From: a virus
IMG/VR virus record: IMGVR_UViG_3300047157_000063
Span: 7,676-71,675 of that record
DNA: 64,000 nucleotides
Strand: one strand, 5' to 3'
Shown here one piece after another: positions 1-64,000 of this stretch (position 1 is the stretch's first letter; each line of letters begins with the position of its first letter). The notes beneath the pieces were generated by a model, which was given only the letters and a program-made list of their open reading frames with translations, had not been told where the DNA came from and did no database searches. The position numbers were made by a program, and so were the translations under genes.

Positions 1-334
1 TTGATACAGAGAACAATTCCGCTGCGCTTGTTGAGTTGTTTATAAACTCTATTTCTGCATAATAACCTATAACCCCTGACGTTCCTACTTGGGTATCTTT
101 ACCAAAAAATATAAAATTACCTAGTTTAGGTCTAGGTGTTGTCGCGTCTACATCAACGTTTACAAATGGAAAACCATTTGAATCTCTACCTATTGCTATA
201 CACGGCCCTAATCTTACAATGTCACCATCATTATTAACAAAGTATATAAGGTCCATACCTGTTAAAGATGTAGATGTTTTTCTCTGTAGTGATGTATTTA
301 TATTGTTTAAAAATCCTAATGTTACTGTTGCCAT
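1..334 (-). CDS. Conserved virion/tail-associated protein (partial, runs off the window start)
   Basis: Manual translation from ATG at 334: MATVTLGFLNNINTSLQ...FIFFGKDTQVGTSGVIGYYAEIEFINNSTSAAELFSVS; continues the minus-strand tail operon. Confidence 0.7.
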   Translation of the reverse strand, partial: MATVTLGFLNNINTSLQRKTSTSLTGMDLIYFVNNDGDIVRLGPCIAIGRDSNGFPFVNVDVDATTPRPKLGNFIFFGKDTQVGTSGVIGYYAEIEFINNSTSAAELFSVS

Positions 335-337
335 ATC

Positions 338-2488
338 TTATTGTAAAACGTTATCGTATTCTATTTTCCATTCAAATGTATAACTACCACTAGCTATTAG
401 ACCGTTACCACTATTGTGACTATTAGGTACTGTAACAGTAGATGATGTTACGTTTATAGTACCTGTTCTAGCTGATTGATCAAATTGCGATGTGCCTTGG
501 TTTATATTAACCACATCTGAAGCTAGTGTTGTACTACCATATTTAAAGGTATATCTTATTGTCATATCACCAAAGTTATCAACATAACTTGGGAAACCAG
601 TATGTGTGCTATCTAAAGACCAACTTGTGAATATAGCGTTAAAACTAGTAGCACCAACTGAGTTGCTAGTGTATGCTGCTGTACCTTGGAAAGCCGCGGC
701 GCCAATTAAACCGGGAGTCATTTCTACCTCCGTGTTGTCCCAACTCCAAACAGAATTAAACGTTGGCGCGTTAGATCCAGAAGAGGCTATAGTAACTGGA
801 ACTGAAGCTGTGTTACTATCATCTATACCATCGTTTACTTTAAATGTAAATGTATCACCGCCACTAACTAAAGCGCTACTTGGCGTGTATGTACAAGCGC
901 CGGTTGATGAATTTATAACAGCTGTTCCTTTAGAACCTTGACTAACGATGCTAAACGTAAGAGTATCTCCATCTGCGTCACTACCTGTTAAGGTAAATGT
1001 TGTAGCTGTATTGTTTGCTATAGCTTGGTTCGATGGAGTATTAGCAACTGGAGCTGTATTTAATTCTATAATTTTACTTAGATTTAAAATAGCGTTTGTT
1101 GGTATTGATGGAAATCTTCTAACACTATAAATACCTGATACGGTTACTTTTTTAGGATTAGATGTATTATTAACGACAGCGCTTAAAGTACCACCTATCA
1201 CACCACTATTAGCTATATTAACGTCTGTAGATCCAGATATAGATGAGCTACCGGTTATTTCATTAATCTGAATTGGGGTTTGTGCTGGTTTCCATGACGC
1301 GCCACTACTATTTATAACCCATGAAACAGGTAGAGGTAGGTATTCATCGTCATATTCAAATGGATCTAATAATGGGAAACCTGTTTGACTATATGTGTTA
1401 GTAGGTATTGTCATACCTGTAGTGCTGTTTCTGCTTACAGAAAATGTTATAGAACTTTGAGCATACTGTGTTAAGGCATAAGTCTTTGGTGAATTACCAC
1501 TATTAAAAACAAAATCATAAGGACTAACCTCTGTAAGTTTAACAGTATAATATATAGCTGCGTTTGTTGTGTTTTCAGGAAAAGTTATAGTTTCAATAAC
1601 TTGATTATTACTACCTACTGTTATTTCTTTACCCGTGTTGTTGTATTCAGAACCAAGTAAACTAACAGCTGGCGTACTAGTAACATAAGCATCGATTTTT
1701 AATTTAGCACCGGAATCTCCTACTATAGTTACATTCCTTGACTCTCCAAAATAATTTATTTGTGAAGAAGGTACTATAGCTTTGTATATCTTATCATCTG
1801 ATACTGTAATATTATCTTTTACCCTAGCGATGTAGGTTATTTTATTACTTGTTGAATCAACATTTGGAAACTTATATTTAACTGTTAAGGTAAATTGTGT
1901 TAAATTGTCCCCAGCAAAAGTACCTGTGTTTTCAGTAACTTCAACCACATATCTACTAAGAGTAGGTGAATCTATAGTGTAACATGTTGCTGGGTCATTT
2001 GCAAACTTCTTGTTTGTTCCAGCGCTAAATACTTTAGTAAATAAAGTTACCGCTGTAGAACTAGGTACACCTGATTGACTGTAGTTATCAGCTTGAGACG
2101 AGTGTGATGTTGTTACTGTTACACTAGAATCACTTATATGTACATTGCTACCAGACACAGTTGTTTGATTAGTTTCACCTTTATCAGCAACACCGTTAAT
2201 ATCTAGTGTTACAGTTGTATCTGCACCAGGCATCGTGTAGCTATCGTTAAGATCTATATTAACACTAACTGTATTAGCAAAAGTCCCAGGCGTTCCAGTA
2301 TCTGTAAAAGTTACTGCTGATATAGCACTAGGAAGACTACCTGCTACTGAAAAACTAGAAGCTTTAACACTGTGATATGCTACTGGTGTTATTACTAAAT
2401 TAGCATCAATATCAGCATTGTTGTCAACAGCTTGTCCACCCACCTTTGTTAAACTAGTCGAATTTATTGTACAATTTGTTAATCCCAT
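338..2488 (-). CDS. Tail-associated structural protein with Ig/cadherin-like domain
   Basis: 716 aa, S/T/N-rich. NTAPVA...LTGSDADGDTLTFSIV...G...TYTP...DTFTFKVNDG is a typical cadherin-like/bacterial Ig repeat. Confidence 0.7.
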   Translation of the reverse strand: MGLTNCTINSTSLTKVGGQAVDNNADIDANLVITPVAYHSVKASSFSVAGSLPSAISAVTFTDTGTPGTFANTVSVNIDLNDSYTMPGADTTVTLDINGVADKGETNQTTVSGSNVHISDSSVTVTTSHSSQADNYSQSGVPSSTAVTLFTKVFSAGTNKKFANDPATCYTIDSPTLSRYVVEVTENTGTFAGDNLTQFTLTVKYKFPNVDSTSNKITYIARVKDNITVSDDKIYKAIVPSSQINYFGESRNVTIVGDSGAKLKIDAYVTSTPAVSLLGSEYNNTGKEITVGSNNQVIETITFPENTTNAAIYYTVKLTEVSPYDFVFNSGNSPKTYALTQYAQSSITFSVSRNSTTGMTIPTNTYSQTGFPLLDPFEYDDEYLPLPVSWVINSSGASWKPAQTPIQINEITGSSSISGSTDVNIANSGVIGGTLSAVVNNTSNPKKVTVSGIYSVRRFPSIPTNAILNLSKIIELNTAPVANTPSNQAIANNTATTFTLTGSDADGDTLTFSIVSQGSKGTAVINSSTGACTYTPSSALVSGGDTFTFKVNDGIDDSNTASVPVTIASSGSNAPTFNSVWSWDNTEVEMTPGLIGAAAFQGTAAYTSNSVGATSFNAIFTSWSLDSTHTGFPSYVDNFGDMTIRYTFKYGSTTLASDVVNINQGTSQFDQSARTGTINVTSSTVTVPNSHNSGNGLIASGSYTFEWKIEYDNVLQ

Positions 2489-2505
2489 TTATATTTTATT
2501 TATTG

Positions 2506-5500
2506 TTAATAACAACCTCCAGAGTTGTAGTTTTGAACAGCTGTAATAATACCATTAGAGTCGGTAGAAATCACTTTCCAATTGTTAGAGATATTGTTGC
2601 TATTTGAGTTGTGGTTTAAAGCAAATAAACCCCTTGTGTTATTACTCTCGTTCCATATTATAGGGTAACCATTACTCCCGTACTGACTGTCAGAGGTACT
2701 AATGTTTGCTACAAATTTTCTAGAAACACCTGGATAAAAAGTAGATAAACCATTTATATCACTATAAAGCTGTGTTCCAACTGCATAAGAATCAGTTGAT
2801 CTCTTATAAAGCATGCCTCCTTTATATTCTATAGGTGGGTATGTTTCCAAACCATTTCCTGAGTTGTAAAGTATACCAGCAGCATATACATGCTTACAGT
2901 TAATATTACCAAGACCTAGACTGTCGTATGTGTATATGTAGTCGTCACCTGAGTTAGTAGGGTAACCAAATGAAATTCCTTGATTAAAATATACCCCATC
3001 AAAACCAGTACCACCTTGTATTGTTAATACGAAAGAAGCAGGATTAACCTCACCACTTATATTTAATAAATTACCTATACCTTGTGAAGAAAATTCAGCT
3101 ATATCTAAATTACCTCTATTTTGTACATTGTTCCACGTTGTGTTTACTCCTTTTATATAATTAAACCATTTACCTTCTTTATTAATAAACTCTGTTATAT
3201 GTCCAGATTGTTGATCTGTTTCTAAAGAACCACAGTGCCAACCAACTTTAGCAGTATTATTATCGTATCTAGTATCGTTTACATTAGGTATTATTTGTGA
3301 TTGAGTACCTTCGTAGTTTACAGTTTTAAAGTTTTTAACTACAGAAGGAGCTTCGTTAAATATAAACTTAATAGACGAATGGTATTGAGTGCCATAAAAA
3401 TTGTTTCTTAAAGCGTTAGAATTATGCTCCCATAGTTCACCGTTTTTAAATGTATAATACTTACCGTTTAGAGATACTCCATTTTCTTGTAAGAAAGATT
3501 TTCTACTTGTCCAACCTTTTGTTAGTTCAGTAAAACTAACAGTTTCTCTTGAATTTAAAGGACCAAGTGTTAAGTTATAATTGTTTTTATCCATATCATA
3601 ACTACCAATAATCATATTTCCACTACTAGCATTAAGTTTATCTTTGAAATAATCTTTCATGCCATATCTAGTTAACTCTTCAATACCATCACCAGAAAGT
3701 CTTAAAATAGCATTCCTGTTTTTATCAGCATAATATATTCTAAAAGCAAAATTAGCAAAAGATTCAGGGTTTCTTGATATACCGTATTCACCCTGGAAAG
3801 GTATTGTTTGCCCAAGAACTTTGCTACTTGCTAGCAGGTTTGAACTACCATCAGCATTAAATAAAGCGTCTTTATTTGATAATACTTTCAATGTTTTATC
3901 CTCACAAAAAACAACAACATCTCCTCTTCTAGTAAACATTTTCTGTATTGAACCATAACTAGGATTTAAATCTTTTGTAATAGCTTCAGCTTGTATAAAT
4001 TCGTTAGTTCTATTAACACCTGATGAAGAGTTGTATATACCAGACCATATCATACTATTCTGTTTGTTTTCAGTTTTATATTGTTCTGCTAAAACTGTTG
4101 AAACTTTTGGTCCTTTATCTATAGTGACCGCGTTAAAATCATCTCGTATTCTATTTGATTCAACACCATTACCAAAAGAATAACAATTAAACCAATCTAA
4201 CTCTCTCCAACCACCATCTGTGTTAGTGTTAGCTAATTCAGCCACTGTGTATGTTTTCGATGTTTCGTAGTATAAGTTTAAATCAGCTCTTTCTTTAGGT
4301 TCAGTTTCAAATATAGCTGGGTTTTCAGAAGCGTAAGTAACACCATCATTAACCTTTTTTAAGAATTGTAACCTAGTAAATGATTTCTTTGATTGACCTC
4401 TATCCGCATCCCAACAAGTTAAAGGATATTGATTTTGACCCGAGCTGTTTTCTGATTGTGTGTCACTTGGTGAAACACCTCCAAATTGACCAGCTCTTGT
4501 TGGATCCCAGTAACTAGGTTTGTCTAAAACTAATTTCATTCTAATAGCGTGGTTACTTCCCCATTCGTCATAGTTATCATGCCAGCCATAAGAATCATGG
4601 TAGTTTAATATATACTCTGTTCTTGTTTGTTTTATTTTATAAACAGATTGATCAGGATCATCTGTCCATCTTAAATAAGTACCAGGTTTTCTTAATCTTT
4701 GGTAAATATCAAAATAAGTATCAGAACCACTTAAGTCACTTCTACTAGGGTACTGCCAAGATGGCCATTCATCATCTCCCCAACCCCATATTGTTAGGTC
4801 AAGTTTTTTACTACCTCTTCTTATTCCCTCTCCAATCCTAGGATTAACGTATGTCATACCAGATCCTTTATCAGCTTCTCTAGTATCTATAGCCCACACT
4901 TGTCGGCCGTTATATTCGTCTCTACTATTAGCTGATTGATTTAGAAAATACATTTTTTCATTATAAACAATACCATACTCGTTAGCATTGTCATCAGAAA
5001 GTATATGCTCATCAAGAAGAGAGTCTTTATATATTTTTACAAAAAATCTACCAGCATATTCAGAGTTATATAAATCAACATTTTCTTCAGCCCATTCAAA
5101 CTGTAAACCCGCAAGCTTATTACCTGGTGTCCCAGTAAAAGTAATATCTTGTCCTAAAGGTGTTTTTGATGTTACAATGTAATAATCATTAGTATCTCCA
5201 AAATCATCAGCAGCTCCACTTCTATTTTCTCTTGCGACGCTCTCGACAGCATACCATTCACTGACATTTCCAGATTGTGATTTTATTCTAAAAAATTTAT
5301 TAGCTATTGTATTTAATGCTATTTCACCAAGAGATGTGTCTGCTATGTTTGGTCCTGGAATAACTATTCTTAACGCGTCTTCTATAGGAAAACCATCAGT
5401 AACATCTTCACCTCTACCAAATTGAGTATCTATTCTACCTATACTATTTTTTTGTTCTTTTAAAAAGTCAGGAGCTTCATTTTCTATAGCTAACACTTTG

Positions 5501-7602
5501 TATTTAACAGTACCTCCGTTATCACTAGCAACAGCAATGTCACTAGAGTGTTCTTTTTTAAGTATTAAGAAATCATCAACAGCACATTTATTTCTTTCTG
5601 AAGAAGGAAAACTTATCCAAACATTACCATCTTCAGCATCATACCATCTATCCATAGCCATATTATAGTATTCTGAAGAAGGTTCTTTTATAAAATACTT
5701 AACATGTGTTGCCCAATCAGGAGTATTAGATGTTAATCTAACCCTAAGTTTATTTTGTTTAACAGCAAGACTTTGGGGTATTGTTACACTAGCGTTATCG
5801 CTTGAAAAAACGGGTGTTTGTCTACCATAAGCATCTAAAAATACAGCACCGACTTGATATGTTCTTACTGATTTCATTGACGTTTTAGGTATTCCAGGTG
5901 ATACATCATTAGATGTTAACTCTAATTCAAAAGAAGCGTCTTCAGGTATAGAGTACTGTTGTGTGTAGTTACCATATATTAACCTGTTTGCTGATACTTC
6001 TTGAGCTTTTGCGTACCTTGGGACATTATCATAAGGTCTTAATATTTGGTTTGAAGGTAGTATACCTTGTGATATTTCGTTTTTAACCTCAAAAGATTGT
6101 TCGTTTTCTTTTAACGTTTCTACAACGTATATATTTGTACTGTTTGATTCTTTATATAATATATCAACTTCAATAGCATCTGCCGGTTTACTATCAAAAC
6201 CACTAATTGTTAAATCTCTTAATTGATTTAGCATTGCTAAGTTATAACCTTTTTCAGGTTCATAATCAAAACCAACTTCTTTTTCTGGTAAAAAAGCTAC
6301 AGTAGAAAAAGGAGACATAACTGAATACTCTCCATCAACGTATTTCCAACGATAAGCAAATCTAGGGAAAACTAATTCATATAAAGGGTCTTTTCTTTCT
6401 AAAACAGCAACCCAATCGATTTCAATATTTGGTAATCTAGAAGATATACTTAATACTGAAGCTCTAACAACTGTGTTACTACTAGTGTTTGTAATTCCAG
6501 TTATTGAAAGTCTAACCTCATAATCTACAGTTTCAATCTCTGTAGTTAGTTTTAACTGATCACCAACTGACCATGATAAGTTTGCAGGACTAAATTGAAA
6601 ACCAGTGCCGTCTAATTGTAAATTGACACCAGAACTAGATGATGTATAATCTTTTATAGGATCACCATTATCATCAAGAACATTAGCGCCATGTCTAGTA
6701 CCACTTGGAACAACTATTACATCACCGTTTTGATCACCCTCTCTATAATGAAACATGTTAGCAGGTGTTGTTAAGCTAGAAGATATTTGACCACCCACCT
6801 GAGAGTTGGCCATAGTTAAAGTAGGAGCGTTTAATGGGTATTTTTTAATAACAGTTACATCTCTTTCTCTTATGTAACCATGATCAGTGCCATCTATAAT
6901 TAACTTAGTATGAGAGGTAGAATCTAACGTGGCAGAAGCACATCTTTTAATATGAATTTTCTTTGGTTCAGAATAATTATCAGTCCAGTATAAAAAACCA
7001 TCAATAGCATTTATACCTGTTATATACCTATTCGATGAGAAGTTTAACACTCTTTCAGCGTTAAATATTATTGTAGTGCCATTTGGTATTGCGGCCGTTA
7101 AACTTGATGTTAGTGTTATTGTATTGCCATTAACTGCTCCAACAGTATATGTTACACTTCCAATACTAAAAGTCATGTCTCTTCTAATGTTATAAGTACC
7201 TATACTTCCGTCTAACGTAACGGTCGTGCTTCCTTGAGCAGCACTAGATACAACACCTTTCCATTGGTACACATCTACTAAAACTGGTTTAACCATTTCA
7301 CCAGCAACATTATACTCAGCTATTAAATCTATTTTTGTATCAGTTTCTGTCGTACCAGCGACTAACCACAATATTTTATCAGCTCTACCATATTTACAAA
7401 CACCAACAGTCACATTCCCAACTTGTCCAAGAGTTGAAACCATGGAGTTACCTAAAGAGTTTTGTGCAGAACCAACATCAGAACCTTCCGATGTTAATAT
7501 ATCAACATTTAAAGCGTCTCTATATTCACCATTAGGGACCAACCTCTCATCATGGTCTTTGTTCATTTTACCTGAGGTAAACTGATTTTTAATTTCCGGC
7601 AT
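2506..7602 (-). CDS. Tail stabilization (nozzle/muzzle) protein, crAss-like
   Basis: 1698 aa. N-terminus MPEIKNQFTSGKMNKDHDERLVPNGEYRDALN and C-terminal GEYGISRNPESFA / FINKEGKWFNYIKG motifs resemble crAss-like tail stabilization proteins; follows the ring-protein genes. Confidence 0.8.
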   Translation of the reverse strand: MPEIKNQFTSGKMNKDHDERLVPNGEYRDALNVDILTSEGSDVGSAQNSLGNSMVSTLGQVGNVTVGVCKYGRADKILWLVAGTTETDTKIDLIAEYNVAGEMVKPVLVDVYQWKGVVSSAAQGSTTVTLDGSIGTYNIRRDMTFSIGSVTYTVGAVNGNTITLTSSLTAAIPNGTTIIFNAERVLNFSSNRYITGINAIDGFLYWTDNYSEPKKIHIKRCASATLDSTSHTKLIIDGTDHGYIRERDVTVIKKYPLNAPTLTMANSQVGGQISSSLTTPANMFHYREGDQNGDVIVVPSGTRHGANVLDDNGDPIKDYTSSSSGVNLQLDGTGFQFSPANLSWSVGDQLKLTTEIETVDYEVRLSITGITNTSSNTVVRASVLSISSRLPNIEIDWVAVLERKDPLYELVFPRFAYRWKYVDGEYSVMSPFSTVAFLPEKEVGFDYEPEKGYNLAMLNQLRDLTISGFDSKPADAIEVDILYKESNSTNIYVVETLKENEQSFEVKNEISQGILPSNQILRPYDNVPRYAKAQEVSANRLIYGNYTQQYSIPEDASFELELTSNDVSPGIPKTSMKSVRTYQVGAVFLDAYGRQTPVFSSDNASVTIPQSLAVKQNKLRVRLTSNTPDWATHVKYFIKEPSSEYYNMAMDRWYDAEDGNVWISFPSSERNKCAVDDFLILKKEHSSDIAVASDNGGTVKYKVLAIENEAPDFLKEQKNSIGRIDTQFGRGEDVTDGFPIEDALRIVIPGPNIADTSLGEIALNTIANKFFRIKSQSGNVSEWYAVESVARENRSGAADDFGDTNDYYIVTSKTPLGQDITFTGTPGNKLAGLQFEWAEENVDLYNSEYAGRFFVKIYKDSLLDEHILSDDNANEYGIVYNEKMYFLNQSANSRDEYNGRQVWAIDTREADKGSGMTYVNPRIGEGIRRGSKKLDLTIWGWGDDEWPSWQYPSRSDLSGSDTYFDIYQRLRKPGTYLRWTDDPDQSVYKIKQTRTEYILNYHDSYGWHDNYDEWGSNHAIRMKLVLDKPSYWDPTRAGQFGGVSPSDTQSENSSGQNQYPLTCWDADRGQSKKSFTRLQFLKKVNDGVTYASENPAIFETEPKERADLNLYYETSKTYTVAELANTNTDGGWRELDWFNCYSFGNGVESNRIRDDFNAVTIDKGPKVSTVLAEQYKTENKQNSMIWSGIYNSSSGVNRTNEFIQAEAITKDLNPSYGSIQKMFTRRGDVVVFCEDKTLKVLSNKDALFNADGSSNLLASSKVLGQTIPFQGEYGISRNPESFANFAFRIYYADKNRNAILRLSGDGIEELTRYGMKDYFKDKLNASSGNMIIGSYDMDKNNYNLTLGPLNSRETVSFTELTKGWTSRKSFLQENGVSLNGKYYTFKNGELWEHNSNALRNNFYGTQYHSSIKFIFNEAPSVVKNFKTVNYEGTQSQIIPNVNDTRYDNNTAKVGWHCGSLETDQQSGHITEFINKEGKWFNYIKGVNTTWNNVQNRGNLDIAEFSSQGIGNLLNISGEVNPASFVLTIQGGTGFDGVYFNQGISFGYPTNSGDDYIYTYDSLGLGNINCKHVYAAGILYNSGNGLETYPPIEYKGGMLYKRSTDSYAVGTQLYSDINGLSTFYPGVSRKFVANISTSDSQYGSNGYPIIWNESNNTRGLFALNHNSNSNNISNNWKVISTDSNGIITAVQNYNSGGCY

Positions 7603-7605
7603 AGT

Positions 7606-8718
7606 TTAGTGTTTTATTATCTTAGACTTACCTCTCATAACTTGAGTAAGCTCTTCTAATTTTAAATTCGATAATCTTAGTTTAGCTGTTCTAACAGCTG
7701 CAAATCTTTCTTTTTTAAATCTAGCTACTAGATACTCTTGAACCCCTGCTCTTGTTGCTAATATTCCATGAGCAATCCATTTGTACATTGCTTCTTCAGC
7801 AAATTTATGTACTATCATTTCTTCTTCAGTACCTAAACCATCACTTATATACTTAAGTGTAATTGTTTTGCCAGATAAATCTGAGCTAAAGTTTATAGTA
7901 CCTTGTAATGGGTCTATATAATAAACACCGTTACCATGAGCTCTTTCCGGTTCTAATCCATATCTTCTTCCTCCAGCTAAAGTTTCATCTACACCATTAG
8001 AATCAGAGTTAGCATCTGTTTGACCTGTTGCGTCTTGAAAAGATTGCCATGTGTCTGAATCAGAAGCTGTGTTTAAAGATCCATCTGAAGAGTATAGATA
8101 ATCGTAATTATCATCTTGTAATATAGCTTGTGGATTACTAGTTTGTCTAGCTGGTAGTATTATTCTTTCAATACCACTAATATCTGTCCATGTTATTTTT
8201 ACATAGTTAACATAGTCATGTGGTAGTTTCATTTTTAACGATAATCCTAATTCTATTTCTTGTGATTTTTCAGACCTAAAAGTATCGTAGCTTAATTCTT
8301 GTATTGCTCTTTGAGCGTGGAAAGCTATATCTGCTCTTCTTACTTTAGGAATTATTTTATCTTGACCAACGTAACCAATTATAAAGTTATTTATAATCGT
8401 TGTTAGGTTTATAAATTGATAATTACCTAAACTTGGACTTAACAATGTTACAACTATAGACGTGTTGTTTGCTGGAAAGTTACCAGAAGTGAATGTTATT
8501 TGAAACGTAGTACCGTCGTAGTTAAAATGATTACCCGCGATTTGATTTGCTCCGTCAACAGTAACATTAAACTCACCAGCACTTGTAGGCATTGTAACAT
8601 TTGACGTTGATCCAATTTGATTATTTGGGAACGTAAGTGTAAAAGGACCCGCGCTATTGCTTCCTACAAAACTTTGAGAGCCGTAGTATTGTTGTTGTGT
8701 TCCTGTGAATAGTGGCAT
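7606..8718 (-). CDS. Tail ring / head-tail connector protein
   Basis: 370 aa with FHAQRAIQELSYD, LPHDYVNYVKITW and ITLKYISDG motifs; lies between capsid and tail-stabilization genes. Confidence 0.7.
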   Translation of the reverse strand: MPLFTGTQQQYYGSQSFVGSNSAGPFTLTFPNNQIGSTSNVTMPTSAGEFNVTVDGANQIAGNHFNYDGTTFQITFTSGNFPANNTSIVVTLLSPSLGNYQFINLTTIINNFIIGYVGQDKIIPKVRRADIAFHAQRAIQELSYDTFRSEKSQEIELGLSLKMKLPHDYVNYVKITWTDISGIERIILPARQTSNPQAILQDDNYDYLYSSDGSLNTASDSDTWQSFQDATGQTDANSDSNGVDETLAGGRRYGLEPERAHGNGVYYIDPLQGTINFSSDLSGKTITLKYISDGLGTEEEMIVHKFAEEAMYKWIAHGILATRAGVQEYLVARFKKERFAAVRTAKLRLSNLKLEELTQVMRGKSKIIKH

Positions 8719-8721
8719 ATC

Positions 8722-9498
8722 TTATTGTTTTTCTTGTTGTTGATTAATTTGATCTTCTTGAGAAGCTAACTGATAAGCGTTAGGATCATTAAGAATAACA
8801 CCACCTAAAGCAAGTATTTTAATAACTAAATCTGTTTCTTCAGATTGATGTAGTTCAAAGTCTTGACTGTTTGATGCGTTATACAAAGGATAACCATTTA
8901 CTAAAGTATAGTTCCATGATACCTTTATAGGTCTAGCTATATAGTTACACACTACTCCGCTAGTTATAGTTGTAGGATAAATTTGTATTGCTCTATCTAA
9001 TGGAAAACCTGTTTCAGTATCAACTGTTTGAGCTGCACCGCCTGCTCTAGGAGTATAATTAGAAGCTCTAACGTATACAGGTCTTGTTATTGTTGGTGCT
9101 GTTAAAGGTGAGTTTTGTATGTGTAGTATTTGGTTTTGTTGTATTTTTTCTATCTCAACGTGTCCACCTGAACACCCAGTATAATACAACTCACCCATTC
9201 TATAATGTTGTGGTAAAGTACCTTGCCCTGGTTGTGACGCGTGTGTTGACATAACAACCTCAACTCTGTATTTTTCAAAAATATCTATTTTTTCTTGAAG
9301 TATATCTAACATATCTGAATATGTTGTGTCATTACCATCTATTCTACCAAAAGCGTTTAGATCGTAAAAGTATTGCTCAAAAATATCTAATTGAGCTTGA
9401 TTAGCTAACAGGTTGAACTCTTGAGGTGTTATATAACCTCTTTGTTCTTTGTTTAAAATACCTAATACTCTTTGATATACCGTGTCTATACTGACCAT
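8722..9498 (-). CDS. Tail ring / tubular structural protein
   Basis: Likely start MVSIDTVYQRVLGILNKEQRGYITPQEFNLLANQAQLDIFEQYF (ATG at 9498), a crAss-like ring-protein N-terminus. Confidence 0.7.
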   Translation of the reverse strand: MVSIDTVYQRVLGILNKEQRGYITPQEFNLLANQAQLDIFEQYFYDLNAFGRIDGNDTTYSDMLDILQEKIDIFEKYRVEVVMSTHASQPGQGTLPQHYRMGELYYTGCSGGHVEIEKIQQNQILHIQNSPLTAPTITRPVYVRASNYTPRAGGAAQTVDTETGFPLDRAIQIYPTTITSGVVCNYIARPIKVSWNYTLVNGYPLYNASNSQDFELHQSEETDLVIKILALGGVILNDPNAYQLASQEDQINQQQEKQ

Positions 9499-9515
9499 AA
9501 TTATTTTTTTATTTA

Positions 9516-9550
9516 TAGTATGCAATCGCTCCGTAGAGCGACTGCTACTA
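9516..9550 (-). other. Intergenic stem-loop (possible processing/stabilising hairpin)
   Basis: TAGTA-TGCAATCGCTC-CGTA-GAGCGACTGC-TACTA. On the coding strand it is followed by an A-run, not a U-run. Confidence 0.5.
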
Positions 9551-9558
9551 CAAAGTGA

Positions 9559-10335
9559 TTACTTTTTAATTTTCATCTTTTTTTCGAGATTTTTTACCAT
9601 CTCTAATCCATCATCAGTCTTAAACCAAGCGGCTAAGGCTGAGTAAGGGTGTTCATCAAATGGAACATTCATTAACTTTCTTCCAGATGATTTTAAACTA
9701 AATACTCGTCTATCAGTTGATAAGGCTAGTATTCCAGCTTCTACAGCTTTAATACCTAAGTTTCTTAACTCAACATTCTCATCATTTGCTAGTTCTAAGA
9801 ATAAACTTGGGTTTCTTTTAGCCATTAATAAAACATCTCTTTTAACTTCTTTAGATGTCATATTACTAACTTTGTTACCCATTTCAACTCTTAGTAAAGC
9901 TTCAGCGTGATCTATATCTAGTTTTAAAGCCATTGTTAAAGCTTCAACTTCTACCTCCATGTAATCTAATTGATTCTCTGCTTCTTTAACAACGTTTTTC
10001 TCTTTGTATATTCCCTTATTTATATATGGGTGATATACAGATAATAAAAGTTGTAGGTTTTGTTGTGAAGATGGAACCGTTATTGATCCATTTCTCATGA
10101 CAACATGTCCTAAAGTTGCAGTACCCTCTTGTTCGTCTACAAACGGAGATGGTTGATTTGTAGCATATCTAAGTTCTCTTTGATAACCTAGCTCTGAATC
10201 GAACCAAGTTAAAGGGTTTTTACTAGTATGCTTTGTTGGTATTGAGAATATAAGTGGTTGTCTTTCACTTGACAGTATGTATGTTCTATCTTTTATTTCC
10301 CAATCTTTTGGTTTTGTAATATTTTTTACTTTCAT
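9559..10335 (-). CDS. Conserved structural-module protein downstream of the major capsid gene
   Basis: 258 aa with RELRYATNQPSPFVDEQ motif; position immediately after the MCP gene. Confidence 0.6.
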   Translation of the reverse strand: MKVKNITKPKDWEIKDRTYILSSERQPLIFSIPTKHTSKNPLTWFDSELGYQRELRYATNQPSPFVDEQEGTATLGHVVMRNGSITVPSSQQNLQLLLSVYHPYINKGIYKEKNVVKEAENQLDYMEVEVEALTMALKLDIDHAEALLRVEMGNKVSNMTSKEVKRDVLLMAKRNPSLFLELANDENVELRNLGIKAVEAGILALSTDRRVFSLKSSGRKLMNVPFDEHPYSALAAWFKTDDGLEMVKNLEKKMKIKK

Positions 10336-10357
10336 GATATAATATAATTAAATAGTT

Positions 10358-10398
10358 AAAAAAAATAAAGGGTCGGGTGCCGAAGCACCCAACTCTTT
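10358..10398 (-). terminator. Rho-independent terminator after the major capsid gene
   Basis: Minus strand reads AAAGAGTTGGGTGC-TTCG-GCACCCGACCCTTT then ATTTTTTTT (UUCG tetraloop plus U-tract). Confidence 0.85.
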
Positions 10399-10412
10399 AA
10401 TTGTTGTTATGC

Positions 10413-11840
10413 TTACGCAGCAGTATCTTTGAATAATACAAAGTTGTTAGCAGCTTGAACACATAAACATCTTTCAGATAAGAAGTTTACAACCATGATA
10501 TCTTCGTCAGAAGTATAGTTTCCACCAACAGATCCAGTGATCCATGATTTCATTTTTCTATCATCAGCTTCAGAAGCTCTATATCTAATGTGTAAGAACG
10601 GTCTTGCGATGTTTTTACCCATGTTTTGATCGTAAACAGTACTTGTTCCAGCAGGAACTAATACTCCTTCAATATCATCAACAAGTCCTCTAGTAGTACC
10701 ATCGTTTAGGTATTTCCAGTCAGATTTGTAGAAGTCATAAGAACCTCTTCTGAAACCAGAGAAACCTAAATTAAGTGCCATATTCTCCTCGTTGTTGAAT
10801 ACACCGTAAGATGAACCAGCAGCAAATGCTCTGTTTTGATCAGATAACATGTTATCTAGGTTAAGAGATAAATCTCTACCACAGAAAATCATATTTTCCT
10901 CAATAGAACCTTGCTTATCAAGTTCTTTTAAGATGTTGTCAAATTCTACGATACCAGTTGCAGTAGCGTCAGTTTGGAAGTTTTGGTCATTGTAAACTAA
11001 ACCTCTATCTTCGATAGCAGCGAATAAACCTTCAGAACCAGTAATCCCAGCACCAGTACCTGATGCAGCAATACCTGAGTTTGCAACTTTCTTTTCCGCT
11101 TCAATCATTGCCATTTCCAATTGATCTTCAAATCTGATTCTTGCTTCATGCTCAGATTTTAAGTACCATAAGAAACCGTCGCCACCTTCTTCAGTAGTAA
11201 CTTCAACCCAACCGATTTGAGCAGTGTCAGATCCATTGATCTCATATCTATCTCTTAAGATGATTGGCTTGTTGCTAAACTGAGTGAATTGCGCGTCGAT
11301 AGATCCAGAAAGATTTCCAGAACCTTTTTTCCATTCAGTACCATATACAAACACTTTTACAGCTGGAACGTTAGAACCTGCTGAAGTGTTGATAGTTTGT
11401 AGATCTGCAGCTGTATAACAACCAACATCAACCGCTGTTCCGTTAACAGCTTCTACAAAACATTTTAAAGAAACTTGTCCTTTAGAAACAACGATCGTGT
11501 CACCTACTTTTAATAAGTGGCCAGATGGCATTGTTAATCTGTTTGCAGTAGTGTTATGCGCAACGATTATAGCGTCGTCATATGCTACGTGAATTCTACC
11601 TTGCTCAGACCATACAACTTCGTCAGAAGCCATAGGCATTTCTGCTCCAACCATTCCTAAAAATCCAGAGATTGTACGATTTCCGTATCTTTCAACTTCT
11701 TTCTCGTAAACTTCTGGTAAGAACTGAGCAGCAAAAGTTCCACCTGTTCCAGTGAAACTTAAATAATTATCTCCGAATAACCCTTGAATAGGTCTAGGAG
11801 TTAGATGCTGTCCTGCAGCACCCGTACTAGCTATTGCCAT
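10413..11840 (-). CDS. Major capsid protein (crAss-like)
   Basis: 475 aa with QFLPEVYEKEVERYGNRTISGFL, WSEQGRIH, LNLGFSGFRRGSYDFYKSDWKYLND and FLSERCLCVQAANNF; follows portal and scaffold genes and has a strong terminator. Confidence 0.85.
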   Translation of the reverse strand: MAIASTGAAGQHLTPRPIQGLFGDNYLSFTGTGGTFAAQFLPEVYEKEVERYGNRTISGFLGMVGAEMPMASDEVVWSEQGRIHVAYDDAIIVAHNTTANRLTMPSGHLLKVGDTIVVSKGQVSLKCFVEAVNGTAVDVGCYTAADLQTINTSAGSNVPAVKVFVYGTEWKKGSGNLSGSIDAQFTQFSNKPIILRDRYEINGSDTAQIGWVEVTTEEGGDGFLWYLKSEHEARIRFEDQLEMAMIEAEKKVANSGIAASGTGAGITGSEGLFAAIEDRGLVYNDQNFQTDATATGIVEFDNILKELDKQGSIEENMIFCGRDLSLNLDNMLSDQNRAFAAGSSYGVFNNEENMALNLGFSGFRRGSYDFYKSDWKYLNDGTTRGLVDDIEGVLVPAGTSTVYDQNMGKNIARPFLHIRYRASEADDRKMKSWITGSVGGNYTSDEDIMVVNFLSERCLCVQAANNFVLFKDTAA

Positions 11841-11857
11841 AATTTTTAATTTTTAAA

Positions 11858-13076
11858 TTAGTTAAACTTATTTCGATTCATTTTAATTTTGAAATCAGCT
11901 GAAGAATTACCAGGAATAGCTCTCACTTTTATGCCGGATTTTATCTCATTCGCGTGCGACTGCCTTGGATCCATGCTAACGTTTTTAGATTTTGCAATGC
12001 TTTCTTTTAAAGCATCAGCTTTACCTTGTTCATAAAAATGATTTGCAATAGCATCAGGGTTCATCGCTGTAAACATAGATTTGTGATAACCTTTCGCATC
12101 TGACATTTATTATTTTTGTCAAGAAACTTCTTGACAAAATTATTAATATCACTTTGATTTCTTTTACTTGTTAGCATTTTTCACATTAAACCTAAATTTC
12201 TTATCCCCGATGTTATATTCAAAACCTTTGAATTTATCGTTAAAAACCTCGTTGGTCTTTTGTTGAAATGTTAGTGCTTGTTTTTCTGCTATTTTGATTT
12301 TCTTCTGCTTCCTTGTTGTATCTATTAAAAAAGTCAACTGCTTTCTGTTGCTCAGGGAGTAACTTGCTACCAGCTTTAATTTCTTCATAGTATTTGGACT
12401 TTAGCCCGTCCAAGTGGCTTTTAGCGTTGGCAACTTGCTCTTTTAACGCTATTTTTTTTCTTTTAATCTCTCTCTCGTCATCCATATCCTCGTTTGGTAT
12501 TGACTCTTGTATAAGAAAATCAACTTCATCCGAGTCTAAATGACCCTTAGTTTTTCTGTAGTATTCTCTAAGTAAAGATATGTCATCATGTTTACTGTAA
12601 TCAGTATTTAAACTGACATAATCTTCTAAACTACCACCAGTTTCATTTATAAAAGCAACTGCTTTTTGTATATTTTCTGGTAACTCAACACCTGTTTGTT
12701 TAGACTCTTCTATAGCTTCAACTACTTCTTCTTTAGTTGGAACCTCTTCTTCTTTTGTTTCTTCAACAACTTCATCAGTTATTTCTTCAACAATAGGTGT
12801 TTCAGTATCTTCTTTAACCTCAGCAACTTTCTCTTCTTTCACTTCTTCTACAACCTCTTCTTTAGGTTTTTCAGTTAAATCGAGTTTAGCTACATCTTTT
12901 GTTTCCTCAACCTTTTCTTTAGGTTTCTTAGTTAAATCAACCTTAATGACAGCTGGTTCTTCTTCAACAAACTTCTTAGGTTTCTTTTTAATTTTAATTT
13001 TAGGTTCAACAACTTTTTCTTGTTGCTCAACTTTTACCTCAGCTTCTTCAGCTTTAGTGTTTTTTTCATTTTCCAT
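11858..13076 (-). CDS. Acidic scaffold-like protein preceding MCP (three ORF fragments joined across frameshifts)
   Basis: ORFs 12240-13076, 12164-12388 and 11858-12106 join into one E/K-rich protein ending ...AMNPDAIANHFYEQGKADA...; lies between portal and MCP. Confidence 0.7.
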
Positions 13077-13104
13077 AATATAATATAATAATAATTAATA
13101 ATTG

Positions 13105-15520
13105 TTATCTAGGATCAAACGCACCTAAATCAAATCCGCCTCCTAGTATATCATTACCTGAAGACTCAAAGTTTTTAGGTGGTTTTCCACTATTTCTTTG
13201 GTCTATAAGCTCACTTTGTTGTGAAGCTTGTATTTTAGTTCTTTCGTCTTTACGATCTTCTTTTTATTTTTCTTTTTGTTATTAACCGTTTGATTTTTCA
13301 TTTGTTTAACTTGCATGTTTAGCTCAAACTCTGAATTCCATTAATTCTTTTTTCAACTGAGCTTCTTGCATTAGCTTCTTGAGATTCTAATTCAGCTTTT
13401 CATTTGTTCCATTTCAGCTTCAACAGCTTTTTAGCTTGTTCTTTTTGTATTTCAGCTTGAGCAGCTGCTTGTTGAGCTTGTGCATTTGCTTGAGCTTGTG
13501 CTTGCATATTTTCTTGTTGCATTTGCTGATCTCTTTCTGCTTTCTTTTTTCTACGTATTTTTAATAATTGATTAGCTAGTTTTATATTTTTAATTTCTCT
13601 AAGATCAATAGCATCTTCTAAATCAATTTTTGTTGCTGATAAAGCCATTTGTATATTGTTTTCTAAACAGCTTTTTCTTCTTCATCTGGTGTTAGTTCTA
13701 TAAATATACCAAAATCATGTATATGTAATTAGCTATTTCTTCAAGTGTGCAACGTTATGAGCACCTATCATTTGTATAAAAGCTTCTTTTGTTGGTGAAT
13801 ATTCTATAATATCAGATATTCTAAATGATAAACACTCTGCAAGTTTCAGCTGTTAAAAATAAACCACCTTGTAATATATGTCTTGTAGCTGTGTTTGAAT
13901 TAGCAGCAGCTAAGTTTTTGAACACCAACTAAAGCTTTTTATCAGGGTGCTACCATCTCTAGCTTCATTTAAACCAGTCACATCTCTTATCATTTGTAGA
14001 TAATAATTGTATGTTTGTATTAAAGATTGCATTTTTGACCACCAGAACCTGATTGTATTTCTTGTACAGGCACTTTACCTGGGTTCATATCACCATCAGA
14101 AGTAATTGATCTACCAATTATCAGAACCTGTTTGGAAGAACATGTTTAATGCTTCTTGTGGATTATAATTTGTTCCGTTACCTAAATCTATTTCAGCAAA
14201 CCATCAGCATCTAAATAAACACCATCTGGAACCATACGTGACAATACTTGTTGTAGCTTTAAATGTGTAAGCTGTATCATATCAGCAAAACCTGTTATAC
14301 GCTTTACTAAAGATTCTATTCTACCTTTATACATTCTGGAGCAACAATACTATAGTTCATTTTAACTTTAGTAAAATCACTTTTAGGTCTCATCATGTTT
14401 TTAGCCATCTCCCATTTTAAGAGTTTATTAGTACCTAATACTAAAGCACCATCATACAAACACTCTACTGATCTTTGCTACTTTTCAAAGTTTTCATCAT
14501 TTTCAGGTGGGTTAAAAGTATCATCTTTAATTATAGCTTATCTAGCTCCAGTACCAGTTTCTTTTACTTTGTAAACTTCGTTCATATATGTTTTATAATT
14601 AAAATATAAAACTTGAACTTTATTATTATCTTATTCTTTTGTTAGTAACCAGATTTGTTATAATTTGATTTTTGACTAACTTTTGTTTTAAACTATATCT
14701 TCTAATCTTCTGAGTTAAATGTGGAAATTGTTTTTAAGCTCATTTATAGGTATTTTTTAACTTCACCAACATAATATATATCATCAAAATACGGTGACTC
14801 AGTATAAGAATAAACTAATCAGCTGGATCAACATAATCTAACTAGTAACAACACCTTCAGATGTGTTAAAAAAGTTTTAACAGCACCAATACCTAAAACT
14901 GTTAAATCATAATAAAATCTTTTTTTATTAACTCGTAGTTATTTTGATCAAACAAAACGTTTAAAGCTTGTTCTTCTGCTAGCTCAACAGCTTGCTTGTA
15001 GTTAACTGCATGTGAAATCTAACTCTTCTTCAGTTTCAGGTAATTTTTCTGGATCATTTTTCATAAGTATCAATACCAAAAGCTTTTGAGAAAATCATTT
15101 AATTCTTTTGTTCTCATGTCTCTTAAGCAGCCTTCCATGTACTCAGTTCTTTTAGCTACACCATAAGGATCTTGTGAATAAGCTTTTATATCATAAGTTC
15201 TTTCTGCAATACCATTTACAACTATATCTACAAACTTAGGTATAATAGGTACTGGTTTCCAGTCTAAATTTAGATAAGATAAATCACCATTTATAGATAA
15301 CTCATCTTTATATTTTTGTATTGATTGTTCACCTCTAGCATATAAGTCTTAGTTTGTGAAAATTATTATGATTAGTTTTATATCTATTAGTACCTCTATC
15401 AGTATGAAACCACTCAGCTCTCAATAGCTTTAGCTACTTTTAAACCATAATCATAGCTCATTTTTTTCAGCATCACTACAACTTGAGAAGGAAAATAACT
15501 TTTTTAACAGACTCTGCCAT
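13105..15520 (-). CDS. Portal protein (multiple frameshifts, probably sequence errors)
   Basis: Manual reading from ATG at 15520 gives YARGEQSIQKYKDELSINGDLSYLNLDWKPVPIIPKFVDIVVNG, MIRDVTGLNEARDG and a C-terminus FESSGNDILGGGFDLGAFDPR; lies between terminase and scaffold/MCP. Confidence 0.8.
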
Positions 15521-15522
15521 AT

Positions 15523-17731
15523 TTATTTTTTAATTAATTTAGATGTATTACCTTTGTTTTTATACTTAGCAATACTTATGTTTAGTTTTGGTTTTTCTAT
15601 TTTAGCATTTGGTCTATATAAATGCCTGTTGTTAGCCATTATAGCTAAACCAGAGCTTATAGAAGCATCATGCTTTGTTCTTTTGTTTATATCAAACTTA
15701 GCCCAGTCATTTAGTAATTCATTAAAATAACAATTACCAAAACTACCATCTTGTTCATACCTACGTGGATCTTGTATATACATTTCAATTGCAGCTGCAT
15801 GAGCTTGTTTTATATCTTCACTTGAGTTTGGTATACCACCTACTTCTTTTTCTGCTACAGATAATTTGTTCCATATTTTATCAGGTCTATTCATACTAAA
15901 ACCTCTATAACCACGTCTTCGTAAATAATACAATAGACGAGGTTTATTGTTCTCTGCAAGTATAGGCATCCCGTAAAATACTAATGCCATTAGAACGTCT
16001 TCAAAGAATATCTCTGCGTTTGTGGTCTTGCTAAGTACTCTAAAAAAATGTATTAGCTGGCGCGTCTTCCATACTAAACTTAGTTAATCCGTGTAAAGCG
16101 CCTTTAGAACCTACACCATCTACTGTTCCTGATATATCGTAGCTATCACAACCAAAAGCACCCATGTGTTCATTACCAGGATATTTAACACCATTTTTAA
16201 TTACAACTTTGTTTTGTATGTTTGTTGGTGGTACCCAGCTTACTTTAAATCTACCTTTGGATCTGGATAAAATATTACTGTTGAATCTTTAACACCGTTA
16301 ACCCATTGAAAATTACCTTTAGTAATACCTAGTGTTCTAGACATTTCTTCGTTGTAATCTATTTGCTCGTATATTTTAACTAAGTTAAATATACTGTTTT
16401 TAGTTTCATCTCTAAACGCATGCTCAGTAGTTCTTGGAAACTGTCTGTAAAATTCGTTTAAAGCATCTTGATCGTTTTTTAAACCGTCAGCTTCATTTTG
16501 CCAACTGTCTATAACACCTATATCTATTAATTCCCCATGTGGATCGAAGACTTCATGATCCGGAGTATTGAAGACTGGGCTTCCGTGCTCATCAATAAAT
16601 CCTTCGTAGTTCCACTCCATTGGGATAAAAAGAGAATATAAGCCAGACGCTGTCTGTCCATTTCTGTTTCGCTTAGTAACGTCTGATGCTCCATATAATT
16701 TTTTAAAGTTTTCTCCACCTTTGTCTAATGCGTTTGATGTTGAGCCCATCATACATTTACCTATAATCCTACTACCTAATCGTAAACATGTTTTTGTAAC
16801 TCTCCAGTTGTTTAATATATTATCGGGTCTTTCCCACTTACCACTTTCATCGTGTACTAAAAGCTTTAGTTTTTCACCGTCATAGCTATTGTCACCTGTA
16901 TTCTTCCAGTCTATAGTTGTATCTAATCCTTCTAAATCTTCTAGCTTTTCGTTTGTTGTAATCTTCTTTCTAGTGAACTTAGAAGCTGGAACTCTATATG
17001 CAAGCTCGGATTTTGGCCTATCCATACCGTCTTGAATAGGACTAAAAAAGAAAGGATAATTAATCGATATAGGTACAACTTTGTCAGTAAACATTTTCTT
17101 AGCATCAGCTCCTGTTTTAGATAATATACCAAACCTTGCATCACTTGATATTGTAGCTTGGTTAACTGTTTCAGCTGATGACATAAAAGAAAAACCAGAT
17201 CGTCTGTTTTTAAGGTAACACATACCATAACATCTTTTATCTGCTTTGCAAGCTTCCCAGAATATATAGAATAATCTATTAGCTTCTCTAAAGTCTGGTG
17301 CACCTACGTCAATTTTACTCCACTGCAAGTACATATAATGTGTACCTGTTATATATGTTGCTTTACCGTTGTTGTTAAACCAAAAACCTTCATCTCTACG
17401 TTTAAACTCTTCGTCTATATAATCAAACCAGTCAGCTTTCTTTTCTTCAGGATATGCTCTCCAGTCAAATATGTTTTTAAGCCTACCTAATTCTTTGGGT
17501 ATTCAAACTGTTTCCACTTTTTTTCTTTGTTGCTATACACACTACGCTCTTTTGGCAATGCTATCTGAAAGTTTTGTATCTCGTATATCTCACCTATCTC
17601 ACCAGTCTTAGATATAACTACAAGATCGTGTTCTTTGTTATAACCATACTTCCACTTTTTACCTTTGTTAAGTCTGCTTATAGTAGTTTTTTTATAGGTT
17701 CTACTATTTTAAGTAAATTCTGTTCGTACAT
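15523..17731 (-). CDS. terL: Terminase large subunit (frameshifted)
   Basis: Walker A-like LKNRRSGFS, Walker B LLVHDESGKW and MMGST coupling motif; nuclease part GAFGCDSYDISG...ILAENNKP...HDASISSGLA across fragments 16240-17334 and 15523-15990. Confidence 0.9.
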
Positions 17732-18003
17732 TACTTAGATCTACCTTCTGCAAAACCTTTAAATACTTTAACTTCGGTTTTAGTTTCTTTACCTTCTAGT
17801 ATGTTCTCTTCTTCTTGTATTCTATTCAATATTTCAAACGCATCAAATATAGCTAGTTTCTTTGTTGCTGCAGCATTTTTTAATCTGTCAGCTGATATAT
17901 CATCGTCAGAATCTACAATAGCTTCTTTAGCAACTTTAATCAGTTCTTCAACTGCTTTATGCCCAGCTTGGATTATATTCTTCTTCGTCTCCTTGATATT
18001 CAT
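17731..18003 (-). CDS. Small helical protein upstream of TerL (candidate terminase small subunit)
   Basis: 90 aa, stop overlaps the terL start. The small-subunit call rests on position only. Confidence 0.45.
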   Translation of the reverse strand: MNIKETKKNIIQAGHKAVEELIKVAKEAIVDSDDDISADRLKNAAATKKLAIFDAFEILNRIQEEENILEGKETKTEVKVFKGFAEGRSK

Positions 18004-18536
18004 ATTTGATTGTAATAAAATTTGATAAGTACTCTATATAGTTTTTGACCGTCTATAATAAACTCATATTCTGAGCTTGGCCTAAAACCTATTAAATCAC
18101 CTTTGTTAACTGTACCATCAGTATGTTTAACAATACCAACTAAAGGCTTTTCTTTATCTACACTTATTTGTCTGTAGATTTTACTGGTGCTACAAAACAA
18201 TATCCTTTTTGCGCTTGCCATTCGGTATTTTTGTATAAGAATATTTGATCTGGTTGTACTAAGGTATGTTTCTTCATCAATATAACTTCTACTATTCTTT
18301 TCTATACCGTGCTGGTTGTGCCATCTTCTAAATACATTGTGATGTACTATAACCTTATCACCAACTTTTATATCTGTATCACCAACTGTAGGTATTGCTT
18401 TTACTATAGCTTCTCTACTAACATACTGGTGGTTGAATATTTCTGTATTAACTATAAGTTCTTTACCTCCTATATTTTTTGTATTGTTGTATCTTGATTT
18501 TACTGGTGTTACAACAAAGTTGTAAACCGACTTCAT
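18000..18536 (-). CDS. GroES-like (tandem co-chaperonin-fold) protein
   Basis: AIVKAIPTVGDTDIKVGDKVIVHHNVF and GIVKHTDGTVNKGDLIGF...EFIIDGQKLY resemble two GroES-type beta barrels; the middle is probably distorted by compensating frameshifts. Confidence 0.55.
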   Translation of the reverse strand: MKSVYNFVVTPVKSRYNNTKNIGGKELIVNTEIFNHQYVSREAIVKAIPTVGDTDIKVGDKVIVHHNVFRRWHNQHGIEKNSRSYIDEETYLSTTRSNILIQKYRMASAKRILFCSTSKIYRQISVDKEKPLVGIVKHTDGTVNKGDLIGFRPSSEYEFIIDGQKLYRVLIKFYYNQI

Positions 18537-18865
18537 TAATACTGTAAGTTATATTCTACAGATACAGCCATGTTTTTATTAAAGTCTTTCCAAGGTAAAA
18601 CATCTTTACCTTTTCTAATATACACGCTGTACTTATTTTCTTCTTCTATATGTCACATATAGTATGACCACCATACACTTCTTGCCCAACGGCATAGTGC
18701 ATGGCGTCATTCTTATAATCTTTACCGATACTAATCTTCCTTATCAGCTTCAATTTGCATTTGAACCTGATTGATTGAATTTACTTTACCTTGAACTAAT
18801 TCGAGTTCTTCATTTTCAATCTTTTTTACATCTTTAGCGATGTCCTCTACTTTTACGTCTTTCAT
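18536..18865 (-). CDS. Conserved hypothetical protein (frameshifted or two collapsed genes)
   Basis: Manual reading: MKDVKVEDIAKD...KLIRKISIGKDYKNDAMHYAVGQEVYGGHT...LPWKDFNKNMAVSVEYNLQY. Confidence 0.55.
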
Positions 18866-18890
18866 TTTATTTAATTTAAATTATTGAATA

Positions 18891-19262
18891 TTATACGTCT
18901 GTATAATTTTTGTAAGCTTCTGTTGACTTTAAGTAAACATAAGCTTGTTTTACTGGATTTTTAGCAGTAGCTTTTAAATCTATATCAAAATTACCAAAAA
19001 CTGTACAAAAACTATTTCCAGGATTTGAGTCTCTAGCGTCTTTATCTTTATGAATCGCTGCTGTCCAACTTCCAGTAGTAACATCAACCCATCTTATACC
19101 CATTACTTCAGGTTCTATAATTGAGCCATTATTATCTAACACTGCTTCTTTTTTTATATAATTTTCTTTAACATATTTAGTGCTCCACGTTACGCCTGTT
19201 ATTTTTACGTACGCGTCAGATAAATCGATGCCTTTGTAGTTGTATGATCCTTTTAATGCCAT
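18891..19262 (-). CDS. Hypothetical protein, possibly tail-fibre assembly related
   Basis: 123 aa ending NPVKQAYVYLKSTEAYKNYTDV; preceded by the class-2 promoter-like motif. Confidence 0.55.
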   Translation of the reverse strand: MALKGSYNYKGIDLSDAYVKITGVTWSTKYVKENYIKKEAVLDNNGSIIEPEVMGIRWVDVTTGSWTAAIHKDKDARDSNPGNSFCTVFGNFDIDLKATAKNPVKQAYVYLKSTEAYKNYTDV

Positions 19263-19292
19263 TGTTTTAAAATTAAGTTATTTCTATGTTTA

Positions 19293-19306
19293 TATTATTA
19301 CACGCT
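19293..19306 (-). promoter_or_regulatory. Putative late/middle promoter AGCGTGTAATAATA
   Basis: Identical 14-mer at 40276-40289. Both copies are intergenic, on the coding strand and upstream of late-arm genes. Confidence 0.6.
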
Positions 19307-19331
19307 TTATCTTATTATTAAAGCGCTTTTG

Positions 19332-19871
19332 TCATTGTTCAATACTCTTATATATTACAGGTATTAATATCTTACCATTATTCTCTAGATGAGATTTGTA
19401 ATTATTTTCAATATTATCTATTATTTCCTGTGTTATATCTTCAGGTCCCCACCACAAATCAACAAGTATAAGATCATATTTTTTACTAGGTTTGTACGTG
19501 AAAGCATCTGCTTTTTCAATTGTTATTGAATCATCTATGTAGTTTACATAATCAATAAGCTCTTGATTATTATCAACAACATCAACAACACTACACTCTT
19601 TCTCTATTTTTAACGTTTCTGCTAATAATCCTAAACCTAACCCCAACACTAACACTTTGTCATACGTGAAGTCTTTATATAGCTTATTCATTTTTCCACA
19701 TTCAGAGCAATCACCTAGCATTATTTCCGCATAGTACTCTTCGTTTTCAATCTCAGCGCCGTCGCTAAAAACTAATATACTTCTAGAGAATCTAGGTGGA
19801 AGCAGAACTTGTTTTACCACTTTAAAAGAAGTCCCATTGTATTCTTGTATTTTACTCTCCTGTATTCTCAT
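19332..19871 (-). CDS. Class I SAM-dependent methyltransferase (spermidine-synthase-like fold)
   Basis: Motif I KVLVLGLGLG, then VDVVD, ADAFTY and KYDLILVDLW. Confidence 0.75.
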   Translation of the reverse strand: MRIQESKIQEYNGTSFKVVKQVLLPPRFSRSILVFSDGAEIENEEYYAEIMLGDCSECGKMNKLYKDFTYDKVLVLGLGLGLLAETLKIEKECSVVDVVDNNQELIDYVNYIDDSITIEKADAFTYKPSKKYDLILVDLWWGPEDITQEIIDNIENNYKSHLENNGKILIPVIYKSIEQ

Positions 19872-20007
19872 TATAAGGGAACATTTTATTTAGTTTGTCT
19901 TTTCTTTTTTTACACCCACAATTAGGTGCTACTTTTTCTACAACTTTTTTTATACCAGTTGCTTTAGTAAATTTTTCTATTGAATCTCCTAATCCTTTTG
20001 ACTTCAT
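19852..20007 (-). CDS. Small conserved phage protein with CGC motif
   Basis: Manual translation MKSKGLGDSIEKFTKATGIKKVVEKVAPNCGCKKRKDKLNKMFPYNENTGE. Confidence 0.65.
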   Translation of the reverse strand: MKSKGLGDSIEKFTKATGIKKVVEKVAPNCGCKKRKDKLNKMFPYNENTGE

Positions 20008-20008
20008 A

Positions 20009-20659
20009 TTAACATCCTAAAGGTGTGTAACTTGATACTACTCCATTAGTGCCTATGTAAAAATAACCAGCACTTGTTGCGGAACCTGAACTTGAAGCTG
20101 GTGGACCACCATACCATTTACCACCTCCGTTTGAGCTATTCATTAAATTTAAATTATTATCATAACATGTTGTTCCATTTCCAAACGTTCCTGTAAACTT
20201 AACAACTTGATTTATCTGTTGACCACAAGCAAAAACATTTTTATTAAATGGACCAGCAATATATCTAGTTGTATAGTTTGTTGTTGTTTGTGCTGATCTA
20301 ACAGATCCATAAGACGTACCCTGACTGTTAGTTGCGTATGCTTTTATATAATAAGTTGTACTCGCAGATAAACTACCTATAGAGGCACCATAAGCTCCTG
20401 TGGTGTTTGGGTTTAACACTGTTACGTTTGTAACACCCATACCACCTAGAATAGGGTTTGTTAATAAACCTGATGAATAAACAAAGCCTTTAGCTGTTAC
20501 AGTAGCACCACCATTACTTGACATATTACCGTTTAGTCTCATTCCACTACTACTTATTTGAGTCGCATTATCAGTAGTGATACTTGGTGTTGAAACAGGT
20601 GTACAGTCTTTATCGTAACCGTACCAGTCTGAAAATTTATATGGATAACTTATTGACAT
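20009..20659 (-). CDS. Virion protein with fibronectin type III-like domain
   Basis: GGATVTAKGFVYS...LSASTTYYIKAYATNSQGTSYG is FN3-like. Confidence 0.65.
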   Translation of the reverse strand: MSISYPYKFSDWYGYDKDCTPVSTPSITTDNATQISSSGMRLNGNMSSNGGATVTAKGFVYSSGLLTNPILGGMGVTNVTVLNPNTTGAYGASIGSLSASTTYYIKAYATNSQGTSYGSVRSAQTTTNYTTRYIAGPFNKNVFACGQQINQVVKFTGTFGNGTTCYDNNLNLMNSSNGGGKWYGGPPASSSGSATSAGYFYIGTNGVVSSYTPLGC

Positions 20660-20671
20660 ATATACTGTTTT

Positions 20672-21163
20672 TTATGGGCAAAAATCACACGCTATGAATG
20701 TTATTTGACCGCTTGAATTTGTTGTAATATACGTATCCGCACAAGAGTTAGAAACATAGCAATGGTATTCGTCGTTATTAGCGACCTGGTTGCTTTGTCT
20801 CCAACTACCAGCACCAGCACTAGTAGTTAAACTAGTATTTGTAAACAAGTAATCTCCAACATCCAGGTCTGTCGCATCACCAATGTTACTGTTAAAATAT
20901 AGGTTATTATTTTGCGCTGTCCATGTGTTGCCTGATACCCATTTAGATAAGTTAGCTAACTTGTGAGAGTTTCTAGTAATAGGATTAGGTGTACAATTAT
21001 CATTTACCGTTGGGTAACTAACAGTTGATCCATTTGCGTTACCACCATTAACCATATCGTATAAAGATATTGTACCCATTACTTGAGTACCATTGTAGTC
21101 GCCGTGTTTAGCTTCTCGAGCCATTTTAAGCATACTTAATGTTCCTGAACTTGGTACTCCCAT
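20672..21163 (-). CDS. Tail-fibre tip / adhesin-associated protein
   Basis: 163 aa starting MGVPSSGTLSM, directly after the S74-chaperone fibre gene. Confidence 0.55.
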   Translation of the reverse strand: MGVPSSGTLSMLKMAREAKHGDYNGTQVMGTISLYDMVNGGNANGSTVSYPTVNDNCTPNPITRNSHKLANLSKWVSGNTWTAQNNNLYFNSNIGDATDLDVGDYLFTNTSLTTSAGAGSWRQSNQVANNDEYHCYVSNSCADTYITTNSSGQITFIACDFCP

Positions 21164-24100
21164 TATTTAATTTGTTTTTTAAGTTCTTCTACTTCTGCTT
21201 TTAAATCTTTAATAGCTTCAATTAAATAACCTGTTATGTTGCCATATGCTACAGCTTTGTATTCATTATCATTGCTAACTAACTCAGGTGCTATTTTTTC
21301 TAATTCTTGAGCTATAACACCACTACCTTCTCTATCGTCTTTAATAAAACTAACACCTCTCATGTTGTAAACTTTAGAACCATCTAATGTTTTAATGTTT
21401 GTTTTTAATCTTTTGTCTGAGTAAGCTACAACATCCGCGGTTGATGTTATTGTCCCATAAAAAGTTGTAGTATTATCAGCATTAAATCTTGCACACTCAC
21501 TATTATTAGTACCTGTCAATATTTTTAAAGGTAGATTACTATCACTATCTGTGCTTATGTACGGGTGATTAGAACTGTCAACACCTATTCGTAGTCTTTC
21601 CATAGTACCATCCATCTTGAATGATAAAAACGGAACATCTGACTCTGTGGCATTATCTGTGTCAGCATTTATAGTTAAACCTACCGAAGTTACTGCGTTA
21701 ATCACCACACCACTGTTAGGTGTTACTTGCATTGTAGTATACGCAGCATTTGTTTGAAAGTAATACTCATTTGATTGGAATACTAAAGCGCCTGAACCAC
21801 CTGTTTCTTTTATATATGAATTACTAGCAGAGTCTGAATATATTTCTAATCCACTACCGCTACTGCCAAAGTTTATTTTATCAGCATAACCGTAAGGTAA
21901 CGTTTCCATCAAACGTCAACAGCGCCACTAGAGTTAACATTTAATATCGGAACACCAGATATATCAGACACAGAAAATAAATCACCAGATAAGACTATCT
22001 GTTACCGAAAACAATTGCCCTAACGTACCTTTAATATCAATACCACCATCTTTATCAATAACCATTCTATCGTTGTTATTAACTTTCCATTTAAAATCAC
22101 CTGAATTAGCTGATAGGTTAAAACCATATCCACTTGAATCCCAGTATTGCTGATGTTTTATAGTTCCGTTAGCTTTATTTATAAGCGCACCTGATAAATC
22201 ATTTCTTGCTGAATTAACAGATAGATTATAGGTATTTGCTGATATACTTGTTGGTAAAACATCACCTATTACCTACATCACCAGCCGCATTTACATTTAC
22301 ACCTTTATTAATACTCCCGTCCATACTAAAGTTAACTACATCAGTACTATCGTTATATCCAACAAAACCCTTAAAAGTACCACCTTGTCTAAAATGCAAA
22401 CCTGCATGGCTACCATCCGCGGGATTTATCCAAATAGAACTACTGTTAACATCTAAATGAGCTCCAGGGTCCGATTGGTTAATCCCAACATAACCGTTTC
22501 CATCAATTGTAAGTCTTCTTGCAGGAGCTGCACCGGAGGAACTTGAATTAGTAAAAAATTCCAATCTTCCAGGCATAACTCCTGCTGAAGGTGTTCCATC
22601 AACATCAGCACCAATTTCAGCTATTCTTTTATAATTAGCACCATCATAACCATAAAAACCAACTAAACCTACAGTTTCCTCTGCTTGTACTATTGTTGGT
22701 AATGCACCTGTCCCACTAGATTTTCCAATACCTAAAAATGAGAAGTTTCCTGCAGTACTATTATGAGACATAATTTGAGCAGAAGCAAAAGTATTATTTT
22801 CAACATTTAAATCACCTGTTCCGTAATTAGTATTAGAAGCGGGAGCTGTTGTACCAATGTTAACTTCACCAGTATCTTTTATAAATACATACCCACTGTT
22901 GTTGTCATTTCCTAGTTTTAATCCAGCTGATGATCTTGCTTGTATATTGTTTATATACAAAGCCTTGTTGTTGGCCCCAAAAACATCACCGAAGAAAGTT
23001 GCGTTACCACCAGATGTTATGTTTAAAACCTCACCCATGCTAGTGCTATTACCAGTGTTAGCTAGTTTTAAAGAAAAGTTACCGTAGCCATGAGCTGAAC
23101 CACCACCGTCTGTGTTTGGACCAGGTGTTACTAAATCTATTTTCATGTAGTCTTTATTAAGACCACCATAGTCATTAACGGTTCTACTACTATTTAATGA
23201 CATTACATTATAAGTAGAATTTGATACTACATTTTTTCTTGACCTTATAATACCATCCGTATGAGTTGCTCCGTTAAAAGCTGCAGTTCCTTCTACTTGA
23301 AGTAACTCACCACCATCAGCTGAACCACCTACGATTAGGTTTCCACCTTTTATATAGGAAACTCCAGAGGAATTAAGTACTACATTCGCAGTTCCACCAG
23401 CAGCAGCCATGTATAACGACATGTGATTATTACTATCTTGATAAAATTTAGCAAAACCGCTACCTGTACTCGGTAAAAAGTTTGCGGCATAAGCATTACC
23501 AGCTGGTGAATAAGCTGTTATCACGCTAGAAGATATTGAGCCATCGTAACCTACCTGGAATGGTCTCCAACCAGATGTATTAGATCCAGTACCTGCGGCA
23601 AGAGACATAATCTTACCTGTTATAGTTTTTTCTATTTGTTTACTATCACCGGTTGGTAATGTATTTACGTTTGTGAAGTTTACAAGAGCTGCAGATGTAG
23701 AACCAGCTGGAAGTATTGTTACTTCAACGTAATCTTCACCACCACCTTTTATATCTACAAAAGCTTTACCTGTTGTCGTGTTTCTTACAACTCTTATATC
23801 TGTTATGAAGTTTGGATAACTACTATGAAGTATTGACAATGTGGCATTAGCATTTGACCAAGCTGTATTAACTATAGCCTCAACTCTAGATGGTGTGCCA
23901 GTACCACCACCTGTTTGTATCAAGAAATGACATTTACCTCTACCAGTACCACCTGTTATTTCAATTATTCTATGCCAACCATTACTTGCATTCCATGATT
24001 CTCCTCCGGCGTTACTATTAATAGTTTCTTTATAAAAATTATTATCAGCTGTGACTTGTAACCCTACAGTATTTAAAGTACCAGCAACTGTTGTGTTTCC

Positions 24101-25909
24101 CGTACCTCCATCAACACCAAAAGTTTTTCCACTACCACCAGTTGTTGAATAAATTGCAAAAGCATTAGTTCCACCTGAGTCTATTCTGATTCCATAATCA
24201 GCGTTGCTATCTTTTCTAATATAAGCACCCCAATCATTGCCATCATTCATTATTTTTAATCCAGCATCATTGCCATTTCCGTCATTACCAGTATAATCTA
24301 TTAATATACTATTTGTTAAAGCGCTAGTGATATTGATGCTAGGTGTTGATATACTTCCTACAAAAGCAACTGATTTATCGGAACCAGTAACTGTTTGATA
24401 AGTTCCTATTGCACCACCATCTCTTACTTTAAAATCAACAATTGCATTACTAGAATCAGATTGATCTGCGATTCCAAGTTCTATTACAAAACCTTCTCTA
24501 CCAGATAATGCTACACTGCTTTCAGAGATACCCATTGCAAACCTTATTTTCTCGTTTGTACCAGTACCCGCGCCATAGGTTTTCTGGTTCATTAACCTAA
24601 GAGCTGTGAAAGGTCCATCAACTACGTCAGCAATATGAGTTTCTTTTGTAAAATATCCACTAGTAGCGCTTACTGAACCTGCAAAAGTTGCTGTTGTGCC
24701 ATTAGTAGTTCCGTCTAATGATAAAGCATTTAAAACACTACCACCAGTAGATTTTACATTAAAGTTTAATTTTGTTCTTGTAGCACTACTAGTTGTTCTA
24801 TGTTCTATACCGCCCCACTCTTGATGCGTACCACCGTAGTCTACTGTAAATTGAAGATGTTGTAATAAAGTATCAGTGCCGGGATTATTGCCATCACGTA
24901 GCATTGTAATAGCAGGTGAACCATTTTGTTTTGTTAAATTAAAACTTCCCCCATTTACTGCAACGTCTGCTGCAAAAGTTGCATCACCAACCTCTCTATC
25001 TAAGGTTAACGCAAACGCACCTAATCCGTAAGCATAAAACCTTAAATCACCTGTGGCAGCATGGTTAACTATTTGCCAATCATTTTGCCCAGAACCTCCT
25101 GTTGGTTTTGACCTAAAAACAATACCACCGTCTTTGCTTTGTCTTTTATGTATCGAAAGATATTCATTGCTATCAGCGTAAGACGGATTAACTAACATTG
25201 CTAGAGCTGAAACATCACCTGTAAAATTAGCGTTTTGTGAAGAATCTATTGAAAGAGCTTGTATATGCGCATTTGCACTAGAGCCGCTTGATCCCGTAGG
25301 AGAGGTGTAAAATTTAATTGAACCACCCGCTGCTGTGCCTGTACTACGACCACCATAGAATTGCATTTCACCACCACCTATATTAGTTCCAGCACCATAA
25401 GGAGCGAAAATAATCGCGGTACCAGGAGATGCTGTACCATGTCCTTCAGCAAACCCTAATTCTGAATCATGAATATTTACACCGTTAGCTGTTGTTTCAA
25501 ACTTTTTACTTCCGTTATAGTAGAGTTGTACAGCTCCACCAAGAAGAAATCTAGCAATAGACGAACTAAAATCTGCGTTAGCTATACTCACCCCGTTTTG
25601 ACTGACAGGTATGTTTAACCAACCTGTGTTATTGTCTATATAACTATTTGAACCATCATGATATATTTGAAGATCATTAGAGTCACCAAAATTTAATTTA
25701 TTGTTATCAGGTAAATAACCATCAAAAGTTATAGCTCCAGTTGAATTTATGTTTAATATAGGTATACCAGATACGTCTGAAACAGAAAACAAGTCTCCTG
25801 TGAGACTATCTGTTACAGAAAATAACTGTCCTTGAGTTCCTTGAATATCAAGAACCGTGTTTGATCCGTCTACTATGAGACCTTTTTTTACTTTAAATTC
25901 ATTTGCCAT
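21163..25909 (-). CDS. Long tail fibre with C-terminal intramolecular chaperone (peptidase S74); frameshifted near 22270, 21975 and 21905
   Basis: ORF 22262-25909 (repeated ATFAG/ANFTGD units) continues by frameshift into 21163-21912, which has YSDKRLKTNI...GVIAQELEKIAPELV...VAYGNITGYLIEAIKDL. Confidence 0.8.
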
Positions 25910-25930
25910 AATTACCTTTCATTTTCCGGG

Positions 25931-27172
25931 TTATATATTAAATCTGTTTTTTAACGAGTTAAAATTTTCTTTTATTTCTGTTGCTGTTAATGTTCTATCA
26001 TATACTTTTACTACAGGTATGTCGCCTGGGAATTCATGATTACTAGGGCCTTTACCTATTAAAAAACTAGTTGTATTAGCTTCTGGTTTGTAAAGTTGAC
26101 TAACTGACGCAACCTCAACTCCATTTTCATATAATTTAATTGTGCTTGTATCTAAAGTGGCAGCTATATGAACAAAAACATCTTCCGCAACATCATTTCT
26201 ACTAGCTACTCTAGTTGAACTACCATTACGTAGTGCAAAGCCCCAAGACTTATCACTTCCACTAGGCCAACCTCTAAATCCGAATAAAGACCAACCAGCA
26301 GTGTCCCAACCAGCAGATCCACCTTTACTTACTATATTTGGGTATTGATCACCACTAGTCCAACTGTTTGGAAACTTTACAACGGCTTCAACAGTTAGAA
26401 TACCATCAGTAAAATCAAAATCTTCATCATCTCCTAAACTTATATAATCATCCGTGCCATCAAAAGCTAATTGACCAGTTGAGTCAAAAGAAACATTAGA
26501 TAAGTCTATGTTTTTTGTTCTTTTTAAATCTATCAAACCAGCTGTAGCTGATCTTGTTCCGTTTACAAAAGGCGTTGCGTGAGATTTTTTCTCTATTTGA
26601 ACATTTGAAACTTTTATAAAAGAATTTGTATTGTTTGTACCGCTATTATACCATACTGTAAAACCAATAATACCGTTAGGCTGGTTAGCTGTACCAGTAT
26701 TTCCAATAGTACCACTCCAACTTATACGCTCTGTATTTTTTGTGGTTTTATAATATCTTTCACTACTAGCTGAATAACCTAGATAAGTAGCGGTAGTTGT
26801 TCCACTGCCCCCACTGTTAGCTTGACCCATCATAACCCAAGCTAAATCACCCGGACTATCATCTGGAATTTCTATAGTTGCCGATATAGTTACGGCAGAG
26901 CCAGTGTGTGCTCTCATATCCCACATAAAAGATCTCCAACCTGCACCATCTGTATGAAAACTATTAACGTTTAGTTGAAACGATTTTGTAGTTGAATCTA
27001 TTAAACTGAAACTACCAGTCCAACCGGCTCCTAAAATACTAGAGTCTGTTACGTAATTAGTTGTTGGCTCACCTGGATAAAATCTAGTATTTGTGTGATT
27101 GTTAGCCACACCATAACCAGTGTCATAGCCATATATTAAACCATAGTTTGTTGTTTTCGGTCCTGTGTACAT
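25931..27172 (-). CDS. LamG/concanavalin A-like lectin domain adhesin (two domains)
   Basis: FDGTDDYI, HIAATLD...KLYENG, FPGDIPVVKVYDRTLTATEI. Confidence 0.75.
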   Translation of the reverse strand: MYTGPKTTNYGLIYGYDTGYGVANNHTNTRFYPGEPTTNYVTDSSILGAGWTGSFSLIDSTTKSFQLNVNSFHTDGAGWRSFMWDMRAHTGSAVTISATIEIPDDSPGDLAWVMMGQANSGGSGTTTATYLGYSASSERYYKTTKNTERISWSGTIGNTGTANQPNGIIGFTVWYNSGTNNTNSFIKVSNVQIEKKSHATPFVNGTRSATAGLIDLKRTKNIDLSNVSFDSTGQLAFDGTDDYISLGDDEDFDFTDGILTVEAVVKFPNSWTSGDQYPNIVSKGGSAGWDTAGWSLFGFRGWPSGSDKSWGFALRNGSSTRVASRNDVAEDVFVHIAATLDTSTIKLYENGVEVASVSQLYKPEANTTSFLIGKGPSNHEFPGDIPVVKVYDRTLTATEIKENFNSLKNRFNI

Positions 27173-27879
27173 TATATATTAAATCTATTTTTATAAGCGT
27201 TGTAGTTTTGTAAAACTTCAGCCGCACTTAATTCTTTATTATAACAACTAACAGCGTATATTTGACCATCAAAATCCATATCAGATCTACTTAGTTGCCA
27301 GTTACCAATTCTAAATTTATCAGCAACTAAAGCTCCAACGGTATCTACCGAGTATGCTGTTGTTGCTTGAGCCACACCGTTTAAATATATTTTATGAGCA
27401 GTTGTTTGGTGGTCGTCCCATGATGATATTGTCCATGTTACCATGTGTATTTGATTTGATCCATGTGCTGAAGTTAAGTGGCGACCTCCTGGAGACCAGT
27501 GATCAGTTGCAAATTTACCACCATATGAAATAAAAGCCATAGAGTCATAACCATCTTGCTCGTGTTGTGTTAGTATTCCTTTATAACTACCTGTTGAGTT
27601 TTCGTTAACTATAGCGCTAACACTAATAGCGAAGTTATCACCACTAAAAGGGGAAGTTATAACACTCTCCATATAGTGACCCTGACCACTAGTAAAATCC
27701 ATACAGTTTATACCACTTACACTAATGAAATCTGGTGCATCTGATGATGTAAAATTATACCCATTATCCGTTAAATCATAAAGAGTAGTTCCACTTCCTG
27801 GATATGATCTTTTAGAGCTCATATCAACAGCAAAGACTAATCCATCTGTTACGTAATTTGGTCCTAATTTTGTTGCCAT
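27172..27879 (-). CDS. LamG/concanavalin A-like lectin domain protein
   Basis: VTDGLVFAVD...SYPGSGTTLYDL...KIYLNG...FDGQIYAVSCYNKELSAAEVLQNYNA. Confidence 0.75.
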   Translation of the reverse strand: MATKLGPNYVTDGLVFAVDMSSKRSYPGSGTTLYDLTDNGYNFTSSDAPDFISVSGINCMDFTSGQGHYMESVITSPFSGDNFAISVSAIVNENSTGSYKGILTQHEQDGYDSMAFISYGGKFATDHWSPGGRHLTSAHGSNQIHMVTWTISSWDDHQTTAHKIYLNGVAQATTAYSVDTVGALVADKFRIGNWQLSRSDMDFDGQIYAVSCYNKELSAAEVLQNYNAYKNRFNI

Positions 27880-27882
27880 TTA

Positions 27883-28212
27883 TTATTTATTTTCGTTTTT
27901 AGTCCATGCTTCTGTAGCTAGTAAAGCTAAAATATCTTCATGGTTATACTCTGTGTAGTCTGTGCTATACATATCTGGTCTACCATAAGTACCAGCTTTT
28001 TGAGTAATTGTTTTTTCCTCACCTGTATCTAACTCAGAATAAGTCTCAACAATATCTTTCTCTATAATAGTTACTTCATATTTTACAAAAGTTTTAGCTC
28101 CATCTACCGACTTTCTTAAAGATTCTTTATTTGGTTCTAAAACCTGATCAAAGTTTATATCATCTATTTTATCAGTTGGTATTACCAACCACCTTCTGTT
28201 TTCAAATCTCAT
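27883..28212 (-). CDS. Conserved hypothetical protein in the LamG cluster
   Basis: 109 aa with INFDQVLE...LRKSVDGAKTFVKY...YNHEDILALL...W. Confidence 0.6.
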   Translation of the reverse strand: MRFENRRWLVIPTDKIDDINFDQVLEPNKESLRKSVDGAKTFVKYEVTIIEKDIVETYSELDTGEEKTITQKAGTYGRPDMYSTDYTEYNHEDILALLATEAWTKNENK

Positions 28213-28215
28213 AAT

Positions 28216-29400
28216 TTATAAATTAAATCTGTTTTTGTATGCGTTGTAATTTTGTTTTATTTCGCTAGCAGTTAACACTCTATCATGTATTTTTACTACA
28301 GGTATATCACCATACAGTTGCCTACCATCTCCCTGTCCTATTGTAACTGTACTTGTATTATTATAAATAGTACCGCTATTGCTTGTACTAGTTTGTGTTG
28401 GTGTTCCGTTTTGATAAAATATACTTTCACCGGGTTTTCTCGTGTAAACTAAGTGGTAGTATTTATTAGAGGTCATCGTATTACCTGTGACTGTATTAAC
28501 ATGCGTGGTTGATGAGGTATTACCCGTGCTAAAAGTTCCATAAGGTACACTACTATCACTAATACGAATACCGTAAACAGCACCACCGCTGTAAGCTCCG
28601 TCTTTTTGAACTACTACATGATAACCATTACCATCAATAGGAGCTCCGTTTATCTTAACAACAGCTTCCACAGTTACATCAGCTACTTTGTTCCAACTAC
28701 TAGCAGGTAGTTGTATTTCATCATTTGTACCATCAAACGTTGGTTGACCGTTTGAATCAAAAGAAACGTTGGCTAAACTTACGTCTGTTGTTCTTCTTAA
28801 ATCTATTAAACTAGTAGTGTTTGATCTAGATCCGTTTACAAAAGGTGTGTGATCATTTTGTTTTTCTATTTGAGGCATTGTAACATCCCAAGAGCTTGAA
28901 TCACCATTTGCTTGACTACCACCGTAAGATATTAGATAAAACATTGTTGATGTAGATGTTACATTAACGGTTTTTGATACACGCTGCCACTCACCTATTA
29001 TTGACTTGTCTAGCGTAGTAGCTGTATCTGAACCCCCATAACTACTTACATAAACCGCCGCGCCATTATTATTGCTTGCTCCACCTCTATATCTAAACCA
29101 AGCAGAATAAGTATATGTTCCTGTGGTACCTACATTAAAAGCAGCATACATTCCGTTCCATGACGTTCTGTTATTTATTTTCATACCGAGAGTTCCAAAT
29201 TCAGTTGTAAATGCACCGTCATTTCCATTACTATAACTAGTCCAATTGTTTAGATCACTATTTGCAAAATTTATTAAATTTGTTGTTGGTTTACCTTGGT
29301 AAAATCTTGTTGATGTATTTTTGTCAGCAACACCATAACCAGTATCGTAACCCCACACTAAACCATCTGTTATTATATTTAATCCCCTTGTTATTCCCAT
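28216..29400 (-). CDS. LamG/concanavalin A-like lectin domain adhesin (paralogue of 25931-27172)
   Basis: Shares GYDTGYGVA...TRFY, QIEK...TPFVNG.RS and GDIPVVK..DR.LTA.EIK.N blocks with 25931-27172. Confidence 0.75.
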   Translation of the reverse strand: MGITRGLNIITDGLVWGYDTGYGVADKNTSTRFYQGKPTTNLINFANSDLNNWTSYSNGNDGAFTTEFGTLGMKINNRTSWNGMYAAFNVGTTGTYTYSAWFRYRGGASNNNGAAVYVSSYGGSDTATTLDKSIIGEWQRVSKTVNVTSTSTMFYLISYGGSQANGDSSSWDVTMPQIEKQNDHTPFVNGSRSNTTSLIDLRRTTDVSLANVSFDSNGQPTFDGTNDEIQLPASSWNKVADVTVEAVVKINGAPIDGNGYHVVVQKDGAYSGGAVYGIRISDSSVPYGTFSTGNTSSTTHVNTVTGNTMTSNKYYHLVYTRKPGESIFYQNGTPTQTSTSNSGTIYNNTSTVTIGQGDGRQLYGDIPVVKIHDRVLTASEIKQNYNAYKNRFNL

Positions 29401-32400
29401 TATATTGCTCTTATTATGGCTTTAATATTCCAAGTACTTGACGTTGTAGTTGCTCTTAGTCTAAAATTAGACGATGAATAATCTACAGCTAAAGTTACAT
29501 CTGATGTATCTCCTAAATCTGTAGTTGATGTCTCAGTAAAAGATACACTTGTTCCATCACTACAAGCGACTACAGTACCTGCTCTAATATTGCTACTTTT
29601 GTAAATAACGTAATCAAAAAATACAGCTGCGTAAGTAGTTCCACTTACACTAGCAACAGTTGTTGTTGTAGTAGCGGATGTTACAGAAGCGTTATCTATT
29701 AAAGCATTTTTTACTTGTACGTTACTACCAAAAGTTACTTTACCAGTATTATCTATTTTTATATCTTCATTGTATGCTGAATTATAAGAATTACCAATAT
29801 ATAAATAATCGTTTGTACTATTCCATTTTATAAATCCACCATCTCCGCCAGATAAAGTATCTCCTATCCATATTTCCGCCGACGCGTTTATAACTTGTAA
29901 ATATCCATCTGTTCTTACTGTACCCCCAAAAGTTGCAGTTCCAGACGCGTTAACAGTTCCTATCGTTGTTAAATCATATACTGCCTCTGAAGCGGATGTG
30001 TTAATAGTAGCTAAAGTCAACCAACCATCACCTGCTTTATTTAAAAAGCGAATTTTATCTGTTAGATAAATAGAATTAGTGAATACACCACTTGCAACTT
30101 TTAAAGAATCTGTTAAATCCCAAGTGTCATCTGCATCGTCAAATATTAAACTTGCTTGTGTTACACCATCGCCTCTATAAATAGATATACCAGATGTAGC
30201 AGCTGTTGCTGTATCTGCGTTACCACTTGTTCCCTGTGTTGTGTTAAGTTGTAATATATTATCTTCAACTTCTACTGTTTCAGTGTTTAAAGTTGTTGTT
30301 GTACCACCAACAGTTAAATTACCTATAACATCTAAATCACCACCAATACGCACACTACCCCCATCAAACCAACTTAATCCAGCTGAATCTATACGAACTT
30401 TTTCTACATTGTTATTAGTACCGTCTGAACTCATTAATGAGAATAGACCTTTATCTAAGTTTGCACCAGTACCTCTAGAAATAATACGAGCTATAGTGTA
30501 ATCATTTGATCTAACTAAAAACTTATCGCCATCATCTGATTGTACCCTCATTGACCCTTTGAAAGTAGCTACATTATTTCGGTTAAATTCTAATACAGTT
30601 GTATCAGGTGTATCATCAGCGGCATCTGACATTCTTAATTCAAACTTACCATAAGAACCTTGCTCACCTATAAACGACCATGATCTACTAGTGGATTGAC
30701 CAGATGTATGAGGCCAAAGTAATTGATGAACAGAATTATTAAAATAAAGACTTCCAGTTAAAGGTTTTGTAGATCCTGCAGATATAGGTAAAAATGGTCC
30801 ACCAGTTACAGGTGATCCACCATTAATAGTATCTACCCAAAGATTAGCCCATCTTGCATCAGTTTTTCCTATATCTGAAGAACTATCAGTATTAGTAAGT
30901 ATATCACCCGTAAAAGTTGCATTTCTAGATGAATCTAAGAAAAGAGCACGAGAGTTATCACTTCCTGTTATAGAACCAGTGAGAAAATCTATTTGTGTAG
31001 AAACAATATCTAAATCATGATTTTGAGCTGTGTTACCATTATGAGCCATGATTCTACTGGTACCACCAACAGTGGCTTGTATTTTTACTTGATGATTACT
31101 ACTTGCGTCCCTAACAGAGAGCATACCTTTAGTTTCTAAATTAGCCGCAAAAGTTGCATTTTGATCTTTGTCTAAAGTTAAAGCCACAGCTGTACTTACA
31201 CTTCCACTACTATATTTACCAGTGTGAAAACTTAAATCAATGCCTCTATTACCAGAACCATCCCATAAACCATCTGAAGTAGCAAGTATTTTACCGTAAA
31301 CACCAGTTACAGCATTATTAGCACTATCATCTATTCCTTTAAAATGTATCGCACCAAGTATGTCATTGTTATCAACAGTAGCCGGACTATCTTGATTTGA
31401 ATCATATTGAAGAGTTAACACAGCATTTCCAGGAGCGTGTGAGTCTATCGTTATACTATTACTTTCAATATATCCTGTAAATAAACTACCGGTCATTGTA
31501 CCACCGGCTAGTGGTAAGAAAGGGCCACCTGTAAAAACATCAGTGCTTATTTCTCTTTTCTTTATTTGATCACTTGCAGACGTGATTTGTTTTACTGATA
31601 CATTGTCCACTGTAAACTCAGCGTCACCCACCGCGTATAAGTAAAAAACAGTATTAGTTACACTTGATGTTACCGTATAGACATATTTACCATTTGCACT
31701 TATTTGGGAAATAACTTGACTACCACCAAATTGCGGTTGTAAACTACCCGAAGTATAATCACTAACTTCTAAACTTACTTTATAAACATTTCCGCTTACT
31801 ACACTAATAGATTGCGTTAATCCTACAGTTGAAGCAGTATCAACAGAAGCTTTGCCGCTAGAGATTGTCCAACCACTACCAACACCCCAACCAGTACTAG
31901 CACTAAAATCACCATTTGTTATTAAGTTTGAACCTAAAATTTCATCAGCAACTAATACGGAAACTGAAGTTGAATTAAACGGTATATCAGAGACACTTAA
32001 GCTACCAGCAAAACTCGCGTCACTATTATCTAAAATATTAAGCGAAGCAGTACCACCGGTATTAATTTGTAAACCACCTAGTGTTGTATTTCTTTCTATA
32101 GAATTATAACCAATATTGCTATTTATAAAATCAATTGCTTGACCAGACGCCATTCTAAAACCTGTGCCAGCGTTTACATATTTATTAAAAGTTGCGCCTC
32201 TAGTTCCAGATACAAAATTAAAACCACCAGCACCACTTGAACCTGTAATTACTAAGTCCTTAGCTGTGTCTAATTGAAACTGAAAAGTTTGAGCGCGTGT
32301 AGAATTAGTGTTTCTTAAAAAGAATAAATCCGCTGTGCCGTTATCACCACCGTCTTCTGAAATTTCTAGCTTGTAACCTGGATTATCTGTTCCTATACCA

Positions 32401-32999
32401 ACCCTACCTTCGTGGGTAAATCTAACTCTTTCAATTAAAGCACCAGAAGCTGTTCCGTTTCCAAAGTCAATAGTAATATCCCCTGATGTACTAGCGGAAA
32501 CTGAATCCATTACACCGAATATACCACCAATTGAATATTCATTATAACCTCCAAATTGCAATCCGTATTTTTCATTAACGGCATTACCGGTACCATTTAA
32601 AAATAAACCGGTATGGTTGTCTGTAGAGCTATTAGTTATTTTTGTGGGTTGATTTGTGTTGCTAGGATCCCCTTTTATTGTTAGTTTTGATTCAGGGTTA
32701 ACAGTACCGATACCAATTCTACCATCAGATTTAATGGTCATTTTTGTACTTGGAGTAGTGGCTGTTGTTACGTGAGTAGTTAAAAATTGTAGATCAGATG
32801 AACCATTATCTAACGCAGATCTTACACCTGCTATTTTAGCGTTATAGTTAACTGTGCTTGCTGAAGTAGACGATCCAAAAATAATTTCACTACCACCACC
32901 AGGCGTGTTTGATCCACCAGTATATAAAAATATAGAATCTGAAGGCGCACTAGCAAAAGCTGTGTTAATTTTTATGCCTGAAAGAAATGGTATCGCCAT
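29400..32999 (-). CDS. Tail fibre protein
   Basis: 1199 aa, G/S/T-rich, with GRIGIGT.NP repeats, two GGPFLP..G..TGSL units and an LITNGDFS carbohydrate-binding-like segment. Confidence 0.75.
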   Translation of the reverse strand: MAIPFLSGIKINTAFASAPSDSIFLYTGGSNTPGGGSEIIFGSSTSASTVNYNAKIAGVRSALDNGSSDLQFLTTHVTTATTPSTKMTIKSDGRIGIGTVNPESKLTIKGDPSNTNQPTKITNSSTDNHTGLFLNGTGNAVNEKYGLQFGGYNEYSIGGIFGVMDSVSASTSGDITIDFGNGTASGALIERVRFTHEGRVGIGTDNPGYKLEISEDGGDNGTADLFFLRNTNSTRAQTFQFQLDTAKDLVITGSSGAGGFNFVSGTRGATFNKYVNAGTGFRMASGQAIDFINSNIGYNSIERNTTLGGLQINTGGTASLNILDNSDASFAGSLSVSDIPFNSTSVSVLVADEILGSNLITNGDFSASTGWGVGSGWTISSGKASVDTASTVGLTQSISVVSGNVYKVSLEVSDYTSGSLQPQFGGSQVISQISANGKYVYTVTSSVTNTVFYLYAVGDAEFTVDNVSVKQITSASDQIKKREISTDVFTGGPFLPLAGGTMTGSLFTGYIESNSITIDSHAPGNAVLTLQYDSNQDSPATVDNNDILGAIHFKGIDDSANNAVTGVYGKILATSDGLWDGSGNRGIDLSFHTGKYSSGSVSTAVALTLDKDQNATFAANLETKGMLSVRDASSNHQVKIQATVGGTSRIMAHNGNTAQNHDLDIVSTQIDFLTGSITGSDNSRALFLDSSRNATFTGDILTNTDSSSDIGKTDARWANLWVDTINGGSPVTGGPFLPISAGSTKPLTGSLYFNNSVHQLLWPHTSGQSTSRSWSFIGEQGSYGKFELRMSDAADDTPDTTVLEFNRNNVATFKGSMRVQSDDGDKFLVRSNDYTIARIISRGTGANLDKGLFSLMSSDGTNNNVEKVRIDSAGLSWFDGGSVRIGGDLDVIGNLTVGGTTTTLNTETVEVEDNILQLNTTQGTSGNADTATAATSGISIYRGDGVTQASLIFDDADDTWDLTDSLKVASGVFTNSIYLTDKIRFLNKAGDGWLTLATINTSASEAVYDLTTIGTVNASGTATFGGTVRTDGYLQVINASAEIWIGDTLSGGDGGFIKWNSTNDYLYIGNSYNSAYNEDIKIDNTGKVTFGSNVQVKNALIDNASVTSATTTTTVASVSGTTYAAVFFDYVIYKSSNIRAGTVVACSDGTSVSFTETSTTDLGDTSDVTLAVDYSSSNFRLRATTTSSTWNIKAIIRAI

Positions 33000-33018
33000 A
33001 TTAGTTTATTTGAATAGT

Positions 33019-33044
33019 AAAAAGACGGTACTCACGCACCGTCT
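33019..33044 (-). terminator. Rho-independent terminator
   Basis: Minus strand GACGGTGC-GTGA-GTACCGTC-TTTTT (GNRA loop), between two fibre genes. Confidence 0.7.
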
Positions 33045-33059
33045 ATATTTTTTATTTTA

Positions 33060-34409
33060 TTAACCTATCTTATTGATAAGAACTATTATCTTGTCTGTAT
33101 CAGGTTTTTGAGCAAATGTTATAGTAACAAGTCCGTCAGCTCCTCTTACCACATCAGCCATAGCAGTTAACCCAGTGTCAACTTCAATCAACTGAATCAT
33201 AAATTTAGTACTGTCATTTCCTATTGAAGCTGGAAGATTTTTATCAGCACCAGTTACAGTTACACCATGTTTTTTTAAGTTTATTGTTGTTGCTGAATTA
33301 TTACCAATTGTAGTAGAAAATTGTCTAGCCGTAATGTCAGTTGTTAAAGCAATAGTACCTGATGCATCTGGTAAAGAAACAACTCTAGCAGCAGTTGGAT
33401 CGCCACCTGTAAGTTTTATTTCATTAGTATCATCTGTAGTACCTTCAAATTCAATAGTATTGTTTTCTACAACTTTTACAGTTTCATTTAATGTTGTTTG
33501 AGTACCTTTTACTGTAAAGTCACCTTCAACTGTTAGGTTATCACCTATTGTAACTTCTGAACTAGCATTACCAATTGTTACAGGAACATCAGCTGTTGCT
33601 GTACCTATTGTAATACCGTTTGTAGTATTAGAATTATCTATATTTAATGTAGAGGTTGAATCTAAGGATATATTACTACCATCTACAACTAAAGTACCAT
33701 CTATGTCAGTATCGTCTAAATTAGATACACCATCTACGCTTAGATCAGTTGTTACTGTTAAATTGTTACCTATAGTTACATTATTTGGTAAACCAATTTG
33801 TACTTTAACATTTGTGCCAGGGACTTTGCAGGTTTTGTTACTGCTGTTTCTATTTCGTTTGCAGTACCTATTATTTGTAGGTCATCTGTTAATAGATCTA
33901 CATCTTGAGCACTAGGTATCAGCATCTACTGTAAGAGCTGTAGCTACACTTGCTGTAGTAGCGTTTGTTAATCTACCTTGTCTATCTACTGTGATTACTG
34001 GAATTGCTGTAGCTGATCCATATACACCACTGTTTGTAGCGGTCATGTCGGTAGATGTGTCGTCAAGATCGATTTTTAAAGTATAAGGTTGGGTTAAAGC
34101 AAGTGGATCACCAGATCGTACAAATGCAGTTGTTATACCTGTATCACCAGATATAACTAAATCAAAATTACCAGCTGTTACATCGTAAGCAACGCCACCA
34201 TCGTCTGTTACTTTTACTTGTCTTATGTCTCCAGAAAGATCTATCCAAGCCGATCCGTCGAGAAACTTTAGGTGAAACACTTCCTGTGTCGTATATTATT
34301 TTACCAGCTATGCGTGACTAGCGTTGCCTCTTGTTGTCTTGTGAAGGATCGCGTTTTGCAACTCTGATACGCTTCGTAAGTCTAAGTGATTTAAAATAGG
34401 TATTGCCAT
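33060..34409 (-). CDS. Tail fibre / spike-like protein (frameshifted)
   Basis: Starts MAIPILNHLDLRSVSELQNAILHK at ATG 34409; includes ORF 33912-34280 (YGSATAIPVITVDRQGRLT) and SLPDASGTIALT; stop at 33060. Confidence 0.65.
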
Positions 34410-34415
34410 TGTTTT

Positions 34416-35130
34416 TTAGTTTAAGTATGCGTAGCCACTTTCAGCAGCTGCTAAGTTTATTGTTAAGTTGTTTGAATCAGTGTATACGACACCAGCAAAA
34501 GCGCCGACGTTAGTGTAAACATTCATCGGAGCTTGAAAATTTTATACTAACGCTAGGAAATTTACCTAGGTTATGGTTTATTGTCCATGATGTCAGCTCG
34601 AACGTTGTTTGGTGATGGTGAGCGTATGTTTTATCACCTCCACTTTCAGCGTATATATCTATACCGTATACTTTTTCATTTACAATAGAACCGTTACCTG
34701 TTTGAAAGGTTAACGATAAGTTATAAAAATTAGAGTTACTGTCTACGTTAAAGCTATCTACTTTGTAAACACCAAAGTTGTTTTTATTACTTGTTTCGTA
34801 AATGATTATATTTTTACCAGCTAATAAAGCTAAAGCATTATTAAGAGGATTGTCAGGTTCGTTGTAGTTGTATTTGCTAACTTTTAGACTAGTTACACTA
34901 GTGAATGTATTATCACTAGATAACGTAAACTTAGCTTGACCACTACCCAACGTGCCATTATTATATTTATATGTAAAGCTACTACTAGAACCAGCAGTAT
35001 TTGATTCAGCTAGAAATTTTTGGACATCACCTACGATAAAGTTTCTAGTCGCCCCGCTTGAATCAGAGCCAAGCAATTTATCTCCTCTACTAACATTTGT
35101 GTCTTTAGTATAGCCACTTATTCTTGCCAT
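34416..35130 (-). CDS. Virion structural protein (C-terminal frameshift)
   Basis: MARISGY...WTINHNLGKFPSV; the shifted frame continues ...YTDSNNLTINLAAAESGYAYLN to a stop at 34416. Confidence 0.6.
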
Positions 35131-35135
35131 ATCTT

Positions 35136-35588
35136 TTACTTATTGCTTATTGATTTAAATTTTTCAGCTCCTCGTGAACCAAAATAAGCTACATAAACTG
35201 TAACTAGGAGTGTTTGCAGTAAAGAAACCCAACCTTCAGCTACATTAAATTCAATCTCAAAGCTATCTAATAAAATCAGTATAACCATAGATACAGTTAA
35301 GAATATTAAAGACATTGGACGTGTGTTTTTAGAAAGCCATGAATCAGATTTCATATCGCTATCCCAACGTTTAGATATCTCTTGCATTTCAACCATATCT
35401 TGTTCTAATAGTTTTAACGCTTTTTCTTTATCTTCCGCTGGCAATACATCGTCCTTTTGTATAAGGTTTTTAACCATACCTAAAACACCAGCGTCTGGTA
35501 AAATATCACCAGCCACACCTAATATACTAGGTGCAGCTTTAGATAAAAATTTACCTACCTTAGTTTCTGAGAATTTTTTCTTTGGCAT
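35136..35588 (-). CDS. Holin (3TM / GTA-holin-like)
   Basis: RWDSDMKSDSWLSKNTRP followed by two hydrophobic helices and YFGSRGAEKF. Confidence 0.65.
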   Translation of the reverse strand: MPKKKFSETKVGKFLSKAAPSILGVAGDILPDAGVLGMVKNLIQKDDVLPAEDKEKALKLLEQDMVEMQEISKRWDSDMKSDSWLSKNTRPMSLIFLTVSMVILILLDSFEIEFNVAEGWVSLLQTLLVTVYVAYFGSRGAEKFKSISNK

Positions 35589-36730
35589 TATGATTTAAAT
35601 TTCATGCCTTTCATTTTGAAAGACTTGTTATTACCAATTAAAGATGGTTTGTAATTTGCGGTAGAATCATCCATGTTTTCTGAAGCTTTCTTTTCTACTT
35701 TTGGATCTGAAGCCCCTGTGTTATTAACTGTAAAACTACCAGTTGCTGGATCATAAGTTCCACTTGTTTCAGTACCTTCGTTCCAATCTACTAAACCACT
35801 AGAACCTTCAGTAGACTTATTAGTTGTTGTAGTTGTTTCTGAACCAGGTGTTCCAGGTTGTGATTTACCACCAGTTCCTCTATTGAATAAACCTGTTTTA
35901 AATATATTATTTCTAGCTTCGTCTGGCACACCACCAGCTTCAACGCTTTCAATTTGTGCATCAACTGCTCTGGTTGTAAGCAGATCTTTCATCTCCTTCT
36001 ACACCTGCTTGCTCTGATTTCTTGTTTAGCAAACCTAAGAAACCTTTACCATCTCTTTTCTTTTCTAACTTCTTTAGTTTTTTAAGTTGTTTTCTATCAG
36101 CTATATCAATACCAGCTTGATTAGTTCTAACAGAATACCTATCATTATTATATAACATAGGTTTTTCTTCTGTTTTAGTTGTTGTTGTCGTAGTTTCGTT
36201 TGTACCTGGATTATTTTGTGTATAAGGTGTAAATTTTGCTTCTTTCTTTTCTTCAACAGCCATCAACCTTACCAATTTTCTTTAAACCAGTTTTCTCTGT
36301 TACAACATCATCAAATTTTTTCTTTGATTCATCAGTTACGCCTCTCTGTGTTTGCATGTCTTTTAGATAATTCTCAAACTTTCCTCCATAACCACCACCG
36401 GTTCTAATACCATCCATATCAGCATCCCAAGCTTGTTGCCAGCTCATTCTTTGTTTACCTTCAACACTCAGGAGTTGTTGTTACTGTTGTAGAACCCATA
36501 CTTGTTCCATCTGTAGAGTTTTCAAACACTTCCGTGTGTGGATGCCCTGGGTCTTCGTCACCCTCGTGTCCTTTGTCTTTTGCTACAGTTGGCTTATATA
36601 ATGCAGCACCTACAGAAGCGACAACATCGCTAGCTGATTGAGCTTCGTTACCTGAAGCCGCTGCAATAATATCTTTATCCATTTTTTTAGCAACTGCTTT
36701 TGCTTTAATTTTTTGATATATTGTACCCAT
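35588..36730 (-). CDS. Low-complexity hypothetical protein (probably one gene split into four ORFs)
   Basis: Abutting or overlapping ORFs 36461-36730, 36253-36447, 35961-36275 and 35588-35992 with similar T/G/K-rich composition. Confidence 0.45.
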
Positions 36731-36732
36731 GA

Positions 36733-37173
36733 TTATGTTAGTTTATTTTTGATTTTTTTACCATACTTTGCGGCAACTCGTTCTTCAGCGTCTTTTTCCC
36801 ACGCTAAATTACCAGCTCCCTCTATAATGTCTTTTCTTTTTGTAACTTCACCCTTCCACCAAACGTTTTGAGCATCGTAATCAAACAATGCTACAGTGTT
36901 TTCGCTAGGTTCTTTTACTATTTTTCTGTGTTTTGTGTCCCACAAGGTATTAAACTGATCTATATGAGCTTGCTCATGCGCCAGCATGTGTCTACCTTCC
37001 TCACTATTGAGGTCAACGGATTCGTCCGCAAATATAGTACCGTCTTTATTCGCCTCACCTTTAACACCAGGTTCTAGTTTTTTTCTAAACACTGGTGATG
37101 TTGGGGTAAACTTTTTCTCAGTAGATTGTTGATTAAATAAAGTTTCAGTAGATTTACTTAACTTAAAACCCAT
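36733..37173 (-). CDS. Zincin-like metallopeptidase domain protein
   Basis: HExxH motif in HMLAHEQAHIDQF with downstream WEKDAE; resembles DUF4157-type zincins. Confidence 0.65.
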   Translation of the reverse strand: MGFKLSKSTETLFNQQSTEKKFTPTSPVFRKKLEPGVKGEANKDGTIFADESVDLNSEEGRHMLAHEQAHIDQFNTLWDTKHRKIVKEPSENTVALFDYDAQNVWWKGEVTKRKDIIEGAGNLAWEKDAEERVAAKYGKKIKNKLT

Positions 37174-37382
37174 TACTTAGTCATTTTATCAGCTGCTTTA
37201 CTAGCAACAGCTCCCATAAGAGCTTTACCAGCTACGGCAGCTAAAGGCGCAAATTTAGATACTGCAGGTTTATACTTGCCTGGAGATCCAATTCCTGGTA
37301 ACTTAGGATTTACAATACCGTTATTGTTTGCAATTCCTGGATTTTGAAAAATGTTACTTGCTTTTTTTCCTGATTTTCCCAT
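37173..37382 (-). CDS. Small basic hypothetical protein
   Basis: 69-aa ORF tightly packed in the operon. Confidence 0.5.
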   Translation of the reverse strand: MGKSGKKASNIFQNPGIANNNGIVNPKLPGIGSPGKYKPAVSKFAPLAAVAGKALMGAVASKAADKMTK

Positions 37383-37384
37383 GA

Positions 37385-37825
37385 TTATCTGTCTTTATCT
37401 TTAATCATATCATCTATAGCTTTATTGTAAACTTTATCAGTATATGATTTGTTATTAAAAAATTTATTTCGTTCTGATGTGGGAAGGTCCTCTTCACCTA
37501 ATAAGATTCTGTATATACGGGATATGAGTTGAGAGCATTTAAATGAGGTTTTGTATATACTATATTTAATTGTAGTTCTATTTCTTTGACGCCATACATC
37601 TATCCAACCTTCTCTCCTAAGTCGTTCCCATCGGTTTTTATCCCATGAGTAAGTGTAAACACCATCTATAAAGTCATTACGTGTAAATCGCGATTTGCAA
37701 TCTAAATAGACTAAAAGTTCTAAATCAGCGTCTTTTAAGTCATAAGTTTTACAGGCCCATTTTCTAACAAGCCTGTAATACTTAAATAAATTCATTTCGC
37801 GTATATCTTGAGCACTTATCCTCAT
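37385..37825 (-). CDS. Conserved hypothetical protein, possibly winged-helix
   Basis: 146 aa; LKDADLELLVYLD...WERLRREGWIDVW pattern is wHTH-like; overlaps the groES stop. Confidence 0.5.
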   Translation of the reverse strand: MRISAQDIREMNLFKYYRLVRKWACKTYDLKDADLELLVYLDCKSRFTRNDFIDGVYTYSWDKNRWERLRREGWIDVWRQRNRTTIKYSIYKTSFKCSQLISRIYRILLGEEDLPTSERNKFFNNKSYTDKVYNKAIDDMIKDKDR

Positions 37826-38079
37826 TCTACTAAAACAACGTTACCAATTGATATAACATGATACATATTACCGTTCCAAGTTATACCATGCCCATTGTTT
37901 TTGTCATAATAGATAATATCACCATCTTGTATGCACTCTACTTTATGTCCAGCACTGATGACTCTAGCTTTTAGATACCTATTGTCACTATCTAACTTTT
38001 CTGTTATTTCTAAACCTGCTATTTTTTGCGGTTTTTCTTTAATTTTTTCTATTACGATGTTATAATTAATTGCTTTCAT
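37822..38079 (-). CDS. groES: Co-chaperonin GroES
   Basis: [11 protein letters not shown]...AGLEI...ARVISAG...IQDGDIIYY; adjacent to groEL. Confidence 0.8.
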   Translation of the reverse strand: MKAINYNIVIEKIKEKPQKIAGLEITEKLDSDNRYLKARVISAGHKVECIQDGDIIYYDKNNGHGITWNGNMYHVISIGNVVLVE

Positions 38080-39637
38080 TGACTCTCACGTTATTAATTA
38101 CACAATCTGCAGAAATTATTGTAGAAACCACACTAACTGCGTTCTTTAGTGCCGTTTTTGTTACCAAAACCGGGTCAATTATACCGGTTTCTACCATATT
38201 TACGTATTTTCCATTCGTTACATCTATTCCGTAACCTTTGGTTATACCTGTTTTCTTAGTATTCTCGAGTCCAGCGTTGTCTAATATAGTATTAAATGGT
38301 GATAATATAGATTTTAACAATATTTCTTCACCTACATTGCTAGGTTCGATGTTTTTTGATGCGTCAAACAACGCAACGCCTCCGCCAGGTACAATTCCTT
38401 CTTGTAAAGCTGCTTTTACTGCATATATAGAGTCTTCAACTCTGTCTTTCTTCTCTTTTAGCTCTACTTTTGAGTCAGCACCAACCTTTATAACGCCTAC
38501 AGAGCCAGAAAGCATAGCTAATCTTTCCTGTAGTTTCTTTTTAAAGTAAGGTTTTGTCTCTTTTTTAATGCTTTTCTTTACGTTTTTTATCCTTTCCTGT
38601 AAATCCTCGTTTACAAAACCAGTTGTAAGGACTGTAGTTCTGCTATCTGTCACAGATTTGACTACTTCACCCAAACAATCTGGCTGGATCAGATCTAAAT
38701 CGTCTCCAAGCTCTTCATTTACTACTTTAGCACCAGTTAAAAAGGCTAAATCATCAATAGCATCTTTCTTACTAGTTGCAAAACCAGGTGTGTCAATAAT
38801 ATTTACCTTAATATTACCTTTAACCTTGTTCATTAATAGTGCTGATTTGACCTGCTCGTCTACTTCAGCTACAATAAGTAGTGATCTTTTATTTTTAAGT
38901 ACATGTTCTAATATACTTTGTATCTTTCTTATGTTAGGTATAGGTGAAGATACGATCAAAACTAGCGGGTTTTCTAAAACACATCGCTGTTTGTCTTTGT
39001 CAGTTATAAAATATTGTGATGTTATACCTGAATCTATTTGAACTCCATCTACTATTTCTGCATAAGTTCTGTCATCTTCTGATTCTTCCATCAAAACTAC
39101 ACCATCTTTACCTACTTTATCATAAGCATCAGCAATTATATCGCCTAACTCCTTGTCATTGTTACAGCTTATTGATGAAACACTCTGTAACATATTGCCA
39201 GATACTGGCGTGGCGTGTTCTGAAAGGTATTTATTAACCTTTTCACTTGCTGATTTAATTCCATTTTTAATATCTCTTGTAGAATGATCTTTATATTCTG
39301 GATCATTAACTAGTTTTAAAAGTGATTGAGCAAGGACGGTAGCTGTAGTAGTACCGTCACCTGCTTCTTTCACCGTATTGCTGGCCGCTTCCTTTATTAA
39401 AGTTGCACCTATGTTTTCAACCGGATCGTGTAAGACTACAGATTCTGCTACTGTAACACCGTCTTTTGTGATAATCGGTTTACCCATTGCATCTTCGTAA
39501 ATAACACATTTACCAGACGCGCCTAATGTAGACTTAACAGCTTTCGCTAATTTATCTACACCAGCAATGATTTGACTCTTTGCGTCGTTACCAAAATGTA
39601 ATTCTTTTACATAACGACTAGGATTATTGTATTCCAT
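38066..39637 (-). CDS. groEL: Chaperonin GroEL
   Basis: [38 protein letters not shown] and [19 protein letters not shown]; no GGM tail. Confidence 0.97.
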
Positions 39638-39667
39638 TTGATTTGATTAAATTTAATTAAATTGATT

Positions 39668-40015
39668 TTACTTAAATGTCTTAACTACTTTTGGTCCTTT
39701 TAAGAAGTCGACTTTCTTAGAGTAGTGCTCGATGCTACCATCAATAGCAGCTTCAGCACCTTCTATAGTTTCTCTTCTTGTGACGTCATGCCATTTTTCA
39801 CAGCATGTATCTTCTTTAGGATCACATGGACAATCGATGTCTTTGTATTCCGTTTGGAAGAAACCGTTAGGTAGTTGTACAATCCTCCAGTTTTTCTTTT
39901 CTGAAAGGTGTTTCCAAAGGTTTATAGTTTCTTCGGAGATTTGTGGTTGACTATTCCACGTATTAGTCTTGTAATAAAAATACGTCATTGTATTGGTATT
40001 TAGGTTAAGAGACAC
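39668..40015 (-). CDS. Conserved hypothetical protein
   Basis: KKNWRIVQLPNGFFQTE...WHDVTRRETIEGAEAAID; the true start may be MTYFYY. Confidence 0.6.
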   Translation of the reverse strand: MSLNLNTNTMTYFYYKTNTWNSQPQISEETINLWKHLSEKKNWRIVQLPNGFFQTEYKDIDCPCDPKEDTCCEKWHDVTRRETIEGAEAAIDGSIEHYSKKVDFLKGPKVVKTFK

Positions 40016-40036
40016 TTTGGTTATAGCGGGTCTCTG

Positions 40037-40270
40037 TTACGCTACTTCACCTCTACTGTGTGTAGCTCGATTATAAGCTATTGAGGTTCTTCTTACCGCT
40101 CCGCTTGGTGTGTGGTGTAAATCACTATCTGAGCGCTGGCCTATCCTTTGGTTCTCCGCACGTTTCTCTTCTCTGTCTTTAGTATTAGCCGCAGCTAAGT
40201 CTCTAGCACGCTTTGCAGCTAATGCTTCTCTTGATAATCCTTGGGAGTTACCCGGTCTTTTCTTTGCCAT
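40037..40270 (-). CDS. Small basic protein, first gene of the late arm
   Basis: 77 aa, R/K-rich, with SDLHHT motif; ATG is 5 nt after the class-2 promoter-like motif. Confidence 0.55.
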   Translation of the reverse strand: MAKKRPGNSQGLSREALAAKRARDLAAANTKDREEKRAENQRIGQRSDSDLHHTPSGAVRRTSIAYNRATHSRGEVA

Positions 40271-40275
40271 ACTAC

Positions 40276-40289
40276 TATTATTACACGCT
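40276..40289 (-). promoter_or_regulatory. Putative late promoter AGCGTGTAATAATA at the head of the late arm
   Basis: Exact match to 19293-19306; immediately upstream of the first minus-strand gene. Confidence 0.6.
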
Positions 40290-40311
40290 CTGTTTTAAAT
40301 TTAATAGAAAG

Positions 40312-40359
40312 TGTGACACAAGCTCCTTACTAGATATACTTATATAGGCTACTGTCACA
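40312..40359. promoter_or_regulatory. Inverted-repeat protein-binding site TGTGACA-NN-AGCT...AGGCT-NN-TGTCACA
   Basis: Arms at 40312-40318 and 40353-40359; the half-site AGGCT-NN-TGTCACA recurs at 47176-47189. Confidence 0.55.
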
Positions 40360-40489
40360 TATTTCAAAAGTTGTTAAATATTTAGAGATACTGTGTTGCT
40401 CCCTCTCTTTCCCGCCACCGTCGCCAGAGGAAAACCGCTTTCTTTTGCCCAGCCCCACCTTATTATCCACGTTTCATCGTATATACTCC

Positions 40490-40662
40490 GTGTATAGCAT
40501 CTCCTCCTCCCATCATATTCACCTGTGCTAATTCGTTCACACCATCACATATCTATGCTGTCATCTGATCATCACCATGTATAGCATTTCGCCTCGCCCT
40601 CCCATCCATGCCATATTGTCATGACTATCTGACACTGACATAATGACATGACACATTGACAT
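40490..40662. repeat. Non-coding C-rich repeat tract (candidate origin or genome-end/packaging region)
   Basis: Imperfect direct repeat TGTATAGCAT...CTCCCATC at about 40491 and 40578; clustered TGAC(A) units at 40622-40661; lies between divergent arms. Confidence 0.5.
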
Positions 40663-40672
40663 TCAACTAATT

Positions 40673-40703
40673 ACATAGCAAATACGAAGTCATATGGATA
40701 ATA
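40673..40703 (+). promoter_or_regulatory. Phage-specific early promoter motif, copy 1
   Basis: ACA-tagc-AAATACGAA-gtcata-TGGATAATA. Confidence 0.75.
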
Positions 40704-40801
40704 TATATGTAACTAATAACAAAGATAATAGTTAGACAATGAGAGACAGTGCGGAATACTACACAGCTAATATAACTCACTAAACAAAGTATATACTTTA
40801 C

Positions 40802-40832
40802 ACAATGTAAATACGAACTCGAATGGATAATA
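40802..40832 (+). promoter_or_regulatory. Phage-specific early promoter motif, copy 2
   Basis: ACA-atgt-AAATACGAA-ctcgaa-TGGATAATA, upstream of ORF 40860. Confidence 0.8.
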
Positions 40833-40859
40833 ATAATGTAACAAATAAATAAATATAAT

Positions 40860-41087
40860 ATGAGTAATTTAATTTCAAAAAGATTTGTCATCAGACAGTC
40901 GCTAGTAGGTAAAAATCAAAACATCACTGTTAACTTTAAAAATGGTAAAACAGTAACTTACAATCACGATAAAGTGTTTGAAGTAATGAAAAGTAAACTA
41001 ACTACTATGCCATGTTTCATAAAGTACAAATCTTACACTTCTTCAACAAGTGTTCCAGTAATCGCTAGAGAAGTAGTTGAACAATAG
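40860..41087 (+). CDS. First early protein (hypothetical)
   Basis: 75 aa MSNLISKRFVIRQSLVGKNQ...; directly downstream of two motif copies. Confidence 0.7.
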   Translation: MSNLISKRFVIRQSLVGKNQNITVNFKNGKTVTYNHDKVFEVMKSKLTTMPCFIKYKSYTSSTSVPVIAREVVEQ

Positions 41088-41112
41088 TAAACTACTAGCA
41101 ACTTTAAGTTCC

Positions 41113-41190
41113 ACTTGTTTCTATAAGTATAAAAATGCGAACAAGTAATTGAGTAAATGGTTTCTGTGAGTTCGATTCTCACCTACTCAT
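41113..41190 (+). ncRNA. Structured RNA with a tRNA T-arm minihelix
   Basis: Hairpin ACTTGTT/AACAAGT (41113-41146), then TGAGTA...GTGAG-TTCGATT-CTCAC-C-TACTCA: acceptor-like stem plus a perfect T-arm, with no D or anticodon arm. Confidence 0.5.
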
Positions 41191-41211
41191 CTAACAATTA
41201 AAATAATTAAA

Positions 41212-41346
41212 ATGAAAAGAAAGTTTCAACACTTTGCAATCAATGCAATATTGGTTTCGCTTGCAACACTAGCATTCACAGGAATAATAACTATTATATT
41301 CCACCTAGCATTCTCTAACCCAACTATAACTTTTGGCGGATGGTAA
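41212..41346 (+). CDS. Small membrane protein
   Basis: MKRKFQHFAINAILVSLATLAFTGIITIIFHLAFSNPTITFGGW (manual translation). Confidence 0.55.
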   Translation: MKRKFQHFAINAILVSLATLAFTGIITIIFHLAFSNPTITFGGW

Positions 41347-41956
41347 ACAAGAATAAAAATAACAAAACAGATATAATAATAAACTTTTTGTTTGTAGCAC
41401 TAGTATTTTATATCTTATACATATCACTGTGGATATTCTGTCCATGTTAAAATAAAGATTATGCAAGAATTATTAGATAAAATAGCACAAGAAACATATG
41501 GTGAATTCGGCTTCGCTACGTGTACTGACGAGCAACAACTAGAAATAATAACTAACAATTTAAAAATTAAATAATATGCAGTGGATTTTAAAGTGCGAAA
41601 ATGGTAAGCAAATAGATATGACTTACTATATAGGTCAACAAATGGAAAGAAAAATAACAAGACAAGATGTTCTTGAAAGAATTGAGTTTTATAAATCAAC
41701 TAATAAAAAATAATAATTATGGCACATAGAAATACTTACTTACTCAAAATATCATTTAGAGTATACGGAAAACATTGGAATTTACTAACTTATGACGAAC
41801 GCGCTCATGTAACAGACATATACTATGACTTCTACTAGAAAACACTCACACAAAGAATTGTGGTCATTCAGTGACGAGCACGTAATAGATAATATGATTT
41901 ACTCTAATGAGTTAGGTAAATATATAACTGTAGAAGAATATACTGACTTACATTAT

Positions 41957-41987
41957 ACAAACTAAATACGAAAAGAGTTGGATAATA
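41957..41987 (+). promoter_or_regulatory. Phage-specific early promoter motif, copy 3
   Basis: ACA-aact-AAATACGAA-aagagt-TGGATAATA; ATG at 41998. Confidence 0.8.
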
Positions 41988-41997
41988 ATATAAAATA

Positions 41998-42186
41998 ATG
42001 AATATGAATAAATTTAAGTTTACTAACTACAATGCACTTGGCAAACCTCAAAATGTTATACTAACAACAGATGAAGGTAATGAAGTGCTACAATGGTGGC
42101 CTCACACTATGTACTATGATAAAGGAGACAAAAAATATGTCTCATTTAAGAAGTTTTACAAAATAAATAATGAAATCTATGTCTAA
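41998..42186 (+). CDS. Early hypothetical protein
   Basis: 62-aa ORF directly after motif copy 3. Confidence 0.55.
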   Translation: MNMNKFKFTNYNALGKPQNVILTTDEGNEVLQWWPHTMYYDKGDKKYVSFKKFYKINNEIYV

Positions 42187-42427
42187 TAAAAAATACTTTG
42201 ATGACTTAACATTAGAAGAAATGTTTAAAGCGCACGACTGGACTTATATGTACTCAGATGATAATAGATATTATACATCAGGCAGAAGACAGAAAGAATT
42301 AATTGATAATAAAATAAAAGAATCAGGTGGTTGGTCACAAGATATTCTTAAAATACACAACAAGCATTGCCCAAAACCAATGCAGATGAGTGAAGAATGG
42401 CTAGAAAACTACTTACTAAAACAATAA
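42170..42427 (+). CDS. Early hypothetical protein
   Basis: 85 aa with HDWTYMYSDD...G motif of a kind seen in small phage proteins. Confidence 0.65.
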   Translation: MKSMSNKKYFDDLTLEEMFKAHDWTYMYSDDNRYYTSGRRQKELIDNKIKESGGWSQDILKIHNKHCPKPMQMSEEWLENYLLKQ

Positions 42428-43253
42428 ATAATATGACATGATTATCCTTACACGTGGAGACAAGAACAGACAAATGCTTTGAAGACTCGTTTCGCAAGAG
42501 CTCTACTAGTCGAGCACAATATAAAAGAAGTTACCACACAAAGACAAGCTATAAACGGCACAAGTGAGTTCGAGTTTCCTGTATCTGCTAGAAATTACTC
42601 ATGCAAATGGTGCTAAGTTCATTGCTTCACCTGATAGAAGACTAAGATTAGCTTGTTTCAAGTCGGGTTATGTAAGAAATCAAAACTCTTGCTCATCTAA
42701 CTATCAACTTAAATAAACACTTACAAGCAAGAATGTTAGGTACCACGTTCTTCGACAATGACAAAGGTGGCTTGTATACTAGCACAAAAGAATATATTTC
42801 TACACGCAAGACTAATTAATTACAGTGAGCTTGACAAGATTAAACTACATGTTAGAACTTTTACTTAAAGAAACTATTTAAACAGATAATGGAAAATAAA
42901 TTATAAGAAATTGTACTTAGATCACCACGATTGTACATTAGAATCTGAATGGACACAGGTGGTTATGATTTTGAAATGAGTACTGAGTATGCACCGCTGA
43001 TAGTTATGATGTATACTTATGCAGATACGCAGGTGAATCAACTAGATATATGCGAGAACATATACTACTATTCTCATGATTTAGAAGATATACTCATGGA
43101 AAAAATAGAAGAATGCGACAAAGTATATTGTGACGAGGGTATTGAAGATGAACTTACACATTGAGTGGGAACAAATATGTGAAGAAAATGGTTTAATCGA
43201 GTGGGATGATGACAACGAAGAATATCAAGTAGTCGGTGAAGATGAAGAATAAC

Positions 43254-43284
43254 ACAAACCAAATACGAATTAATTTGGATAATA
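43254..43284 (+). promoter_or_regulatory. Phage-specific early promoter motif, copy 4
   Basis: ACA-aacc-AAATACGAA-ttaatt-TGGATAATA; ATG at 43292. Confidence 0.8.
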
Positions 43285-43291
43285 TAATTGT

Positions 43292-43513
43292 ATGACAACA
43301 AAATGTAAATGTAAAAATATAATACCTCCGCAGCGGTTGGCACTAGGCTATACCTCTTGCGTCGAATGCAGTACCGTACAAGCTTACGGTTGTATTAACA
43401 TCACCTACCACAAAACCGGTAATACTATCCAGATTATGCCGAAGGATCAGGCGAAACGTATACGCAAGCTAACCGCTAGACGAGGCTATGGAACAATGTT
43501 AAGAAATATATAA
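43292..43513 (+). CDS. C4 zinc-finger protein, DksA/TraR-finger-like
   Basis: CKCKNIIPPQRLALGYTSCVECS resembles the C..C...IP..RL......CV.C finger of DksA/TraR. Confidence 0.6.
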   Translation: MTTKCKCKNIIPPQRLALGYTSCVECSTVQAYGCINITYHKTGNTIQIMPKDQAKRIRKLTARRGYGTMLRNI

Positions 43514-43515
43514 CT

Positions 43516-43728
43516 ATGAGTGATTCAGTAAAAGCATGGCACGAAATGCAAGAAGAAAATAAAATATCTATATCCGTAGATAAAGATTTAATACTAGTAA
43601 ACAAACTACTAGCATTGAGTAATGAGCAAAAATTACTAGACATAGATCAAGCTTTAAAAGAGTATGAAGGTAATGTTATAGATAAATGGCAAGTTATTAA
43701 TAGAATAGAAGAAATAATGTCACGTTGA
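43516..43728 (+). CDS. Early hypothetical protein
   Basis: 70-aa ORF MSDSVKAWHEMQEE... Confidence 0.55.
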   Translation: MSDSVKAWHEMQEENKISISVDKDLILVNKLLALSNEQKLLDIDQALKEYEGNVIDKWQVINRIEEIMSR

Positions 43729-43739
43729 GGCGTGATAAT

Positions 43740-43846
43740 GGTGGCGGCATACTGGTCACGTTAGCGGTAAATCCTACTATGGTACGCAAAACAGAAAGAG
43801 CGGATAAATGATAATACTAGTTAGCTACCAGTCCGCAACTGCTACC
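43740..43846 (+). ncRNA. Putative structured ncRNA immediately upstream of the tmRNA-like RNA
   Basis: Terminal stems GGTGGCGG/CTGCTACC and ACTGGT/ACCAGT enclose an A-rich interior; GC-richer than the flanks. Confidence 0.45.
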
Positions 43847-43849
43847 TAT

Positions 43850-43970
43850 GGGCGTGAAATGGTATGGTCACCTAACATTAAATCGAGGTCTTGGCTTCAA
43901 GCTTGTATCAGTTGTACAAAGCCACTCGTAGTGACAGTGATAAACGCAGGTTCGATTCCTGCCACGTCCA
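43850..43970 (+). ncRNA. Minimal tmRNA-like (tRNA-Ala-like domain) RNA
   Basis: Acceptor GGGCGTG/CACGTCC with G3:U70 and discriminator A; stemless D-loop AAATGGTATG; T-arm GCAGG-TTCGATT-CCTGC; long irregular hairpin in place of the anticodon arm. Confidence 0.7.
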
Positions 43971-43974
43971 CAAT

Positions 43975-44005
43975 ACAAACCAAATACGAATGTAGTTGGA
44001 TAATA
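43975..44005 (+). promoter_or_regulatory. Phage-specific early promoter motif, copy 5
   Basis: ACA-aacc-AAATACGAA-tgtagt-TGGATAATA; ATG at 44022. Confidence 0.8.
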
Positions 44006-44021
44006 TAATTAAATAATAAAT

Positions 44022-44258
44022 ATGACAAAAATCAAGACCGTCTACGACAGATTACTGCCCGACGTTAAAACAAGTTTGCAGGCTAGTGCTAGAAAGTATG
44101 ACTCTGCTAAAAGACTTAAGTATACTCTTATGTCTAAAATGATGTGGAATGAATTAACTATTGACGAGATGAAAGACTTGTTTACTTACGGTGATATAAC
44201 AAGCTATAAACTAGAATGCTGGAGCTTTATGTATGGTGATAATATACTTACGAAATGA
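44022..44258 (+). CDS. Early hypothetical protein
   Basis: 78-aa ORF after motif copy 5. Confidence 0.6.
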   Translation: MTKIKTVYDRLLPDVKTSLQASARKYDSAKRLKYTLMSKMMWNELTIDEMKDLFTYGDITSYKLECWSFMYGDNILTK

Positions 44259-44521
44259 GCAAGCAAAAATTACCCGAATGGTTTAGAGGACAATTGTATA
44301 CTACGGGAGATACAGTAACAAATCCTTTTAGTGGAGAAAGTTATAAACTAACAGCAAAAGAATTAAGCATGTATGATTTTATAATGGGTTCTCAAATGGT
44401 AATTGAAATGAAAGGTGGACCTTTCAGTAGAGCTTCGTTTGAAGTACAAAAAGATATGGCTAAGGCATTAGATTGGTTCAGACATAATAATGCTAAAGCT
44501 TATATGGTATTACTTGATTAA
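44255..44521 (+). CDS. Conserved phage hypothetical protein
   Basis: VTNPFSGESYKL...ELSMYDFIMG...LDWFRHNNAKAYMVLLD. Confidence 0.65.
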   Translation: MSKQKLPEWFRGQLYTTGDTVTNPFSGESYKLTAKELSMYDFIMGSQMVIEMKGGPFSRASFEVQKDMAKALDWFRHNNAKAYMVLLD

Positions 44522-44531
44522 TGCTATACAC

Positions 44532-44605
44532 GGCGGGATAGAGCAGCTGGTCAGCTCGCAAGGCTCATAACCTTGAGGTCGATGGTTCGAATCCATCTCC
44601 CGCAA
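44532..44605 (+). tRNA. tRNA-Met(CAT), probably initiator
   Basis: Cloverleaf: acceptor GGCGGGA/TCCCGCA with a 1:72 mismatch, D-arm GAGC/GCTC, anticodon arm CAAGG-CTCATAA-CCTTG, T-arm GATGG-TTCGAAT-CCATC; CCA not encoded. Confidence 0.92.
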
Positions 44606-44622
44606 CTAAAAATAATAATAAT

Positions 44623-44964
44623 ATGACTAACGTAGAATTTGACGTACTAACTGCTAAATTGGCCGAGGTAGCTAGAGAAACGATGAATAAAAAAGGCCCA
44701 GAATATACTAATCAAAACGCTGATGTTTTAAATAACTTTAAATCAACAGGTAAAAGATTAAATGTATCTCCCATAAAAGTATGGAGTATATTCATGGATA
44801 AGCAGATACAAAGTGTAATGGCTCATGTCAATAATCCGCATCTTGACAAAGCTGAGAGCATAGAATCTAGATTTGCAGACATAATTAACTACTGCTTCTT
44901 AGGTCATGCTTTATTTACAGAAAGAGATAGCGGTAAAATTAAAGAAATATTTAACAATGAGTAA
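44623..44964 (+). CDS. Nucleotide-modification-associated MazG-fold protein (DUF1599/Nmad1-like)
   Basis: KKGPEY...DVLNNF...MDKQ...ESIESRFADIINYCFL pattern. Confidence 0.6.
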   Translation: MTNVEFDVLTAKLAEVARETMNKKGPEYTNQNADVLNNFKSTGKRLNVSPIKVWSIFMDKQIQSVMAHVNNPHLDKAESIESRFADIINYCFLGHALFTERDSGKIKEIFNNE

Positions 44965-45127
44965 TATAACACAAGAAGATTTTAATGCATACGTAGATGT
45001 GCAAGAGTCAGGAGTAACAAACATGTTTAACGTAAGCGTAGTATCAGACTATTCAGGTCTAAGAAAAGATCAGATTATAGAAATTATGACTAACTACTCT
45101 GATTTAAAAGAGAAATATGGCGACTAG
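44957..45127 (+). CDS. DUF5049-like small protein
   Basis: VQESGVTNMFN motif. Confidence 0.55.
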   Translation: MSNITQEDFNAYVDVQESGVTNMFNVSVVSDYSGLRKDQIIEIMTNYSDLKEKYGD

Positions 45128-45578
45128 AAACTTAACAATGGTAGTAGATAGGAAACACGCAGAGGACCATGAACTTGGTTTTGCTGCTCCTCCTAGTTTT
45201 TTCAGTGACAAAAGCTATGTAAATATGTATTTACACCATGATGGTTATCCTCAATGGCAAGGTATACAGATCGCTAATTGGTTACACGCTAACCCAACTA
45301 GTGACGGTAGCCGTTTAGCTGCTAAATTAGTTCATGATATGTATTATGACAGTTGCTATTTATACCAAGATGTAAACAGAATAGATCATCAGTATACTTA
45401 TATTATATTCTCAGGTAAACAAGACAGGTGGGTTAGTTGTTATGACAACTATTCAAGCGAAACTGTATTTGTACTAAAACCAGAGAAGATTATATCTAGG
45501 TATATGCAAGATATGGAATACACTGATTTTGCAAATGGTGAAACTAGATACAAACTAAATACGAACGTGATTGGATAA
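45117..45578 (+). CDS. Conserved phage protein (YxHxDGYP family)
   Basis: MATR...MYLHHDGYPQWQG...HQYTYII. Confidence 0.65.
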   Translation: MATRNLTMVVDRKHAEDHELGFAAPPSFFSDKSYVNMYLHHDGYPQWQGIQIANWLHANPTSDGSRLAAKLVHDMYYDSCYLYQDVNRIDHQYTYIIFSGKQDRWVSCYDNYSSETVFVLKPEKIISRYMQDMEYTDFANGETRYKLNTNVIG

Positions 45579-45580
45579 TA
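45550..45580 (+). promoter_or_regulatory. Phage-specific early promoter motif, copy 6
   Basis: ACA-aact-AAATACGAA-cgtgat-TGGATAATA; ATG at 45586; heads the ligase-to-sigma unit. Confidence 0.8.
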
Positions 45581-45585
45581 TATAT

Positions 45586-45876
45586 ATGACAGACGACGAA
45601 TTAAACAAACTTGCATCTATGATAGCCGACAAGCTTATCACTCATCGTAATGATAAAGATATAGCTTGGCATGACAAAAGCCCTATAACTATAGAGCACT
45701 TGCTAGAAGATATGCCTTTAAGTTTCAAAGAAACTCCTGAAGAACATATCATAGGTGAAATTGCACGTCTTACTACTCTTCTAATGATGTATCAAGAGCA
45801 AGAAGAATACAGGAAAATGCAGATAATACAAAATAAAATTAACAGATTACAAAACAAATTAGATAATGATAATTAA
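45586..45876 (+). CDS. Hypothetical protein with UVR-like coiled coil
   Basis: MTDDELNKLA...EQEEYRKMQIIQNKI. Confidence 0.55.
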   Translation: MTDDELNKLASMIADKLITHRNDKDIAWHDKSPITIEHLLEDMPLSFKETPEEHIIGEIARLTTLLMMYQEQEEYRKMQIIQNKINRLQNKLDNDN

Positions 45877-46705
45877 CAAACCAATGTTAGCACACAAGTA
45901 TGACGACAAGCGAGTAGACTGGTCTCAACCTGTGTATATACAACCTAAACTTGACGGCGTCCGCTGCTTGTTTACTAAAGACGGTGCATACTCTCGTACC
46001 GGTAAACAATTTAAAAACGTAGCTCATATAGAGCTCGCATTACTATCGTTCTTCAAGCATAGCCCAGACGTTGTACTTGACGGCGAATTATACAATCATA
46101 AACTAAAACATGATTTCGAAAAAATTATATCATTAGTTCGTAAGCAAAAGCCTACTGCTGATGACAGACTAGATGCTCAACACCTCGTGCAATTTCACGT
46201 GTACGACTACATTTCAACACCTGTATACGATAGTTACAAAAGACGTATGCACAATCTAGTAACAACAGATCTATATTGTCCAAGCATACAATACGTACCA
46301 GCTAAACTTGTTGACAGTTATAATTATGCTAGAGATATACACGCTGACTTCCTTGATCAAGGTTACGAAGGCTCTATTATCAGGCTAGATGGTCTATACA
46401 AACACGGTAGGTCTTACGACTTAATGAAATTCAAAGACTTCAGCGATACTGAAGCAACCATCATAGGTTATGAATTAGGTAAGGGTAAGCGACAAGGCAC
46501 GCTCGGAAAGTTCCTGATGCAAGATGACGAAGGTATAAAGTTCGGTTGTCCGCCGGGCAAAGGTTATACCTACAAGGATCTCGCAAATATGTTACTGAAA
46601 GTTAATGACTATATAGGTCAGCGTGCTACCTTTACTTATTTTCAACGAACTAAAGCAGGTTCATACAGACACCCGCTATTTAAATGTATACGTAATTATG
46701 AGTAA
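45866..46705 (+). CDS. ATP-dependent DNA ligase
   Basis: Motif I QPKLDGVRC, VLDGELY, FHVYD, GYEGSIIR, LMKFK and C-terminal RHPLF. Confidence 0.93.
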   Translation: MIINKPMLAHKYDDKRVDWSQPVYIQPKLDGVRCLFTKDGAYSRTGKQFKNVAHIELALLSFFKHSPDVVLDGELYNHKLKHDFEKIISLVRKQKPTADDRLDAQHLVQFHVYDYISTPVYDSYKRRMHNLVTTDLYCPSIQYVPAKLVDSYNYARDIHADFLDQGYEGSIIRLDGLYKHGRSYDLMKFKDFSDTEATIIGYELGKGKRQGTLGKFLMQDDEGIKFGCPPGKGYTYKDLANMLLKVNDYIGQRATFTYFQRTKAGSYRHPLFKCIRNYE

Positions 46706-46737
46706 GACAATATGGAAACTATATAATGATAATAACA

Positions 46738-47170
46738 ATGAATATATTTTATTTAGCTAAATGCCCATACAAAGCGGCGGAGTTACAATATAATAAACAT
46801 GTGGTAAAGATGATACTTGAGTCAGCTCAAATGTTATGTACTGCTCACCATCATTATGCTGAGAAGCATGAGATCAACGCTGACTACATACCATACAAAA
46901 AGGCTCATTACAATCACCCATCAACTATATGGTGTAGACAAAACAAAAACCATTACAGATGGTTATATAACCACATGAAAGCATTAGGCAGAGAATATAC
47001 TGCTAGGTATGGTAAAGAACATTTATCAATAACTAAATGTAAATCTAAACTTAGTTTATATCCTCATGATATACCTGAAGGAGCGTTTGAGCAACCTCCT
47101 CAGTGTATGCCTGATGAATACAAAGACAAATGTAGTATACAAGCTTACTGGAATTATTACATTATAAATA
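46738..47170 (+). CDS. Pyrimidine-dimer DNA glycosylase/endonuclease V-like protein (appears fused in frame to the next gene)
   Basis: MNIFYL...KHVVKMILESAQMLCTAH...HYNHPSTIW...EYTARYGKEH...PPQCMPDEYK. Confidence 0.7.
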
Positions 47171-47181
47171 GTAACAGGCTT

Positions 47182-47808
47182 ATGTCACAAGAAAGAAGAT
47201 TGAAATGGCTAAATGATAGACGCATCGTTTATAGGAGAGATCCTGATACTGATACACCTACTATTGAAACCAAACAATATAAATACTACGCTGATGGTAC
47301 ATACCAATGTTATCACTTGTTTAATAGCAAGGCTAAGATAACCACGTATAAATCATTAAAGTGGCATATGCTTGTATTATATTACCTGAATGATGATATA
47401 CCACATGGTAATCCATTATTAATGGAACACTTGTTTAGGTTTATAGCTAATAAGGAAAATGGATTTGTCACCTTCTTTATTAAAAGTAGAATACTAGATG
47501 AAATGATAGATAACGTTATGACAATAGGTGGTGAACCACCAGCAAATAAAATGCGTAAAGTAGTATTTAAACCTTATAATTGTTTAACTTTAAGTGAAAA
47601 GTTAAGCATTGTAGGTAAATTAATAGGTAGATCTTCACATGTAGATGAAGAAATAATCTACCAAACAATGTTAGATTTAAATGAATTTGGAAAAAAGATT
47701 ACAATAAGTAGAATAGCTGGTTTGCTCGACTGTTCTACTAGAACAATACATAGAAACATGAGCAAGCAATTAAAAAACGAAAAAAAAATATTAAATGAAG
47801 AAATATAA
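47182..47808 (+). CDS. DNA-binding protein with C-terminal HTH (replication-initiator or regulator candidate)
   Basis: Internal start MSQERRLKWLN; C-terminal KITISRIAGLLDCSTRTIHRNM helix-turn-helix. Confidence 0.6.
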   Translation: MSQERRLKWLNDRRIVYRRDPDTDTPTIETKQYKYYADGTYQCYHLFNSKAKITTYKSLKWHMLVLYYLNDDIPHGNPLLMEHLFRFIANKENGFVTFFIKSRILDEMIDNVMTIGGEPPANKMRKVVFKPYNCLTLSEKLSIVGKLIGRSSHVDEEIIYQTMLDLNEFGKKITISRIAGLLDCSTRTIHRNMSKQLKNEKKILNEEI

Positions 47809-48559
47809 TATACCCGGCTATATAATCGACAAAGAAGATTTAAAGCAAGCATTGCTTAGGTTACCTGAACACGGTGAGAACTATCAATTATATACTCGTG
47901 AAGAATTAATAATTAAGTTCTGTCCATTAGCAGAGAATATAGCTAGAAAATTTTCAACAAGCCAACAAGCTTCTGGTGTTATGACTATAAGAGATTTAAT
48001 ACAAGAAGGTAGAGCTGGCTTAACGAAAGCTGTTGATAGAATTGATTGGGAACTATTTAATGAATCTGAAGATAGAGAAAAAACAATGAAAAGTTTTTTA
48101 TCAAAGAGAATTAGAGGTGCAATTAGAAGGTCAATTGATATTAACAGGGGTGACATACGTATACCTGAGCACAAGCTAAACGAAATACGTAGAAACTTTG
48201 GTAAAGATAAAAAGATGGTTGCTATGTTTTTTAACTCTATATTTTTAAGCATAGATGAAAAACCAAACAACGATGAAAATATGGTTTACCAAATACCAGA
48301 TAAGTCAGAACCTTATAATATGAACTTACTAAATATTTATTTAACTGGTTTGTTAAAGAAGCATTTAGACGAAAGAGAATATCATGTGTTAAGACTTAGT
48401 TATGGGTTAGACTGCGATAAGCATTCAGCTAAAGAAATTGCTGCTGAATTAAAAATCGAAGGATCGAGCTCTTATGTAAGAGTCTCTCAATTAAAAAAGC
48501 AAGCGGTAGACAAGTTAATAGAAAATGTAGACCACTCGCAAGTGCTTGATTACCTGTAA
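47795..48559 (+). CDS. Phage RNA polymerase sigma-70-family factor
   Basis: Region 2 DLIQEGRAGLTKAVDR...IRGAIRRSI...IRIPEH; region 4 LDEREYHVLRLSYGL...AKEIA...VRVSQLKKQAVDKL. Confidence 0.9.
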   Translation: MKKYNIPGYIIDKEDLKQALLRLPEHGENYQLYTREELIIKFCPLAENIARKFSTSQQASGVMTIRDLIQEGRAGLTKAVDRIDWELFNESEDREKTMKSFLSKRIRGAIRRSIDINRGDIRIPEHKLNEIRRNFGKDKKMVAMFFNSIFLSIDEKPNNDENMVYQIPDKSEPYNMNLLNIYLTGLLKKHLDEREYHVLRLSYGLDCDKHSAKEIAAELKIEGSSSYVRVSQLKKQAVDKLIENVDHSQVLDYL

Positions 48560-48631
48560 GTTAGGTGACCAGGTTAATTTAAATTTACAAATCTATATGT
48601 AATTATATATATAGACCAAAAACCTTTTGAT

Positions 48632-49186
48632 ATGAAAGAATTAAACCAAAAACTAGCGATAGTTCAGACTAAGCTAAAAACCAAGAAGACAAGCTATAAC
48701 AGCTTCGGTAAATACTATTTCCGAAAAGCTGAAGACATTCTTGAAGCTGTCAAACCATTTCTAATTGAACAAGGCATTACGGTTAAAATAACCGAGGAGA
48801 TGATCTCCGCAGATCCTGTTCCAATCATTCAATCAACAGCAACAATATCAGATGGCGAAAGTGCTATACACGCAACTGCAGTAGTAGGAGTAGACCTTAA
48901 TCAAAAAGGTATGCAAACAGCTCAGCAGTTTGGTGCAGCCTCGTCTTATGGTAAGAAGTATGCATTAGGTAATTTATTTTTAATAGATGACACAGCAGAT
49001 GCTGACAGTACTAACAAGCATGATTCAAAAGCTGTTAGCAAAATTAAACAAGCATCTAAACCAAACATAACGGGTGATCAGCTTTCAAAAGCCGTAGAAT
49101 ACGTTAAAGCAGGTGGTAAGATAGAAGCTATTACAAATAAATATAATGTTACTAAAACACAGTTGACTGAACTAACAACATTATAA
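48632..49186 (+). CDS. ERF-family single-strand annealing protein
   Basis: NSFGKYYFRKAEDILEAVKP...AQQFGAASSYGKKYALGNLFLIDDTADAD. Confidence 0.85.
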   Translation: MKELNQKLAIVQTKLKTKKTSYNSFGKYYFRKAEDILEAVKPFLIEQGITVKITEEMISADPVPIIQSTATISDGESAIHATAVVGVDLNQKGMQTAQQFGAASSYGKKYALGNLFLIDDTADADSTNKHDSKAVSKIKQASKPNITGDQLSKAVEYVKAGGKIEAITNKYNVTKTQLTELTTL

Positions 49187-49927
49187 ATGAAGAAAACAGA
49201 AATTATTGAAAGACTAAGAAATGACGAAGATTACTATGGTAAGTTTGGAAAACAATACTTAAGTAATTCAGACATATACACTCTTTTAAACAATCCTTTA
49301 GCATATGGTACTCCAATGAAACCATCTGCTGCTTTTTTAGTAGGAGGCTATTTTCACACTGCAATACTTGAACCAGATAAACTGAAAAAGTATAAAGTAA
49401 TAGAATCTAGTACACGTAATACAAAAGCATACAAGGAGATGTCAGGTGGTGAACTATGTTTACTACAACATGAGGTTGATAAGATAGAGTTAATGCAAGA
49501 AAAGCTTATGAATTTAGATATTGCCGCAGATCTTATAAGAGGAACTGATGGTAAGCTTAACGACTACGAAGTGCCCGCTGTAAAAGAAATAGCAGGTATG
49601 ATGTGGAAAGGTAAAGCAGATATTATAAATCATAATGAAAAACTTGTCATTGATCTTAAAACCACAGGCGACATCAAAAAATTTCAATGGTCTGCTTCTA
49701 AATTTAATTACGACAGTCAAGCATATATATACAGTAAATTATTTGGTTACGAAATGTTATTCATAGTAATAGACAAAGAAACCTTAGAAATAAATATATG
49801 TGATTGCTCTCCGCAGTTTTACGAAAGAGGCAAGGAAAAGGTAGAAAAAGCAGTTGAAGCTTACAAGCTGTTTTATGACACCGAGGGTTTTGACCCTAAA
49901 CAATATTTTGTAAGTAAAACCCTTTAA
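49187..49927 (+). CDS. PD-(D/E)XK exonuclease (RecE/DUF3799-like)
   Basis: YLSNSD, FHTAILEP, KGKADI...VIDLKTT, YDSQAYIY. Confidence 0.85.
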   Translation: MKKTEIIERLRNDEDYYGKFGKQYLSNSDIYTLLNNPLAYGTPMKPSAAFLVGGYFHTAILEPDKLKKYKVIESSTRNTKAYKEMSGGELCLLQHEVDKIELMQEKLMNLDIAADLIRGTDGKLNDYEVPAVKEIAGMMWKGKADIINHNEKLVIDLKTTGDIKKFQWSASKFNYDSQAYIYSKLFGYEMLFIVIDKETLEINICDCSPQFYERGKEKVEKAVEAYKLFYDTEGFDPKQYFVSKTL

Positions 49928-49937
49928 TATTAATAAT

Positions 49938-50108
49938 ATGGCAAGAACTAAAAAAAGAGTATGCAGTGTAACTGGAATTAACACTAGTGTAAATAATTTT
50001 TACACAAACCAGAGTCACGTTAAAGCAGTAGATAATCTACGAAGAACAACTGGTGCAACTAAAGATCAGTTGTCTAGAATGTTTAATCAAATTAATCAAT
50101 ACGCATAA
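49938..50108 (+). CDS. Small hypothetical protein
   Basis: Manual translation MARTKKRVCSVTGINTSVNNFYTNQSHVKAVDNLRRTTGATKDQLSRMFNQINQYA. Confidence 0.55.
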   Translation: MARTKKRVCSVTGINTSVNNFYTNQSHVKAVDNLRRTTGATKDQLSRMFNQINQYA

Positions 50109-50109
50109 T

Positions 50110-50430
50110 ATGGCAAGTATAATTAAAACAAGTATAAACTTGAACAACATACCCAAAGATAAGATCTATGTGGGTAAGAAGGGTAAGTATTTACCCATCA
50201 CGATTACACTAAATGATGAGTTAGATCAGTTCGGAAATCAAGGTCCTGTTGTAGTTGAACAAACTAAAGAGGAAAGAGAGACTAAGACTGAAAAGACTTA
50301 CTTAGGAAATGTAAAAGTAGTATGGACAAATGGTACAAACGTAGAAGTAGCTCCACGAGATGAAGCTCAATCCGCTCCAGCTATGCCACAAGCACAAGCT
50401 GCACCGGTAGAAGATGATTTACCATTTTAA
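50110..50430 (+). CDS. Single-stranded DNA-binding protein (Bacteroidota phage type)
   Basis: GKKGKYL...DQFGN...QTKEERE...YLGN with acidic tail EDDLPF. Confidence 0.7.
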   Translation: MASIIKTSINLNNIPKDKIYVGKKGKYLPITITLNDELDQFGNQGPVVVEQTKEERETKTEKTYLGNVKVVWTNGTNVEVAPRDEAQSAPAMPQAQAAPVEDDLPF

Positions 50431-50443
50431 TAATAGTTAAAGA

Positions 50444-52174
50444 ATGACAGTAGAAGATAAAGAGATTAATGGATTCTTGATTGATAATTTCAATCAGCAC
50501 AACCTAGAAGTTGGGAAGACTCAGGGTATTTGCCCTAACTGCTCACACGCTAGGAAACCTAAGAATCAGAAGCTTAAATGTGCTTCTTATGATTGGGAAC
50601 GTGGTCTCGGAACATGTCATAACTGTAACACCTCGTTTCAACTACACACCTACCAAAGAAAAGGTAGTTCTGAGAAAACGTATGTTAAACCTGTTGAAAG
50701 ACTAGAAGATTATAACATAGTTGGAGACCCAGAACAGAAAGTTGTTAAATGGTTTCAGGGTAGAGGAATATCGGCTCAGACTCTTATCGACCTACAAGTC
50801 GGTGAGGGTACTGAGTGGATGCCTCAAACTCAGAAAGAAGAAAATACAATTAAGTTTAATTATTTTATGGGCGGAAAGCTTATTAATATAAAATACCGTG
50901 ATGGTAGAAAAAACTTCAAATTGTATAAGGGTGCTGAAAAGATATTTTATAATATTGACAGCACAGTTGGATATGATTCATGTATAATTGTTGAGGGTGA
51001 GATGGATGTTTTAGCTTTACACGAGGCTGGTATTAAAAATGTAATATCAGTTCCTAACGGTGCGACGTTAAACCATAATAATCTAGATTACTTAGATAAT
51101 TGTATAGACTACTTCGAAGACAAAGAGAAAGTTATCTTAGCGGTTGACAATGATGAGGCAGGTAATGCCTTGAAACAAGAGTTAATACGTAGGCTTGGTG
51201 CTGAAGTGTGTTATCTTGTAGATTTTGCCGACTGTAAAGATTCAAACGAGTATCTAACCAAACACGGTGCTGACGCCTTAAAAAGTGCTATACACGCATG
51301 TAAGCCTGTACCACTAGAAGGTGTTAGTACATTGTATGATATAGAAGATGAACTTAAAGACTTTGTACAAAACGGTTTCAAACCTGGTTATCAGGTTGGC
51401 CTCGAGAATTTCGACAAAATATTCAGTACTTATACTGGACAGTTTATTACTGTTACTGGTATTCCTAGTAGTGGGAAGTCTGATTTTGTTGATCAAATGG
51501 TTGTAGGTTATAATCAGAACTATGGTTGGAAAACAGCTTATGCTAGTCCTGAAAATCAACCCACATACCTACACGCTCACAAGCTAATGAGGAAGGTTTG
51601 GCAAGATATGCCTAGACCTTCTGATATTGGTAGTGACTCATGGAACAGAGTTGCAGATCATGTTAATGATAATTTCTTTTTTATTGATATGGACAGATAT
51701 ACCCTAGACGCTGTGCTTAAAAAAGGTGCTGAGCTGGTCAAAAGAAAAGGTATAAAATGTTTAGTACTTGATCCTTTCAATAAAATTAGAGATATTAATT
51801 GTAAAACAGAAGATGTTAATAGGTATACTATGGAATATCTAACTAAGATCGAAACGTTTGCAAAAAAATATGATGTATTGGTTTTTGTAGTTGCTCACCC
51901 AACTAAAATGTACAAGGACAAAGATGGCAAGATTGAAGAGCCAACAATGTACAGTATTAAGGGTGGTGGAGAATGGTATGATGCTAGTTATCATGGTATA
52001 CTAGTTCACAGAGACTATGAAGCTAAAACCGTTAAAGCTAAAGTACTTAAAGTAAAATTCCAAAACTTAGGTGAGAACCAAGCCGAAGCTCATTTTAAAT
52101 GGGAGCCTAGGTCGGGTTGTTTTATACCTGAGATAACTGATACAGTTGTAGAAGATGCCTTACCCTGGGAGTAA
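50444..52174 (+). CDS. Primase-helicase (T7 gp4/Twinkle-like)
   Basis: Zn finger CPNC...CHNC, TOPRIM IIVEGEMD / DND / KDSNE, Walker A TGIPSSGKS, LVLDP, VVAHP. Confidence 0.93.
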   Translation: MTVEDKEINGFLIDNFNQHNLEVGKTQGICPNCSHARKPKNQKLKCASYDWERGLGTCHNCNTSFQLHTYQRKGSSEKTYVKPVERLEDYNIVGDPEQKVVKWFQGRGISAQTLIDLQVGEGTEWMPQTQKEENTIKFNYFMGGKLINIKYRDGRKNFKLYKGAEKIFYNIDSTVGYDSCIIVEGEMDVLALHEAGIKNVISVPNGATLNHNNLDYLDNCIDYFEDKEKVILAVDNDEAGNALKQELIRRLGAEVCYLVDFADCKDSNEYLTKHGADALKSAIHACKPVPLEGVSTLYDIEDELKDFVQNGFKPGYQVGLENFDKIFSTYTGQFITVTGIPSSGKSDFVDQMVVGYNQNYGWKTAYASPENQPTYLHAHKLMRKVWQDMPRPSDIGSDSWNRVADHVNDNFFFIDMDRYTLDAVLKKGAELVKRKGIKCLVLDPFNKIRDINCKTEDVNRYTMEYLTKIETFAKKYDVLVFVVAHPTKMYKDKDGKIEEPTMYSIKGGGEWYDASYHGILVHRDYEAKTVKAKVLKVKFQNLGENQAEAHFKWEPRSGCFIPEITDTVVEDALPWE

Positions 52175-52427
52175 AAAGAATAAGTATATGGGTGAAAACC
52201 CATTTGCAACTATGCCTGAAAACACAAAGGCTCATATGTGGTGTTTTAAAAATAACATTTTTATTACACCTGTAGAAGCTGGTTACAAGGCTAGAATGTG
52301 GTATTTAGAGATACGACTAGGAAATAAGACATTTAAAAGTCCTGAGAAATATGGACCAACGGATGTTTGGGAAAAAATGTACGAATTTTATAACTATTAT
52401 TATAAAAAATATGAGAAAAAGATTTAA
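52155..52427 (+). CDS. Hypothetical protein
   Basis: 90-aa ORF between the helicase and the thymidylate-synthase homologue. Confidence 0.55.
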   Translation: MPYPGSKKNKYMGENPFATMPENTKAHMWCFKNNIFITPVEAGYKARMWYLEIRLGNKTFKSPEKYGPTDVWEKMYEFYNYYYKKYEKKI

Positions 52428-53053
52428 TAATGCAAACGAAGCTTATGAGGCTGTTCTTGATGAAATAATACAAGAGGGTGTAGATTTTGATAACACAAAA
52501 GCTATATTCAATTGTGGGTTTTATATAGACAACCCAAGCGACAAGCATATAACAAACGCTGAGCGTGATTGGAGCCAAAAATACGCGGCTGCAGAGTGGG
52601 CTTGGTATTTGTCTGGTGATCCTAGTATAAGCAAACTAGGTGAGCTATATGGTAAGATACCGCCTATATGGGAACGTATGGCTAATAGTGATGGAAATGT
52701 TAATAGTAATTATGGTTATCAATGGAAACGTAACAATCAAATAGATTATGTGGTTGGTAAGTTAAGAGATAACCCTAGTACTAGACATGCAGCTATAAGT
52801 ATATATGACTGTAAAGAGTATGAAAAGTATCGTAAAGATACTCCTTGTACATATGCGGTACAATTTACAATAATTAATAACAAACTATGTATGTCTGTTT
52901 ATATGCGTTCTAATGACATCTGGTACGGCTTTCTGTAACGATCAATATCAATTTGCATCATTACAGGAAATGATTGCAGATAGACTGTCTATTGAGACCG
53001 GATGGTATTACCATCATGCACACAACATGCATTTATATAACGATAAATTATGA
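52411..53053 (+). CDS. Thymidylate-synthase-family enzyme, probable dCMP hydroxymethylase/methylase (one frameshift near 52931)
   Basis: EWAWYLSG, NYGYQW, catalytic TPCT; the corrected frame reads MRSNDIWYGFCNDQYQF...YYHHAHNMHLY. Confidence 0.8.
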
Positions 53054-53832
53054 CGTATTATATTTATCATATTCCAGGTAAAAAGATCGGTGTTACCTGT
53101 GATCTTAATAACCGGGTCACAGTTCAACAAGGATATGATTCAACGGAGTATGATGTATCTAGAAAGCTCTGAGGATATAGATTATATATCTTCTAAAGAG
53201 ATAGAATTACAAAGAGAATATGGTTACAAAGTAGACATGGTACCATATAAAAACCTTAAACCAAAAAAGAATATGAATATAAATGTGACTGAACAAACCA
53301 CAACATTCCCTGTACCAGTTAATAAACTGAAAGGAAGATTGATGGATAATATAGGTATGAGCTGGAATACCGAGCATGGAGAGCTAAATATAACACCAGC
53401 AACGGTTGATTGGATAATGAAAATGTTAAAACTTCTATGTTTAACAACGAGAGATGTTATATTTACAATAAAGCATTTGTTAGGTTTTACGATAACAATG
53501 ATGTTTTTGCTAAACCCACTAAAAAACACAAAACCCTTAAAAATGTTTGACAACATTAGAGACTGGGCTCAGACAAAGAGGTTTATATGATAAGGGTAAT
53601 CCACACACACAATATGTTAAACTACAAGAAGAAGCTGGCGAGCTAGCAAAAGCATTACTTAAAAATGATCAACCAGAAGTAATAGATGCTATTGGTGATA
53701 TGGTTGTTGTATTAACTAACTCTAGCACATTTAGAGGAGTTAATATAGAAACTTGTATTGATGAGCTTACAAGTAATAGCGGCTAGAACAGGTAAAATGG
53801 TTAACGGAACATTTGTAAAAGATGCAGATTAA
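53050..53832 (+). CDS. Protein with GIY-YIG-like N-terminus and MazG-like pyrophosphatase C-terminus (frameshifted)
   Basis: MTYYIYHIPGKKIGVT...; C-terminus IRDWA..RGLYDKG...KLQEEAGELAKA...DAIGDMVVVL...RTGKMVNGTFVK. Confidence 0.7.
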
Positions 53833-54105
53833 AACTAAAGACAAGATAGTACAAAACGTACTAAGGAAGATGGATGAACGATCAGTAGCTTACGTGGGTC
53901 AAAAGAAATATGGAGCCAACTATGATGCACGATTGAAGGTCAAAAGAAAGATCTAAATAGGTTTATTGTTGATGTACAAGAAGAGTTAATGGATGCAATA
54001 TTGTATATATTGAAGCAGCTAAACATTGTTTGAGAGATGATAGAAGAAGCTATGTTGAACCGTATAAAGCATTATAAAAACGGTAACGATGGACAGCATT
54101 ATAAT
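53822..54105 (+). CDS. MazG-fold/helical nucleotide-pyrophosphatase-like protein (frameshifted, end approximate)
   Basis: MQIKTKDKIVQNVLRKMDERS...GQKKYG...DVQEELMDAILY. Confidence 0.5.
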
Positions 54106-54559
54106 ATGAGGAAGAAGAAATCTTATAAAAGAAGTAAAAAACGAGGTCCTGTCGTTAGTAAAAAAGTTACAATCGACGGGATTAAGTTCGCTAGTCAGGT
54201 CTAGAAGCTTATATGTATAAAGCTTTAAAAAAGCTAAAATACCAGTCGCATATGAAGGTAGTACGTACACAATATTTCAAGGTTTTGATTTAAATGTTAC
54301 TTGTTATGAAAGATGTGGTAATGGTAAGGGTGATTATAAAGATAGAGGTAATAAAAAGATTTTACCAATAAAGTACACACCAGATTTTATCGGTAAAGGT
54401 TTTATAATTGAAACTAAAGGTAGAGCTAATGAGGCTTTTCCTATGAGATGGAAGTTATTTAAGCATTACGCAGAACACAATTTAAACTCAACATTGTATA
54501 AGCCTCAAAACCAAAAAGAATGTGATGAAACAGTTAGATTAATATTAGAAAATGGCTAA
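54106..54559 (+). CDS. T7 endonuclease I-like Holliday-junction resolvase (frameshifted)
   Basis: DGIKFASGLE...IKYTPDF...FIIETKG...FPMRWKLFK. Confidence 0.75.
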
Positions 54560-54839
54560 ATTAATATTAACAACACACGCCCGGAAAATTAGAAACTAGG
54601 AAAAAGACCAGGCGTACATAGTAAAAATAAAAACACAAAACAAGTTAAAGGTAAGTATTACTCAGGTAAACCTTATCGAGGACAAGGAAGATAATATGAC
54701 AAGATGGGAATTAAGTTTCGGTTTATTTAACGGAATATTGTTTGGGTACAGAAGCTATCCAGACGACGACAAATCAAGAGTAGATCATGTATTTATATGT
54801 TCTTTTTCGATATTTGTTTAACACTTTATTACGATTAAT

Positions 54840-55808
54840 ATGGGATTGTTTGACGAGAGAATACCGTATAAACCTTTTGAATATCCTGACTATTATACAG
54901 AAGGTTGGTTAAAACAAGCTCAGGCATTTTGGTTACACACTGAAATACCTATGTCAGGAGATGTTAAAGACTGGAATGAGAAATTAACAAAGAAAGAGAA
55001 AAACCTAGTAGGAAATATCCTACTAGGCTTTGCTCAGACTGAATGTGCAGTAAGTGATTACTGGACACAGAAAGTAGTTTCGTGGTTTCCAAAACACGAA
55101 ATACAACAAATGGCTATGATGTTTGGCTCACAGGAAACTGTACACGCTGTAGCATATAGTTATTTAAATGAAACTTAAAATTAGAAGATTATGAAGCGTT
55201 TTTACATGAACCAGCTACGGCTGAGCGTTTTGATAACCTCGTTGCATATGATGGCAATGATACCACTGGTATTGCAAAGTCATTGGCTGTTTTTTCTGCT
55301 TTCGCAGAAGGAGTTTCTTTATACTCTGCTTTTGCAGTACTTTATAGCTTTCAGCTACGTAATTTACTTAAGGGTATTGGGCAACAAATGAAATGGTCTG
55401 TAAGAGATGAATCATTACATAGTAGAATGGGTTGTCAATTATTCAGACATATGTGTGAAGAAGATAAAAAACTATTAGAAAATGCAGAGAAGATATTGTA
55501 AGATGCTGCTAAAATAATGGTTGAGCTTGAAGAGAAGTATATAGATAAAATGTTTGAGATGGGTGACATTGAAGGTATGAAATCTTATGACTTAAAACAA
55601 TTTATAAGAAAAGAGAGCTAATGAAAAACTTGTTGAACTTGGTTACTTCGATCTTGGGATCGTATTTGCTTATGACGAAAAAGCAGCGGATAATTTGGAT
55701 TGGTTCTATCATCTTACTGGCGGTCATACCCATACTGATTTTTTCGCTATTAGGTCTACTGATTATTCTAAAGCAAATGAAGGTGAAGACTTTGAAGACG
55801 TTTGGTAA
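54840..55808 (+). CDS. nrdB: Ribonucleotide reductase class I beta subunit (frameshifted)
   Basis: YKPFEYP, AFWLHTEIPM, QETVHAVAYS, FAEGVSLYSAF, VRDESLH, HTDFF. Confidence 0.92.
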
Positions 55809-56062
55809 TGGGAAAGATAAACTTATTAAAATTTTTGTAGAAAGAAGACGACAGCTAAGGCAAGTAGAAAGAATGGCTACAAGTATTGGTTACATGGGTG
55901 CGGGCTTTTTGGTAGCCGCACAATGGACACTAGAACCAGTGCTATACATACTTGGCTTTGTTTGCGTTATGATTCAAGTTAGGAACAAGAAAACAATGGA
56001 ATTTAGTAGCTTTAAACCTTAATGGTTTAATTGCTTGGATAAAACACTTAATAACAATATAA
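55808..56062 (+). CDS. Small multi-pass membrane protein between nrdB and nrdA (frameshifted)
   Basis: MGKDKLIK...IGYMGAGFLVAAQWTLEPVLYILGFVCVMIQV...WNLVALNLNGLIAW. Confidence 0.55.
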
Positions 56063-57783
56063 ATGTGGAGTAACAGATGGAAAAAAGGAGTTGACTACCC
56101 TAGTTGGGCAGACTCTGATGTCTATAAAAAGACAATACAAGGTGGTTATTTATTACCTAATGAAACACCTAAGGAAGCTTATCAACGTGTGTAAAACTGT
56201 TGCGCGTAGATTAGACCGTCCTGAGATGGCGGATAAATTTTTTGAATACATATGGAATGGTTGGTTGTGTTTAGCCTCTCCAGTACTGTCTAACACCGGT
56301 ACAGACAGAGGTTTACCAATAGTTGTTTTGGTATTGATGTTGCTGATAGTATATTTGATATAGGTACAAAAAAATTTAGAGATGATGTTGCTAGCTAAAC
56401 ACGGTGGTGGTGTTGGTATTGGTATAAACCAAATAAGACCTGCTGGCGCTAAAATAACAGGTAACGGTACATCAGATGGTGTTGTACCATTTTGTAAAAT
56501 ATATGACTCAACTATATTAGCTACAAATCAAGGCTCTGTAAGAAGAGGAGCTGCATCAGTAAATTTAAATATTGAACATGCTGATTTTGAAGACTGGTTA
56601 GAGATTAGAGAACCTAAGGGAGATGTCAATAGACAATCACTTAATCTACATCAATGTGCAATTATTGGTGATAAGTTTATGCGAAAGCTTGACAGCTGGA
56701 GATAAAGTAGCTAGAAGAAAATGGGGTAAATTATTACAGAAAGCGTAAAGCAACTGGTGAGCCTTATATAATGTTTAAAGGTAATGTTAATAAGAATAAT
56801 CCTCCAGCTTATAAAGATAATGCGCTTAAAGTTTTTATGACTAATATATGTAGTGAGATAGCATTACACACGGATGAGAATCATAGTTTTGTGTGTTGTC
56901 TTATCTAGTTTGAATCTAGCTAAGTATAATGAATGGAAAAACACTAATCTTATATATGATAGTATATGGTTTTTAGATGGTGTTATGGAAGAGTTTATAC
57001 AAAGAGCTAAAGGTTTAAAAGGTTTTGAAAATGCTGTTAGATCTGCTGAAAAAGGTAGAGCTATTGGTTTAGGTGTTTTAGGTTGGCATACGTACCTACA
57101 ACAAAAAGGAATTCCTTTTGAGGGATTATTAGCACAATATGAAACAAGAAGAATATTTTCACAAATTAAAATTGAAAGCGAAAGAGCTAGTATGGCTCTT
57201 GCAGAGAGTTTGGTGAACCGCTGTGGTGTGTTGGCACTGGTTTGCGTAATACTCACTTACGAGCTATTGCTCCTACTGTTAGTAATCAAAACTTAGTGGT
57301 AATATTATCACCTGGAATCGAACCTTGGGCAGCTAACGTTTTTACAGACCAATCTGCTAAAGGTACGTTTATACGTAAAAATCCTACATTAGAAAAAGTA
57401 TTAGAAAATAACAATTTAAACAATAAAAAAATATGGGATCAAATACTCAAAGACGGGGGATCAATCCAAGGTATCAAAGCATTAGACAAAATTACATTGG
57501 GAGATCACGACATACCAATCAAAGAGGTTTTCAAAACCTTCAAGGAAATAAACCAACTAGATTTGGTTAATCAAGCTGGTATAGACAGCAGTATATAGAT
57601 CAAGCTGTAAGTTTAAATCTAGCTTTTCCATCTCAAGCTGAACCTAAGTTTATAAATAAAGTTCATTTAGATGCTTGGAAAAAAGGTGTGAAAACTTTGT
57701 ATTATATGCGTACCGAGTCGGTACTTAGAGGAGATATTGCAGCGAGTGCAACAGATGAAGGTTGTATGAGTTGTGATGGATAA
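56063..57783 (+). CDS. nrdA: Ribonucleotide reductase class I alpha subunit, compact and without ATP cone (frameshifted)
   Basis: LASPVLSN, KHGGGVG, QGSVRRGA, catalytic TNICSEI, RAIGLGVLG, AIAPT, KTLYYMR and C-terminal CMSCDG. Confidence 0.92.
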
Positions 57784-57787
57784 TAAT

Positions 57788-57816
57788 TAAAGGGGCTTAA
57801 AAGCTCCCTTTTTTTT
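57788..57816 (+). terminator. Terminator between convergent arms
   Basis: AAGGGGCTT-AA-AAGCTCCCTT followed by a T-run, just after the nrdA stop; possibly bidirectional. Confidence 0.7.
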
Positions 57817-58000
57817 AACAATTCCAGTTTCTTCTAGCGATGTCATTAGGACAATCACCGTTTTTGTCTGGATCTTTACATTTCTTAATACCAGCAGATC
57901 GAGCACAGTAACTTTTCTGACGTGGTCCACCCTCTGGTTGAGGAGCTTGAACATTACCACCTGTTTCTTTATTATAAGCATTTCTCTCAGCTCGTCATAC
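57815..58000 (-). CDS. DUF6321-like small Cys-containing domain (frameshifted 5' end)
   Basis: Alternative frame reads AYNKETGGNVQAPQPEGGPRQKSYCARSAGIKKC...IARRNWNC. Confidence 0.55.
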
Positions 58001-58023
58001 CTCCTACATGAGGTTTAACTCTT

Positions 58024-58419
58024 TTAGCTGGAGACATAGCTAATGTGTACCCAATCAGGGTTTTTATCTGTACCAAATTCCCATATCATCTGATCGTAAT
58101 TTAAATTTGCTCTTATCCAATTAAACATCTCAGAGTTACTAGCATGTCCATATGAATCATCTATATCCATAGCTTGACCGTGACAATGTTGTGATTTAGC
58201 TGATCCACCAATAGCTTTATTAAGTTCTGGTCCACGATAAAACGAATTGATCTTTATAGGACCATTTACATGAGCTCTAAGGGGTTCAAATACATTTTCT
58301 GCAATATTTATCATGTTAGATAAATGATCGTCTGTGGGATTGTTTTCTAAACCAAGGCGTTTCGCTGTTATGCTATACACACCTTCCTTGCGGCTTACGT
58401 GTTTACTTAGTTTTTCCAT
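58024..58419 (-). CDS. Endolysin, peptidase M15 family
   Basis: INSFYRGPELNKAIGG...SQHCHGQAMD...WVHISY zinc-peptidase motifs. Confidence 0.88.
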   Translation of the reverse strand: MEKLSKHVSRKEGVYSITAKRLGLENNPTDDHLSNMINIAENVFEPLRAHVNGPIKINSFYRGPELNKAIGGSAKSQHCHGQAMDIDDSYGHASNSEMFNWIRANLNYDQMIWEFGTDKNPDWVHISYVSS

Positions 58420-58774
58420 TACTTTTAAACTCAAACTTAGCACCAGTTATAGATAGTTTTTCTATAATTTCTTGTTGAAGATCTCTTAATAAAGCTTCTA
58501 GTTTATCTTTTTCAACAACCATGCCAGATACTTTATCTTCTAATGCATCATTTTTAGCTTTTAGCGCTTCTACCTCCTCTGGGTTTTTACCTATAAAAGT
58601 GTAAATAACAACTGATAAGCTACCAACTAACATACCGACGATTACCTTAAATATATCGTTGTTTGTATCTGGTATTTCAAAAAATGCTAAAAACAGTAAC
58701 AAACCCATTACAAGTAAAAATACCGTTGCAGCTCCTATATATCCTCTTAATTCTTTATCTTTAAACATATTCAT
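58403..58774 (-). CDS. Two-TM membrane protein with coiled coil (holin/lysis-accessory candidate)
   Basis: Two hydrophobic helices then a heptad-rich tail; overlaps the endolysin start. Confidence 0.55.
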   Translation of the reverse strand: MNMFKDKELRGYIGAATVFLLVMGLLLFLAFFEIPDTNNDIFKVIVGMLVGSLSVVIYTFIGKNPEEVEALKAKNDALEDKVSGMVVEKDKLEALLRDLQQEIIEKLSITGAKFEFKSNGKTK

Positions 58775-58876
58775 TATTTATAATTTTTAAACATTAGTTT
58801 GTATAAAAGTTTATTCCAACCTTCTTGAATTTTATCTACTAATTTTTTTATTTTTTCTTTCATTTCTTTTTGTTAA

Positions 58877-59278
58877 TTAATAAGCACTTGCTCTTTTTAT
58901 ATCTTCAATAGCCTCGTTTATCTCCTCGAGATCCGTTGGCAATAAAAGATCTAAACCAGCTTTAAAAACAACCTCTTTATATCCTTCTTTAAATATTATA
59001 ATAGTAGGTGCCATTCTTATTCTATATTTCTTTTTTGCTTCAGGTGCTTCGGCTACGTTTACTCTATAGTAAGGTACTTTTAACTGATTCCACTCAGCAA
59101 AACAATTCTCTCTATTAAACTCAGCCCAAAATTCAACAACAACTATGTCTGTTTCCTCGAACCCGTCTCCTTTTACCTTTTGTTCAAAATCTACATCATC
59201 TATCCAGTATTCTTCTGGTACGTCAGATTGAGCAAATGTAAAAAATGGTATTAAAATTAAAATTAAAATGTGTTTCAT
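58877..59278 (-). CDS. Exported thioredoxin-fold protein lacking CxxC
   Basis: Signal peptide MKHILILILIPFFTFA-Q; VVVEFWAEFN, YRVNV...KKYRIRMAPTIIIFKEG. Confidence 0.7.
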   Translation of the reverse strand: MKHILILILIPFFTFAQSDVPEEYWIDDVDFEQKVKGDGFEETDIVVVEFWAEFNRENCFAEWNQLKVPYYRVNVAEAPEAKKKYRIRMAPTIIIFKEGYKEVVFKAGLDLLLPTDLEEINEAIEDIKRASAY

Positions 59279-59562
59279 TATTTGTTTTTTTGTATTTCGT
59301 AAATTCTTTCATCTAGTTTATCTAGCTTTTCAAGTATCATCTCTACGTCCTCTTGAGTTTCCATTATTGTATTACGGATTAACTCATCTTTTAACTCCCA
59401 CTCTGTTTTAGATATAGTGGGCTTAGGTTCCTCCATAGCTTTAGCTATATCCGCCTGCATTACAAAATACATGCTAGCTAGTGATATTGTGAAACCTATT
59501 ATAATTCCAATAGTTTTTAAATCCATTGTAACTTTAGTATTTTCGCCTAATTGTTGTGCCAT
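59278..59562 (-). CDS. Single-pass membrane protein with C-terminal coiled coil
   Basis: TIGIIIGFTISLASMYFVM helix; ILEKLDKLDERIYEI. Confidence 0.6.
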   Translation of the reverse strand: MAQQLGENTKVTMDLKTIGIIIGFTISLASMYFVMQADIAKAMEEPKPTISKTEWELKDELIRNTIMETQEDVEMILEKLDKLDERIYEIQKNK

Positions 59563-59576
59563 TTTTTTATGTTGTT

Positions 59577-60761
59577 TTATTTAAAGGTATAATTAATTCC
59601 AAAAGATGTATTAAAAAGTTCACTATCCCACATTTTAGAATATTCACCCTCAACAAATACACCTAAGTGTTTTCCTACTTTCCAGCCAAAGTTAACACCA
59701 GCGGAGTAATCGTCCCATTGTTCTAGTTTAGCATCTTGTACCAATCCTCCTTTTCCCCAGTTGTTTCTATTTAAATAAGAAACATCTTCATCTCCTTTGA
59801 TATATCTGTGATGTGGCAGTATGTAGTTAGCGTAAGCGTGTAACCAAAAGTTATTCTTATAATGATAAAAGTCAAAACCAACAATTGGCGCAATTTCACC
59901 AAAAGGCTCTAATAAATCCCAAGCTTCTTGATTATAGCGATTCATAAGATCAGTAAATACTGTCTCTCTAAACTCAAGATCAGTGTCAGCAACCCTATTA
60001 CCATCTGGATCGATCCAATACCAGTCAGACGTTTCATTACCAAGCTCATCTGTTTCGCTATAATATATATCGTCATAACCATATAAAAAACCTAATTCAT
60101 ACCAATAGTTAATTGGGTACTCCTCACCGTCTATAAATTGTGTTTCATTCAACCATATTTCTATAGGGTTGTACCCATAAGCTCTATCATGTGTACGATA
60201 TATAGCCCCAGCAGATATACTAAACTTTTTACCAATAGGTAATCTAGCTCTAACCTCAGCCGATTGGTACTTTAAATTAATTTTACCAACCTCTCTAGAC
60301 TCAACTTTTGCAATATGATACTTACCTGTATGTTTTAAAAAGTATCTATGATTTTCAAATAGTTCTCCTCTCCATCTTTCTTTTTCATAATGTAGTTGAT
60401 ATTCTAAACCTTTAAATGCAGATGTAGGGGCTGAAAAAGCTAACTGGTTTTCTGTACCATCATAGTAATTTCTAGGTTTTCTTTCATAATCAAACCTAGC
60501 TAGTTTTCTAATACCAAACCCATATCTATAATCGTATGGATATTTAGGCGTGTTATCAACGACTGTTGGTATAGAGTATAAACCACCGTCTGGATTTGTT
60601 CTCACAAAATAAGTTGGTTGTCTTTCTTCAACAGAATTGCTAATGTCTCCAGCTCCATAAACCGTACCGTATTTTAAAAAATCATTGTACAGTTCTTTGA
60701 ATAATTGAGCATTAGCTGAATTTGTTATTAAAAACGCTAGTAGTATTATTAACTTTTTCAT
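59577..60761 (-). CDS. Putative outer-membrane beta-barrel protein
   Basis: Signal peptide MKKLIILLAFLITNSANA-Q from ATG 60761; aromatic-rich alternating strands; C-terminus GVFVEGEYSKMWD...FGINYTFK. Confidence 0.65.
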   Translation of the reverse strand: MKKLIILLAFLITNSANAQLFKELYNDFLKYGTVYGAGDISNSVEERQPTYFVRTNPDGGLYSIPTVVDNTPKYPYDYRYGFGIRKLARFDYERKPRNYYDGTENQLAFSAPTSAFKGLEYQLHYEKERWRGELFENHRYFLKHTGKYHIAKVESREVGKINLKYQSAEVRARLPIGKKFSISAGAIYRTHDRAYGYNPIEIWLNETQFIDGEEYPINYWYELGFLYGYDDIYYSETDELGNETSDWYWIDPDGNRVADTDLEFRETVFTDLMNRYNQEAWDLLEPFGEIAPIVGFDFYHYKNNFWLHAYANYILPHHRYIKGDEDVSYLNRNNWGKGGLVQDAKLEQWDDYSAGVNFGWKVGKHLGVFVEGEYSKMWDSELFNTSFGINYTFK

Positions 60762-60792
60762 ATAGTGTGTTTCTTTTATTATTACTTGTTTT

Positions 60793-63700
60793 TTACTTTT
60801 TTTTAACCTTAAAGCTTGATTCTTTTTTAAATCCTTGTTCTTCACCAAATTTAGCTTCTTTACCAAAGTTTGCTTTTATAAACTTTTCTATAACATTACC
60901 AGTGTCACTTTCTAATTGCCATTTTTGCCAACCAAGAGATAAAGCTATTCTTTTCCACATCTCATTATCTTCGTCCATAGCATCAGCTATGTTCTGATAT
61001 TTTATAAACGCTCTGTCTAAAGGAACGTTTGTGAAAGCTGAAACAACTTGACCACCAGCTAGATAAGCAGGGTTTGTCGGATCTAGTATTGACTTGCTTT
61101 TTATTTCGTCCATGTCATAATCTAATATTTTACCCGCACCTCTTAGTTTAGAAACTTTAGAATCTACAGGTGGAGATATATCCAACAACTTCAATGCTGA
61201 ATCAGCATATTTAGGTCTGTCTTTTTCGGATTGCTTCTTAAGATCTAATACCATATTTTTCATAGTGTCTATCGCGGCACCTTGCCAACCCATACCTCTT
61301 AGTATAGAACCTATCATTCCACTAGCTAGCATTGTAGTATCACTTTGTATACCTTCTTCCTCATCAAAAGCATCTTTAAACAGCGCTGATTGCAAAGCGT
61401 TGAATATAAAGTTTTGCACCATACCGTAGTAAGCTATCTTAGATACATTAGCTCTCCAGTCTCCACGTCCATTTTTTAAATCACTAGCAGCTCTTTGCAT
61501 TATACGAGCATATTGAGAAGGTGTGTTAGCAAAAGCTAAAACAACTCTACCTATATTACTAGCTTGCTGCATTGATATTCTATCAACTCTACTAGACTGT
61601 TGTGACTCTTCTGTTATTTCTCTAAACTCATCAAAAGCTTTTTGTTTTGCCTCTGCTTCACTAAATCCTTTTTTCTTGTATGTATTTATTCTATTTCTAT
61701 AAAAAGTAGCACCACCAGAAGCAATAGCGTGACTATCTGCAGCTCTTGTTAAAACAAAACCTTTATTTAATAAATAAGATATAGCTCCTTGTACTCCACT
61801 TTCTTTAGCGGCATCAGCTATTTCAGACTCGTTAACATTGATTTGATTACCACCTCTTCTTTCAACCATAAAATCAGACATTATTAATTCTGCATAATCT
61901 TTCCAATATTGTTTTTGATTTGCAAAAGCTTTAGCCATCATTAACGGGTTATTGTCATGCCAGTTTGTATAATTTATAGTTGATATAGTTTGAAGAACAG
62001 CTGATCTAGTATTTAAAAACATTATGGCACCAACAGAACTATTTACCCAATCTAATGCTTTACCTTCCATCTCACCCATTTTCCCAGACAGCATAAGATT
62101 TCTGTTTCTACCTGTCTTCATTCTTTTCAGCATGTTTTCCATAGCTGATCTCCAGTTAGAACCTAATGCAGCTTCCATTTTATTTAGGTTTTCAGGGCTA
62201 AATATCATATCAGAGTTTGTTTGCCACTCTTGAAGGTGTTTAGCTCTACTTACCTTATTTAAATTCTCGTATAAATCAGTTGTTATTGTTCCTGCTAACC
62301 AACTCTTTTTTGGAGCCATATAACCATCTCCTCTGTTTAAATCAATAAGTTGTTGTGAAAATCTTTTTAAAGCTGGACTTTTTTCCACGTAATCTGTTAA
62401 TGATTTTAGATCAGCAGCTGATAAATCAGGAACCTCCATACCTTGTTTTTTCCAAGTATAAACTCTTAAAGCTTGCTCTATAGTGTAAGGTTCTCCAGGT
62501 ACTTTTTTAGTGAGATCTTTAGGTATACCAGCTTTGATCAATTCTTTCTTCATAGCCTTGAAATCATTTATCATAGCCATTCTTTGAGCTGACAAAGCAT
62601 TGTTACCTCTAGCAAAAGTTTTTATTAATTTGTCTTTAAAAAACTGCATGTCAGCATCTCCTTGTTTTCCTTTACCTAAAAGTCTATATAACAAACCTTC
62701 AAAATCCTGAGCAGAAGAAGCCATCATCTTTCTTTTACCAGAATCCTTGCCCATAACAGCAGCCTTGCTTCTTGAATATGTTTTTTCTTTACCTATGCCA
62801 AACTTACGCTCTATCATTTCGTTAACTTTAACACTCATGTCTTTTGACTGCAAAGCTAATTGCACCTCACCCTTCATATCAATAACGTTAAGAACATCAC
62901 TAACTGCTTTAACATTTTTATAAGCGTCGTCAGCAAAGTAGAAGTCATTGTAACCTTTGGATGCTTTGTCTAATATCCAAAGCGCTTTAGCTTGAGGACT
63001 ACCATTTTCTAAGCCAGTTATATTTTTCAATGGTATCTCCAAACCTATACCTTTTAAAAACTTATGTATAGCATTTGCTGAGGCTTGTGGTCTTGCTGTT
63101 AAGACAAATATATCTTTACTACCAAATTTCCCTTGTCTTTTTAAAGCTAGATCAGCTAGCGGTCCTTTTTTACCATCAATAACTTTGTTAAACTCTGTGA
63201 AATCAAACTTAGCGCCTTTAGCTTCTAGAGCTTCTGATTGTTTAGCGAATTCTGTAGCGTTTATTTTTCCTTTTTTACCGTTGGGTAAAGTATAAAGCAC
63301 CATCGAGTTAGACTTAGCAAGGGTGTCATCAAAATCAAAAACACTTATACCTTTAGCTTTTTTAGACATCTTAGCTAGCCTTAACGCTTCTTCTATTTGA
63401 TTTAATTTTTTTATTATTTCTGGATTAGACAATGTTTTAGATTGAGCAGCTGAACCAGGAACAACTTTGTCAAGCCGTTTTAATAAATTACTTTTTATTT
63501 TGTTTATTGATTCTAAACTTTGTTTAACACCAACAAGGTCTTCTGTTATCTCTTTCGCTGTTTTACCTGTTTTTATATCTAAAGTTGTTGCTTGTATAAT
63601 AGCATCAACCATGTAGTTAGCTTTTGCTGATAAGCTTGTGTTGTAACCTTTAATAAAACCTGTGTTACCTCCCATTTCAGGAGAATCAGCTTCACCTTGT

Positions 63701-63999
63701 AATTCTTTTGTTATTATACTTTGTTTAAATATTTTTGATAGCTTTTTAAAATCACTAGTAAATTTAGCTTTATTACCAGCGTTGTTTAACATGTTTAGTA
63801 AGAAGTTACCGTTAAAATTAGCAACTTGAAATTCATGTTCACTGTGGTAAGCTTTTTCTGTTTTTTGAGTTGTAACACTTGTATGTGTGGCTAAACCTCT
63901 AGAAAAACCTTGGCCTATATTTGTTTGTATTTGTAAAAGAAACTGTATATTATTTAAAGCACTTATTTTGTCTGATGATGATTTGTAGTAATCAAATAT
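60793..63999 (-). CDS. Giant virion-associated (ejected/polyvalent) protein, C-terminal part, with embedded HAD phosphatase domain
   Basis: Frame is open from the window end (more than 1060 aa). HAD motifs ISVFDFDDTL, VLTAR, AK and FYFADDAYKN; helical C-terminal region typical of large internal virion proteins. Confidence 0.7.
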   Translation of the reverse strand: MFDYYKSSSDKISALNNIQFLLQIQTNIGQGFSRGLATHTSVTTQKTEKAYHSEHEFQVANFNGNFLLNMLNNAGNKAKFTSDFKKLSKIFKQSIITKELQGEADSPEMGGNTGFIKGYNTSLSAKANYMVDAIIQATTLDIKTGKTAKEITEDLVGVKQSLESINKIKSNLLKRLDKVVPGSAAQSKTLSNPEIIKKLNQIEEALRLAKMSKKAKGISVFDFDDTLAKSNSMVLYTLPNGKKGKINATEFAKQSEALEAKGAKFDFTEFNKVIDGKKGPLADLALKRQGKFGSKDIFVLTARPQASANAIHKFLKGIGLEIPLKNITGLENGSPQAKALWILDKASKGYNDFYFADDAYKNVKAVSDVLNVIDMKGEVQLALQSKDMSVKVNEMIERKFGIGKEKTYSRSKAAVMGKDSGKRKMMASSAQDFEGLLYRLLGKGKQGDADMQFFKDKLIKTFARGNNALSAQRMAMINDFKAMKKELIKAGIPKDLTKKVPGEPYTIEQALRVYTWKKQGMEVPDLSAADLKSLTDYVEKSPALKRFSQQLIDLNRGDGYMAPKKSWLAGTITTDLYENLNKVSRAKHLQEWQTNSDMIFSPENLNKMEAALGSNWRSAMENMLKRMKTGRNRNLMLSGKMGEMEGKALDWVNSSVGAIMFLNTRSAVLQTISTINYTNWHDNNPLMMAKAFANQKQYWKDYAELIMSDFMVERRGGNQINVNESEIADAAKESGVQGAISYLLNKGFVLTRAADSHAIASGGATFYRNRINTYKKKGFSEAEAKQKAFDEFREITEESQQSSRVDRISMQQASNIGRVVLAFANTPSQYARIMQRAASDLKNGRGDWRANVSKIAYYGMVQNFIFNALQSALFKDAFDEEEGIQSDTTMLASGMIGSILRGMGWQGAAIDTMKNMVLDLKKQSEKDRPKYADSALKLLDISPPVDSKVSKLRGAGKILDYDMDEIKSKSILDPTNPAYLAGGQVVSAFTNVPLDRAFIKYQNIADAMDEDNEMWKRIALSLGWQKWQLESDTGNVIEKFIKANFGKEAKFGEEQGFKKESSFKVKKK

Positions 64000-64000
64000 T

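Follow-up and report, generated by a model that had tools for sequence, protein, structure and literature searches.

Tag-less tmRNA-like RNAs with exchangeable interiors in a family of marine phages

Genomic setting of the element

The sequence analyzed in this work, referred to as the window, is a stretch of 64,000 nucleotides (positions 7,676 to 71,675) of the 71.7-kb IMG/VR virus record IMGVR_UViG_3300047157_000063, which is rated 100% complete. The left arm of this phage genome encodes the large terminase, virion proteins, and GroEL on the minus strand, and the right arm carries small ORFs, a miniature tmRNA-like element, a tRNA-Met, a DNA ligase, and a primase/helicase on the plus strand. 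The element sits within a gap of 293 nt (43729-44021) that separates two plus-strand ORFs (Table 1), and its place among small ORFs of the early type suggests that it is expressed early. A scan of the adjoining plus strand for promoters and terminators gave nothing convincing. For the 78-amino-acid product of the ORF downstream, no Pfam or PHROG family was found, and its AlphaFold model (pLDDT, 89.8) had no match in the PDB, the best E value being 1.9. Neither SmpB (PF01668) nor a tyrosine integrase (PF00589) was found in the phage genome; in the absence of a phage smpB gene, any SmpB partner of the RNA must come from the host.

A tRNA-Met is often the neighbor of the element in relatives as well, ARAGORN having called one of 74 to 75 nt in 8 of 17 family loci, and the trailer cta of the family element matches the trailer of the neighboring phage tRNA-Met. 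Some relatives have the element between tRNA-like genes and the tRNA-Met, and in relatives L065, L091, and L006 it is embedded in tRNA arrays. Complete relatives possess one or two copies; in one two-copy case the same copy lies in the terminal repeat, and in another the second copy is a paralogue with G3:C70.

Table 1. Features in and around the element, in window coordinates
Feature	Position	Strand	Remarks
Upstream pseudoknotted RNA domain	43740-43846	+	Ends 3 nt before the element; 38 distinct relatives
Helix Pa (long-range closing stem)	43740-43747 with 43839-43846	+	Kept with different sequences
Helix Pb	43752-43756 with 43827-43831	+	Covaries in 20/20 parsed
Variable hairpin slot of the upstream domain	43765-43786	+	
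Helix Pd	43800-43804 with 43832-43836	+	Crosses Pb, giving a pseudoknot; kept with different sequences
Mini-tmRNA-like element	43850-43970	+	121 nt in total; read directly from the sequence
Acceptor stem, 5' strand GGGCGTG	43850-43856	+	7 bp with 43963-43969; G3 = 43852; paired in 76/76 and 49/49 distinct relatives
Stemless D-loop AAATGGTATG, containing GG	43857-43866	+	Matches the D-loop of the Rfam tmRNA consensus (alignment of relative L046)
Closing helix, 5' strand GTCAC (tmRNA helix-2 position)	43867-43871	+	Helix persists across the family despite unrelated sequences
Payload (irregular interior hairpin)	43872-43936	+	65 nt; unpaired CTAACAnTAAAT and TAGTGACA conserved
Closing helix, 3' strand GTGAT	43937-43941	+	Pairs with 43867-43871
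Linker AAAC	43942-43945	+	AAC in most relatives
T-arm GCAGG-TTCGATT-CCTGC	43946-43962	+	Stem covaries in the ligase-anchored set
Acceptor stem, 3' strand CACGTCC, and discriminator A73	43963-43970	+	U70 = 43967; A73 = 43970; followed by CAA
ORF of 78 amino acids	44022-44258	+	
tRNA-Met (CAT)	44532-44606	+	About 560 nt downstream of the element; ARAGORN, Rfam

Anatomy of the element

The third pair of the acceptor, 3:70, is G:U (G:T in the DNA). An initial annotation, made from the letters of the window, had described an acceptor with G3:U70 and A73, a T-arm, a stemless D-loop with GG, a closing helix, an AAAC linker, and a total length of 121 nt, and every one of these details proved to be correct. 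The pairing GTCAC/GTGAT that it had chosen for the closing helix is to be preferred over the alternative GTCAC/GTGAC, as relative L038 has TATCAC/GTGATA. The family consensus of the D-loop is AAATGGTTAG. The minimum-free-energy fold (-36.4 kcal/mol; z, -2.49; 2 of 200 shuffles as stable) is the structure drawn in that annotation, including the irregular interior hairpin. Folding energy by itself is weak evidence, and the proof of the structure is taken to lie in the comparison with relatives described below. The G+C content is 47% for the element versus 34% for the window. CCA is not encoded, A73 being followed by the triplet given in Table 1 or, in most relatives, by CTA. Of two Bacteroidetes MAG tmRNAs with the 3' end read, one likewise has no encoded CCA, and the lack of this triplet is therefore not decisive against membership in the tmRNA family.

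Homology to tmRNA and lack of a message

The Rfam tmRNA model (RF00023) aligned end to end with the element over model positions 1 to 374 at 33.7 bits (E value, 2e-13), a score below the gathering cutoff of 47 bits, and this was the sole global match in the 71.7-kb genome; the phage's own tRNA-Met, unlike the element, had no match to this model at an E value of up to 10. Phage-like copies of the element in three MAGs obtained 35 to 39 bits in the same global mode, and the genuine tmRNAs of these MAGs obtained 142 to 174 bits and have different acceptor sequences. When a relative of 70 nt was aligned to the model, the strongly conserved end positions were matched and 25 nt replaced the 326 interior positions of the model; the exceptions were two pairs with changes on both sides (4:69 and one in the T stem), a single position of the D-loop, and the unencoded CCA. 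Even closer to the ends of Bacteroidetes MAG tmRNAs is a subgroup with the acceptor GGGGGTG/CACCTCC and the D-loop GGTTTTGA.

ARAGORN and Rfam/Infernal searches had been proposed in the initial annotation, and a global, subthreshold tmRNA match stands beside the lack of any call at the gathering score. ARAGORN called only the tRNA-Met in the window and neither a tmRNA, a tag, nor a family element in the family loci. At the gathering score, Rfam identified only the tRNA-Met in the window, the element being called neither as tmRNA nor as tRNA, and only tRNAs in 16 family loci and 16 further relatives, with no riboswitch, ribozyme, GOLLD/ROOL, or tmRNA. A search of the local stretch in E-value mode returned subthreshold tmRNA fragments only.

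The element has the G3:U70 acceptor, the A discriminator, the T stem-loop, and the stemless, reduced D-loop of a tmRNA, and it lacks the mRNA-like domain and the pseudoknots PK1 to PK4, the one pseudoknot identified being upstream of its 5' end, and stays below the 47-bit score. It agrees with the CDS-less or TLD-only tmRNAs of the DS6A type, which have tmRNA-type ends around a short noncoding interior, and is not a tRNA in the sense of RF00005, as the D stem is missing and so is the anticodon arm with its 7-nt loop. As to a tag-like frame, a frame ending in ..AA was seen in one payload out of 75, and the payloads do not have any frame in common. The description as a tRNA-like domain (TLD) without an mRNA domain is therefore upheld, since both ends align globally to the Rfam tmRNA model and no tag frame is shared. 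Judged by sequence comparison, the window element is a genuine, selected RNA gene, namely, a CDS-less (TLD-only) homologue of tmRNA.

Size and distribution of the family

The exact 25-mer at the 3' end of the element was found in 59 IMG/VR stretches, all of which have the matching 5' strand 43 to 124 nt upstream, resulting in elements of 68 to 149 nt. The 5' 17-mer occurs in 37 IMG/VR stretches, of which 28 are common to the 25-mer set and 9 are new, with 1 to 3 changes in the 3' part. A marine metagenome collection contributed at least 119 further elements, and the pooled set from viral and marine metagenome contigs comprises at least 148 distinct elements of 60 to 178 nt. Overall, family lengths range from 47 to 185 nt, the shortest members having 47 to 70 nt, and occurrences of this tRNA-like head with varying inserts in sequences of related phages run into the hundreds.

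The initial annotation had named an assembly deletion, to be revealed by full-length tmRNAs in homologues or raw reads, as an outcome that would overturn its reading. This is not the case. The 25-mer occurs 190 times. In 184 instances the 5' half lies no more than 178 nt away; 4 of the others are truncated at the end of a contig, and in 2 the 5' strand is a variant. The close spacing of the two halves rules out both a concealed full-length tmRNA and a deletion introduced by assembly, and no full-length tmRNA was detected in 16 relatives that lack the element. Independent assemblies agree closely with the window. Contigs of three metatranscriptome runs contain the element with 1 or 2 differences, two of them covering 43850-43971 and one covering 43850-43951, and sequence from a DNA run of a different study is identical to the window over 43306-43917. 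The metatranscriptome contigs with the element carry the flanks of relative L039; they are no proof of expression because DNA carry-over is possible and because the contigs give neither strand nor ends. The 2-kb stretch around the element is present in sequencing runs that belong to 13 studies on seawater and marine viral metagenomes.

Among 50,697 GenBank phage records there was no exact copy of the element, and megablast and blastn searches with the locus matched tRNA-Met only. A 30-nt query against GenBank phages at an E value of up to 10 gave generic T-arm matches only, the best among those listed having 92.6% identity over 27 nt, so that none of the cultured phages in this collection is shown to possess the element. 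In a bacterial genome collection with one genome per species, the exact 25-mer was found only in phage-like contigs of three MAGs, two of which are labeled Bacteroidetes. The GroEL of the phage is about 40% identical to that of phages with various hosts, among them Flavobacterium, Bacteroides, and Cellulophaga. The MAG binning and this level of GroEL identity are hints that point to Bacteroidota as hosts. Cellulophaga phage Calle_1, one of the phages with about 40% GroEL identity, was considered as a link to the family and rejected, since its annotated full-length tmRNA scores only 21 bits with the covariance model R1 described below. A literature search found no description of a marine family of tag-less tmRNAs.

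Covariation and conservation of the alanine identity elements

Alignment A1 consists of 76 distinct relatives that were chosen through the sequence of the RNA itself. Acceptor and T stem are paired in 100% of them, and the closing helix is changed on both sides at all 6 pairs, with 75% of cells paired at a fixed register compared to 31 to 51% in slid controls. The covariation score was 0.216 versus 0.074 in shuffles, none of 500 shuffles reaching the observed value. Pair 3:70 is G:U in 73 of the 76 copies.

Because the earlier sets had been selected by the RNA's own sequence, a further set of 80 loci was collected by similarity to the neighboring DNA ligase (58 to 88% amino acid identity), independently of the RNA sequence, and searched with covariance model R1, which was built from A1. 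The element was detected upstream of the ligase in 54 of the 80 loci, corresponding to 49 distinct copies. In 10 of the 26 loci without it, the sequence upstream is shorter than 2.1 kb, and the other 16 contain tRNAs and no tmRNA at the Rfam gathering score. The 49 distinct copies gave alignment A3, which has a covariation score of 0.467 versus 0.108 in shuffles; its having been fitted to R1 calls for some caution, although the acceptor columns are unambiguous. In this set, pair 3:70 is G:U in 47 copies and A:U in 2, and the discriminator is A in 48 copies and T in 1. The adjacent pair 4:69 is C-G in 37 copies, A-U in 7, G-C in 3, U-A in 1, and U-G in 1; pairs 5:68 and 6:67 are each altered on both sides in 2 copies; and T-stem pairs 2 to 4 all covary, examples being GGCGG/CCGCC, GACAG/CTGTC, and GAAGG/CCTTC. 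Across the family, covariation at 4:69 and in the T stem contrasts with the conservation of G3:U70 and A73, of the GG in the D-loop, and of all but one of the seven positions in the T-loop, the exceptions to G3:U70 being two to three copies with A3:U70 or G3:C70.

According to PMC3968760, G3:U70 and A73 are the identity elements of alanyl-tRNA synthetase. A constant wobble pair at 3:70 beside a pair 4:69 that makes use of all four Watson-Crick pairs as well as U-G is the pattern expected under selection for alanine identity, and the conservation observed indicates selection on the alanine identity elements. The initial annotation had named a lack of conservation of G3:U70 and of the stems as an outcome that would refute it; G:U in 47 of 49 copies, A73 in 48 of 49, and stems that are paired and covarying show the opposite. 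Its interpretation as a whole is supported in part. Its proposal that the RNA can be alanylated appears well supported by evolution, since the identity elements are kept while neighboring pairs covary.

These data also bear on the idea that the element is a nonfunctional remnant, either a piece of a degenerated tRNA or tmRNA or a copy of the end of a host tmRNA in the manner of an attP site. The lack of a call by ARAGORN or at the Rfam gathering score agrees with such an origin, which is nevertheless highly improbable given that both halves are kept with covariation although the ligases of relatives are only 58 to 88% identical. The attP version was rejected, as the 25-mer is in no scanned bacterial genome apart from the phage-like contigs of the three MAGs and no PF00589 integrase is encoded.

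The helix-2 position as a slot for exchangeable payloads

The 148 distinct elements hold at least 68 clusters of payloads that have no 18-nt match in common, all of them on a near-invariant frame. The interior hairpin is thus not a spacer but belongs to a repertoire of at least 68 payload types that can be exchanged, a point that had been missed initially. An identical element of 107 nt lies behind four different upstream flanks (L010, L012, L022, and L075), and one flank precedes versions of 69, 107, and 119 nt (L011, L010, and L028). Payloads can also be nested, as in L026, a hairpin of the L015 type with an insert of the L018 type, and in L059, which corresponds to L004 with an insert of the L033 type. 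Furthermore, payload modules occur as free-standing hairpins just upstream or downstream of the TLD as well as in a second, nonalanine tRNA-like scaffold.

The payload of the window element is known in five distinct versions, of which three are in TLDs (L001, which is the window, L039, and L038) and two are free-standing, upstream of the TLD in L029 and downstream of it in L049. These five versions have four different closing stems, conserved unpaired stretches, and a covarying inner stem (CGAG/CTCG, CGCG/CGCG, and CGAC/GTCG). Helix 2 of tmRNA, as described in PMC3968760, is a mimic of a long variable arm and projects outward from the ribosome. Such an outward orientation would explain the freedom of length and sequence at this position and its use as a slot for exchangeable modules.

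Searches for a target or a source of the payload gave little. Antisense matches within the phage genome amounted to one of 11 nt versus 3.6 expected from shuffles. Matches of the noncoding stretch to 401 sampled Bacteroidota genomes were nearly all to the T-arm, the others, including one inside the payload, being isolated and weak, with E values of 0.003 to 0.009; a host-derived payload was not found among these genomes.

The diversity of the payloads gives rise to the main alternative to the function proposed below. The TLD may be primarily a scaffold for processing and stability, from which the inserted hairpin is released and by which it is protected. The hairpin would be the effector and might bind a protein or act as a decoy or mimic in an arms race between phage and host; alanylation would then be secondary or would have the sole purpose that nucleases and EF-Tu take the RNA for a tRNA. 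That at least 68 unrelated payload clusters occur on a near-invariant frame in 148 distinct elements is what such a carrier would predict, and so are the occurrence of the same payload with different flanks and of different payloads with identical flanks, the nested and free-standing payloads and those inside the second tRNA-like scaffold, and the retention of unpaired sequence and covarying stems by the window payload in four contexts. A plain scaffold, however, would not need G3:U70 and A73, yet both are kept amid covarying neighbors. In addition, one member of 47 nt has no hairpin at all, those of 68 to 70 nt hold only about 19 to 25 nt, and no payload target was found in the phage genome or in the 401 Bacteroidota genomes. 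The shuffling itself may arise secondarily when the identical arms of 17 nt and 29 nt recombine, since exchange between near-identical arms would probably suffice to shuffle payloads. On balance, this alternative is possible but rather unlikely as the principal explanation; it is compatible with the function proposed below, and both can be true.

A further reading is considered unlikely: the alanine-chargeable tmRNA head might serve as a general delivery handle whose helix-2 slot displays at least 68 kinds of interchangeable RNA cassettes, which are also used by the second tRNA-like scaffold and as free-standing hairpins within these RNA islands. The charged handle would bring the cassettes to SmpB, EF-Tu, or the ribosome, or would shield them as tRNA look-alikes, and the turnover of cassettes would reflect an arms race with host defenses. 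If this were true, it would represent a natural, modular RNA display system made from the parts of trans-translation.

A pseudoknot domain upstream of the element

A conserved pseudoknot domain abuts the 5' end of the element and had gone unnoticed in the initial annotation. Across 38 distinct relatives, it ends 3 to 5 nt before G1. The 231-nt stretch made up of this domain and the TLD has a folding energy no better than that of shuffles (z, -0.06), and the support for the predicted domain is its covariation. Other relatives have at this place either another hairpin domain or a second tRNA-like scaffold, which is known from 10 distinct copies and has the acceptor AACTAG/CTAGTT, no G3:U70, and a variable insert.

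Another reading is that the functional unit is a larger noncoding RNA of about 230 nt, in which the TLD forms a 3' cap that recruits tRNA enzymes or EF-Tu. Some plant virus RNAs have a comparable arrangement, with a pseudoknot domain upstream of a tRNA-like structure at the 3' end. The close spacing of the pseudoknot domain in the 38 relatives, with three covarying helices, and the presence of other structured domains or of a second tRNA-like element at this place in further relatives are in line with such a unit. The upstream partner, however, varies while the TLD is constant, which is easier to reconcile with separate modules in an array than with one RNA, and RNase P normally acts where a tRNA-like 5' end adjoins a single-stranded leader. 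The existence of a single unit of about 230 nt is thus improbable.

Proposed function

The preferred reading, put forward tentatively, is that the RNA is matured like a tRNA, charged with alanine, and then competes with the host tmRNA for SmpB and stalled ribosomes without tagging; it is a plausible account, in which the individual steps are derived from sequence and precedent. The RNA would be transcribed on the plus strand, in the block of small ORFs and replication genes that runs rightward, and excised in the manner of a tRNA, with RNase P cleaving at G1, trimming of the 3' end after A73, and subsequent addition of CCA, a step proposed because CCA is not encoded. The host alanyl-tRNA synthetase would charge it via G3:U70 and A73, and the Ala-TLD would engage host SmpB and EF-Tu. 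It would then rival the host tmRNA for SmpB and stalled ribosomes and donate its alanine, with no resume codon, tag, or stop to follow. The net effect during infection would be that host tagging is damped or is replaced by a tag-free handling of stalled ribosomes.

The outcome may be either inhibition or tag-free rescue. Inhibition of the type seen with mycobacteriophage DS6A was reported to have no requirement for chargeability (PMC4131195). A pure SmpB sponge of this type would not need a conserved G3:U70. Its conservation here argues that the charged form matters and would favor entry into the ribosome over passive titration. Several observations count against the preferred reading: payloads are conserved and covarying, also outside the TLD, so that the payload and not the TLD may be the effector; the tmRNA score is below the cutoff; and two to three copies lack G3:U70.

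Trans-translation might also be uninvolved, the RNA acting instead as a decoy or sponge for other factors that recognize tRNA-Ala or acceptor ends, such as host toxins or defense nucleases that attack acceptor stems, or other enzymes that use alanyl-tRNA. The conserved parts are indeed the acceptor, the T-arm, and G3:U70, and the element lies among small ORFs of the early type, which may often be counterdefense genes. Against this, the similarity is to the ends of tmRNA and not to tRNA-Ala, the D-loop is of the stemless tmRNA type, and no defense or toxin context was found in the neighboring ORFs, so that there is little to commend such a decoy.

If competition with the host tmRNA is borne out, the presence of a large and selected family in ocean phages implies that phages may commonly interfere with the ribosome rescue of their hosts or put something else in its place. 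The family is also a natural mutational series that reveals which TLD positions matter, and it supplies minimal RNAs of 47 to 185 nt for the study of recognition by AlaRS, SmpB, and EF-Tu and of the fate of ribosomes after a message-less alanyl-TLD. The cassette slot and the islands of structured RNA suggest that tRNA-like frames are combined with exchangeable modules, which, if confirmed, would be of interest for RNA engineering.

Comparison with known systems

Canonical tmRNA (ssrA, RF00023) shares with the element the ends, G3:U70, A73, the reduced D-loop with GG, the T-arm, and a helix at the helix-2 position. The element differs from it in that it has no mRNA-like domain, resume codon, tag, stop, or internal pseudoknots, and in its interior of 65 nt as opposed to the 326 interior positions of the model. 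With tRNAs (RF00005) it has the acceptor and the T-arm in common, and a relative of 70 nt scores just above the tRNA cutoff (32 versus 29 bits), but there is no D stem, anticodon loop, or anticodon. Other viral contigs carry D-armless tRNA(CAU) genes of 67 to 70 nt with the same T-arm and AAC linker.

With respect to the payload slot, two systems based on tRNA-like frames are comparable. In the engineered tRNA scaffold, a tRNA-shaped frame for recombinant RNA, arbitrary structured RNA is placed at the position of the anticodon arm, and murine gammaherpesvirus 68 possesses tRNA-like/pre-miRNA units. Both share with the family the carrier principle that the frame provides processing and stability, which is an analogy of mechanism and not homology, as their frames are neither derived from tmRNA nor selected for alanine identity.

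CDS-less tmRNAs are also found in jakobid mitochondria and in two Mallomonadaceae plastids, according to PMC11915505. As described there, these organellar RNAs resemble the element in consisting of a TLD only, of about 65 bp, and are thought to act with SmpB without tagging. They are vertically inherited and have no variable payloads, in contrast to the marine element, which is viral and must use the SmpB of its host.

The closest counterpart is the RNA of Mycobacterium phage DS6A, which is listed as "TLD only" (PMC4131195; tmRNA Website entry Phage__Mycobacterium.9), is a CDS-less form that inhibits the endogenous tmRNA in E. coli (PMC4131195, PMC11915505), and is the only phage case of a TLD-only tmRNA named in the available text of these two sources. 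In this work it was located at 28478-28560 of JN698994, with a length of 83 nt and a score of 43.2 bits in the same global tmRNA scoring. Like the marine family, with its 33.7 to 39 bits, it gives a subthreshold match; it is likewise encoded by a phage, has G3:U70, A73, a stemless D-loop, a closing helix, a T-arm, the trailer cta, and neither a tag frame nor an encoded CCA. As DS6A shares this layout, the kind of molecule was already known, and the idea of a decoy or tag-free rescuer that the initial annotation put forward is the standing hypothesis for TLD-only tmRNAs. The two differ in that DS6A is an actinobacteriophage with a single RNA of 83 nt and a fixed interior of 31 nt, whereas the marine family comprises at least 148 distinct sequences of 47 to 185 nt, in which at least 68 unrelated payload classes take turns in the interior and structured RNA domains lie upstream; there is no sequence identity between them beyond the generic tmRNA ends. 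New, therefore, are the size of the family, the helix-2 slot with at least 68 payloads, some of which are also free-standing, and the covarying pseudoknot domain upstream. Until now a curiosity of one mycobacteriophage and a few organelles, the tag-less tmRNA is represented here by a large, abundant, and, by its covariation, strongly selected family of ocean phages.

Conserved sequences flanking the tmRNA-like element

The tmRNA-like element is bordered on both sides by conserved sequences (see the table). A pseudoknotted RNA domain lies upstream and was detected in 38 distinct relatives. It is composed of three covarying helices and a variable hairpin slot, and its single strands CACGTTAG, CAAAACAGAAAG, and TAAATGAyAATACTAGTTArCT are retained; no Rfam family matched this domain. 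On the 3' side, the element is followed by an AT-rich trailer, which is also present in L029, L008, L005, L031, L004, and L051. This trailer looks like a promoter for the next ORF, and it was not called in a consensus promoter scan of the plus strand. The product of that ORF belongs to a protein family that 37 other loci also encode immediately 3' of their element copy, and the alignment of 36 sequences from these loci showed 26-77% identity. A helical fold was predicted with confidence for the 78-aa protein (pLDDT 89.8), for which no match was obtained in Pfam, PHROG, or PDB.

In one complete relative, G404, the element is located within the direct terminal repeat, so that each virion DNA carries two copies.

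Features identified in the window and in the loci compared with it
Feature	Location	Strand	Details
Conserved pseudoknotted RNA domain	window 43740-43846	+	ends 3 nt 5' of element
Conserved AT-rich trailer, 3' of element	window 43971-44021	+	ATTACAAA..AATACGAATG..GGATAATATAAT
First ORF 3' of element	window 44022-44258	+	78-aa product
Isolated T-arm-like 17-mer	window 41166-41182	+	tmRNA model positions 347-363, 12.3 bits
Phage-encoded GroEL	window 38066-39637	-	PHROG 5725, E 5e-137
Element in complete relative	G404 (record behind L012/L017) 379-485 and 63129-63235
Smallest element relative	L287:1676-1722		47 nt; 40.9 bits with R1 (covariance model of 76 distinct element relatives)
D-armless tRNA, anticodon CAT	L087:1158-1227, L107:10229-10298, L111:5766-5835 (minus strand)		67-70 nt
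Annotated tmRNA	L137 (Cellulophaga phage Calle_1) 43002-43361
Russian-doll modules	L004/L025/L059/L046/L022/L062; L034/L042/L021; L003/L059/L098 upstream regions

Other tRNA-like RNAs and nested modules

A further tRNA-like scaffold family was observed in L025, L036, L068, L091, L065, L012, L071, L028, L098, and L126. Its layout is 5' AACTAGGTCAGG, a variable insert, and GGCTACCGACGGGTA-TGAGG-TTCGAAT-CCTCA-CTAGTT, without the alanine-identity pair G3:U70, and ARAGORN did not call it in the scanned loci. In several loci this second scaffold is situated about 4 nt 5' of the tmRNA-like element, and the two have insert modules in common. Nested RNA modules resembling Russian dolls were also noted, in which shells of the type CGAGTAGTAATGCGAGTG...CACTCAATAGTTATTACCC or GCGAATAAATAACA...AAATG carry differing sub-modules at their tips; these occur within tRNA-like domains (TLDs), within the second scaffold, and as free-standing units.

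The smallest relative of the element consists of the acceptor, a 15-nt connector, and the T-arm, and is devoid of both closing helix and payload. The D-armless tRNA(CAT), seen in larger, unrelated viral contigs, has a stemless D-loop (TGATATGGATTCG), and its AAC linker and T-arm are the same as those of the element.

Comparison with known phage genes

Inspection by eye of the stretch read from the tmRNA annotated in Cellulophaga phage Calle_1 revealed just the 3' half of the TLD, near 43281-43311, and no matching 5' acceptor strand was found there; the annotated tmRNA may be permuted or mis-bounded. The GroEL encoded in the window is approximately 40% identical to the GroELs of phages with several hosts, among them Flavobacterium, Bacteroides, and Cellulophaga.
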